From positions 4,991-36,990 of the forward strand of contig LADO01000057.1 in assembly GCA_000961595.1 (NCBI GenBank): 32,000 nucleotides of DNA, in the 5' to 3' direction. Positions 1 to 32,000 of this stretch are shown here, piece after piece (the first letter of the stretch is position 1; each line of letters opens with the position of its first letter). The position numbers were made by a program, and so were the translations under genes. Origin of the DNA: Peptococcaceae bacterium BRH_c4b (GTDB taxonomy: Bacteria; Bacillota; Desulfotomaculia; Desulfotomaculales; Desulfocucumaceae). The notes beneath the pieces are model-generated. The model was given only the letters and a program-made list of their open reading frames with translations, did no database searches and was not told the DNA's origin.

Positions 1-396
1 ATCGGTGCTCCCATCGCCATCATAGATAAACGCAGGCCCGAGCCTAACGTGGCCGAGGTGATGAACATAATCGGGGCTATCCAGGGTAAGACGGTAATCA
101 TGATTGACGACATCATTGATACTGCCGGGACAATTAACCAGGGCGCCCTCGCACTTAAAAAATGGGGAGCCGGGGATATCTACATTTGCTGTACCCACGC
201 TGTACTTAGCGGTCCTGCCTTGAGTCGCCTCCAGGAAGCCCCCATCAAGGAAGTACTGGTCACCAATACCATAGTAGTCCCCGCTTCAAAAATAATTCCC
301 AAAATGAAGGTTCTTTCCGTAGCCCCGCTACTGGGCGAGGCCATCATCAGGATTCATGAGGACTTAAGCGTCAGCAAGCTCTTTGACGACAAATAA
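1..396 (+). CDS. prs: Ribose-phosphate pyrophosphokinase, C-terminal 131 codons (5' end outside window)
   Basis: Frame 1 is open from base 1 ([25 protein letters not shown]...). It contains the PRPP-binding loop [13 protein letters not shown] and stops at 394-396. The ORF-track start at 49 is only an internal Met. Confidence 0.9.
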
Positions 397-416
397 AGAA
401 CAATGTGATTCAAACG

Positions 417-460
417 AAAAAGGGACAGTTTGCCTTGTTTTAGCAAACTGTCCCTTTTTC
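417..460. terminator. Bidirectional rho-independent terminator between prs and the convergent PRC-barrel gene
   Basis: AAAAAGGGACAGTTTGC (417-433) pairs with GCAAACTGTCCCTTTTT (443-460). The 12-bp stem is flanked by an A-run and a T-run, so it reads as a terminator on both strands. Confidence 0.75.
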
Positions 461-501
461 GTTTGCAATCAACAGTGCTGTATCAGCGGATAAAAACTAT
501 T

Positions 502-1443
502 TTACTTCAGTTTTGTCCGGGGGCTGTACGGCGTCTTCTTCCCTAACCCCGCTGCCTCCTCCGAAGGCGGGTTTTCCGCAGTTTGCTGGGCTACCGTAAC
601 TATTGAGGCCGGCAGGTCTTCTATAGTTTCCTGCCCCGCGCTATCTTTTGCCGGCGGGGGGGCATCAATCGATATTTTTTCAGCTTTCTCCCCATGTTTT
701 CCGTTGAGACTGTCTCCGCAGCAGTGGCAATGTTCCCCTTGTTTTTCGTCTTCTTCCGAAGAACGGTATGTTTCGTTTTCGGTGGTCTGTTCCCCGGAGC
801 ATTTTTCTTCTCTTTCCTTTTTTACCTTGTCCAGGGTTTTGTTCAAGCTACTTCCCAGATCCCTGGTTTTTTGAACGGTTGTCGTCCAAAACTGGCCTGT
901 GGATTCCCGTAATCCCCGGATTTTTTCCTGGAAGCCCCCGTCCATTTTGATTATGTTTTCCAGAGCGTCGTTGCTGCAGATAATCACTTTTTTCCCGACA
1001 GTCCGGACATGGTTGATGTCCAGGAACGCGCTGCCCTTCATCCAGGTACTCAAAGGGCCGCCGCTGAATTCAAAGCCGACTATGTCGCCGCTTTCCAGGT
1101 CTACATAATATTCGTCCACGTTGCCCAGAGCAGTGCCGTTTTCGGCAATCAATTTCGAGCCGGCGATTTCGTGATTTTCATTCAGAAGTTCCATGATTTC
1201 AGGCAGGCTGACGCCCTTTTCCGCATTTGACCTGCGGTCTATGGTAAGAGCATCATCCCCGATGCTGCGGACTTTGCTGAAGGGAATGAATTTTAAATCC
1301 TTGAACCAGCCCTTCTGTTCTATAATCAGGGCGGCCACTGCTTTTTTAGCTGGGTTTACCACCAATCCCTTAATGGAGCCGACTTGCTGGCCTTCAGCCA
1401 GGCTGATCACCGGCATGGACATAAACTGCTTGCTTTTGCGCAT
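502..1443 (-). CDS. PRC-barrel domain protein (two PRC-barrel-like modules) with a long acidic low-complexity C-terminal tail
   Basis: 313-aa ORF. ATG 1443 is preceded by AAGGGGGG 7 nt upstream. 'PVISLAEGQQVGSIKGLVVNP' and 'GSKLIAENGTALGNVDEYYVDLESGDIVGFEF' resemble YlmC/YmxH-type PRC-barrel modules. It is the only well-supported minus-strand gene. Confidence 0.7.
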   Translation of the reverse strand: MRKSKQFMSMPVISLAEGQQVGSIKGLVVNPAKKAVAALIIEQKGWFKDLKFIPFSKVRSIGDDALTIDRRSNAEKGVSLPEIMELLNENHEIAGSKLIAENGTALGNVDEYYVDLESGDIVGFEFSGGPLSTWMKGSAFLDINHVRTVGKKVIICSNDALENIIKMDGGFQEKIRGLRESTGQFWTTTVQKTRDLGSSLNKTLDKVKKEREEKCSGEQTTENETYRSSEEDEKQGEHCHCCGDSLNGKHGEKAEKISIDAPPPAKDSAGQETIEDLPASIVTVAQQTAENPPSEEAAGLGKKTPYSPRTKLK

Positions 1444-1561
1444 ATATTGACCCCCCTTACATTCATTTCATAATATTGCTATGCTGGAGCGATGATATAT
1501 ATGACCAGAAAAAGGGAATACTAAAGGAAACAAACGGTACTTTTTGGGGGGAGGTTTTTCT

Positions 1562-2179
1562 ATGTCCGATTATGGCATTAGTGCCGAAATGCGCAGTGGG
1601 AGGGGTAAAGGCTACCGCCATGAGCTGCAGGAAAAGGGAATGATCCCTGCTGTGGTTTACGGCAGGGAACTGGGCAGCATCCCGGTGGCAGTAGACGCCA
1701 GACAAGTGGAGAAGATACTGTCGTCAGGCGCCGGCCGCAATACGCTGATCAATTTCCAGGTCACCGGTGACGGGGGAGCCTATACCGTTATGCTTAAGGA
1801 CATTCAGTACAACCCGGTGCGGCGGGAGGTTGTTCACGCCGACTTTCAACAGGTTAACCTGAGTGAAAGGATTAATACGGCCATACCGGTTGTACTGGTG
1901 GGTGAAGTTACAGAGGGGGTATTGCAACAACTCAAGAGGGAACTGGAAATATCCTGCCTGCCCGCTGAAATTCCCGAATCCATAACCGTTAACATTGCCG
2001 GCATGGCCCCGGGCAGTGCGCTGAAAGTTTCTGATCTGGTCATCCCTCCGGGTATCAGGGTGCTGGATGATAGCAATGAAATTTTGGCTACGGTGCTGAG
2101 CAAAACCGAAAGAACCATGGATTTGGATGTGCCTGATGAAAAAACTCCTGCTGAGGCTGTGAACGGCAAAGAAGAATAA
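1562..2179 (+). CDS. ctc: 50S ribosomal protein L25 / general stress protein Ctc
   Basis: 'RSGRGKGYRHELQEKGMIPAVVYG...NTLINFQV...VMLKDIQYNPVRREVVHADF' is the L25/Ctc signature. I chose ATG 1562 (GGGAGGT 6 nt upstream) over the ORF-track TTG at 1544. Confidence 0.9.
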   Translation: MSDYGISAEMRSGRGKGYRHELQEKGMIPAVVYGRELGSIPVAVDARQVEKILSSGAGRNTLINFQVTGDGGAYTVMLKDIQYNPVRREVVHADFQQVNLSERINTAIPVVLVGEVTEGVLQQLKRELEISCLPAEIPESITVNIAGMAPGSALKVSDLVIPPGIRVLDDSNEILATVLSKTERTMDLDVPDEKTPAEAVNGKEE

Positions 2180-2220
2180 AAAAACAAACAGATCTAAACA
2201 TAATATACTACAATACTATC

Positions 2221-2250
2221 CCCGCCGGTAATTTCCCGGCGGGTTTTTTT
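2221..2250 (+). terminator. Rho-independent terminator of ctc
   Basis: CCCGCCGG (2221-2228), loop TAATTTC, CCGGCGGG (2236-2243), followed by T7. Confidence 0.8.
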
Positions 2251-2384
2251 GCGTACTGCAAGGGGATGGGCAGGGTTTTACTATATTGCCTCTGTCAGGG
2301 GTAACAGGCAGAGAATTTAAATGGTATATCAAGGCGATTTTACAATCGCCATATTTCATCATTATCTTGCAAAATGTTTTATTT

Positions 2385-2391
2385 TGTCGAA
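2385..2391 (+). promoter_or_regulatory. Perfect Spo0A-box heptamer TGTCGAA in the intergenic region upstream of the oxidoreductase remnant and kinase
   Basis: Exact TGTCGAA in AT-rich non-coding DNA. A single heptamer is weak evidence alone; see the finding on all five boxes. Confidence 0.3.
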
Positions 2392-2607
2392 AATAAATCT
2401 AAACCAGGCCGGTAAAACCTGCTGAAGGTATAGGATTGGCAATACTTACCTTGCCGTGCTGTCGATATTAATCGAATTTACCCGAACGAAAGTCATATAA
2501 ATAAGCAATAAATTGTTGTATGATACCGTAAAATACCTGTTATGTTAATGGCTGTTTAGCGGTATGCCCGGGGGGATGTAATTCTAAAAAGAAAAGGGGT
2601 CTGGAAT

Positions 2608-3166
2608 GTGAATGAAAACATGGACAGATCAGGCGGGAGACGTTATGGCAAGGAAAAGTACCCGTATGTTTTAGAATCCCGTAATATCGGTGCGGCCAAA
2701 CCTGTTAACAGAATTTTTTTCCCGGCCTGGCTACATGGGCCTGGCGGAGGGCGGGTGCGGAACGATTATAACCGGTTGCGCAGTGGTTTCTCCGGATACG
2801 GTTGCCTTTGACCGGGTAATGCGTATAGATAATGACCGGTTTATACCCGGGCTGAAGAGGCTGTTCGGGGATCTTCCCCATGTGGATATCGCTGCTGAGT
2901 TGAAAAAGTATGCCAGCGTGCCTGTATGCGCTGTTGGATCGGTGTTTACCCTGGAAGCGGCCGAGGCTATTGTGGCCTCGGGCAAGGCGGATTTTGTGGC
3001 CATGGGCAGGGCTCAGATGGCCGACCCTGCCATTGTGCGCAAATCTGCAGAGGGCCGGGATGCGGAGATAATAAAATGCCTCGAGTGCAATAAGTGCACA
3101 TTTTGGACTACCGGCGATCCGGAGGTTTATTGCAGCATAAATCCGGATTATCGGAATAATAATTAG
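2608..3166 (+). pseudogene. Decayed remnant of an Old-Yellow-Enzyme / 2,4-dienoyl-CoA-reductase-like NADH:flavin oxidoreductase
   Basis: Frame 1 (2608-) encodes an OYE-like N-terminus, 'KYPYVLESRNIGAAKPVNRIFFPA'. After the T-run at about 2711-2720 the similarity continues in frame 2 ('GLAEGGCGTIITGCAVVSPD', 'IDNDRFIPGLKRL'). It then jumps straight to the end of the barrel ('VPVCAVGSV...GKADFVAMGRAQMADPAIVRK') and the Fe-S motif 'CLECNKC...C'. The TIM-barrel core of roughly 170 aa and the C-terminal FAD/NAD domain are missing. Confidence 0.55.
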
Positions 3167-3178
3167 ACCAGGCGGAAT

Positions 3179-4822
3179 ATGGAGAATTTATTTAAAGCAT
3201 TAACAAAAATAGACGTATTATCCCCGCCCAAGCAGTATATCACAAAACTTTTGGAGGCAGTCTGTCAGCAATTGGGCTATTCCTTCGGTTCGGTGATTGA
3301 ACTGGACCATAATGGCCGGGGCTGGATGTTTGCCTCGTATAACCTGCCGGAAAACTATGTGCATACGGCAAACCAGGTGGCTCCATATATGTCCAGTCCT
3401 TTTGGAGAAGCCATTAAAACGGGAGAAATTGTTGTATCATGCGATCCGCTGAGTGAAAAACGGCTGGAGCCCTGGCATGAAATCATTGGGCAAAACAATA
3501 TCAAGACCATGGTATGGGTGCCCCTGCTAAATAAAGGCAGCGCCTTCGGAACATGCAACCTTTACGACATTCGGGTCAGGCAGATTGATGAGTTGGAATG
3601 GCATACCCTGCAGCAAATAGGGGTGACCATATCAATTGCCTTGGCCAGCAACCAATACCTGAATAAATTGAATGGTAAAACCAGGGAGCTTGAGGCGGAG
3701 GTTGCCAGGCGCAAGCAGGCGGAGAAAACCACCCACGAGAGCGAAAGGTTTTTAACAAACATTTTCACCAGCATCCAGGACGGCCTCTGTGTGCTGGACA
3801 CCCAGTACAACATTATCAGGCTTAATCATACCGCGGAAAAACTTTACGCGGGGAACCGGACAGTTATAGGTAAAAAGTGCTACCAGGTGTTGCGGGGGAG
3901 AGATGCCATATGTGACGGATGCCCGGCCATCAGAACCCTGGCCGGCGGCGAATCAGACCATGAGGTGCTATCCAATAAAAATGCCGCCGGAGAAATTACA
4001 GGCTGGTCGGAAATATACAGTTTCCCTTTAATTGAATCCCTAACAGGAAAGATCAAGGGGGTAACCCTGTATATTCGCGATATTACGGAACAACGTAAAA
4101 TGGAGCAGGAAATGTCCCGCTTTGAAAGGCTAAACCTGATCGGTGAAATGGCGGCCGGGATCGGGCATGAAATAAGAAACCCCATGACAACCGTGCGCGG
4201 TTTTCTGCAATTACTGGGTGGCAAAAAAGAGTGCTCTCTGTTCAAGGACTTTTTCGGTCTGATGATTGAAGAACTGGACCGGGCAAACGCCATTATTAGC
4301 GAGTTTTTATCCCTGGCCAAAAACAGGATGACTGAATTTAGCCTGCAAAATATCAATGCTATAGTAAACTCCCTGCACCCGCTTATTGATGCAGACGCCA
4401 TGAACATGGATAAGTATGTTGAAGTGAAACTGGAGGATGTTCCCGATCTATGGCTCGATGAAAAGGAAATGCGCCAGCTCATACTAAACCTTGTGCGTAA
4501 CGGGCTGGAGGCTATGGAGGGGGAAGAGGCACTGACCATCAGGACCTTTGCAGCGGAAAATGAGGTGATGCTGGCAGTAACGGACCGGGGCAGGGGTATT
4601 AAACCAGAAGTGCTTGAAAGAATGGGCACACCTTTTTTCAGCACCAAGGATAACGGCACCGGTCTGGGGCTAGCCGTTTGTTACAGCATCGCCGCCCGGC
4701 ACAATGCCTCCATTAAAATTCAAACTGGCAGCGAGGGCACTACCTTTACAGTGCACTTCCGCCAGTGCTGCCTGCCAGGGCAGCACCCAGGGCGCCAACC
4801 AATTGGGGATTTTTCGGTATAA
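3179..4822 (+). CDS. Cytoplasmic GAF-PAS sensor histidine kinase, orphan (sporulation-kinase-type H-box)
   Basis: 547 aa with no hydrophobic segments. It has an N-terminal GAF-like region, a PAS domain ('FLTNIFTSIQDGLCVLD'), H-box 'GIGHEIRNPMTTVRGFLQLL', N-box 'LILNLVRNGLEAM', and G-boxes 'DRGRGI' and 'GTGLGLAV'. No response regulator is nearby. Confidence 0.85.
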   Translation: MENLFKALTKIDVLSPPKQYITKLLEAVCQQLGYSFGSVIELDHNGRGWMFASYNLPENYVHTANQVAPYMSSPFGEAIKTGEIVVSCDPLSEKRLEPWHEIIGQNNIKTMVWVPLLNKGSAFGTCNLYDIRVRQIDELEWHTLQQIGVTISIALASNQYLNKLNGKTRELEAEVARRKQAEKTTHESERFLTNIFTSIQDGLCVLDTQYNIIRLNHTAEKLYAGNRTVIGKKCYQVLRGRDAICDGCPAIRTLAGGESDHEVLSNKNAAGEITGWSEIYSFPLIESLTGKIKGVTLYIRDITEQRKMEQEMSRFERLNLIGEMAAGIGHEIRNPMTTVRGFLQLLGGKKECSLFKDFFGLMIEELDRANAIISEFLSLAKNRMTEFSLQNINAIVNSLHPLIDADAMNMDKYVEVKLEDVPDLWLDEKEMRQLILNLVRNGLEAMEGEEALTIRTFAAENEVMLAVTDRGRGIKPEVLERMGTPFFSTKDNGTGLGLAVCYSIAARHNASIKIQTGSEGTTFTVHFRQCCLPGQHPGRQPIGDFSV

Positions 4823-5106
4823 TCACTTCGCCTTTTGCGACAGGGGACGGTTCTTAAAGGGGCCAATCGGAAGTTTTGCGCGTAAAAAGACTCAACAGGC
4901 GGGTGTTCACAGCCTGTTGAGTCTTAACAATATCTATGCGATAAAACTAACGTGCAAAATTTTTGATTGACCCAGAAGAATGAAGTCGCGACTGCCAAAC
5001 CTATGGGATTTCAATTCTTTGTTACTGCCTTTTGAGCTTTGACTCCCCCCATTTTTTTACATGCCACATGTATTTTTTCGTTGTTTTTTCATTAAACCGG
5101 CTTGAT

Positions 5107-5178
5107 TTAGGCATACCTTCCCCCTCCCCACATTGCAACGATGACAGATATGACGATAATTAAATGCTTTCTTCTCAT
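5107..5178 (-). CDS. Candidate 23-aa hydrophobic peptide MRRKHLIIVISVIVAMWGGGRYA (type-I-toxin-like; speculative)
   Basis: ATG at 5178-5176 is preceded by AGGTG (5190-5186) at 7-nt spacing. A TATAAT-like box lies about 75 nt upstream on the minus strand. The ORF sits in the core of the foldback element and is too short for the ORF track. Confidence 0.25.
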   Translation of the reverse strand: MRRKHLIIVISVIVAMWGGGRYA

Positions 5179-5319
5179 CAATAATCACCTAACCTTTCCT
5201 ATTCGTAAAATAAAAACCTTCATCTTTATACTAAAGCTGAAGGAGGAATTGCACATTATACCGGAGATATAGTTTTCTCTATCTTAAGTAATGCTTTTTT
5301 TGCGTCAGGAGAGCCAGTT

Positions 5320-5326
5320 TTCGACA
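5320..5326 (-). promoter_or_regulatory. Perfect Spo0A-box (TTCGACA on +, i.e. TGTCGAA on -) in the foldback core
   Basis: Exact heptamer in non-coding DNA. Confidence 0.25.
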
Positions 5327-5672
5327 TAAATTTAAAAAGTCCTTCTTTGTCCGAAAATATTTTTCACTAAATTTTAGATAATATATATGTGATTGCAAGA
5401 TATTCTTTTAATCACCGCGACTTCATTCTTCTGGGCCAATCAAAAATTTTGCGGATAGGTTTTGCGCATAGGTATTGTTAAGGCTCAACAGGCAGCGAAT
5501 GTCCGCCAGTTGAGCCTTTTTTCGTGCAAAACTTCCGATTGGCCCCTTTAAGAACCGTCCCCTGTCGCACCCCCTGTCGCACTCGAAGAATAAAATAAAT
5601 TCCGGATACACCATATTTATCCCCCAAGCATATTCTGGTTATATAACCGTAATTTTGTAAGGGGGTTAAATT

Positions 5673-5990
5673 ATGTCCGGCGAGAGTGAAATAAGCGGTT
5701 CCAAGGGAGATAAGTACTGCCCTCCTGGTATGACCAGTATGCTGGCGGACAGGATTAGGGAACTTGTAGGTCAACAGGCAACGGTTTACATGTATGATAT
5801 GGTATTGACAGGCATGGTTCACTATGTGGGCATGGATTATATGGAACTGCATGTGATGTACGACAACATGATGAGAATGGTGTTGATTCCTCTTTATTCA
5901 GTGATGGCCGTTGTGCCCGGTGGGCCACTGCCGGAGGAGGAAGTTGAACCCGCCGCACCTACTTGTCCGTCCACTCCGGGTATTCTCTAA
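5673..5990 (+). CDS. Hypothetical small Met-rich protein with Pro/Glu-rich tail
   Basis: 105-aa ORF. ATG is preceded by AAGGGGG 7 nt upstream. The core 'LVGQQATVYMYDMVLTGMVHYVGMDYMELHVMYDNMMRMVLIPLYSVMAV' loosely recalls small Sm-like/DUF2642-type spore-former proteins (unverified). Confidence 0.55.
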   Translation: MSGESEISGSKGDKYCPPGMTSMLADRIRELVGQQATVYMYDMVLTGMVHYVGMDYMELHVMYDNMMRMVLIPLYSVMAVVPGGPLPEEEVEPAAPTCPSTPGIL

Positions 5991-6012
5991 GAGTTCGTTG
6001 AAAAACTGCGCC

Positions 6013-6116
6013 TGGCAACTCAGTCGTCGGTTGTCAGGCAGCCGTCGTCAGGGGTTATAAACCGCAACCTTGTTTCCTGAAGGACCGATTCTATTCCGAC
6101 AGCTGACGACTTGCCA
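6013..6116 (+). other. Long imperfect hairpin with heptamer-periodic arms in the 3' region of the 5673-5990 gene
   Basis: TGGCA (6013-6017) pairs with TGCCA (6112-6116). AGTCGTCGGTTGTC (6022-6035) pairs with GACAGCTGACGACT (6098-6111) using 2 G-U pairs. GTC recurs at 6026/6033/6047, and GAC at 6098/6105. The hairpin is followed by CTTGTTTTTGA. Confidence 0.45.
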
Positions 6117-6176
6117 AGCTTGTTTTTGAACGGCCTATAGAATTATTCTCGATAAGTCTCCTAAGCGGTTGGTGGG

Positions 6177-6199
6177 GCGCCCCAGGTGGGGCGCTTTTT
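6177..6199 (+). terminator. Rho-independent terminator upstream of pth
   Basis: GCGCCCC (6177-6183), loop AGGT, GGGGCGC (6188-6194), then T5. It lies inside the ORF-track N-terminal extension of pth, which argues against the 6186 start. Confidence 0.65.
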
Positions 6200-6263
6200 G
6201 TTGGTTCAGCTTTACCTTATTGCTTACTGCCCGGGGGATATAGTAAAATTTGTTGAGGCGGGG

Positions 6264-6836
6264 GTGGAAATATTGTTTCTGGTGGCTGGTCTTGGCAATC
6301 CGGGGGGCAGGTATGAGCTTACCCGGCATAATGTAGGTTTCCGGGTGGTGGACAGGCTGGCAGGCCAGCTTGATACCAAGGTGACCAGGTCTATGTTCAA
6401 AGCCCTTTATGGTGAAGCCGTGGAGGGAACGCAAAAGATTATTCTGGTGAAGCCCCAGACTTACATGAACTTAAGCGGGACAACACTGTCGGCCATGATG
6501 AACTGGTATAAAATACTGCCCCGGGAATTACTGGTTATCTATGACGACATGGATCTGCCGGTGGGTAAAATCCGCATTAGAAATAAGGGCGGCCACGGGG
6601 GCCACAAAGGCATGATATCAATTATAGAACAACTGGGAACCAGCGAGTTTGCCCGCCTGCGTATAGGCATAGGCCGCCCGGAAATACCGGGCTACGATCC
6701 TGCCGGCTGGGTTCTGGGGAGATTTTCCGATGATGAAGAAAAAGCCATCAACGATGCGGTTATAAATGCCGCCGAAGCGGCAAGGCATATAATTAAAGAA
6801 GGCGCGGAAGCCGCCATGAACAAATTTAACCGGTAG
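6264..6836 (+). CDS. pth: Peptidyl-tRNA hydrolase
   Basis: 'LVAGLGNPGGRYELTRHNVGF...VKPQTYMNLSG...GHGGHKG' is the Pth signature. GTG 6264 has GAGG 5 nt upstream and gives 190 aa, the typical length. Confidence 0.9.
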   Translation: MEILFLVAGLGNPGGRYELTRHNVGFRVVDRLAGQLDTKVTRSMFKALYGEAVEGTQKIILVKPQTYMNLSGTTLSAMMNWYKILPRELLVIYDDMDLPVGKIRIRNKGGHGGHKGMISIIEQLGTSEFARLRIGIGRPEIPGYDPAGWVLGRFSDDEEKAINDAVINAAEAARHIIKEGAEAAMNKFNR

Positions 6837-6852
6837 CAATACCGGTTTTTTT
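6828..6852 (+). terminator. Terminator of pth (overlaps the stop codon)
   Basis: AACCGGT (6828-6834), loop AGCAAT, ACCGGTT (6841-6847), with the T-run extending to 6852. Confidence 0.7.
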
Positions 6853-6967
6853 GCTGTGTAAAAAAATTGTCAATAATTTATGTTTTTTCCATGTTAAATA
6901 TAGGATTTTATAGTTTTTTGTAGAAGTTATGCAAAAATAAATTTGAGGTACATATTTGAGGTATATA

Positions 6968-7429
6968 ATGTTAAAATTTATTCTTTTTCTCATGCAGTCT
7001 TTACCGGAATCGTCAGGCATGATCGCTTTCAGTCTGGCCCTGGTCAGGGTGAAGCTGCGCTGGGGAATTATACTGGCGGCGGGTTTGGTTTCAACTTTGA
7101 TAATTTACTTTATAAGGGAATTGCCTGTTGCCTTCGGGCTGCACACCGTAGTAAGTATGCTGTTGATGGCGGTTTTTATCAGCAAAGCCACAAAAGTATT
7201 GCCCTCCAGAAGCTTTGCGGCCGTTTTCGCCTGTTTTGCCCTGCTGGCGTTACTGGAGGCTATCATGTACGAAGCAACAGCCCGCTTGTTAAACAGGGAG
7301 ATCAAGGACATTATGTCGGATTATCTGCTGTGGAGAATAACAGGGCTGCCCCAGGCACTGCTAATGAACATTGCCGCTGTTTTAATGTCCAGGTATAGAA
7401 AACCCATGGAAGGTATGTGGAAAATATGA
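6968..7429 (+). CDS. 153-aa polytopic (~5 TM) membrane protein, paralog 1 of an agrB-linked family, function unknown
   Basis: It has the same length as the 7602-8063 product and matches it at 94/153 positions in an ungapped hand alignment. It ends 'RKPMEGMWKI'. ATG 6968 has GAGGT 5-6 nt upstream. An in-frame TTG 6956 is served by a duplicated copy of the same SD. Confidence 0.75.
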   Translation: MLKFILFLMQSLPESSGMIAFSLALVRVKLRWGIILAAGLVSTLIIYFIRELPVAFGLHTVVSMLLMAVFISKATKVLPSRSFAAVFACFALLALLEAIMYEATARLLNREIKDIMSDYLLWRITGLPQALLMNIAAVLMSRYRKPMEGMWKI

Positions 7430-7473
7430 TTTATTTGCATTCAGCAGGCATCTGGCCGCCCATGCCGCTTTAA
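7426..7473 (+). pseudogene. 5' remnant of a second agrB copy (16 codons, then stop)
   Basis: ATGATTTATTTGCATTCAGCAGGC (7426-) aligns with the true agrB start ATGAGTTACCTTGCGTTCAGCAGGC (8060-). Both share the same ATGA stop/start overlap with the preceding membrane-protein gene. Confidence 0.5.
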
Positions 7474-7542
7474 CGGCGTTAATATTTTCTTTTTAAAAAA
7501 ATATAGGGATGCGGTGGAAGTATATAGGGTTTTGGATGTTGT

Positions 7543-7549
7543 TGTCGAA
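7543..7549 (+). promoter_or_regulatory. Perfect Spo0A-box TGTCGAA about 55 nt upstream of the membrane-protein/agrB/agrD operon
   Basis: Exact heptamer in the 172-bp intergenic spacer. Confidence 0.35.
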
Positions 7550-7601
7550 TTGAATAATTGCCGGTCATCAGGCGCTAAAACATATATGCGAGGTAATAAC
7601 C

Positions 7602-8063
7602 ATGATAAAAATAATTTTGTTTCTACTGCAGGGTATACCGGAATCGCTGGGCTTTATTGCGTGCGGTCTGGCCCTGGCCAGGGTTAAGCTGCGCTGGGGA
7701 ATTATACTGGCTGCGGCACTTGTGTATACCTTGATCATCTATGCCATAAGGCAATTGCCGGTTACTTTCGGGCTGCACACGGCTGTGGGTATATTGCTGG
7801 TGGCGGTTTTCATCGCCAAAGCTACCAGGGTAAAACCCTCAATAAGTTTTGTCTGTGCCTTTGCAAGTTGTTCCGTCTTAGCCCTGGTGGAAGTACTTGG
7901 TTACGAAATGGCTAAAAAATTGTTGCACACGGATATAAATAATATAATATCTGACGATCTTATGTGGAGAATGGTAAGTTTTCCCCAGGCTGTATTATTG
8001 ATCATAATCGCGCTGCTCATAGCAAAATACAGAAAGCCCCTGGAAGGCATGTGGAAAATATGA
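7602..8063 (+). CDS. 153-aa polytopic (~5 TM) membrane protein, paralog 2, translationally coupled to agrB
   Basis: ATG is preceded by GAGGT 7 nt upstream. The stop TGA (8061-8063) overlaps the agrB ATG (8060-8062) as ATGA. Confidence 0.8.
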   Translation: MIKIILFLLQGIPESLGFIACGLALARVKLRWGIILAAALVYTLIIYAIRQLPVTFGLHTAVGILLVAVFIAKATRVKPSISFVCAFASCSVLALVEVLGYEMAKKLLHTDINNIISDDLMWRMVSFPQAVLLIIIALLIAKYRKPLEGMWKI

Positions 8064-8698
8064 GTTACCTTGCGTTCAGCAGGCGCTGTGCCGGTTATCT
8101 GGGCCGGAAAACAAACCTGCCGGAGGAAAAGGAGATAATTCTGGCCTATGTTATCGAGGTGCTGGCGCTTAATGCGGCCAATATTGCGCTGACGCTGCTT
8201 TTGGGGGCCGCGCTGGGGGTGTTCCCGGGAACACTGGCAGTTCTTTTGACAGTGGCGTTATTCAGGCACAGCGCCGGAGGGGCCCATTCACAGTCCCCCT
8301 GGCGGTGCGCCGCTATAACTGTTGTCACTTTTCCCGGGCTGGCATGGCTGGCGTTATATATAGTCCGGCTGGGCCAGCCTTTTATTGATATTTTTACACT
8401 GGCATCTTTACTGACCGGCTTGCTTGCTATTTTACGCCTTGCTCCGGTGGACAATCCTGCCGCGCCTATTATATCAATGCGCAGGAGAAAAAAGTTAAAA
8501 TATATAGCCATAACAACTCTGGTATTGCTGGCTGTGGTTGTATTCTTATTGCGGGAACTCGCCGGTGTAACTACCAATGACATACGGGTATGTATCAGCC
8601 TGGGCGTTTTATGGGTCGGCTTCATGCTTGGCGGCTGGGGGCACGGGTTAATGTCACTCATCGACAGCATTAAAATAGTAAACCGGAGGGAGGTGTAA
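8060..8698 (+). CDS. agrB: AgrB-family AgrD-processing membrane endopeptidase
   Basis: 212 aa. 'LFRHSAGGAHSQSPWRCAAIT' places His76 and Cys83 7 residues apart, as in the catalytic H77/C84 of S. aureus AgrB. 'APVDNPAAPIISMRRRKKLKYIAI' matches the conserved AgrB loop. The ORF-track start at 7964 lies inside the upstream gene. Confidence 0.85.
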   Translation: MSYLAFSRRCAGYLGRKTNLPEEKEIILAYVIEVLALNAANIALTLLLGAALGVFPGTLAVLLTVALFRHSAGGAHSQSPWRCAAITVVTFPGLAWLALYIVRLGQPFIDIFTLASLLTGLLAILRLAPVDNPAAPIISMRRRKKLKYIAITTLVLLAVVVFLLRELAGVTTNDIRVCISLGVLWVGFMLGGWGHGLMSLIDSIKIVNRREV

Positions 8699-8702
8699 AC
8701 TA

Positions 8703-8834
8703 ATGAAAAGATTAGTCGGCAAATTGTTTGTTTTTGCTGTGACGACCCTGCTTTTGCTGGCCAGCGTTGTTGCCGCGTCCGCCTGTACTATTACGGCTTA
8801 CCAGCCCGAGGTGCCCGCATCGCTGAGAAAATAG
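8703..8834 (+). CDS. agrD: AgrD-type autoinducing-peptide precursor (43 aa), absent from the ORF track
   Basis: MKRLVGKLFVFAVTTLLLLASVVAASACTITAYQPEVPASLRK. The SD GGAGGGAGGTG ends 7 nt before the ATG, and the gene starts 4 nt after the agrB stop. It has a hydrophobic leader, Cys28 plus 4 residues (CTITA), then a 'YQPEVPASLRK' tail like clostridial AgrD tails. Confidence 0.8.
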   Translation: MKRLVGKLFVFAVTTLLLLASVVAASACTITAYQPEVPASLRK

Positions 8835-8905
8835 TAAATTAAAGGGTATAAGGCTGCCAGCCGCCTTGCCTTGCATAATATATGACAGTTAATCGCCACG
8901 GCATT

Positions 8906-8943
8906 TATACATAAGAGGCGGTTTTAACTGCCTCTTATGTATA
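8906..8943. other. Perfect 14-bp inverted repeat between agrD and the kinase gene (terminator without U-tract, or operator)
   Basis: TATACATAAGAGGC (8906-8919), 10-nt loop, GCCTCTTATGTATA (8930-8943). Confidence 0.4.
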
Positions 8944-8968
8944 ATAAGGATTAAAAGGGGTGACGTAG

Positions 8969-10606
8969 TTGACGCCGGGAAGTGAAAGGCAAAGGGAAAC
9001 AGAGCTTCATGAGTACCTGACAACTACGCACATGCTTTGTTTGCTGATTATGGTATCGGCTTTTATTTTGAGCAAAAAATTTATTTCCGGTAAAATATAC
9101 CCGGTCATAAATGTCCGCTTTTTTGCTCTGGCCGGTTTGTTCTGTGCAGGCGTGATTTTGATGTTCAGAATAAAAAACCATTTCCTTGCGGGCAATAAAG
9201 AAATCGTTACCTTGGCCAAATTAGCCTATCTGGCCTTTCCACTCTTTGTATCCTCCGCCACATTAATGATTATTGATGACAGCCGCTATCATTCCGAAAT
9301 TCTACTATTGCTGCCGGTGCTGGTAACGGCCTCCGTCATGGGAAAAAAAGCCGGCCTGGCCATGGCCACCGTATGTTCGGCATCAGTAGTGTTTTACCAG
9401 ACCGTAATAATGGGAAAACAATTCTTTCCCGCTCTGGAATACAACTTCCTGCTGATCTGCCTGATTTATGTCGTGGGCTGGTTCGTGGGCGGCCTGACGG
9501 ATATTGAGGCCCAGCACCGGCAGCATTTAAACGAAAGTTTGCTTTCTCTGAAAAATGAAATCAATACCCGCCGGAGGGCGGAGGAACAACTGCGCATACA
9601 GTCCTGCGCCGTGGAGCAAAGCCCCGGCATGGTGATTATAGCTGACACCTCCGGCAGAATAGAATATGTCAATAACAGCTTTTCCCTGCTCACCGGCTAT
9701 GCTTCCGGTGAGGTAGAGGGAAAATACCTGGTTGATTATAACGGGCAGGCTTCCGGAGATTTTTTGCAGATATGGAAGGACATTGAAGCGGGTAAGGAGT
9801 GGAAAGGGGAGATTAGTAGCCAAAAAAAGACCGGCGACAGTTACTGGGAAAACGCCACTTTTTTCCCCTTGCGGGATACCGACGGCACCGTAACACATTT
9901 TTTAAAATTTGCCGAGGACATCTCCGAGCGCAAACAAATGGAGAGGGACATGGCCAAGCTGGACCGTATGAATCTGGTGGGGGAAATGGCTGCCAGCATC
10001 GGTCACGAGATAAGGAACCCGATGACCACCGTGCGGGGCTTTTTGCAAATGCTCGGGGGAAAAGAAGAGTGCAGGCATTATAAGGAATATTACGATCTGA
10101 TGATCCAGGAGTTGGACCGGGCCAATGCTATCATTACAGAGTACCTTTCGCTGGCCAAAAACAAGCCGGTAGATTATCAGCTACACAACCTTAATACCAT
10201 CGTAAAAACATTGTATCCTCTGCTCTCGGCGGATGCCATCAATTCCGATATGTATGTGGAACTGGAAACTGAACCCATACCAGATTTTACGGTAGATGAA
10301 AAGGAAATACGCCAGCTTATATTAAATCTCGTGCGGAACGGTCTGGAGTCCATGCAGCCCGGTGGTAAATTAATCATAAGCATCTTTCCTGAAGGGGATG
10401 ATGTGGTTTTGTCGGTCCGGGACCAGGGCCATGGCATCAGCCCGGACATTCTGGATAAAATAGGGACTCCTTTTTTTACCACCAAGGAAAAAGGAACGGG
10501 TCTTGGCCTGGCAATGTGCTACAGCATTGCGTCCAGGCATAACGCCACAGTAAAGGTGGAAACCGGGACGGAGGGAACGTTGTTTACAATTTTATTCAAA
10601 GTTTAA
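8969..10606 (+). CDS. Membrane-bound PAS sensor histidine kinase, orphan (sporulation-kinase-type H-box)
   Basis: 545 aa with about 6 hydrophobic segments in the first ~190 aa. It has a PAS domain ('AVEQSPGMVIIADTSGRIEYVN'), H-box 'SIGHEIRNPMTTVRGFLQML', 'LILNLVRNGLESM', 'DQGHGI' and 'GTGLGLAM'. TTG 8969 is preceded by AAGGGGTG at 6-nt spacing. The C-terminal ~240 aa are closely paralogous to the 3179-4822 product. Confidence 0.85.
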   Translation: MTPGSERQRETELHEYLTTTHMLCLLIMVSAFILSKKFISGKIYPVINVRFFALAGLFCAGVILMFRIKNHFLAGNKEIVTLAKLAYLAFPLFVSSATLMIIDDSRYHSEILLLLPVLVTASVMGKKAGLAMATVCSASVVFYQTVIMGKQFFPALEYNFLLICLIYVVGWFVGGLTDIEAQHRQHLNESLLSLKNEINTRRRAEEQLRIQSCAVEQSPGMVIIADTSGRIEYVNNSFSLLTGYASGEVEGKYLVDYNGQASGDFLQIWKDIEAGKEWKGEISSQKKTGDSYWENATFFPLRDTDGTVTHFLKFAEDISERKQMERDMAKLDRMNLVGEMAASIGHEIRNPMTTVRGFLQMLGGKEECRHYKEYYDLMIQELDRANAIITEYLSLAKNKPVDYQLHNLNTIVKTLYPLLSADAINSDMYVELETEPIPDFTVDEKEIRQLILNLVRNGLESMQPGGKLIISIFPEGDDVVLSVRDQGHGISPDILDKIGTPFFTTKEKGTGLGLAMCYSIASRHNATVKVETGTEGTLFTILFKV

Positions 10607-10856
10607 TCATGATCGCCGAAAAAGGTGTCAATTATTTTTTCGGCAACTCTTTTCCGGGCGTTGGACTGGGCCACCAGCATTAAAACCACCAGAAACAACT
10701 CCGCAATATCCCTCTTTTCACTGGATACCTGTTCTGTCTTCTCCCTGCTCAAATCAAACTTCTCCATCAGCGTAAGCCTGGAAGAAAAACGTTAAAGGAC
10801 TAAAACAGCCTTTTTCTGTCAAGTATATAAGCAAATACTTCCGGGAGGCTGCCGGA

Positions 10857-11261
10857 ATGCAATACAATTTCATACCGGCAGCATTGGCGGCTGCGGGACT
10901 TTCCTGGCTGACTAACGGATTTATACTGCGGCTCGGACGCGGCGGGCTGGTATACCTGGCACCGGCGGCAGAGGAAGTTGCCAAAACGGGCCTTGCTCTG
11001 GCTGTGGGTGCTTCGGTGCCGGCAACTCATATATTTTTTGGTTTATTGGAAGCCCTGTGGGACGGGGCAGGAAAAAAGGATGTTCCCGCAGGGGCCATTG
11101 CTTTACTGAGCCATACAGTATTTGGTTTGATTACCTTTTTTGTACTGCATGCTACCGGGGCCGTGTGGCCGGCCCTGACTTTTGCTTATCTTGCCCATGT
11201 AGGATGGAATACCCTGGTGTTGCATCTGACCGGCAGAAAAAAGGGGGGTGCGGGGAGATAA
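10857..11261 (+). CDS. Small (134 aa, ~4 TM) CPBP/PrsW-superfamily-like membrane protein (putative glutamic-type intramembrane protease)
   Basis: ATG is preceded by GGAGG 8 nt upstream. The motifs 'AEEVAK' (EExxK as in PrsW, EExxxR in CPBP), 'LSHTVFG' and 'AHVGWN' (HxxxN) occur in the family order. Assignment is by motif only. Confidence 0.55.
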   Translation: MQYNFIPAALAAAGLSWLTNGFILRLGRGGLVYLAPAAEEVAKTGLALAVGASVPATHIFFGLLEALWDGAGKKDVPAGAIALLSHTVFGLITFFVLHATGAVWPALTFAYLAHVGWNTLVLHLTGRKKGGAGR

Positions 11262-11328
11262 TAAACATTTGGCATATTTTGAATGATTTGCAGCAGACTT
11301 ACATATACCATAAAATACCAGTTGTTGC

Positions 11329-11357
11329 TTGACGCCCCGGAAACCCGGGGATATAAT
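11329..11357 (+). promoter_or_regulatory. Near-consensus sigma-A promoter about 210 nt upstream of mfd
   Basis: TTGACG (11329-11334), 17-nt spacer, TATAAT (11352-11357). The spacer contains the palindrome CCCCGGAAACCCGGGG. Confidence 0.5.
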
Positions 11358-11569
11358 AGGTGCAGCAATGACGGTGCGCACTAATCAATGTTCCTACCCG
11401 TCTGCACTATAAATGTTGGAAGAAGCTTATTGGTAAACATATTGATTTTTTCCTTGTACCATTAACCTGTTACTATGCATAAATTTAATTAACCATATAG
11501 GCGAGTAGGGCTTTAGCCTTTGCTGAAGCTCTTTTCGTTGTGCCCAATCGTTGAGCCCAAGGAGTACAT

Positions 11570-14500
11570 ATGCGCGGATTATTGGCACCATTGAAGAATA
11601 TGAAAGAATTCCAAAGTCTGTGCCGGGGGCTTGGCAGAGGCCATAAGCAGCAATTGGTTTTCGGCCTTGCCGGTTCCCAGCGCGCCTATCTGGCCGCCGG
11701 AATTGCAGAAAGCTGCGCCTCTCCGGTTTTAATCGTCACTGCCGGGGAACAGGAGGCCGGGCTGCTGGCTGATGATTTGTCAGCCCTGCTGTCCGGGGCG
11801 AGGGTATTTCATTTTCCGGTGCTGCAACTTTTGCCGTATCAGGTTCTGGCCCATGGACGGGAAGTGCTGGCCTCCAGGCTAAAGGTTCTGGAGGCGCTAA
11901 TAGACGGACAGCCTTCCGTTGTTGTGACTTCTGCGGAGGGTTTGATGCGCCGCCTGTCACCCCCGGAAATATTCAGGAGGGCGAATCTGGAAATAATGGT
12001 GGGCCAGAGGATCGAACCGGAGAAATTAAAATATCGTCTGGCAGAACTGGGCTATGAACGGGTTGACCTGGTAGAAGGCCGGGGGCAGTTCAGCGCCAGG
12101 GGCGGCATTATTGACGTTTTTCCCTCCACCGGCGATATGCCCTGCCGGCTGGAATTTTTTGACGATGAGGTTGACTCGGTGCGCAGTTTCGACCCTGATA
12201 CGCAGAGATCAGCGGAAAAATTAAGTAAGGTGAATGTATTGCCGGCCGGGGAACTGGTGCTGGAGCCACCGGTCAGGGAGGCGGGAATTAAGGCCCTGGA
12301 GGCTGAGTACCGGACCCAGATGAAAAGAATTTCCCGGGAGTCATCCTCGGAAGCCAGGCGCCAATTGGAGGATATGGCCGGTACGGCCCTGGAAAGAATT
12401 CGCACGGGACTGCACTTTCCCGGGCTGGAGCAGTTTTTACCATATTTTTATCCCCACCCTGTAACCCTGGCGGATTATTTTCCAGCCGGGGTCCCGGTTC
12501 TGGTGGATGAGCCAGCCAGGTTTAAAGAAGTGGTGGAGGTAATAGAAAAAGAAAGGGCCGAGACATACGCGGATCTGCTGGCCAAGGGCAGGGTACTGCC
12601 CGGGCAGTACAGGGGTTATGCCGGCTGGCAGGAGCTAGAACAGTTTCTGAGGCGCCTGAATGCGGTGTATCTTTCCTTTCTGCCCCGCCAGCCCCAGTTT
12701 CTTGGAACCGCTAACGTGGTGACTTTTCCCGTTAAGGGCATGCATGTCTTTCTGGGCAGGGTGGATATTCTGGTGGATGATGTGCGGCACTGGAAACGCA
12801 ACGGCTATGCCGTTGCCCTGCTGGCAGGCAGCGGGGACAGGGCCAGGCAGTTACTGCAGGGGATGAAGGATGCCAAAATCGATGCCTACCACATCCGGGA
12901 GATTGCCGGTGATATTTCCCCGGGCAACGTGGTGATCAGCGAGGAATCTCTTTCCGGCGGCTTTGAACTGGTGAGCGGTAAGCTGGTGGTGGTTACCGAA
13001 TCGGAAATGTATGGCCAGAGGCGCAGGTCCCGCCGGAACCGTATCCGTCAGGCTCCCAAGCTGGATACCTTCACGGAATTGAAAAAAGGTGATTATGTTG
13101 TCCACGTCAACCACGGTATTGGCCGGTATCTGGGCATTATTTCACTGAATATAGACGGCATTAACAAAGACTATCTGCAGGTTAAATATGCCGGGGAAGA
13201 TAAGCTTTACGTACCCACCGATCAGGTGGGTATGATCCAGAAGTACCTTGGCGCCGAGGCAGATGCTCCGAGGCTTTCCAAACTGGGCGGGGCCGAGTGG
13301 AACCGGGTCAAGGGAAGGGTTAAAGAGGCTGTTCGGGAAATGGCCCAGGATTTACTTGCCCTGTATGCCGCCAGGGAGACCGCCCGGGGCCATGCCTTCG
13401 GCACGGATACCGTCTGGCAAAAGGAGTTTGAGGCCAATTTTCCCTACGAGGAAACTCCCGACCAGTTGCGGGCCATCGCAGAGGTAAAAAAGGACATGGA
13501 GCGCCCCAGGCCCATGGACCGCCTGCTGTGCGGCGATGTTGGCTATGGTAAAACCGAAGTGGCCCTGAGGGCTGCCTTTAAGTCCATTATGGACGGCAAA
13601 CAGGTGGCCGTACTGGTTCCCACCACCATATTAGCCCAGCAGCACTACAACACCTTCCGGGAGCGTTTTGCTCCTTATCCGGTAAAAGTTGAGATGCTCA
13701 GCCGTTTCAGGAGCCCCCGGGAACAGAAGGCCATCATAGCCGATCTGACTAGCGGAAAACTGGACATAATCATAGGCACCCATCGCCTGGTACAGGAGGA
13801 TGTTGTTTTTAAAGATCTTGGCTTTTTGGTGGTGGACGAGGAGCAACGTTTCGGGGTGACTCACAAGGAGCGGTTAAAGCAGATCAAAAACAATGTGGAT
13901 GTGCTTACCCTTACCGCCACTCCCATACCCCGTACTCTGCACATGTCGCTGGTGGGGGCCAGGGATACCAGCATACTGGAAACTCCCCCGGAAGACAGAT
14001 TCCCCGTGCAGACCTACGTGCTGGAAGAAGACCCGGCCATGATCAGAGAGGCCATATTGAGGGAAATGGGCCGGGGCGGCCAGGTTTTTTTTGTTCATAA
14101 CAGAATCATAGATTTAGACAGGCTGGCTTCCTGGCTGGCCGAACTCGTCCCCGACGCCAGGCTGGCCATAGGCCACGGCCAGATGAAAGAAGACGATCTG
14201 GAACAGGTCATGCTGGATTTCATGGATAACCAGTATGATGTACTGGTTTGCACCACTATCATTGAAAGCGGTCTGGACATTCCCAATGTCAACACGCTGA
14301 TAGTCAAGGATGCCAACAATATGGGACTGGCCCAGTTATACCAGCTGAGAGGCCGGGTAGGCCGCTCCAGCCGGCTGGCTTACGCGTATTTAACCTACCG
14401 GCGGGACAGGATTTTAAATGAAGTGGCCGAGAAGAGGCTTGCCGCTATCAGGGAATTTACTGAATTTGGCTCCGGCTATAAAATTGCCATGCGGGATCTG

Positions 14501-15091
14501 GAAATCCGGGGCGCCGGAAACCTGTTGGGAGCGGAACAGCACGGCCATATCGCTGCGGTGGGATTCGACCTTTACTGCCGGCTGCTGGAGGAAGCAGTGC
14601 GGGAGGCCAGGGGCGAGGAGCATGTGGGGCCTGTGGAAACTTCCATAGAGCTTCCGGTGGAGGCTTACCTGCCGGATGGTTACGTGCCGGACAGCAACCA
14701 AAAGGTGGAGTTATACCGTCGCATTGCCCATTTCCGGGAAGAATCCGAGGTGGGTGATATAGAAGAAGAAATGGTTGACCGTTTCGGCGACCTTCCTGTT
14801 CCCGCCAGAAACCTGCTCAGGATAGCCACATTGAAAATTATAGCCGGGAAGTACCGCATGCGTGCCCTGGCGGGGCAGCCGGGTTTCTTTAAGCTACAGT
14901 TTGCGCCTGGCCACGTCCTTACGGGTGAAACACTGGTCAGGCTGGTGCAGACATACAAAAATCGCGTAAAATTCAACGATCTGGGCGGAGAATTTGAAAT
15001 AAAATTAAAAGCGCCCGGTTATGAAGACAACCTTGGGCATTATCTGGATGTGCTGGAGGACTTTTTACGGGAGTTGGGAGGCTGCTCCTAA
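11570..15091 (+). CDS. mfd: Transcription-repair coupling factor
   Basis: 1173 aa with AAGGAG 6 nt upstream. It has a UvrB-homology N-terminus, a CarD/TRCF domain ('GDYVVHVNHGIGRY'), helicase motifs 'GDVGYGKTEVA' and 'DEEQRFGV', and a TRG motif region. Confidence 0.95.
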   Translation: MRGLLAPLKNMKEFQSLCRGLGRGHKQQLVFGLAGSQRAYLAAGIAESCASPVLIVTAGEQEAGLLADDLSALLSGARVFHFPVLQLLPYQVLAHGREVLASRLKVLEALIDGQPSVVVTSAEGLMRRLSPPEIFRRANLEIMVGQRIEPEKLKYRLAELGYERVDLVEGRGQFSARGGIIDVFPSTGDMPCRLEFFDDEVDSVRSFDPDTQRSAEKLSKVNVLPAGELVLEPPVREAGIKALEAEYRTQMKRISRESSSEARRQLEDMAGTALERIRTGLHFPGLEQFLPYFYPHPVTLADYFPAGVPVLVDEPARFKEVVEVIEKERAETYADLLAKGRVLPGQYRGYAGWQELEQFLRRLNAVYLSFLPRQPQFLGTANVVTFPVKGMHVFLGRVDILVDDVRHWKRNGYAVALLAGSGDRARQLLQGMKDAKIDAYHIREIAGDISPGNVVISEESLSGGFELVSGKLVVVTESEMYGQRRRSRRNRIRQAPKLDTFTELKKGDYVVHVNHGIGRYLGIISLNIDGINKDYLQVKYAGEDKLYVPTDQVGMIQKYLGAEADAPRLSKLGGAEWNRVKGRVKEAVREMAQDLLALYAARETARGHAFGTDTVWQKEFEANFPYEETPDQLRAIAEVKKDMERPRPMDRLLCGDVGYGKTEVALRAAFKSIMDGKQVAVLVPTTILAQQHYNTFRERFAPYPVKVEMLSRFRSPREQKAIIADLTSGKLDIIIGTHRLVQEDVVFKDLGFLVVDEEQRFGVTHKERLKQIKNNVDVLTLTATPIPRTLHMSLVGARDTSILETPPEDRFPVQTYVLEEDPAMIREAILREMGRGGQVFFVHNRIIDLDRLASWLAELVPDARLAIGHGQMKEDDLEQVMLDFMDNQYDVLVCTTIIESGLDIPNVNTLIVKDANNMGLAQLYQLRGRVGRSSRLAYAYLTYRRDRILNEVAEKRLAAIREFTEFGSGYKIAMRDLEIRGAGNLLGAEQHGHIAAVGFDLYCRLLEEAVREARGEEHVGPVETSIELPVEAYLPDGYVPDSNQKVELYRRIAHFREESEVGDIEEEMVDRFGDLPVPARNLLRIATLKIIAGKYRMRALAGQPGFFKLQFAPGHVLTGETLVRLVQTYKNRVKFNDLGGEFEIKLKAPGYEDNLGHYLDVLEDFLRELGGCS

Positions 15092-15110
15092 AACTGCGCC
15101 TGGCATTTGG

Positions 15111-15168
15111 GAAGTGTGAAGTGAGAGGTTAGAAGTGAGTGACTTCCTACGTCTCACCTCGCGTTTTT
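15111..15168 (+). terminator. Heptamer-built hairpin plus T-run downstream of mfd (probable terminator)
   Basis: The left arm is GAAGTGT GAAGTGA GAGGTTA GAAGTGA (15111-15138). The right arm is ACTTCCT ACGTCTC ACCTCGC (15142-15162). Positions 15121-15136 pair with 15142-15157 at 13 of 16 positions. T5 lies at 15164-15168. Confidence 0.45.
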
Positions 15169-15258
15169 GACTAGCCTCCATGAATCTTCCGTTAATTTTT
15201 GGCTATTGCGGATTGACCGGCCTGAATATATAATCATGCTTATTGGGGAGGGATAGTA

Positions 15259-16269
15259 TTGAATAAAAAATCAATCAGTTTAATTCTTTCGTTGGGCATA
15301 GTTTTTCTTTTATTGTTGGCGGGTTGCGGTAGCAATGCGGTGGCAACGGTAAACGGTGTAAATATCACCAGCCAGCAGTTGGACGAGCAGTTGACGGCTT
15401 ACAAGGAGTATTATAAGCAGCAGGGCATGAACCTGGAAGGCGAGGATGCCGCTCCCCTGGTGGAAATGCTGAAAGCTCAACTCCTGGAGAGCATGATTAA
15501 TCAGGAATTAATGCTCCAGGAAGCCAAAAAACAGGGGATTACCCCGGACCAGAAGGAAATAGAAAAACAAATAAAAGAACTTAAAGACAGCTACAAAACA
15601 GAAGCTGAATTTAAAAAATTTCTGGCTGCTAACGGTGTTTCCGAGCCCAAGCTTAATGACCTGGTGGAAAAGCAGTATCTTGTAACCGAATTGCAAAAAA
15701 AGGTTACTGCCGATGTGAAGGAAGCCGCTCCTGAGGAGGCCCTGAAATACTATCAAGAGAATAAAGAGCAGTATACTAACCCCGTACAGTATGAGGTGAG
15801 GCATATTCTGTTCTCCACCATGGACAAACCGGGCGGTCAGGCCAAGGTAGAGGCGGACGCCAAGGCAGCGGCCCTGTCTGTTGTAAACCAGCTTAACCAG
15901 GGCGGTGATTTTGCAGCCCTGGCCAAAGAAAAATCTGAAGACCTGGGGTCTGCTGATAACGGAGGCCTGTATACATTTAAAAAAGGCGATGCGGTGAAGG
16001 AATTTGAAGCTGCCGCACTGGCCCTTAAACCGGGCGAATATACCAGCGCCCCGGTGAAAACAGAATTCGGTTATCACATTATTAAACTGGAAAAGATTAT
16101 ACCTGCGACTACAATGTCCTTTGAAGTAGTCCAGCCGGAAATAATAGCGCAACTTACGGATAAGGCCAGGCAGGAAAAATTCTCCGGATACATGACAGAA
16201 GTAGCCGGCAAGGCTAAAATAGTCAATAATTTAAAAGCAGAACAGAAAGACACGAAGAAAAAAGAATAG
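15259..16269 (+). CDS. PpiC/parvulin-type peptidyl-prolyl isomerase lipoprotein (PrsA/SurA-like)
   Basis: It has the lipobox 'LLLAGCGS', a SurA-like N-domain and the parvulin signature 'RHILF...FGYHIIKLE'. TTG start is preceded by GGGGAGGG. Confidence 0.85.
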   Translation: MNKKSISLILSLGIVFLLLLAGCGSNAVATVNGVNITSQQLDEQLTAYKEYYKQQGMNLEGEDAAPLVEMLKAQLLESMINQELMLQEAKKQGITPDQKEIEKQIKELKDSYKTEAEFKKFLAANGVSEPKLNDLVEKQYLVTELQKKVTADVKEAAPEEALKYYQENKEQYTNPVQYEVRHILFSTMDKPGGQAKVEADAKAAALSVVNQLNQGGDFAALAKEKSEDLGSADNGGLYTFKKGDAVKEFEAAALALKPGEYTSAPVKTEFGYHIIKLEKIIPATTMSFEVVQPEIIAQLTDKARQEKFSGYMTEVAGKAKIVNNLKAEQKDTKKKE

Positions 16270-16311
16270 TATCGAATAATGAAAATTAATTAAATGCCCA
16301 TTGGTAAAAAA

Positions 16312-16342
16312 TGAATAAATCCTTTCCTCCTGCTATATACTA
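16312..16342 (+). promoter_or_regulatory. Forespore (sigma-G/F-type) promoter candidate for spoVT
   Basis: TGAATA (16312-16317), 18-nt spacer, TATACTA (16336-16342), compared with the recalled consensus TGAATA-N17/18-CATACTA. spoVT is sigma-G dependent in B. subtilis. Confidence 0.45.
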
Positions 16343-16396
16343 TCTGTGAAAGTTAATTCGTTAAGATTATGCAGAAAAAGGAGGGAAGGGTGATAG

Positions 16397-16957
16397 ATGA
16401 AAGCCACGGGCATCGTGCGGCGCATTGACGATTTGGGCAGGGTTGTAATACCGAAGGAAATCAGAAGAACACTGCGCATACGTGAAGGGGACCCGCTGGA
16501 GATATTTGTTGACAGGGAAGGTGAGGTAATCCTAAAAAAATATTCGCCCATAGGCGAATTAGGCGATTTTGCCAAGGAATATGCCGATTCCCTCTATGAA
16601 GCCTTAGGACACATTGCCTGCATAGCCGACAGAGATACAATAATAGCGGTGGCAGGAGCGCCGAAGAAAGAATATGTCAATAAAGCTATCGGCCCGGCCA
16701 TTGAAAAGGTAATGGAAGAGCGCAAGGCTGTAATAATTAATGGTACCGGGGAGGAGCCGTATTGTAAAGAGTGTATGATCGTGGAAGACGGTGAATGCAA
16801 ATATTCCTCCGAGGTAATAGCTCCTATTATAGTCGAGGGCGACCCCATAGGTGCAGTGATACTGGCTTCCAAAGAACCAGATATCAAGATGGGAGAAATG
16901 GAGCTGAAGCTGGCAGAAACAGCGGCGGGATTTCTGGCCAAACAGATGGAGCAGTAA
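16397..16957 (+). CDS. spoVT: Stage V sporulation protein T (AbrB-family regulator with GAF-like C-domain)
   Basis: The first ~60 residues, 'MKATGIVRRIDDLGRVVIPKEIRRTLRIREGDPLEIFVDREGEVILKKYSPI', are nearly identical to B. subtilis SpoVT. The C-terminal end '...ETAAGFLAKQMEQ' is also conserved. Confidence 0.95.
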   Translation: MKATGIVRRIDDLGRVVIPKEIRRTLRIREGDPLEIFVDREGEVILKKYSPIGELGDFAKEYADSLYEALGHIACIADRDTIIAVAGAPKKEYVNKAIGPAIEKVMEERKAVIINGTGEEPYCKECMIVEDGECKYSSEVIAPIIVEGDPIGAVILASKEPDIKMGEMELKLAETAAGFLAKQMEQ

Positions 16958-17043
16958 TTCCCTTTTGTACTCCAGTCTTGGTTTACATGGTGAATATTCG
17001 CCGGAAACTGCTAACGGTTGTGCAGAGCGATATTCAACAAACA

Positions 17044-17090
17044 ATATAGCCGGTGTCCGGTAATATGTATTACCCGGGCACCGGCTATAT
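17044..17090 (+). terminator. Strong hairpin downstream of spoVT (terminator-like, weak U-tract)
   Basis: ATATAGCCGGTG-T-CCGG (17044-) pairs with CCGG-G-CACCGGCTATAT (-17090): 12 perfect bp, one mismatch, then 4 bp. Confidence 0.5.
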
Positions 17091-17124
17091 CTTTGGCGGT
17101 GGCTGGAAATACCACCTTTTTTTA

Positions 17125-17147
17125 TGCTATAATAGTCAAATGTCGAA
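17125..17147 (+). promoter_or_regulatory. Extended -10 promoter candidate (TGcTATAAT) followed immediately by a perfect Spo0A box
   Basis: TGCTATAAT at 17125-17133 and TGTCGAA at 17141-17147, around the predicted +1. This is about 340 nt upstream of the yabN start. Confidence 0.4.
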
Positions 17148-17162
17148 AGTCAAATGTCAAAA
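17135..17162 (+). repeat. Tandem heptamer array (GTCNAAN)x4
   Basis: GTCAAAT GTCGAAA GTCAAAT GTCAAAA, with GTC exactly every 7 nt at 17135, 17142, 17149 and 17156. Confidence 0.7.
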
Positions 17163-17416
17163 AGGTTAGTCCCTTCAAGTTACGCTGGTCGTGCGGTGTT
17201 TTGCCCCGGGCACTCATGACGTGCAAAAAGGTAATTCAAAAAGAAATATCTGTTTTTGCAACGGCTGAGATACAGTTTAGACGCATAGGTATAGTTACTG
17301 GCCGTTGCTATACTTGCTTCGGAGCGGACTAAGATGCCTGCATATTGGCCGCAATCATTACTTCACCGCACACGCGCCGCGATATTTGTTAACCATAACG
17401 GAAGGATATTTTAGTT

Positions 17417-17451
17417 GACTTTTGACCTTAGACCTTGGACATTTGACCTTA
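17417..17451 (+). repeat. Tandem heptamer array (GACNTTN)x5, the inverted counterpart of 17135-17162, ending 10 nt before the yabN SD
   Basis: GACTTTT GACCTTA GACCTTG GACATTT GACCTTA, with GAC exactly every 7 nt at 17417, 17424, 17431, 17438 and 17445. GACATTTGAC is the reverse complement of GTCAAATGTC in the left array. Confidence 0.7.
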
Positions 17452-17472
17452 AATTTGTGCCGGAGGTATAAG

Positions 17473-18966
17473 ATGGTTGCTGGAGAAATTATACTGGCGG
17501 GCTTGGGACCAGGCGATCCATCCGCCCTGCCGGGTGCGGTGCTGGAGGAACTGGCGGCGGAGGGGCAGATCTGGCTCAGGACCGAAATTCACCCGGCGGT
17601 AGCGCGGTTAAAGGAAAAAGGCATTAAATTTAACACCTTTGACCATTTATACGGGATTGCTGCTGATTTTGAGCATGTGTACCGCCAGATTGCTGAAAAT
17701 ATAATTGCAGCCGGCAGGACCGGCCGGGTGGTATACGTCGTTCCCGGCCATCCCCTGGTGGCCGAAGAGTCGGTGCGTCTGATACTGGAAGGTGCTAAAA
17801 AAGAGGGCATAGCGGTGCGGATCATACCTGCCATGAGTTTTCTGGATGCTCTTTTTGTGTCTTTGAGGATAGATCCGGTGTCCGGGCTGCACTTAGTGGA
17901 CGGGTTGAGGCTGGACAGGCAGTGGCCGGATCCTGGAACCGGAACGGTGGTAACTCAGGTATATAGCCAGTTGGTGGCTTCAGACATTAAGCTTTCGCTT
18001 ATGGAATATTACCCCGGGGAACATCGGGTTACTGTAATACGGGCCGCAGGGGTGCCTGGGAAGGAGAAGTTGGAGGAAGTGCCTCTTTATGAGATAGACA
18101 GGCTTTCCTGGTTGGATCATCTTACATGTCTTTACATACCACCTCTGGCTGACTACCATGGGCCTGCCAGATACCCCCTTGATCCCCTGGTGAACGTCAT
18201 GGCCTTATTGCGCTCGGATAAAGGGTGTCCCTGGGACCGGGAACAGGACCACCATACCCTGAAAAAGTATCTTCTGGAAGAATCCTATGAAGTTTTAGAG
18301 GCTATAGAAACAGGAGATATGTATAATATTTGTGAAGAATTGGGAGACTTATTACTACAAATCGTTTTTCACGCCCAAATAGCTTCTGAGGAAGATTGTT
18401 TTGATATAAATGATGTGGTGGCGGGAATAACTGAAAAAATGCTCAGGCGTCACCCCCATGTTTTTGCCGGAGCCGAAGTGAAGGACAGCTCTGAAGTTCT
18501 GGTTAACTGGGAAGCAATAAAAAAGCGTGAAAAACAAGACAGTCAACAACCGGCGGCACAATCTGTGCTGTCCGGTATTCCAGGCCATCTAACGGCGCTG
18601 ATGAAAGCTCAAAAGATACAGGTCAGGGCGGCTCAGGTTGGTTTTGACTGGCCGGACTATGGAGGTGCGCTGGACAAGGTTTATGAAGAACTGGAGGAGA
18701 TCAAGGCAGCAATAAAACAGGAGAATAAAAAGCAACAGGAATCCGAAACGGGCGATTTATTGTTTGCCGCGGTGAACCTGGCCAGATTGCTGGGGGTTGA
18801 TGCGGAAACGGCCCTGACAGGGACGGTGGGAAAATTTATTAATCGCTTTCATTACATAGAGGAAAAAGTAACTGAAAATAGAAAAGATTTAAAAAGGTGT
18901 AGTCTGGAAGAGCTGGATTTTTACTGGGAAGAGGCGAAAAAACATGAAAAATCTACAAAAATATAG
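17473..18966 (+). CDS. yabN: YabN-type fusion: tetrapyrrole (SAM) methylase-like domain + MazG nucleoside-triphosphate pyrophosphohydrolase
   Basis: It has an N-terminal 'ILAGLGPGDPSAL' and two C-terminal MazG repeats ('EESYEVLEAIETGD...EELGDLLLQIVFHAQI'). ATG 17473 has GGAGGT 6 nt upstream. The ORF-track start at 17422 lies in the heptamer array. Confidence 0.9.
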   Translation: MVAGEIILAGLGPGDPSALPGAVLEELAAEGQIWLRTEIHPAVARLKEKGIKFNTFDHLYGIAADFEHVYRQIAENIIAAGRTGRVVYVVPGHPLVAEESVRLILEGAKKEGIAVRIIPAMSFLDALFVSLRIDPVSGLHLVDGLRLDRQWPDPGTGTVVTQVYSQLVASDIKLSLMEYYPGEHRVTVIRAAGVPGKEKLEEVPLYEIDRLSWLDHLTCLYIPPLADYHGPARYPLDPLVNVMALLRSDKGCPWDREQDHHTLKKYLLEESYEVLEAIETGDMYNICEELGDLLLQIVFHAQIASEEDCFDINDVVAGITEKMLRRHPHVFAGAEVKDSSEVLVNWEAIKKREKQDSQQPAAQSVLSGIPGHLTALMKAQKIQVRAAQVGFDWPDYGGALDKVYEELEEIKAAIKQENKKQQESETGDLLFAAVNLARLLGVDAETALTGTVGKFINRFHYIEEKVTENRKDLKRCSLEELDFYWEEAKKHEKSTKI

Positions 18967-19051
18967 GAATTATTTTCAAGTAAGGAGGAAATTCAAGAAA
19001 TAACGCGAATAATTAAGTGCATTAATACGTAAATTTTGAGGGGGGTATTTA

Positions 19052-19327
19052 ATGAACAAGGCAGATCTTATCTCGCAGGTTGCAGAAAAAACCGAAATGA
19101 CCAAGAAGGATGCCGAAAAAGCGGTATCTGCTATTCTGGCCAGCATCGAAGAAGCCCTATCAAAAGGAGAAAAGGTTCAGCTTGTAGGCTTCGGCACCTT
19201 CGAGATCAGGGAAAGAGCTGCCCGTAAGGGGCGGAACCCGCAGACCGGGGAAGAAATCAGCATAGCTGCTGCCCGGGTGCCGGTATTCAAGGCAGGCAAA
19301 GCCCTGCGTGATACCGTTTCCTCATAA
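19052..19327 (+). CDS. hup: DNA-binding protein HU
   Basis: 91 aa. '[25 protein letters not shown]...[24 protein letters not shown]' is the canonical HU sequence. Confidence 0.95.
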
Positions 19328-19337
19328 ATAGCCGGCA

Positions 19338-19363
19338 ATAACCAGACTGACAGGTCTGGTTAT
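19338..19363 (+). terminator. Hairpin after hup (attenuator or partial terminator, no U-tract)
   Basis: ATAACCAGAC (19338-19347), loop TGACAG, GTCTGGTTAT (19354-19363). Confidence 0.35.
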
Positions 19364-19385
19364 CCGCTGTTGAGGGGATGGTTTT

Positions 19386-19655
19386 ATGAGATTAGATAAG
19401 TTTTTAAAGGTTTCCCGTGTGATAAAACGCCGAACGCTGGCTAAAGAGGTTTGTGACGGCGGACAGGTTACACTTAACGGACGGGCAGCTAAAGCAGGCA
19501 CCGAAGTGAAACCAGGAGATATAATCATAATTATTTTCGGTTCTAGGAAGATTAAGTTTGAAATTTTATCCGTACGGGAAAATGTGCCTGCTAAGCAGGC
19601 TGGTGAACTCTACAACATGCTTGAAGAGTCATTTGAGAGCGGAGTTATTGAATAA
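19386..19655 (+). CDS. yabO: S4-domain RNA-binding protein (YabO-like)
   Basis: 89 aa. 'MRLDKFLKVSRVIKRRTLAKEVCDGGQVTLNGRAAKAGTEVKPGD' is an S4 domain. Its position after hup matches B. subtilis. Confidence 0.85.
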   Translation: MRLDKFLKVSRVIKRRTLAKEVCDGGQVTLNGRAAKAGTEVKPGDIIIIIFGSRKIKFEILSVRENVPAKQAGELYNMLEESFESGVIE

Positions 19656-19659
19656 ATTA

Positions 19660-19697
19660 GGGGACATTCCTTCTCGGATTTGTTAAGGTGTGTCCCC
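19660..19697 (+). repeat. GGGGACA-hairpin repeat, copy A (short-loop variant)
   Basis: GGGGACATTCCTT-ctcggatttgtt-AAGGTGTGTCCCC, starting 5 nt after the yabO stop and followed by TTTCCTTTTT. Confidence 0.7.
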
Positions 19698-19760
19698 TTT
19701 CCTTTTTATACGAGTCCCTGCAAAGGGGCTTTTTATTATTTTAATGCCATCCAGAGTAAA

Positions 19761-19789
19761 AAATACAAGGTGTTTAACGGGCATAATAT
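19761..19789 (+). promoter_or_regulatory. Sigma-E-like promoter candidate for spoIID
   Basis: AAATACA (19761-19767), 14-nt spacer, CATAATAT (19782-19789), compared with the recalled consensus xxATAxx-N14-CATACAxT. The match is imperfect. Confidence 0.3.
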
Positions 19790-19831
19790 ATTTTCCTCCG
19801 GTAAGAATAATAAAAAAAGTGGGGGAATGCC

Positions 19832-20776
19832 ATGTTTACACGACGGTTTTCTTTTTGGCTGGCAGTTGTTTTAATAGTCTCTTTGGCTGCAGCTTCATGT
19901 GCCCGCAATCCGCAGCAAAAACCCGTGCCCAAGCGTTATAAAGACGAGCCCATGATAAGCCTGTACGTTAATGAAACAGGGGAAAAGAAAAATTTAAAAA
20001 TGGAAGAATATATTGCCGGTGTGGTGGCGGCCGAGATGGATCCTGCCTGGCCGGTAAATGCCTTGGCCGCCCAGGCCATCCTGGCTCGTACCTTTACCAT
20101 GGAAAATATTGAAGCTGGCCGGGTCAAAAAGCTGCACGGTACCGATGCTTCCACCAGCGTAGAGGAATTTCAGGCCTATGATCCCTCTAGAATTAATGAT
20201 CATGTACGCCGGGCCGTGGAGCGCACCAGGGGGGAGGTGGCCACCTGCCGGGGTGATTTTATCAAAGCCTGGTTTTCCGCCTGTGACGGCGGGGTGTCCG
20301 CCTCCGCCAGTGAGGGTCTGGCCTATACCAAAACCCCAACTCCCTATGTTAAGTCGGGGGTGAAGGACAACTGTCTCTCCATTACCACCCCGGAAAACCG
20401 TCACTGGGAAAAGTCTATCCCCTTAAGCCAGGTGAGGGCGGCGGTTAAAAATATTGCTGGCCGGGAGCCGGGGGACGTCACTGTGGTGAAAATTGCGCAG
20501 AAGGGTCCTTCGGGCAGAGCTGAAAGAATTCAGATCGGTGATGTACAGGTGGGAGGACCTGCCTTAAGACTGGCCCTGGGTAGCGATCAGATCCGCTCCA
20601 TGTTCCTGGAGGAGGTATCTCTAAAGGGTGATAATCTTATTCTAGCGGGCAAAGGATTCGGGCACGGCGTGGGTATGTGCCAGTGGGGTGCCAACCTAAT
20701 GGCCCGTAAAGGAAAAACACCGGAGGATATAATAAAATTCTTTTTCAGGGATATTGAAATACAGAAGATTTGGTAA
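19832..20776 (+). CDS. spoIID: SpoIID/LytB-domain sporulation lytic transglycosylase (lipoprotein-like signal)
   Basis: 'AAQAILARTFTMENI', 'AWFSACDGGVSASASEG' and 'GHGVGMCQWGANLMARKG' are SpoIID-domain motifs. The N-terminal signal has Cys ('LAAASC'). Confidence 0.8.
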   Translation: MFTRRFSFWLAVVLIVSLAAASCARNPQQKPVPKRYKDEPMISLYVNETGEKKNLKMEEYIAGVVAAEMDPAWPVNALAAQAILARTFTMENIEAGRVKKLHGTDASTSVEEFQAYDPSRINDHVRRAVERTRGEVATCRGDFIKAWFSACDGGVSASASEGLAYTKTPTPYVKSGVKDNCLSITTPENRHWEKSIPLSQVRAAVKNIAGREPGDVTVVKIAQKGPSGRAERIQIGDVQVGGPALRLALGSDQIRSMFLEEVSLKGDNLILAGKGFGHGVGMCQWGANLMARKGKTPEDIIKFFFRDIEIQKIW

Positions 20777-20801
20777 AGGTGGTTTTGTACCACCTTTTTT
20801 T
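20775..20801 (+). terminator. Rho-independent terminator of spoIID
   Basis: AAAGGTGG (20775-20782), loop TTTTGTA, CCACCTTT (20790-20797), with the T-run continuing to 20801. Confidence 0.75.
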
Positions 20802-20828
20802 CATATTTTCCGAGATGTGGCATAAATA
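20801..20828 (+). promoter_or_regulatory. Sigma-E-like promoter candidate for yabP-yabQ
   Basis: TCATATT (20801-20807), 13-nt spacer, CATAAATA (20821-20828). yabPQ is sigma-E dependent in B. subtilis. The match is imperfect. Confidence 0.3.
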
Positions 20829-20869
20829 TGAATTGAGTTAAAAACGGGTACAGCGAAGGGGGAGAGGCT

Positions 20870-21145
20870 GTGGAGGATAGGAAAAAACACAGGCTGACCC
20901 TCACGGAGCGTAAACACCTGGTGCTGGAAGGGGTTCTGCATGTGGGCAGTTTCGATGAAAAAGAAATTACCCTGGATACCAGCCTGGGGTTTTTGTCTCT
21001 GAAGGGGGACGGCTTGCATATTACTCAGTTAAATCTGGATGAGGGTGTCTTAACCGTTGAAGGATTTGTTGCCTCTATTGAGTTTAATGAAAATAAAACA
21101 TCAAGGAATAAGGGCAAAGGCATTTTAAACAGAATTTTAAAATGA
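20870..21145 (+). CDS. yabP: Sporulation protein YabP
   Basis: 91 aa. 'HRLTLTERKHLVLEGVLHVGSFDEKEITLDTSLGFLSLKGDGLHITQLNLDEGVLTVEG' is the YabP family pattern. GTG start is preceded by GAAGGGGGA. Confidence 0.85.
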   Translation: MEDRKKHRLTLTERKHLVLEGVLHVGSFDEKEITLDTSLGFLSLKGDGLHITQLNLDEGVLTVEGFVASIEFNENKTSRNKGKGILNRILK

Positions 21146-21218
21146 CGGTTTATAATTTATTGACCGGTTATAATTTTTCCAAGTGGTTTTGCGCCATTCC
21201 GGAGGGGGTGAAAATGAA

Positions 21219-21776
21219 TTGCCCCTGGCTGAGCAAATTAATGTTTTTATGATGCTGGTGGGCACGGGCATGCTGGCGGGTTTCTGTTTTGATGTGTACA
21301 GGGTGGTACGGGATGCCCTGAGGTTGAAGAAAACAGGCACCTATTTTGGTGATATTTTTTTCTGGTTGCTGCTAACCGGCCTTGCCTTTTGCCTTTTGCT
21401 TAAGTACAACGCCGGCGAGGTACGGATTTATGTATTTGTGGGCCTTGCCCTGGGGTCGTTGTTGTACATGCAATTGTTAAGCGGGTATGCGTATCGTATG
21501 TTGAAACGTTGCTTATTAATACTAGGCAGAATAACAAAATTAGTTTTAGTAGTCCTTTTATTTGTATGGAAGATAGTTACTACTCCCTTTAAAATAACCT
21601 TTCTGGTAATAGCGTTTCCGTTCCAACTTTTGGCCAGGGTATACTACTCGGTGGGCAGGGGCATAAAAAAATATGGTGCTCCTGTTTACCCTTTGCTTGC
21701 CGGGAAGGCAAAAAAATGCCTGTCACTGTGTATAAAAACTATTTGGACAAAGTTGAAACCACGTAGATATAAGTGA
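21219..21776 (+). CDS. yabQ: Spore cortex biosynthesis membrane protein YabQ
   Basis: 'FMMLVGTGMLAGFCFDVYRVV...DIFFWLLLTGLAFCLLLKYNAGEVRIYVFVG' aligns with B. subtilis YabQ. The start is uncertain: I chose TTG 21219 (GGAGGGGG upstream), while the ORF-track start is 21183. Confidence 0.75.
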   Translation: MPLAEQINVFMMLVGTGMLAGFCFDVYRVVRDALRLKKTGTYFGDIFFWLLLTGLAFCLLLKYNAGEVRIYVFVGLALGSLLYMQLLSGYAYRMLKRCLLILGRITKLVLVVLLFVWKIVTTPFKITFLVIAFPFQLLARVYYSVGRGIKKYGAPVYPLLAGKAKKCLSLCIKTIWTKLKPRRYK

Positions 21777-21819
21777 GCCTTGGGTTCGGAAGGGGTTATT
21801 CCCCTACCGAACATACGTT

Positions 21820-21867
21820 GGGGACATTCCTCACCCCAAAGTCAGGCTCTCATAGAGGTGTGTCCCC
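21820..21867 (+). repeat. GGGGACA-hairpin repeat, copy B (CCCCAAAG-loop variant)
   Basis: GGGGACATTCCTC-accccaaagtcaggctctcata-GAGGTGTGTCCCC, followed by TTTCC. Confidence 0.7.
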
Positions 21868-21894
21868 TTTCCTTAAAAGCGAACTTAAAGGTAT

Positions 21895-21945
21895 GGGGAC
21901 ACACCTCCATTTGGAGCCTGGCTTTGGGGCCGGAGGAATGTCCCC
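21895..21945 (-). repeat. GGGGACA-hairpin repeat, copy C (inverted, CCCCAAAG-loop variant)
   Basis: The reverse complement reads GGGGACATTCCTCC-ggccccaaagccaggctccaaat-GGAGGTGTGTCCCC. It lies 27 nt from copy B in tail-to-tail (convergent) orientation. Confidence 0.7.
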
Positions 21946-22157
21946 AACTAAACGAGCTTTACAGCCTGTTGATTCCCGACTTTTCGAGGACGGGGTCTTA
22001 CAGGCTGTTAACGAGATAAAGGCCACAGGCTTCGTCTGCACGCGCATATGGAAGAATATGACAGGTAAACTCCTCCAGCTGACACATATGGTAAAATATG
22101 GCACTTGCGTACCTGTGTTAACATATTCTTAAAAGCGCAGGGGGTGTCCAGCTTGGG

Positions 22158-22415
22158 ATGAAAGGCTTTATTGCCCTGGCGCTGATAGCGGCCCTGGTGG
22201 CAGGTGCTGTTTGGATAGGTGATATCATTCCTGCCATTATGGAAGCCGGTAAAACCACCCCGGCTGTGCTGCAGAACATTTGCCGGGAATTAACGGGACT
22301 GTACAGCATTGAACGGAAATACTACATGACGGCAGTAAGTGTGGCCGTCGGCTGGACGATGAGCGTGATGTCTTTGGTTTTGCCGCGCAGGGCCTGTTTT
22401 ATTTTTAGGAGGTGA
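22158..22415 (+). CDS. Hypothetical 85-aa protein with two hydrophobic segments (weak call)
   Basis: The ORF has an N-terminal 'FIALALIAALVAGAVWIG' and a C-terminal 'AVSVAVGWTMSVMSLVL'. The SD is poor and distant, and I recognise no family. Confidence 0.3.
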   Translation: MKGFIALALIAALVAGAVWIGDIIPAIMEAGKTTPAVLQNICRELTGLYSIERKYYMTAVSVAVGWTMSVMSLVLPRRACFIFRR

Positions 22416-22701
22416 CCGGTGTTCTTTCCGGCACGTCGGCAAGAAAAACTGCATAGGGAAAAAATAATGATCTGCCGGTGGAAAAAAATCCTCCGGGCCC
22501 GGCGGAGTTACCGGCTCCCCGGCGCATGTCTTCCCCAGGCGGGGAATGTTCAAGTTTTGATTTGAATCTGGTTTAAACTCAATTTGTCCGGGGTGGGCAG
22601 AAAGATGTTTGGCAACTCCAGGGTCGTTTAATCCTGCCGGATTAAACATCTAAAGAATCACCACAATAATTATTTATAACGTTTTCCCGGAGGTGGTGTA
22701 T

Positions 22702-22749
22702 ATGATTGTGCCGTCTGAAATATGCACCGGGGAGTGCCGCCCGCCGTAA
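22702..22749 (+). CDS. Candidate 15-aa peptide MIVPSEICTGECRPP (speculative)
   Basis: A strong SD GGAGGTGG is followed by 5 nt and then the ATG. There are two Cys in CxxxC spacing. It is too short to evaluate by composition. Confidence 0.2.
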   Translation: MIVPSEICTGECRPP

Positions 22750-22882
22750 GAGGCATATTCTTAAGAGGCCACAGCCCAGGGCCCGGGCGGGGCCGAAGAG
22801 ACAGCAGGGAACGGAAAGGCATAATTTATCAGTTTCCGGTTAGAATACCATGATTTCTTCATAGGCGCCGCCTGGCGCAATT

Positions 22883-22912
22883 AAAAAGACTATCCGCGGT
22901 AGTCTTTTTTTT
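22883..22912. terminator. Bidirectional rho-independent terminator in the yabQ|divIC island
   Basis: AAAAAGACTA (22883-22892), loop TCCGCGG, TAGTCTTTTT (22900-22909), with the T-run extending to 22912. No annotated gene ends here. Confidence 0.65.
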
Positions 22913-22923
22913 GTTTAAGGTCA

Positions 22924-22974
22924 GGGGACACACCTCTGTTTGGAGTCTGGCTTTGGGGTCAGAGGAATGTCCCC
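22924..22974 (-). repeat. GGGGACA-hairpin repeat, copy D (inverted, CCCCAAAG-loop variant)
   Basis: The reverse complement reads GGGGACATTCCTCTG-accccaaagccagactccaaa-CAGAGGTGTGTCCCC. Confidence 0.7.
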
Positions 22975-23081
22975 AATTAAAATATTTTTTAACAACGTTG
23001 CCGGTAAAGCAGGAGATTTTAACAAAACGTAGAATTGTTGTAGTCATATTGTCCATAATTTGTAGTACGATTGGACTCCCT

Positions 23082-23113
23082 GGTGAGGTGTTAATCTCCG
23101 GTGAGGTGTTAAT
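23082..23113 (+). repeat. Tandem duplication of an SD-containing 14-mer (period 18) directly upstream of the HTH gene
   Basis: GGTGAGGTGTTAAT occurs at 23082-23095 and again at 23100-23113. The ATG is at 23120. Confidence 0.65.
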
Positions 23114-23119
23114 TTAATA

Positions 23120-23353
23120 ATGAAACTAGAAATCCGGGGAGTGGAAAAGCTCAGTTTCAGAGAGCGACAGGTTGTAACACTTAAAGAAATGGGAGTCTCA
23201 AGCGCTGAGATTGGCCGGCGCCTAGGTCTCAGTGGCAGCACTGTAGCCACCCTGATTAACAGGGCCAGGGGTAAGGGCTACGAAGTGGTTATCATCATAC
23301 CTGGCTATAGCTTGGGTTTGTCAGGGCCGGATGAGCAAGAAGAGGAGGGTTAA
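23120..23353 (+). CDS. Small LuxR/GerE-type (sigma-70 region-4-like) HTH protein, 77 aa
   Basis: 'LSFRERQVVTLKEMGVSSAEIGRRLGLSGSTVATLINRARGKG' fits the LuxR_C/GerE HTH pattern. There is no receiver or sensor domain. Confidence 0.65.
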   Translation: MKLEIRGVEKLSFRERQVVTLKEMGVSSAEIGRRLGLSGSTVATLINRARGKGYEVVIIIPGYSLGLSGPDEQEEEG

Positions 23354-23358
23354 GCTTT

Positions 23359-23754
23359 ATGACCTCCCGTAAAAATAATATATATGAATTTTCGGATCCC
23401 AGGCGCACAGACAGGGTAAAAAAGCGCCGGGTTTTCAGGCCGGGTATAAAGTGTATGATTGCATTGGCATTTTTTATGCTTTTTTATATGATATTCTCCT
23501 TTGGAACTAATTTTAACCGTCTTCATACTATGCAGCAGGATGTTGAAAAAATTGAGTCCCAGATAAATGATTTACAAAAGAAAAATAATGAATTGAGACA
23601 GCAATTAAAAATGGCCCAGTCAGACGCCTTTGTGGAAAAGATCGCCCGGGAGGAACTAAATCTAATCAAGCCCGGGGAAACCAGAATAGTGCCGGTACAG
23701 ACCAAGCCCCAAAAACCGGCAGGGCAAGTTAATGTCGGTGTACCCGGAGAATAA
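23359..23754 (+). CDS. divIC: Septum formation initiator (DivIC/FtsB family)
   Basis: It has a single TM segment ('IKCMIALAFFMLFYMIFSF'), a coiled coil 'QQDVEKIESQINDLQKKNNELRQQL', and 'FVEKIAREELNLIKPGE'. Its position after yabQ matches B. subtilis. Confidence 0.8.
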   Translation: MTSRKNNIYEFSDPRRTDRVKKRRVFRPGIKCMIALAFFMLFYMIFSFGTNFNRLHTMQQDVEKIESQINDLQKKNNELRQQLKMAQSDAFVEKIAREELNLIKPGETRIVPVQTKPQKPAGQVNVGVPGE

Positions 23755-23762
23755 ATCATTTC

Positions 23763-23792
23763 TTGACACCATCCCAGCCAACTGCATATAAT
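23763..23792 (+). promoter_or_regulatory. Near-consensus sigma-A promoter for yabR
   Basis: TTGACA (23763-23768), 18-nt spacer, TATAAT (23787-23792). Confidence 0.55.
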
Positions 23793-23837
23793 TTAAATAG
23801 GTTGTTTTCGGGATTATGGAGGAGGAAATTTAAAAGC

Positions 23838-24248
23838 ATGCCGTTGGAAGTGGGCAGTGTAGTGGAAGGTCAGGTCACCGGAATTACCAATTTCGGGGCA
23901 TTTATTCAACTGCCCGGGGGGGAAACCGGACTCGTTCACATCTCGGAAATAGCCGAGGTTTATGTCAAGGACGTAAACGAGTTTTTAAAACAGAATGACA
24001 AAGTTAAGGTGAAGGTAATATCAGTCGACCCCCGGGGTAAAATAGCGCTTTCCATCAAACAGGCCAAGCCTCCCACGGAAAAACCTGTTTATGAAAAGAA
24101 ATTCGCCCAGCGCAAGAGGTTTGAGCCTACCTTTGAGGATAAGCTGGCGAAATTCATGAAAGAAAGCGACGAACGTATACAGGTGCTGAAACGCAACACC
24201 GACTCCAAGAGAGGCGGGCGGGGAGGCCCTGGTCGCAGATCAGAGTGA
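23838..24248 (+). CDS. yabR: S1 RNA-binding domain protein (YabR-like)
   Basis: 'VGSVVEGQVTGITNFGAFIQLPGGETGLVHISEIAEVYVKDVNEFLKQNDKVKVKVISVDPRGKIALSIK' is an S1 domain. ATG 23838 lies downstream of GGAGGAGG. The ORF-track start at 23763 overlaps the promoter. Confidence 0.85.
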   Translation: MPLEVGSVVEGQVTGITNFGAFIQLPGGETGLVHISEIAEVYVKDVNEFLKQNDKVKVKVISVDPRGKIALSIKQAKPPTEKPVYEKKFAQRKRFEPTFEDKLAKFMKESDERIQVLKRNTDSKRGGRGGPGRRSE

Positions 24249-24255
24249 ACTAAGG

Positions 24256-24281
24256 GCATTTCCCGCCAGGGGAATGCTTTT
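24256..24281 (+). terminator. Rho-independent terminator of yabR
   Basis: GCATTTCCC (24256-24264), loop GCCA, GGGGAATGC (24269-24277) with one G-U pair, then T4. Confidence 0.7.
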
Positions 24282-24290
24282 ATAATAGTT

Positions 24291-24356
24291 GGGGACATTC
24301 CTTCGTGAGATCGTTAAGAAGTAAGGGAATTAGGTGACCGAAGAAGGTGTGTCCCC
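24291..24356 (+). repeat. GGGGACA-hairpin repeat, copy E (long-loop variant; first of a tandem pair)
   Basis: GGGGACATTCCTTCG-tgagatcgttaagaagtaagggaattaggtgac-CGAAGAAGGTGTGTCCCC. Confidence 0.75.
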
Positions 24357-24367
24357 TTTCATAAGTT

Positions 24368-24432
24368 GGGGACATTCCTTCGTGAGATCGTTAAGAAGTA
24401 AGGGATTAGGTGACCGAAGAAGGTGTGTCCCC
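24368..24432 (+). repeat. GGGGACA-hairpin repeat, copy F (long-loop variant; second of a tandem pair, period 77)
   Basis: Identical to copy E except for a 1-nt deletion (GGGAATT to GGGATT). It ends 22 nt before the ppx-like start codon. Confidence 0.75.
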
Positions 24433-24454
24433 TTTCCTTTATACGGAGTATTCT

Positions 24455-25378
24455 ATGAGCGGGGATATAAAAAAAATTGCCGTGATCGATGTGGGCAGCA
24501 ACTCCACAAGGCTGCTGATAGCCGGGGTTCACCGGGATGGGTCGGTTGAGCCGCTACATACAGATCTGATTACCACCAGGCTGGGCGAGGGTATTAACGA
24601 AGGTTTGCTGCTACCCGGGGCCATGGAGCGAACGGTGCAGGCCATGGCTTGTTTTAAGACTGTCATTAGTAACTGGAATGTGCATAAGTTGGTGGTGACG
24701 GCCACCAGTGCCGTACGTGATGCGGCCAACAGACAGGAATTCATTGATCTGGTACGGTTTGAGACGGGATACAAAATAATGGTTCTATCCGGTCCCGAGG
24801 AGGCCTTTTTCAGCTACTATGGCGTGGGGAAAGGGCTGGGGGAAGGACTTCAAGGGCTTGCGGTGGTGGATGTGGGCGGAGGCAGTACGGAGTTTACCTG
24901 GACGGAACGGAATTCCCTGGTGTGCGGCAGTACCAGGGTCGGTGCAGTGCGCATGACCGAGGGAGGACACACCGATGGCAAAATTATTGAGCTGTTAATG
25001 CCAGTCCTGGCCGGGGTGAAAAAATCTTGTCCCGCCGCCGTGGTGGGCGTTGGTGGAACCATTACCAATCTGGCGGCCATGGATTTGAAGCTAACGAAAT
25101 ATGATCCCGATAGGGTGCATGGACACCGGCTGTATATTGAAGGTGTGCACGATCTTTTGGAGGCCCTGACGGCGCTGGGGACAGAAGAAAGGAAAAAGTT
25201 ACCCGGCCTGCAGCCGGCCAGGGCCGATATAATCGTGGCCGGGTCAAGAATTATATTATTAATTATGAAAGAGCTGGGCCTTCCCTATTTAATCGTAAGC
25301 GAGACCGACTTGCTATATGGCCTGGCATCGGACAGCATTTATAATGTCGAAAGAAAAAATGTAATACATTACCAATAA
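24455..25378 (+). CDS. Ppx/GppA-family phosphatase (exopolyphosphatase / pppGpp phosphohydrolase-like)
   Basis: 'KKIAVIDVGSNSTRLLIA', 'VVTATSAVRDAANR' and 'VVDVGGGSTEF' are ASKHA/Ppx-GppA motifs. ATG 24455 gives 307 aa. The ORF-track start at 24410 lies inside repeat F. Confidence 0.85.
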   Translation: MSGDIKKIAVIDVGSNSTRLLIAGVHRDGSVEPLHTDLITTRLGEGINEGLLLPGAMERTVQAMACFKTVISNWNVHKLVVTATSAVRDAANRQEFIDLVRFETGYKIMVLSGPEEAFFSYYGVGKGLGEGLQGLAVVDVGGGSTEFTWTERNSLVCGSTRVGAVRMTEGGHTDGKIIELLMPVLAGVKKSCPAAVVGVGGTITNLAAMDLKLTKYDPDRVHGHRLYIEGVHDLLEALTALGTEERKKLPGLQPARADIIVAGSRIILLIMKELGLPYLIVSETDLLYGLASDSIYNVERKNVIHYQ

Positions 25379-25411
25379 TGACAATAATTACCCCCATCCC
25401 CGTACTATAAT
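25345..25411 (+). promoter_or_regulatory. spoIIE promoter region candidate: Spo0A box, -35-like element with a long spacer, and -10
   Basis: TGTCGAA at 25345-25351, ATGACA at 25378-25383, a 22-nt spacer, and TATAAT at 25406-25411. B. subtilis spoIIE is Spo0A-activated and has an over-long -35/-10 spacer (recalled). Confidence 0.5.
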
Positions 25412-25445
25412 GTATTTTATACAGAAATATAGCGGGGGTGGGCTT

Positions 25446-27872
25446 TTGTTTGAAAGAGTTGATGTATATCCCTACCGCAGAGCGGAAGGTAAACAGGGAG
25501 GGAAGAGGAGGGCCGGCATCCGGGTAGCCGATTCCTTTAAGTATATCACCGGGCTGGATATCAAGAGTATTGTTAGACCCGGATTTTTATTGACGGTGGT
25601 AGCGGCATTTTGCCTGGGCCGGGCCATTCTGTTGGGTGAACTGGCACCTTTCGCGCCTGCCTTTGCCGCAGCCTGCGCAATTTTTTTCGGCGCCGGAGCG
25701 GGCTTTGCGGCGGTGCTGGCGGTCTGTGCGGGTCTTGCCACTGTTTATTCCGGAAATAATTTAATTGCCGGGTTGGTAACATCTTGCGGTGTTTATTTTT
25801 TTGTACGGGCTATGCCGGAAAAATATACATCCCGCTGGCAGGGTCCGGCCATGGCCGTGCTGGCCCTGACCCTTTCCGTGAAAGCAGTGTTGCTAAGCTT
25901 TAACAGTGCCGATGCCTACAGTTATATTAATGTTTTGTTTGAGGCAGTTTTTGCTGCTGCTCTTACCCCCGGCCTGGTTCTGGCACTTAAAGCACTGGGC
26001 AAAGTAAACGGCGCTAAACTCCTGCACACGGAAGAGGTGGTTTGTGTGCTGACTTTAGTTGCCGGGGTGGTTGCCGGAACGGGTGACCTGCATTTGTGGT
26101 ACGCATCGGTAAAGGGCATCCTGAGCCGCCTGATCATTATGGTGAGTTCCCTGGCCGGTGGCGCCGGACTGGGAGCTGCCGCCGGCGCGCTGGTAGGAGT
26201 AATTCCGGGTCTTGTTTATACTTCCCTGCCTTTGCTAGTAGGAGCCTATTCCTTTGCCGGCGTGATTGCCGGCCTTGGTAAAATGCTTGGTAAGCCCGGT
26301 GTGGTGATTGGTTTTTTGCTGGGCAACATCATACTGTCCGTTTATATAGGCGATTTTACCGGTTTTACCGAGATTATGGCGGAAACTCTGGCTGCCTCAC
26401 TAATTTTTCTGTTAATACCATTGAAGTGGATAAAAACCTTTACTTTTTCCCTGTCCCAGGGGCTGGCCCCGGGAAAAAAAGAAGAGGCGGCAAGCACTAT
26501 CCGGGAAGTAATGCAGGAAAAAATACGTAATATTTCCTTGTTGTTCATAGAGTTGTCCAGGGCTTTCAGCCATGTTTCCGCCAGTGCCGAAGAAAGCGCC
26601 AAAGACAGGGAACTGGACTCATTGATGAAGGAAATAAATAACAAAGTTTGCTTCGGCTGTGGTATGTACCGGGTTTGCTGGGAGAAGGATTTTTACCGTA
26701 CTTACCAGCATGTTATGGAGATGTTTGCCACGGTAGAGACTTTTGGCCGGGTTACCGCCGAGGATATGCCCGGTGAATTTAAGAGGCGCTGCACCAGGCC
26801 CAGGGAACTGACCATTACCGTTTCCTGCCTTTACGACGCCTATAAATTGAACAGGTTTTGGAGTGCAAAGCTATCTGCAAGCAGAGGAATGGTGGGCGTC
26901 CAGCTAAAAGGTCTGGCCGGTATAATAGAGAATATCACGGGTGAAATTGATTTTAGCAGTGGTGATTTTAAAGAGAGGGATATATCTTTAAAATATATTT
27001 TGAAGGAGCAGGGCTACCATGCTTATCAGGTCAGATTTGGGGATAACGGGACCGGTAGTGAAATTTTTGTGACAGGAAAGGCCTGCGGGGGAACTGCGGA
27101 TTGCCGGTATAAAGTTGCGCCGGCAGTCTCCGGGGCTATGGATCAGCCCTATTATGCCAGCGGGTGCTTTTGTAACGGCATGACCAAAGGAGAAATTTGC
27201 AGCTTCCGTTTGTATCAGGGGCTGCATTACGATGTGGAGATCGGCGTTGCCTGTGACGGCAGGGACGGCGGTAACGTTAGCGGTGACAGCTACTCCTTTA
27301 CCCAGCTCAGCGGCGGGAGGTTTGCGGTGATCATCAGTGACGGCATGGGCTCCGGGGAAAAGGCTGCGGTCCAGAGTTCGGCCACTATCGCCATTCTAAA
27401 AAAGTTGATGGATTTCGGCCTTGATATGGAGACCTCCTTGAAGACGGTTAATTCCATTTTAATGTTGCGCCTGCCGGAAGAGACCTTCTCCACGGTGGAC
27501 ATGACGGTGATCAATCTTTATACCGGTCAGGGGGAAATCATTAAAATAGCCTCACCGCCGAGTTATTTAATCAGGGGCAAGAGGGTCATGCAACTGCAGG
27601 GGAACTCCCTTCCGGTAGGAATCGTCAGCGATATTGAAATAAGCACAGCTATTAAAAAGTTCATACCCGGGGATATGCTGGTCATGGTCACCGATGGAAT
27701 TGCAGACAGCCACCGGGGTTCGGGGGACAGGGAGTGGTTGACCGGTGTTCTGAGGGAAGCGGCCGGCATGGACCCCGGCGAACTGGCAAACCTTTTGCTG
27801 GATCTGGCCCGCAGCGGGGAAGGGCGGAACCATGATGATATGACGGCGGTGGTTGTTAAATTTATTAAGTAA
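25446..27872 (+). CDS. spoIIE: Stage II sporulation protein E (membrane PP2C phosphatase)
   Basis: It has about 10 hydrophobic segments at the N-terminus ('LGRAILLGELAPFAPAF...') and a C-terminal PP2C domain ('GDSYSFTQLSGGRFAVIISDGMGSGEKAA...DDMTAVVVK'). TTG 25446 has GGGGGTG 5 nt upstream. The ORF-track ATG at 25410 overlaps the -10 box and has no SD. Confidence 0.9.
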   Translation: MFERVDVYPYRRAEGKQGGKRRAGIRVADSFKYITGLDIKSIVRPGFLLTVVAAFCLGRAILLGELAPFAPAFAAACAIFFGAGAGFAAVLAVCAGLATVYSGNNLIAGLVTSCGVYFFVRAMPEKYTSRWQGPAMAVLALTLSVKAVLLSFNSADAYSYINVLFEAVFAAALTPGLVLALKALGKVNGAKLLHTEEVVCVLTLVAGVVAGTGDLHLWYASVKGILSRLIIMVSSLAGGAGLGAAAGALVGVIPGLVYTSLPLLVGAYSFAGVIAGLGKMLGKPGVVIGFLLGNIILSVYIGDFTGFTEIMAETLAASLIFLLIPLKWIKTFTFSLSQGLAPGKKEEAASTIREVMQEKIRNISLLFIELSRAFSHVSASAEESAKDRELDSLMKEINNKVCFGCGMYRVCWEKDFYRTYQHVMEMFATVETFGRVTAEDMPGEFKRRCTRPRELTITVSCLYDAYKLNRFWSAKLSASRGMVGVQLKGLAGIIENITGEIDFSSGDFKERDISLKYILKEQGYHAYQVRFGDNGTGSEIFVTGKACGGTADCRYKVAPAVSGAMDQPYYASGCFCNGMTKGEICSFRLYQGLHYDVEIGVACDGRDGGNVSGDSYSFTQLSGGRFAVIISDGMGSGEKAAVQSSATIAILKKLMDFGLDMETSLKTVNSILMLRLPEETFSTVDMTVINLYTGQGEIIKIASPPSYLIRGKRVMQLQGNSLPVGIVSDIEISTAIKKFIPGDMLVMVTDGIADSHRGSGDREWLTGVLREAAGMDPGELANLLLDLARSGEGRNHDDMTAVVVKFIK

Positions 27873-28022
27873 TAAGAAGTTTGCTTCCCACAGACCTCAG
27901 CGCAGGCTTTTTTTGTTGCCGGTGGGGAGGAAAATTAAATGTGCTGTGGAATCAGTAAGTGGAATCAGTAAAATGGTGTCAGATCTACTTAACTTAATTG
28001 CGGGTGGTGTTGCCCACTGGAT

Positions 28023-29429
28023 TTGTTGGAACAGGTTCAGGCCACGGTATTAAAATTCTCCATGTTCACTCCTGGGGATAAAGTACTGGTGGGAGTATCG
28101 GGAGGGGCTGATTCTGCGGCCCTTTTTCATCTACTGTTCCGGTTGAGGGAGGAATTAAAACTAACACTTTTTGCTTGCCATTTGAATCATATGTTCAGAG
28201 GGGAAGAAGCCCGGACCGACGCGGAATGGGTTGCTGCACTGGCCGAATCCCTTGATGTTCCGGCAGTCATAGAAAGTTTTAATGTTCCTGCCTATATGAC
28301 CAGGTACGGCCTGTCGGCCCAGGTGGCGGCCCGTCAGGTGCGTTATGATTTTTATCAGCGAACGGCAGACCGTTTGGGAGCCGTCAAGGTGGCCCTGGGG
28401 CACCACGCCGATGATCAGGCGGAAACTGTGCTGATTAATTTGATCAGGGGCGCGGGTCTCGCAGGGCTCAGGGGCATACCGCCTGTGCGTGATAATTTTT
28501 ACGTGCGTCCTCTTATTGAGGCCAGAAGAGCCCGGATCGAGTCCTACTGTTCCACATACGGCCTCTCTTACCGGCAGGATTCGTCGAATTTAAAACCTGT
28601 TTATACCCGCAACAGGATTCGTCTGGAGCTGATGCCCCTGCTGGAGGAAAAATACAATCCTACCATGGTCGATTCCCTTAATCGCCTGACCGGCATAATT
28701 CGTGAAGAAGATGAATACATGGATGCCGTTGCAGCGGGAATACTGGTGAAGGCGACAATACAGGCCAGGCCGGGTTTCGTCAGGCTATCCCTGGAACACC
28801 TCGCCAAAACTCCGGCGGTATTGAAAAGGCGTATGCTCAGGATTATATACAGGGAACTGGCCGGTAGTCATAATGTGCCAGATTTAAGGCACATTGAAAA
28901 TGCCCTTGGGCTGATGGAAAGTCGCCCGCTGCCGGGCAGGCTGGAATGGCCCGCAGGTATCACCTTGCTTCAAAGATACGGCGAACTGGAGATTGTTAAA
29001 GGTGGTTTGTGGGCCGAGATCCCGTACTATTGTTATGTGCTTAATATTCCGGGCTCCACCTGCATCCCTGAAACCGGGGCCACCATTGAAGTACAAATGA
29101 AGAATATCAGCCAGATAGCTGATCCGAAAACTCTGCACCCGGGGGAAGCGCTGCTGGATTACAATAAGTTACCAGGTCCAGTAAAGGTACGCCGCCGCAA
29201 AGACGGCGATTTGTTTTGGCCGCTGGGGTTTAAGGGTACAATAAAGTTAAAGAAATTTTTTATTGACCGGAAGATCCCGAGGGAATTAAGGGGATCAGTA
29301 CCTCTGGTGGTTTCAGGTGATGATGAGATAGTCTGGGTGGCCGGTATGCGCCCGGGTGAGAAGTGGAAAATTACCGAAGAAACTGAAAAGTGTTTGCACC
29401 TGAAACTTATTACAAAACACTGCAAGTAA
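28023..29429 (+). CDS. tilS: tRNA(Ile)-lysidine synthetase
   Basis: It has the PP-loop 'VLVGVSGGADSAAL', 'ALGHHADDQAETVL', and a C-terminal TilS_C region ('FFIDRKIPRELR...VWVAG'). The start (TTG 28023 or 28026) is uncertain. Confidence 0.9.
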   Translation: MLEQVQATVLKFSMFTPGDKVLVGVSGGADSAALFHLLFRLREELKLTLFACHLNHMFRGEEARTDAEWVAALAESLDVPAVIESFNVPAYMTRYGLSAQVAARQVRYDFYQRTADRLGAVKVALGHHADDQAETVLINLIRGAGLAGLRGIPPVRDNFYVRPLIEARRARIESYCSTYGLSYRQDSSNLKPVYTRNRIRLELMPLLEEKYNPTMVDSLNRLTGIIREEDEYMDAVAAGILVKATIQARPGFVRLSLEHLAKTPAVLKRRMLRIIYRELAGSHNVPDLRHIENALGLMESRPLPGRLEWPAGITLLQRYGELEIVKGGLWAEIPYYCYVLNIPGSTCIPETGATIEVQMKNISQIADPKTLHPGEALLDYNKLPGPVKVRRRKDGDLFWPLGFKGTIKLKKFFIDRKIPRELRGSVPLVVSGDDEIVWVAGMRPGEKWKITEETEKCLHLKLITKHCK

Positions 29430-29525
29430 TATCAATGTCCTAAAATATTCTTTTAATTGAAAGGAAAAATCTTATATGGTAAAATACCCATTATGGGGTA
29501 ACCGGGCTCGGAAGGAGTGGCTTTG

Positions 29526-31349
29526 TTGAACAGAGTCCTGAAAAACCTTAGTATTTATCTTCTTATCGTACTGGTAATAATCGCCTTAATTAAACTATCC
29601 TCTCCGGCTGGCACCGCACCGGAGCCCATAGATTATAACCAGTTCATCGCGGCTCTTTCCAAGGGAGAAATAACTACCGTAACCATCCAGGCCGAAAACA
29701 ATACAAATTTGATTACCGGCAAGTATAAGGACGGCAGCAGTTTTGAGAGCCGGGGACCTCAGCCTGATCCCGGGCTTTTAGACCTGCTGATTGAAAAAAA
29801 CGTTAGCTACAGATTTGAAAAACCACCCCAGCCCAGTTGGTGGGCCGGGCTTTTGACCAGTTTGCTGCCTATACTCATATTTGTGCTGTTGTTCTTCTTT
29901 ATGATGCAGCAGACCCAGGGCGGCGGCAACAGGGTTATGTCCTTCGGCAAAAGCAAGGCCAAACTGCATAGTGATGAAAAGAAAAAAATTACCTTTGCGG
30001 ATGTGGCCGGGGCCGATGAGGTTAAGGAAGAACTGGAAGAAATAGTGGAGTTTCTGAAGAATCCCAAAAAATTCAACGAATTAGGCGCACGAATACCCAA
30101 GGGGGTCCTCCTGTTCGGACCTCCGGGAACCGGTAAAACACTACTGGCCCGGGCGGTGGCCGGTGAAGCTGGTGTTCCCTTTTTCACCATCAGCGGCTCC
30201 GATTTTGTGGAAATGTTTGTGGGTGTCGGGGCGTCCAGGGTACGGGATCTTTTTGAACAGGCCAAAAAGAACGCCCCCTGTATAGTTTTCATAGATGAAA
30301 TAGATGCTGTGGGCCGTCAGCGGGGCGCCGGCCTGGGCGGGGGTCATGACGAGCGGGAGCAGACGTTAAACCAGTTATTGGTGGAAATGGACGGCTTCGC
30401 TCCCAATGAGGGCATTATAATCATCGCTGCCACCAACCGTCCGGATATTTTAGACCCGGCGCTGTTGCGACCCGGCCGTTTTGACCGGCAGGTGGTGGTG
30501 GATGTTCCTGATCTGACCGGGCGCAGGGAAATATTAAAAGTACATGTCAGGGGAAAACCCCTTGCTGGTGAGGTTGACCTGGATGTGCTGGCTAGGCGCA
30601 CCCCCGGCTTCACCGGGGCGGATCTGGCAAACCTGGTTAATGAGGCAGCCCTCCTGTCGGCCAGATTCAATAAAAATGAAATAGGCATGAAGGAGATGGA
30701 AAGTTCCATTGAAAGGGTAATCGCTGGCCCTGAGAAGAAATCAAAGGTTATCAGCGACAAAGAGAAAAAATTGGTTTCCTACCACGAGGCGGGCCATGCC
30801 CTGGTGGGATATTTGCTGCCGAATACCGACCCCGTGCATAAGGTTTCCATTATACCCAGAGGGCGGGCTGGCGGTTATACTCTTTTGTTGCCCAAAGAGG
30901 ACCGTTATTACATAACCAGGTCAATGCTGCTGGACCAGGTGACCATGCTGCTGGGGGGCCGGGTGGCAGAAGCTGTGGTTTTGCAGGAAATCAGCACCGG
31001 CGCCCAGAATGACCTGGAGCGGGCCACGGGAATAGTGCGCCGCATGATTATGGAGTACGGTATGAGTGATGAACTGGGCCCCATGACCTTCGGCAGCAAG
31101 CAGGAATCCCCGTTCCTGGGCCGCGATCTTTCCAGGGACCGCAATTACGGTGAGGAAGTGGCCACCAATATAGACAAGGAAGTCCACAATATTATGGATA
31201 AGAATTATAGCAGGGCCAAGGAACTGCTTATTGAGCACATGGATACACTGCATCTGATAGCCAATACATTGATGGAGAAAGAAACCATAGAGGCTATCGA
31301 ATTTGGGGAATTAATGAGTAAAGCCGGAGAAAAGCCGCATGAAGATTAA
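29526..31349 (+). CDS. ftsH: ATP-dependent zinc metalloprotease FtsH
   Basis: It has Walker A '[11 protein letters not shown]', SRH '[19 protein letters not shown]' and the zinc site 'HEAGHAL'. TTG 29526 (AAGGAG 8 nt upstream) gives '[14 protein letters not shown]', matching the B. subtilis FtsH N-terminus. Confidence 0.95.
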
Positions 31350-31372
31350 AGGCCGGATTGGAGGCATAACAT

Positions 31373-31822
31373 ATGGAGAGAACTTATGCAATGATCAAGC
31401 CCGACGGGGTACAGAGGGGTTTGGTGGGGGAAATTATTTCCCGCTTTGAGAAAAAGGGACTTAAAATAGTAGGTCTAAAAATGCTGCAAATACGCGGGGA
31501 AATGGCGGAAACCCATTACGGTGAGCACAAGGGCAAACCATTTTTCGGGCCACTGGTGGATTACATTACCTCCAGCCCCGTGGTGGCCCTGGTTCTGGAG
31601 GGGAAAGATGCCGTATCGGTGGCCCGGGAAATGATGGGCGCCACCAACCCCCTGAAGGCGGCCCCCGGAACAATAAGAGCCACCTATGGTATGGATATTG
31701 GCAGGAATGTGATTCACGGCTCCGATTCAACGGCCAGCGCCGAGCGGGAAATAAACATTTTTTTTAAGCCGGAAGAATTGACGTCCTACAAAAGAGAGCT
31801 GGAAGCCTGGATATATGAATAG
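31373..31822 (+). CDS. ndk: Nucleoside-diphosphate kinase
   Basis: 149 aa. '[35 protein letters not shown]...NVIHGSDS' is the canonical Ndk sequence. Confidence 0.95.
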
Positions 31823-31830
31823 CAAAAAAA

Positions 31831-31866
31831 CGGTAAATGCCGGGACGGTGTTTACCGCTTTTTTTA
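31831..31866 (+). terminator. Probable terminator of ndk
   Basis: CGGTAAA (31831-31837), 13-nt loop, TTTACCG (31851-31857), followed by CTTTTTTT. Confidence 0.5.
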
Positions 31867-32000
31867 GCTGGGCGGCGGCGCAGAAAAAATAGTCTGACAA
31901 AAGATGATGTAATTACCAGGCCAGGCAGGAAAAACAAAAGTCACTGTTGAAATTTTATATACAATATTAAATAATTGCAATTTATGGCATCCTTGAAGAG

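Follow-up and report, generated by a model that had tools for sequence, protein, structure and literature searches.

Our favored reading of the locus described here, to which we assign a probability of roughly 0.6, is that it encodes a quorum-sensing module of variant agr type (X-agrB-agrD-receptor), which is conserved within Desulfotomaculia and feeds the sporulation phosphorelay. The locus occupies the 4.73-kb gap between pth and mfd in a 32,000-nucleotide stretch of DNA from Peptococcaceae bacterium BRH_c4b, the whole of which is called the window below. All elements that a sequence-only reading had claimed between these two genes were found, at the coordinates claimed or close to them:

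3179..4822, + strand: paralogous orphan GAF-PAS-HisKA-HATPase kinase (Pfam), 2 kb upstream of pth; specificity residues TTGFQL
6186-6836: pth (PF01195, E 1.7e-68)
6968..7429, + strand: X1, 153-aa, 5-helix membrane protein, upstream paralogue of X2
7426..7473, + strand: agrB 5′ remnant, a 15-codon stub (MIYLHSAGIWPPMPL*) from a duplicated X/agrB junction
7543..7549, + strand: Spo0A-box consensus TGTCGAA, 59 nt upstream of X2
7602..8063, + strand: X2, 153-aa membrane protein, translationally coupled to agrB
8060..8698, + strand: agrB, 212 aa, AgrD membrane cysteine endopeptidase/cyclase (PF04647)
8703..8834, + strand: agrD, 43-aa precursor (TIGR04223)
8905..8944, + strand: strong hairpin in the agrD-receptor spacer (from folding of related loci)
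8969-10606, + strand: whole receptor kinase gene, six N-terminal hydrophobic helices followed by PAS, HisKA, and HATPase_c
8969..9583, + strand: receptor part 1, the 6-TM sensor domain (“HKN”), conserved in 36 receptors
9584..10606, + strand: receptor part 2, PAS, HisKA, and HATPase_c (Pfam); H-box GHEIRNPMTTVRGFLQM; specificity residues TTGFQM
10857..11261, + strand: 134-aa membrane protein with EEVAK/HVGWN motifs
11570-15091: mfd

Conservation and mobility of the module

Comparison of about 50 related loci indicates that the conserved unit consists of X (one to three copies), agrB, agrD, and a receptor gene carrying one specific 6-TM sensor domain. This gene order is present in 30 complete loci among about 36 with enough flanking sequence. 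The module is mobile, occurring in at least 15 genomic contexts within Desulfotomaculia (Desulfoscipio, Desulfocucumis, Pelotomaculum, and Formimonas), and its placement between pth and mfd is seen only in the window and in two related loci, L007 and L008. The sequence-only reading had treated all seven elements as one cassette. The elements are present, but the conserved unit is the four-part module, which excludes the 134-aa gene. The comparison of related loci that it had proposed reveals that agrBD and a non-AgrC kinase are co-inherited in dozens of genomes and many contexts.

The 134-aa gene was rejected as a module member on the grounds that, among the compared loci, it is found only in the window and its closest relatives (L007 and L008) and is N-terminally truncated in L008, the nearest species representative. 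Its ORF contains the EEVAK and HVGWN motifs, the match to the Rce1-like family (E 0.031) falls below threshold, and the AF2 model (pLDDT 62) is unusable. The gene appears to be a lineage-specific neighbor rather than a conserved member of the module.

One alternative is that a canonical AgrC/AgrA pair encoded elsewhere services agrBD, wherein the adjacency of the kinase is coincidental or reflects mere co-regulation. Orphan agrBD genes with distant receptors are indeed known, as for C. difficile agr1 and for C. perfringens VirS (PMC7492741). Such an arrangement is nevertheless highly improbable here, given that the adjacency is kept in about 40 loci representing at least 15 contexts and several genera. 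A reverse search beginning with the receptor TM domain agrees, with X-agrB located immediately upstream in 12 of 12 metagenome loci and agrD in 11 of the 12. Moreover, the sensor domain changes its output domains yet stays beside agrD, and agrD and the kinase diverge as one block between the window and L007.

AgrB, AgrD, and the predicted peptide

The agrBD pair is genuine, as HMM searches of the kind suggested by the sequence-only reading gave above-threshold matches of AgrB to PF04647 (E 1e-39) and of AgrD to TIGR04223 (36.5 bits versus a cut-off of 19); the match of AgrD to the Pfam AgrD model is sub-threshold. The agrB start codon overlaps the X2 stop codon within an ATGA sequence, and a longer ORF beginning with GTG was rejected in favor of this overlap. 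Residues H76 and C83 of AgrB, spaced seven residues apart, are at least 95% conserved among 33 orthologues. AgrD comprises a signal-peptide-like leader ending in ..AASA, the ring sequence CTITA, and the follower YQPEVPASLRK. When 33 AgrD orthologues are aligned, the Cys is invariant, four residues are hypervariable, and the tail YQPEVPxSLR(K/R) is conserved.

By this model, H76 and C83 of AgrB would cut off the follower YQPEVPxSLRK and close a five-residue thiolactone ring (CTITA here). The signal-peptide-like leader would be cleaved afterwards at the conserved site between ..A-S-A and C, such that the product released is predicted to be a cyclic peptide with no tail or a very short one. Downstream, folding of the spacer between agrD and the receptor gene yielded a GC-rich hairpin in each of 31 loci (consensus AAGAGGTGG..CCACCTCTT). 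A T-run often comes next, and the hairpin is probably a partial terminator or a 3′ stabilizer.

The X proteins

X1 and X2 are both 153 aa in length and share 61% identity. X1 arose when about 634 bp were duplicated in tandem, and the copied stretch includes the first ~25 nt of agrB, which explains the 15-codon agrB stub at 7426-7473. The stub DNA matches the true X2/agrB junction (ATGTGGAAAATATGA..TTGC.TTCAGCAGGC) and is divergent beyond it. The family-invariant residues E14, R50, G57, H59, and E97 are all kept in X1, whose dN/dS of 0.43 (versus L007) indicates purifying selection.

The suggestion that the 153-aa proteins are new components of the system has held up, as they represent an integral, conserved, and previously unannotated family. 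This family includes 670 cluster representatives, is confined to Desulfotomaculia-like Bacillota in the sampled set, and adjoins agrB, agrD, or the receptor gene at every locus where the flank is long enough. X2 has no match in Pfam or NCBIfam, and its AF2 model (pLDDT 91) has no fold match in the PDB.

Divergence of the peptide ring tracks X (partial Mantel r 0.44, p 0.0002, with the kinase core controlled for) and the TM sensor (partial Mantel r 0.35) and does not track AgrB (partial Mantel r 0.07), where the significance of Mantel tests is overstated for related sequences and ring variation is limited to four positions. X may join the ring-specific part of the circuit, with leader removal or export, or a function as co-receptor, as its candidate roles. 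Leader removal could instead be performed by signal peptidase I, in which case X would not have the proposed protease role.

The covariation of X with the ring also fits a scenario in which the peptide is mainly antagonistic or bacteriocin-like, X (together with the CPBP-like 134-aa protein here) confers self-immunity, and the kinase only autoregulates production. X is often multi-copy, as immunity genes can be, and the 134-aa protein is weakly similar to the CPBP/Rce1-like family, whose members include bacteriocin immunity proteins. However, AgrD and AgrB are typical of signaling systems, the ring has five residues, and other modification genes or ABC export genes are not found within the module at the loci compared. 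Given also that the receptor is the most constant partner, and that the 134-aa gene is missing from nearly all loci and decaying in L008, we consider an antagonistic role for the peptide improbable.

A modular receptor that is not AgrC

The 6-TM sensor domain exhibits weak similarity to DUF4118 (E 0.0044). Its fusion partner varies among loci and is PAS-HisKA-HATPase, HisKA-HATPase alone, or GGDEF-HD_5, and Formimonas carries one receptor of each fusion type around a single agrBD. The TM domain remains constant while the outputs vary, and is therefore the constant, signal-linked part of the receptor. This domain is probably the peptide receptor, and under the quorum-sensing reading it would sense the peptide extracellularly on behalf of the adjacent orphan kinase.

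The receptor is not AgrC, and REC, LytTR, and AgrC-type domains are all lacking from the scanned window ORFs of at least 90 aa. The earlier proposal of a non-AgrC receptor kinase is borne out, but its architecture must be revised, as the conserved part is the 6-TM domain and the output elsewhere is GGDEF-HD. The PAS domain is dispensable because many receptor orthologues do not have it. The module as such is not bound to sporulation, since some loci have the GGDEF-HD output.

Kinase specificity and the route to Spo0A

Among 34 linked kinases, the DHp specificity residues are TTGFQL (25 kinases), TTGFQM (4), TTGFQI (2), TSGFQL (2), and TTGLQL (1). These TTGFQ[LMI]-type residues, found in 34 of 34, match the published signature of Spo0F-directed sporulation kinases (Table 1/S5, PMC6136694). 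The corresponding residues of B. subtilis KinA-E are T[ASVG]GFQ[LI], Dtox_1918 of D. acetoxidans (TTGFQL) phosphorylated Spo0F in vitro, and TTGFQM is present in three other PAS orphan kinases of D. acetoxidans (PMC6136694). Furthermore, the start of the orthologue in P. thermopropionicum (genome position 1863446) coincides with that of one of four orphan kinases given for this phosphorelay-bearing species (S8 of PMC6136694). This orthologue was already a candidate sporulation kinase in 2018, without an agr link. The orphan kinase at 3179..4822 has a kinase core that is 54% identical to that of the agr-linked kinase.

Kinases with partners other than Spo0F can also carry the T[TA]G[FY]Q[LIM] signature. 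By our own reading of its sequence, AtoS of E. coli, whose partner is of NtrC type, carries TAGYQI, and TAGYQL is present in some non-sporulators of the published table (PMC6136694). An OmpR-paired neighbor kinase found in three loci carries TTGNEL, unlike the linked kinases.

The system may be of agr type and yet have as its kinase partner a dedicated unlinked regulator (NtrC/AtoC-type or other orphan) rather than Spo0F/Spo0A, wherein the resemblance of the kinase reflects subfamily ancestry only. The best NCBIfam matches of the agr-linked kinase include AtoS (E 2e-60) and ZraS besides KinD, and among solved structures ZraS is the closest to it, with the sporulation kinase KinB (3d36) only marginally behind. 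The same alternative draws on the occurrence of the signature in some non-sporulating species (PMC6136694) and on the GGDEF-HD variants, given which the sensor is not sporulation-bound. We nonetheless regard a dedicated regulator as unlikely, as Spo0F-type residues are kept in all 34 kinases across genera and include the residue string for which in vitro validation comes from the same bacterial family. Neither the window nor 27 of the 30 complete loci have a response regulator next to the kinase, the promoter region carries a recurrent Spo0A box, and the P. thermopropionicum orthologue was picked out by published Spo0 kinase criteria (PMC6136694).

The wiring of the module into the Spo0A pathway, as originally proposed, is consistent with specificity residues matching those of Spo0F-directed kinases. 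The route to Spo0A in this lineage is most likely the Spo0F/Spo0B phosphorelay and not a direct one.

A Spo0A box upstream of X

The Spo0A box reported upstream of the operon is present at 7543-7549, abuts the −35-like hexamer TTGAAT, and recurs upstream of X across genera, although a single 7-mer is weak evidence. Enrichment of TGTCGAA in the window alone is not significant (5 copies versus 2.4 expected). Exact copies on the coding strand, no more than 220 nt upstream of X, are found at 16 of 36 loci with diverged flanks, amounting to 18 sites versus about 0.4–0.8 expected, and are absent from about half of the loci. TGTCGAA is also located 59-65 nt upstream of spoIIE in the window.

Discussion

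In the proposed circuit, the kinase would hand its phosphate to the sporulation phosphorelay (Spo0F, then Spo0B, then Spo0A). Spo0A~P would feed back on the X-agrBD promoter via the Spo0A box, with a presumed sign that creates an autoinduction loop. The module resembles S. aureus agrBDCA in having an AgrB with an H/C catalytic pair, an AgrD composed of a leader, a five-residue Cys ring, and an acidic/Pro-containing follower, a ring that is hypervariable between conserved flanks, and producer genes that adjoin the receptor gene, and an autoinducing circuit is probable here. Unlike in agrBDCA, the receptor has HisKA/HATPase_c rather than HPK10-type domains, and its 6-TM sensor is of another kind. 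The module also lacks a LytTR regulator and RNAIII, has an additional conserved membrane protein (X) ahead of agrB, and is predicted to act on the sporulation phosphorelay, or in some loci through c-di-GMP.

The logic is the same as in Bacillus Rap-Phr, where the sporulation phosphorelay is informed of cell density by secreted peptides. The mechanisms differ completely, as the linear Phr peptides are taken up and inhibit Rap phosphatases in the cytoplasm, whereas the cyclic peptide here would act on a membrane kinase, activating it from the cell exterior. To our knowledge, the sporulation kinases described to date neither belong to an agr operon nor have an extracellular peptide ligand assigned to them. 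Spo0 phosphorelay kinases (KinA-E and Dtox_1918) are otherwise similar to the receptor in being orphans, in frequently carrying PAS, and in their T[TA]GFQ[LMI] residues (PMC6136694), and differ in that the 6-TM sensor domain is specific to the X-agrB-agrD-receptor module.

A possible functional analogue of X is S. aureus MroQ, a CPBP-family membrane protease encoded outside agrBDCA that is required for AgrD leader removal in an agr-type-specific manner (PMC9388083). No similarity of X to CPBP proteins was detected, either in sequence or in fold. The 134-aa protein does have CPBP-like motifs, but its CPBP assignment is sub-threshold and, unlike MroQ, its gene is not conserved with the module.

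The C. perfringens CPE1563-CPE1562-agrB-agrD locus and VirS/VirR likewise combine agrBD lacking an adjacent agrCA with a non-AgrC receptor kinase, although VirS is unlinked and paired with VirR. Two hypothetical ORFs upstream of agrBD are co-transcribed with it, and toxin production was restored only by a construct including both (PMC2706048).

Agr peptides promote sporulation in several clostridia in which the receptors are unmapped, as exemplified by C. difficile agr1 (agrB1D1) and Rc-AIP1 of Ruminiclostridium cellulolyticum, both of which favor the formation of endospores (PMC11210211, PMC8251862). Like the peptide predicted here from cleavage between ..ASA and C, Rc-AIP1 is a ring with no tail. 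Unlike these systems, a candidate receptor kinase is encoded inside the module described here. The module therefore suggests a possible route by which spore formation may be coupled to cell density in these bacteria.

The pth–mfd gap encodes an agr-type signal-production pair and a kinase

The region between pth and mfd, which the sequence-only reading had described as holding seven elements, including agrB, agrD, and a sporulation-type kinase gene, spans 4.73 kb, and its contents are as described there. The paralogous membrane proteins X1 and X2 belong to a family of 153-aa proteins that we call X.

Features of the pth–mfd region, in window coordinates
6186–6836, pth (PF01195, E = 1.7e-68)
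6968–7429, X1, 153 aa
7426–7473, agrB 5′ stub of 15 codons, left by the X1 duplication
7602–8063, X2, 153 aa
8060–8698, agrB, whose start codon overlaps the X2 stop as ATGA (PF04647, E = 1e-39)
8703–8834, agrD, 43 aa (NCBIfam AgrD model TIGR04223)
8905–8944, spacer hairpin between agrD and the receptor gene
8969–10606, kinase gene: six N-terminal hydrophobic helices, then PAS, HisKA, and HATPase_c
10857–11261, 134-aa ORF with motifs EEVAK and HVGWN (Rce1-like match, E = 0.031)
11570–15091, mfd

X1 and X2 are 61% identical, and X1 was generated by a tandem duplication of ~634 bp in which the copied piece takes in the first ~25 nt of agrB. The AgrB protein carries a His/Cys pair, H76 and C83, that is spaced by seven residues and conserved at 95% or more in 33 orthologues. 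AgrD scores 36.5 bits against TIGR04223 (cut-off 19), as expected of an agr precursor, and its match to Pfam PF05931 is sub-threshold (E = 0.053). With PF04647 and TIGR04223, both assignments withstand the profile searches proposed for them. No REC, LytTR, or AgrC-type domain was detected among scanned window ORFs of at least 90 aa, which agrees with the earlier view that AgrC and a LytTR regulator are missing from the window. The rest of the window holds the usual origin-proximal genes (prs, ctc, spoVT, mazG, yabP, yabQ, divIC, spoIIE, tilS, and ftsH), many of which serve sporulation, and Rfam and tRNA scans of the window gave no match.

X, agrB, agrD, and a receptor gene form a mobile four-part module

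All fetched loci were put through one uniform ORF/phmmer pass. Relatives of X are present in Desulfoscipio, Desulfocucumis, Desulfotruncus, Sporotomaculum, Pelotomaculum, and related metagenome-assembled genomes (MAGs). In D. gibsoniae, D. palustris, P. thermopropionicum, and P. schinkii, one to three X genes are followed by agrB, a ~43-codon gene, and a PAS kinase gene, and the flanking genes are unrelated each time. Thirty complete loci encode X, AgrB, AgrD, and a receptor with the same N-terminal transmembrane (TM) domain; two others are without agrB (L020 and L025), two are without a recognizable agrD (L018 and L022), and one (L038) is broken after agrD by an IS21-like element. More distant relatives of X are likewise agr-linked, with the order X-X-agrB-agrD-receptor in Formimonas warabiya and agrB-agrD-X-kinase in one Bacillota MAG, where X overlaps the kinase start.

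The conserved unit is a four-part module, X-agrB-agrD-receptor, rather than the cassette of seven elements originally envisaged, and the suggestion that the 153-aa proteins are components of the system is upheld by the conservation of X within this module across genera. By flanking genes, its loci divide into at least 15 unrelated contexts. In the proposed comparison of the pth–mfd gap among relatives, the module occupies that gap only in the window, in a metagenome relative that is 97% identical (L007), and in the nearest GTDB species representative, an uncultured Peptococcaceae MAG (L008), whereas the module itself recurs in all of these other settings.

The 134-aa gene adjoins the module in the same three loci only, and in L008 its N-terminal half, including the EExxK motif, is gone. 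It is a lineage-specific neighbor outside the module. It may be a membrane-protease-like protein, as originally described: EEVAK, SH, and HVGWN are present (family motifs EExxxR, FxxxH, and HxxxN/D), and the match to the CPBP/Rce1-like model PF02517 (15 bits) falls below the cut-off of 22.4. The protein is far shorter than typical CPBP members, and an AF2 model of it, run alone, was too poor for fold comparison (pLDDT 62, pTM 0.30).

In the MAG locus L038, nucleotides 7220–7500, directly 3′ of agrD at the expected receptor start, encode an IstB-like (IS21 helper) N-terminus. From this sequence, the receptor appears to have been replaced or disrupted by an insertion sequence.

A shared sensor domain is joined to different outputs

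The constant part of the gene downstream of agrD is a 6-TM domain in which P116, G125, E157, and W171 are invariant (36 sequences). Three types of output follow it. The first, which includes the window, is PAS-HisKA-HATPase; the second, found in ten Pelotomaculum-type loci, is HisKA-HATPase without PAS; and the third is GGDEF plus HD_5 (HD-GYP-like), found in L027, L041, L042, L046–L050, and L052 and confirmed with Pfam as a fusion in L027, L041, L042, L046, L047, and L049. These domain fusions suggest cyclic-peptide control of c-di-GMP. In F. warabiya, a single agrBD pair is flanked by genes for two proteins with this TM domain, a GGDEF-HD protein on one side and, on the other, a PAS kinase that is divergently transcribed. 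When metagenome contigs were searched in reverse with the TM domain as the query, X-agrB was located immediately upstream in 12 of 12 loci, and agrD in 11 of 12. Constant linkage to the signal genes combined with exchange of the output is what a peptide-binding module should show, and this is the function we predict for the domain.

The window kinase has HisKA (PF00512) and HATPase_c (PF02518) domains and a classical HEIRNP H-box, and it does not belong to the AgrC/HPK10 type. Its PAS domain (PAS_9, E = 3e-17) is missing in ten orthologues, and its TM region has a weak similarity to DUF4118 (E = 0.0044). Judged by domain content, the receptor is not AgrC-like, because its core is of the HisKA/HATPase_c type and its TM region matches only DUF4118, and weakly. 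The idea of a non-AgrC kinase as the partner of agrBD is thus retained, and the reverse search extends it from the receptor side.

The linked kinases resemble Spo0F-directed sporulation kinases

Six specificity positions in the DHp domain were scored as in Davidson et al. 2018 (PMC6136694). The window kinase reads TTGFQM at these positions, and the 34 agr-linked kinases comprise TTGFQL (25), TTGFQM (4), TTGFQI (2), TSGFQL (2), and TTGLQL (1). By the criterion of that study, these residues resemble those of the verified Spo0F-directed kinases KinA and Dtox_1918. Among the published reference values, KinA and KinE are TAGFQL, KinB is TVGFQL, KinC is TSGFQI, KinD is TGGFQL, Dtox_1918 of D. acetoxidans, which feeds Spo0F, then Spo0B, then Spo0A in vitro, is TTGFQL, and three further PAS orphan kinases of that species are TTGFQM (PMC6136694). 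The C. acetobutylicum kinases that act directly on Spo0A look very different, for example NVSAQV (PMC6136694). An internal contrast is provided by the kinase of an OmpR-type pair that adjoins the module in three loci, which reads TTGNEL. The nearest solved structures to the window kinase are ZraS and the sporulation kinase KinB.

The kinase also has the character of an orphan, as originally noted, given that no REC domain was found in the 32-kb window and none adjoins the module in 27 of the 30 complete loci. The regulators near related loci are of the OmpR type only, each with its own HAMP kinase. In L024, L026, and L034 (P. propionicicum group), the OmpR-type regulator and HAMP-HisKA kinase genes lie upstream of the module on the opposite strand, and in both L024 and L034 two agr-type kinases stand in tandem.

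In P. thermopropionicum, the orthologue begins at genome position 1863446 (1855154 + 8293 − 1). Spo0F and Spo0B are reported in this species, and the S8 table of the same study lists four orphan kinases for it as a phosphorelay-bearing organism, one of them at 1863446 (PMC6136694). Because the positions agree exactly, this kinase is already a published candidate sporulation kinase, whose agr neighbors went unremarked. The resemblance to KinA–E extends to all 34 linked kinases. The same signature occurs in some NtrB/AtoS-like kinases and in orphan kinases of a few non-sporulators, and for this reason Spo0F is the most likely partner indicated by these residues but not a certain one.

A second orphan kinase gene (GAF-PAS-HisKA-HATPase) lies at 3179–4822 of the window. 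Its product reads TTGFQL, and its core is 54% identical to that of the agr-linked kinase. In L008 and L020, a similar kinase is encoded near the module, and an orphan kinase of P. thermopropionicum (genome position 93873) likewise maps close to the origin. Directly upstream of the window gene is a 158-aa ORF (2690–3166) that matches only the last ~57 residues of the Oxidored_FMN model and is probably a gene fragment or pseudogene. On its other side, inverted-repeat arms of ~155 nt each (4836–4990 and 5416–5569; 84–88% complementary, each with its own hairpin) flank ~425 nt of low-GC, ORF-free DNA. A MITE-like element, the remnant of an IS, or a segment capable of inversion may account for this arrangement. 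It is followed, upstream of pth, by a 105-aa ORF (5673–5990) whose product is rich in Met, Tyr, and Val with a Pro/Glu-rich tail; this ORF is conserved in L007 and has no family match in Pfam or NCBIfam.

The predicted peptide ring appears to vary together with X and the sensor

Among 33 orthologues, the AgrD leader is similar to a Sec signal peptide: its N-terminus is basic, its core is hydrophobic, and the junction has the small-x-small pattern ..(A/S)(A/S)A(S)A. It is followed by an invariant Cys, four hypervariable residues, and a near-invariant C-terminal follower, YQPEVPxSLR(K/R). The predicted window product is a CTITA thiolactone. Cleavage at ..ASA|C would yield a tail-less ring, for which rearrangement to a lactam then becomes possible. 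The CTITA ring could by analogy take the course demonstrated for Rc-AIP1 of R. cellulolyticum, which rearranges to a lactam and controls endospore formation (PMC8251862).

Downstream of agrD, the spacer before the receptor gene contains a strong hairpin in all 31 loci folded, with the consensus AAGAGGTGG..CCACCTCTT and often a T-tail. Its probable effect is to set how strongly the signal genes are expressed relative to the receptor.

X itself has no Pfam or NCBIfam match and no recurrent weak match among 32 members, and no relatives were found in viral contigs. Its profile retrieves 670 cluster representatives, nearly all of ~150 aa, and E14, R50, G57, H59, and E97 are conserved at 95–98% (265 members). 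The AF2 model (pLDDT 91) consists of five long helices, for which the positive-inside rule would favor an N-out/C-in topology with R50, H59, E97, and Q129 towards the outer face. Nothing similar was found among solved structures in the PDB (Foldseek, best match E = 1.5). We considered that X might be a split-off piece of the receptor, and dropped this explanation because hhalign detects no link between X and the sensor domain, AgrB, or the 134-aa protein (probability of 1% or less).

Several observations bear on the place of X in the circuit. In L020 and L025, X is kept beside agrD and the receptor although agrB is missing; in L034 it stands immediately before a second kinase, and in L043 immediately before the kinase. 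Across 27 loci, partial Mantel tests show that divergence of the ring tracks that of X when the kinase core (r = 0.44), AgrB (r = 0.49), or the sensor (r = 0.30) is controlled for (p ≤ 0.0004), and it tracks sensor divergence when the kinase core is controlled for (r = 0.35), although p-values on related sequences are optimistic and the result is therefore only a lead. No tracking is seen between ring and AgrB (r = 0.07, p = 0.19). Because AgrB recognizes the conserved follower, one AgrB can plausibly handle more than one AgrD; of the two P. propionicicum loci, one has agrB and the other lacks it. We read these patterns as pointing to a specificity cassette composed of X, AgrD, and the sensor, served by AgrB as a generic cyclase. 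X would belong to the ring-specific half of the circuit, since it persists without agrB and tracks the ring, and AgrB appears generic. It may remove the leader or release the peptide, in the manner of the peptide-maturation factor MroQ of S. aureus (PMC9388083), or it may help in sensing.

Synonymous divergence between the window and L007 is 0.02–0.08 in X2, agrB, the 134-aa gene, and mfd, and 0.13–0.42 in pth, X1, agrD, and the kinase gene; dN/dS is 0.11–0.44 throughout, so that all of the genes are under purifying selection. The contrast between the pth 3′ part plus X1 (window 6600–7450; dS 0.22–0.24) and the adjacent X2 and agrB (0.02–0.07) places recombination breakpoints near 7480 and near 8550. 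By these divergence values, recombination has made a mosaic of the locus, with agrD and its receptor moving as a pair. The agr locus of staphylococci has a hypervariable specificity region, which this block of agrD and receptor recalls.

A Spo0A box recurs upstream of X

The sequence-only reading noted a perfect Spo0A box upstream of the operon. The heptamer TGTCGAA occurs five times in the window against an expectation of 2.4, and as stand-alone evidence the single box was dropped; it was accepted only after a comparison across loci. The exact heptamer, on the coding strand and no more than 220 nt upstream of X, was counted 18 times, in 16 of the 36 loci. Less than one site is expected, because the background is 0.03–0.07 sites per kb. 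Between genera, the sequence around the boxes has diverged. A second box with one mismatch (TGTAGAA) lies ~13 nt downstream of the first in Pelotomaculum, and the window box abuts a −35-like hexamer, TTGAAT. The recurrence of this motif supports Spo0A control of X-agrBD, which would make the circuit a feedback loop.

Another copy in the window (25345–25351) is ~60 nt upstream of spoIIE (25410). In B. subtilis, spoIIE is a classic Spo0A-activated gene. This copy is plausibly a genuine, if putative, Spo0A site and serves as an informal positive control. A further copy (17141–17147) is ~280 nt upstream of a mazG/yabN-like gene (17422).

Discussion

Our findings are consistent with a circuit of five steps. 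From family knowledge and conserved residues, AgrB would cyclize AgrD, and the leader would then be removed and the ring released by X or signal peptidase. Synteny, together with covariation and the swapping of domains, indicates that the ring would bind the 6-TM sensor, possibly together with X. The kinase would then phosphorylate Spo0F and so raise Spo0A~P, as its specificity residues and its orphan status suggest. Given the recurrence of the motif, Spo0A~P may act on the promoter of X-agrBD. The same sensor would instead modulate c-di-GMP in sister lineages.

In a more far-reaching reading, the linked kinase would be a sporulation-phosphorelay kinase that has the cyclic peptide of the neighboring gene as its natural ligand, and X would be a new class of small, ring-recognizing membrane protein, either a co-receptor or a ring-specific maturation or export factor. 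Served by a generic AgrB, the set of X, AgrD, and the sensor would be an exchangeable cassette that determines specificity, and the sensor–X pair would also drive c-di-GMP enzymes in related bacteria. We assign this reading as a whole a probability of roughly 0.4.

The module is like agrBDCA in signal production and unlike it in reception, as neither AgrC nor AgrA is present. It resembles the orphan agrBD of C. perfringens, whose operon also has two co-transcribed upstream hypothetical ORFs (PMC2706048), and the agr systems of C. difficile and R. cellulolyticum, where agr peptides promote sporulation along a route that is still unmapped. In logic, it is akin to the Rap-Phr control of Spo0F in Bacillus. 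The searchable literature on agr/AIP, Desulfotomaculum, Pelotomaculum, Peptococcaceae, and sporulation kinases yielded no account of the X family, this sensor domain, or a Spo0-type kinase linked to agr; the P. thermopropionicum kinase alone had been listed.

The signals of sporulation kinases are a long-standing question. KinA is still without a confirmed ligand according to one report (PMC5552956), and a 2024 review describes the route from Agr peptides to clostridial sporulation as unknown (PMC11210211). In the module, genes for a peptide signal and for its maturation are joined with that for a Spo0F-type kinase in a single, conserved, operon-like unit. If the more far-reaching reading is correct, no earlier sporulation kinase would have had its extracellular signal defined. 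Some hosts are culturable and have complete genomes (D. gibsoniae and P. thermopropionicum), so the question is directly testable with synthetic pentapeptide and purified proteins. More broadly, agr peptide signaling would not be bound to the AgrC/AgrA pair: a non-AgrC sensor can be coupled to kinase or c-di-GMP outputs, and a large, unannotated membrane-protein family, X, belongs to these circuits.

Follow-up and report, generated by a model that had tools for sequence, protein, structure and literature searches.

The DNA analysed here is a 32,000-nucleotide stretch of contig LADO01000057.1 from Peptococcaceae bacterium BRH_c4b (positions 4,991 to 36,990; hereafter the window, whose numbering is used throughout). 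On its forward strand it carries a cassette in the order X, agrB, agrD, hairpin and sensor, where X is a membrane protein gene translationally coupled to agrB and the sensor is a histidine kinase gene; a second copy of X lies upstream.

The agrD gene and its proposed operon

The agrD gene (8703..8834, forward strand) encodes a 43-amino acid autoinducing-peptide precursor, MKRLVGKLFVFAVTTLLLLASVVAASACTITAYQPEVPASLRK. A first-pass annotation, made from the letters alone, had described this 43-codon ORF with the same translation, a start 4 nt past the agrB stop and a very strong Shine-Dalgarno sequence, all of which were borne out: agrB ends with TAA at 8696-8698, the spacer acta occupies 8699-8702 and the ATG stands at 8703, while the Shine-Dalgarno sequence GGAGGGAGGTG (8685..8695, forward strand), within the 3' end of agrB, has a GGAGGTG core that ends 7 nt 5' of the ATG. 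An equivalent Shine-Dalgarno sequence precedes every orthologue, and the same layout, with a short ORF directly 3' of agrB on the same strand, recurs in 12 other loci.

Given 79 ORFs of at least 30 amino acids in 9 kb, a 43-codon ORF is not significant by itself; its significance comes from its profile score, its place right after a Pfam-positive AgrB and its conservation. The AgrD HMM search called for in the first-pass annotation yielded a match to NCBIfam TIGR04223 over residues 7-43 (36.5 bits against a cut-off of 19, E 3.9e-9). With Pfam PF05931, the staphylococcal AgrD model, the product scored 14.0 bits, below the gathering threshold of 22.7; this model being staphylococcus-centred, the product falls outside that narrower family, and the family call was made with TIGR04223. 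Across seven orthologues, the variable columns at codon positions 1, 2 and 3 number 26, 16 and 40 of 43, and the variation of third positions at 40 of the 43 codons indicates a frame under purifying selection. Eight residues are invariant among them (C28, Y33, Q34, P35, P38, L41, R42 and K43). The identical 43-amino acid product occurs on at least 24 public contigs and has already been called by public gene callers, and the Pelotomaculum isophthalicicum orthologue bears the NCBI name 'cyclic lactone autoinducer peptide'; the 'unannotated' status claimed for the gene would at most mean that a name was missing. The ORF at 8703-8834 is thus supported as a genuine AgrD-type quorum-sensing precursor gene and adds a new member to an established family.

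The preceding gene, agrB (8060..8698, forward strand; Pfam PF04647, 136.9 bits), codes for the membrane cysteine peptidase that cyclises AgrD. All seven AgrBs compared have R69, G74, H76 and C83, with a spacing identical to that of R70/G75/H77/C84 in S. aureus AgrB (PMC10196373), and the active site is, judged from these residues, intact.

The ATG of agrB at 8060, in agreement with the span 8060-8834 given in the first-pass annotation, overlaps the stop of X2 (ATGA), a gene for a 153-amino acid membrane protein at 7602..8063 (forward strand). Its paralogue X1 (6968..7429, forward strand; start as in public gene calls) encodes a five-helix membrane protein, likewise of 153 amino acids and 61% identical to X2. 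X adjoins agrB in every intact locus examined and belongs to a family of about 650 sequence clusters with conserved residues P13, E14, R50, G57, H59, L93 and E97. The family has no Pfam match, and X1 gave neither a Pfam nor an NCBIfam match. An AlphaFold2 model of X2 (pLDDT 90.6) had no match in the PDB by Foldseek at E <= 0.001, nor did the X2 sequence profile match any PDB sequence. Kinship of X with AgrB or with the membrane domain of the kinase was rejected, the hhalign probability being 0.1% for each. Assignment to the CPBP/Rce1-like proteases, as an analogue of MroQ, found no support from HMMs (Pfam) or from the fold and amounts to speculation; the conserved X residues occur in an order other than that of the CPBP motifs (EExxxR, FxxxH, HxxxN). 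X might be a leader peptidase, an exporter or a partner of AgrB.

Both X genes are preceded by motifs that resemble the sigma-H consensus, AGGA and GAAT with a 17-18 nt spacer (PMC12456013): AGGA-N17-GAAG at 6902..6926, 5' of X1, and AGGG-N17-GAAT at 7526..7550, for X2-agrB-agrD, with a terminator-like hairpin after X1 at 7462..7479 (all on the forward strand). Over the related loci, AGGA-N17/18-GAAT-like motifs were found 14 times at 53-82 nt 5' of X starts, against 0.46 expected; the 120 nt ahead of X contain none in L018, L013 or L017_X0. The region 7500-7600 is 98% identical in loci L010 and L001, with flanks at 71-94%. The resemblance suggests that the X promoters use sigma-H. The heptamer TGTCGAA (7543-7549), inside the second motif, also fits a Spo0A box and recurs 43-62 nt 5' of X genes in four lineages. 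Once the sequences are aligned, it coincides with the -10 element of the AGGA-N17-GAAT motif, which makes a promoter of the sigma-H type the simpler reading; the heptamer was not retained as a Spo0A box, though it may play both roles.

Past agrD stands a perfect 18-bp stem-loop with no U tract (8905..8944, forward strand), in an intergenic region with a z-score of -2.9; it would either mark the end of the operon or act as an attenuator or stabiliser. Of 12 loci, 11 have a similar hairpin or a terminator past agrD. In the arrangement that we propose, X2, agrB and agrD would form one operon that ends with agrD, with the sigma-H-like promoter ahead and the strong hairpin closing it.

The adjacent kinase as candidate receptor

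The gene after the hairpin (8969..10606, forward strand) encodes an orphan sensor histidine kinase, whose layout according to Pfam and hydropathy comprises about six transmembrane helices (amino acids 1-180), a PAS domain (215-320), HisKA with His346 in an H-box of the form HEIRNPxT, and HATPase_c (443-544). The PAS_9 match (residues 221-320, E 3.3e-17) lies N-terminal to HisKA. The locus holds neither an AgrC-type (HPK10) kinase nor an AgrA LytTR regulator, the adjacent kinase being of the PAS, HisKA and HATPase_c type. This absence had escaped the first reading of the DNA, as had the existence of a distinct conserved cassette.

The kinase has no two-component partner gene nearby, as is also the case in six related loci (L003, L005, L007, L008, L010 and L018), and neither the scanned window ORFs of at least 100 amino acids nor the related cassettes yielded a response regulator. 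Its specificity residues read TTGFQM, and those of kinases in related cassettes TTGFQM/L/I. They were taken at H+7, 8, 11, 12, 14 and 15, a presumed mapping that reproduces the KinA string on a KinA sequence. Judged by the Spo0 kinase signature of Davidson et al. 2018, the kinase resembles the Spo0 kinases (B. subtilis KinA-E; Desulfotomaculum acetoxidans Dtox_1918 and its paralogues) in being an orphan with a PAS domain, and the residues compare with TAGFQL in KinA and TTGFQL/M in the Dtox kinases, among which Dtox_1918 (TTGFQL), an orphan PAS kinase, phosphorylates Spo0F (PMC6136694, Table 1). TTGFQx is common among Peptococcaceae orphan kinases, and thus indicates a class and not a proven partner. 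Together with the orphan state and the PAS domain, these residues suggest Spo0F as the target of the kinase. To our knowledge, an N-terminal six-helix membrane domain and linkage to agrBD have not been described for Spo0 kinases. The gene for Spo0F is not in the window, which does contain spoVT, spoIIE, yabQ and a spoIID-like gene, and hence points to a host with the genotype of a spore-former.

The best explanation of the locus, to which we give a probability of about 0.8 on sequence evidence, is that agrD is real, that AgrB makes the cyclic peptide CTITA from its product, that X2, agrB and agrD form an operon, and that the peptide is sensed by the adjacent sporulation-type kinase. The secreted peptide would most likely be recognised by the six-helix membrane domain, and the pheromone would signal directly to a sporulation kinase feeding the Spo0F-Spo0B-Spo0A phosphorelay, which in Desulfotomaculum-like bacteria is fed by kinases with matching specificity residues.

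We consider it rather unlikely, yet worth weighing, that AgrD and AgrB are real and the receptor is not the PAS kinase next to agrD; the peptide would then be sensed by a kinase encoded elsewhere, in the manner of VirS in C. perfringens, and the neighbouring kinase would answer to some other cue. Loci in which agrBD has no linked receptor are well known, C. perfringens and C. difficile Agr1 being examples (PMC7300355, PMC11210211); moreover, a hairpin lies between agrD and the kinase gene, the PAS domain hints at a cue from inside the cell, and in locus L015 the N-terminal architecture of the sensor differs. Three observations speak against this reading. Every intact cassette has a sensor gene after agrD, in at least eight unrelated contexts. 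The six-helix module is kept while the output is swapped, as expected if this module is tied to agrBD: in locus L013, the protein encoded after agrD carries GGDEF/HD-GYP domains behind an N-terminus homologous to that of the kinase (hhalign 97.2%, E 3.7e-11). Finally, between close strains, agrD and the kinase gene share a block of elevated divergence that does not include agrB. The kinase at 8969-10606 would be the most likely receptor, as far as gene linkage and domain swapping can tell.

Ring, tail and processing of the AgrD product

The codons Cys28-Thr-Ile-Thr-Ala32 (8784..8798, forward strand) specify the predicted five-residue thiolactone ring, CTITA. That a cysteine is followed by exactly four ring residues, as had been proposed from this one sequence, agrees with the comparison of 13 loci, where the Cys is invariant and the next four residues are hypervariable (TITA, TISA, SISS, IWCS, VWGG, AMSH, AFTH, LISH, LISA, TLLF, AMLF, VFAH and GWLL), with a conserved tail, YQPxxPxxL, beyond them. 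The orthologues display the classical AgrD pattern of a conserved leader, an invariant Cys, four hypervariable residues and a conserved Pro-containing tail. Lack of conservation of the Cys and the QPEVP tail in orthologous loci had been named in the first-pass annotation as grounds for dropping the claim, which survived this comparison. The boundary between variable and invariant positions falls at A32|Y33, and Tyr33, invariant in 13 of 13 loci, thus behaves like a residue of the recognition tail.

Two features attributed to the precursor stood in part. The leader is hydrophobic as described but looks less like an amphipathic helix than like a signal peptide of the Sec type, ending in an A-S-A|C site, and the 'charged' tail, though conserved, is not acidic, with invariant Y33 and Q34 where S. 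aureus AgrD has D33 and E34. A third, the likeness to the C. perfringens precursor, holds as far as it is checkable, with the ring CLWFT (PMC6534674), a His next to it (CLWFTH, PMC7300355) and TSA before the Cys (PMC2688746). S. aureus AgrD1 likewise has Cys28, a cut between residues 32 and 33, and a ring that is hypervariable between alleles, and its cleavage by AgrB requires the acidic D33/E34 directly past the ring (PMC10196373). The tail without D33/E34 and the signal-peptide-like leader imply that details of processing may differ here.

The product of agrD is probably the CTITA thiolactone. AgrB would cut the precursor between Ala32 and Tyr33 and link the carbonyl of Ala32 to the thiol of Cys28, which would close the five-residue ring. 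The hydrophobic leader would then be removed, and the conserved A-S-A|C site, which would suit signal peptidase I, would leave a tailless CTITA, as in C. perfringens; mature forms that keep one to three residues ahead of the ring would be equally possible.

It is improbable, though by no means far-fetched, that AgrD is real and its mature signal is something other than CTITA, either a six-residue ring, from a cut after Tyr33, or a peptide with a tail of the (A)SACTITA type. The N-terminal cleavage site is not readable from sequence, conservation is fair in the stretch that leads up to the Cys (AAS-A/T), the acidic positions on which S. aureus AgrB relies are missing from the tail, and a cyclic derivative of an eight-residue peptide, TSACLWFT, was earlier proposed as the signal of C. 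perfringens (PMC2688746). A tailless five-residue ring has, however, been deemed the likely natural signal of that species (PMC7300355). Against a longer ring stands the switch from variable to invariant residues exactly at 32|33. The second Pro of the tail, at C+10, is presumably also spaced as in S. aureus AgrD1.

It is very unlikely that the product is a small lipoprotein exported by Sec or a linear secreted peptide, with Cys28 lipidated or free and no thiolactone. The leader does have a basic n-region followed by a hydrophobic core and a c-region of small residues up to the Cys, and the one match to a lipoprotein model is a weak one, of the L013 orthologue to Pfam LPAM_1 (E 0.25). Measured against the lipobox [LVI][ASTVI][GAS]-Cys, the sequence is A-S-A-C here and A-S-T-C or S-T-T-C in orthologues, where the Thr at -1 (AASTC, ASTTC) would break the rule. 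Such a protein would, moreover, leave unexplained the hypervariability of exactly four residues after the Cys, and it sits badly with a gene always found right after agrB and a peptide above the cut-off of the AgrD model. As for a chance untranslated frame, which the abundance of short ORFs in the region might suggest, it is effectively refuted by the comparative data, given the HMM match, the identical product on public contigs, conservation with third-position variation across families and the conserved Shine-Dalgarno sequence.

A conserved cassette and its relation to known systems

The X-agrB-agrD-sensor cassette is kept in unrelated genome contexts across several orders, and in distant relatives the same six-helix module is fused to GGDEF/HD-GYP domains. 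Positive selection on agrD or the kinase gene between close strains was rejected, dN/dS ranging from 0.17 to 0.55 with dS raised as well; recombination accounts for the mosaic better than selection by itself.

More tentatively, and with less confidence than in the reading of the locus itself, the cassettes might represent a distinct modular branch of Agr systems, in which a peptide maker that requires X is combined with a six-helix sensor placed on a Spo0F-directed kinase, as here, or on cyclic di-GMP enzymes. In this organism the thiolactone, made from genes under sigma-H-type promoters, would then directly turn on a sporulation kinase. Such a branch would range over Desulfotomaculia, Desulfitobacteriia, Dethiobacteria and Thermosediminibacterales.

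Taken alone, the AgrD peptide is one more predicted pheromone, CTITA, in a well-known family, and its context matters more: the pheromone genes are linked physically and evolutionarily to an orphan PAS kinase with a Spo0F-directed signature. If the proposed link is true, it would constitute a direct route from quorum sensing to Spo0A, of a kind still sought in clostridia, and it can be put to the test directly with a single kinase and a synthetic thiolactone of five residues. Two uncharacterised parts also come to light through the cassette, the X family and the six-helix sensor module that is reused with cyclic di-GMP outputs.

A close counterpart in precursor layout (...SA-C-x4-[H/Y]-Q-P...) is the Agr-like system of C. 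perfringens, for which a five-residue thiolactone, probably tailless, has been predicted or shown, as is predicted here, and whose locus also lacks AgrC and AgrA. The rings differ (CLWFT against CTITA), and the proposed receptor VirS is encoded elsewhere, whereas here a sensor gene directly follows agrD. The agrBD genes of C. perfringens share a transcript with CPE1563 and CPE1562, which lie upstream and code for hypothetical proteins (PMC2706048, PMC6534674, PMC7300355); among the X-family matches listed, none is a C. perfringens protein. The agrBDCA locus of S. aureus has an HPK10 AgrC, a LytTR AgrA and RNAIII; none of these three is found here, an extra membrane protein, X, is coupled to agrB, and the kinase is of the HisKA/PAS type. 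C. difficile Agr1, which consists of agrB1D1 only, is an orphan agrBD pair whose peptide promotes early sporulation (PMC11210211, PMC8534292). It has no linked kinase, whereas here a candidate kinase lies next to agrD. In the Phr-Rap systems of B. subtilis, genes for secreted peptides are driven by sigma-H and feed the Spo0 phosphorelay. The Phr peptides, which are linear, act after import by inhibiting Rap phosphatases; the AgrD peptide here would be cyclic, and its presumed target is a membrane kinase.

An agrBD pair with a conserved precursor

The first-pass annotation had read a 43-codon ORF at 8703-8834 (+ strand) as an unannotated AgrD precursor preceded, after a 4-nt gap, by agrB and served by a strong Shine-Dalgarno sequence. 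Position and translation were reproduced exactly, and both flanking features are present: four bases separate the agrB stop codon (TAA, 8696-8698) from the agrD ATG, and the Shine-Dalgarno sequence GGAGGGAGGTG occupies 8685-8695, its GGAGGTG core ending 7 nt 5' of the start codon. With 79 ORFs of 30 codons or more in the 9 kb that include it, length alone is not significant. An AgrD HMM search, proposed earlier as a check, placed the peptide in NCBIfam TIGR04223 ("AgrD family cyclic lactone autoinducer peptide") with 36.5 bits (E 3.9e-9; curated cut-off 19 bits), while the staphylococcus-centred Pfam model PF05931 gave 14 bits, under its 22.7 threshold. The protein encoded upstream, from an ATG at 8060, passes Pfam AgrB (136.9 bits). 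Its R69, G74, H76 and C83 are invariant in seven orthologues and have the spacing of R70, G75, H77 and C84, which S. aureus AgrB requires for peptidase activity (PMC10196373).

A protein search yielded five AgrD relatives, and the identical peptide occurs on at least 24 public contigs, whose shown sources include one rock-porewater metagenome and one JGI metagenome. Since NCBI already names the orthologue of Pelotomaculum isophthalicicum JI "cyclic lactone autoinducer peptide", the lack of annotation is at most a naming gap. The peptide adds a member to an established family. Among seven 43-codon orthologues, 26, 16 and 40 of the 43 columns vary at codon positions 1, 2 and 3, respectively, and C28, Y33, Q34, P35, P38, L41, R42 and K43 are unchanged despite synonymous substitution, a pattern that gives the agrD frame a clear coding signature at the sequence level.

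Conservation of the Cys and the QPEVP tail in orthologous loci was the point on which the first-pass annotation had staked its reading. Across 13 loci the Cys is invariant and the tail YQP-x-x-P-x-x-L almost so; the leader keeps the form MK+...LLLLA..AA, and exactly four hypervariable residues follow the Cys (TITA, TISA, SISS, IWCS, VWGG, AMSH, AFTH, LISH, LISA, TLLF, AMLF, VFAH, GWLL). Together with the TIGR04223 match and the upstream AgrB, this Cys/tail pattern supports the AgrD interpretation. The variable-to-invariant boundary falls at residues 32|33, where S. aureus AgrD1, its Cys also at residue 28, is cleaved (PMC10196373). In C. perfringens AgrD the ring CLWFT is preceded by TSA and followed by His (PMC6534674, PMC7300355, PMC2688746), a layout matched by SA-CTITA-Y, which bears out the likeness noted earlier as far as the ring and the residues next to it. 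From this boundary and layout, a CTITA five-residue thiolactone is the best prediction for the agrD product.

The precursor differs from the staphylococcal paradigm in its tail, with Y33/Q34 in place of the acidic D33/E34, and in its leader, which resembles a Sec signal peptide ending A-S-A|C; of the earlier description, hydrophobic/amphipathic, the first term seems the better fit. Such a leader would also suit a lipoprotein, but the Thr found at -1 in orthologues violates the lipobox rule, which speaks against that reading. AgrB, possibly with the X proteins described below, would produce this CTITA peptide.

Architecture, spread and expression of the cassette

Neither AgrC nor AgrA is present at the locus, and the window ORFs of 100 aa or more that were scanned include no response regulator. 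Upstream of agrB lie two paralogous genes (61% identity), X1 (6968-7429) and X2 (7602-8063, overlapping the agrB start through ATGA), whose 153-aa products have five predicted helices and match no Pfam or NCBIfam model; a perfect 18-bp hairpin (8905-8944) and a sensor gene follow agrD. The cassette is flanked by pth and mfd, and with spoVT, a spoIID-like gene, yabQ and spoIIE in the region, the host genotype is, by gene content, that of a spore-former. A 105-aa ORF without Pfam match at 5673-5990 (+), just upstream of pth, is conserved in the related locus L001 and has a gene call in L010, L011 and L012.

The gene order X-agrB-agrD-sensor, with X present once, twice or three times, recurs in unrelated genomic contexts, by which the cassette is judged both conserved and mobile. 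It was found in Desulfoscipio gibsoniae, Desulfocucumis palustris, Desulfotomaculum arcticum, Desulfallas thermosapovorans and several MAGs, and, far more distantly, in a Thermosediminibacterales MAG, Desulfitobacterium sp. AusDCA, Candidatus Formimonas warabiya and a Dethiobacter MAG. The only paper found by a full-text search combining agrD and Desulfotomaculum was a review in which they are not connected, and further literature searches brought up only staphylococcal and clostridial agr work; the cassette is a variant of Agr signalling of which we could find no description in the literature searched.

A profile search for the X family retrieved 651 clusters (50%-identity representatives) with a threshold of E <= 1e-3, and 246 when this was tightened to E <= 1e-10; every member carrying a source name is a "hypothetical protein", and Pfam domains are absent throughout. 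In an alignment of 66 sequences E97 is invariant, and conservation reaches 90% or more at P13, E14, R50, G57, H59 and L93. The AlphaFold2 model (pLDDT 90.6) had no Foldseek match in the PDB, nor was a PDB relative found by sequence profile. Kinship with AgrB or with the kinase membrane domain was rejected by profile comparison. The strict coupling to agrB suggests that X may help to mature or export the pheromone.

In 18 upstream segments of 71 nt, the motif AGGA-N17/18-GAAT occurs 14 times before X genes (8 strict), where the background of these loci predicts 0.46 (relaxed) and 0.095 (strict). Its sequence resembles the SigH promoter, with AGGA at -35, GAAT at -10 and a spacer of 17-18 nt (PMC12456013). 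The copies in the window lie at 6902-6926 (X1) and 7526-7550 (X2); a TGTCGAA within the latter also fits a Spo0A box, though as the -10 region it makes better sense. A hairpin or intrinsic terminator lies 3' of agrD in 11 of 12 loci. Given the motif before X2 and this element after agrD, X2-agrB-agrD probably form one transcription unit, which a sigma-H-type promoter would drive, the sensor gene being transcribed separately or by read-through.

Equivalent stem-loops occur in loci L001, L002, L003, L005, L007, L008, L010, L013, L015 and L016; several have U tracts and look terminator-like, whereas the perfect stem of the window lacks a U tract and carries TATAAT in its 3' arm. Four more strict AGGA-N17/18-GAAT matches lie elsewhere in the window (18986, 23011, 27928 and 30985, +), one about 350 nt upstream of an FtsL/DivIC-like gene (23359) and one about 95 nt upstream of tilS (28023).

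The P. isophthalicicum JI locus (L002, 5900-6180) is degenerate: agrB is deleted and X reduced to its last codons (…WKI*), yet agrD (ring CIWCS) has survived intact together with its Shine-Dalgarno. The public call of its kinase, from 6701, misses a membrane region encoded from about 6177. Compared with the close strains L010 and L001, window positions 6600-10900 form a divergence mosaic: nucleotide identity to L010 is about 99% for X2 and agrB, about 88% for X1 and about 92% for agrD and the kinase, and mfd shows 98-99% in the close-strain comparison. The divergent blocks have a raised dS as well, which suggests allele exchange by recombination. Between kinase and mfd, a 134-aa membrane ORF (10857-11261, +) has a sub-threshold Rce1/CPBP-like Pfam match (E 0.031) with motifs EEvaK and HvgwN; it is conserved in L010 (dN/dS 0.27), disrupted in L001 and absent from other cassettes, and may be an analogue of MroQ, the S. 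aureus AgrD leader protease.

Sensor module and predicted output

The sensor gene of the window (8969-10606, +) encodes a 545-aa kinase with about six transmembrane helices, PAS, HisKA and HATPase_c. In three distant cassettes, L013 (5357-7048), L016 (5211-6860) and L017 (5296-6999), the gene after agrD is not a kinase gene; its membrane-protein product carries GGDEF and HD-GYP domains, which suggests that Agr-type peptides are coupled there to c-di-GMP signalling. The window kinase and the L013 protein have homologous N-terminal membrane regions (hhalign probability 97.2%, E 3.7e-11, 175 columns), that of L013 showing a weak likeness to DUF4118 and 6TM_PilS; the N-terminus of the L015 sensor differs from those of other cassettes. 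Since the sensing module stays with agrBD while the output domain is swapped, linkage, as distinct from proof, points to this module as the candidate pheromone receptor, and the six-helix domain of the neighbouring kinase would bind the secreted peptide.

Every cassette kinase is an orphan, carries PAS and has the H-box HEIRNPMTT[VI][RK]GFLQ. Their six partner-specificity residues (H+7, 8, 11, 12, 14 and 15) read TTGFQM (window, L010, L001), TTGFQL (L003, L007, L018), TTGFQI (L005, L008) or TTGFQF (L015). Davidson et al. (PMC6136694) give TAGFQL for KinA and TTGFQM, TTGFQL and TTGFQF for six orphan PAS kinases of Desulfotomaculum acetoxidans, demonstrated for Dtox_1918 (TTGFQL), one of the six, a relay through Spo0F and Spo0B to Spo0A, and proposed "orphan plus PAS" as a Spo0 kinase signature. 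Because it fits these criteria, the agr-linked kinase is predicted to be a phosphorelay kinase that would feed the Spo0F-Spo0B-Spo0A relay; the signature assigns the kinase to a class, not to a proven partner, as TTGFQx is common in the clade and a second orphan kinase of the window has TTGFQL, the residues of Dtox_1918. This apparently cytoplasmic histidine kinase (3179-4822, +; GAF, PAS, HisKA and HATPase_c) is probably another sporulation-phosphorelay kinase.
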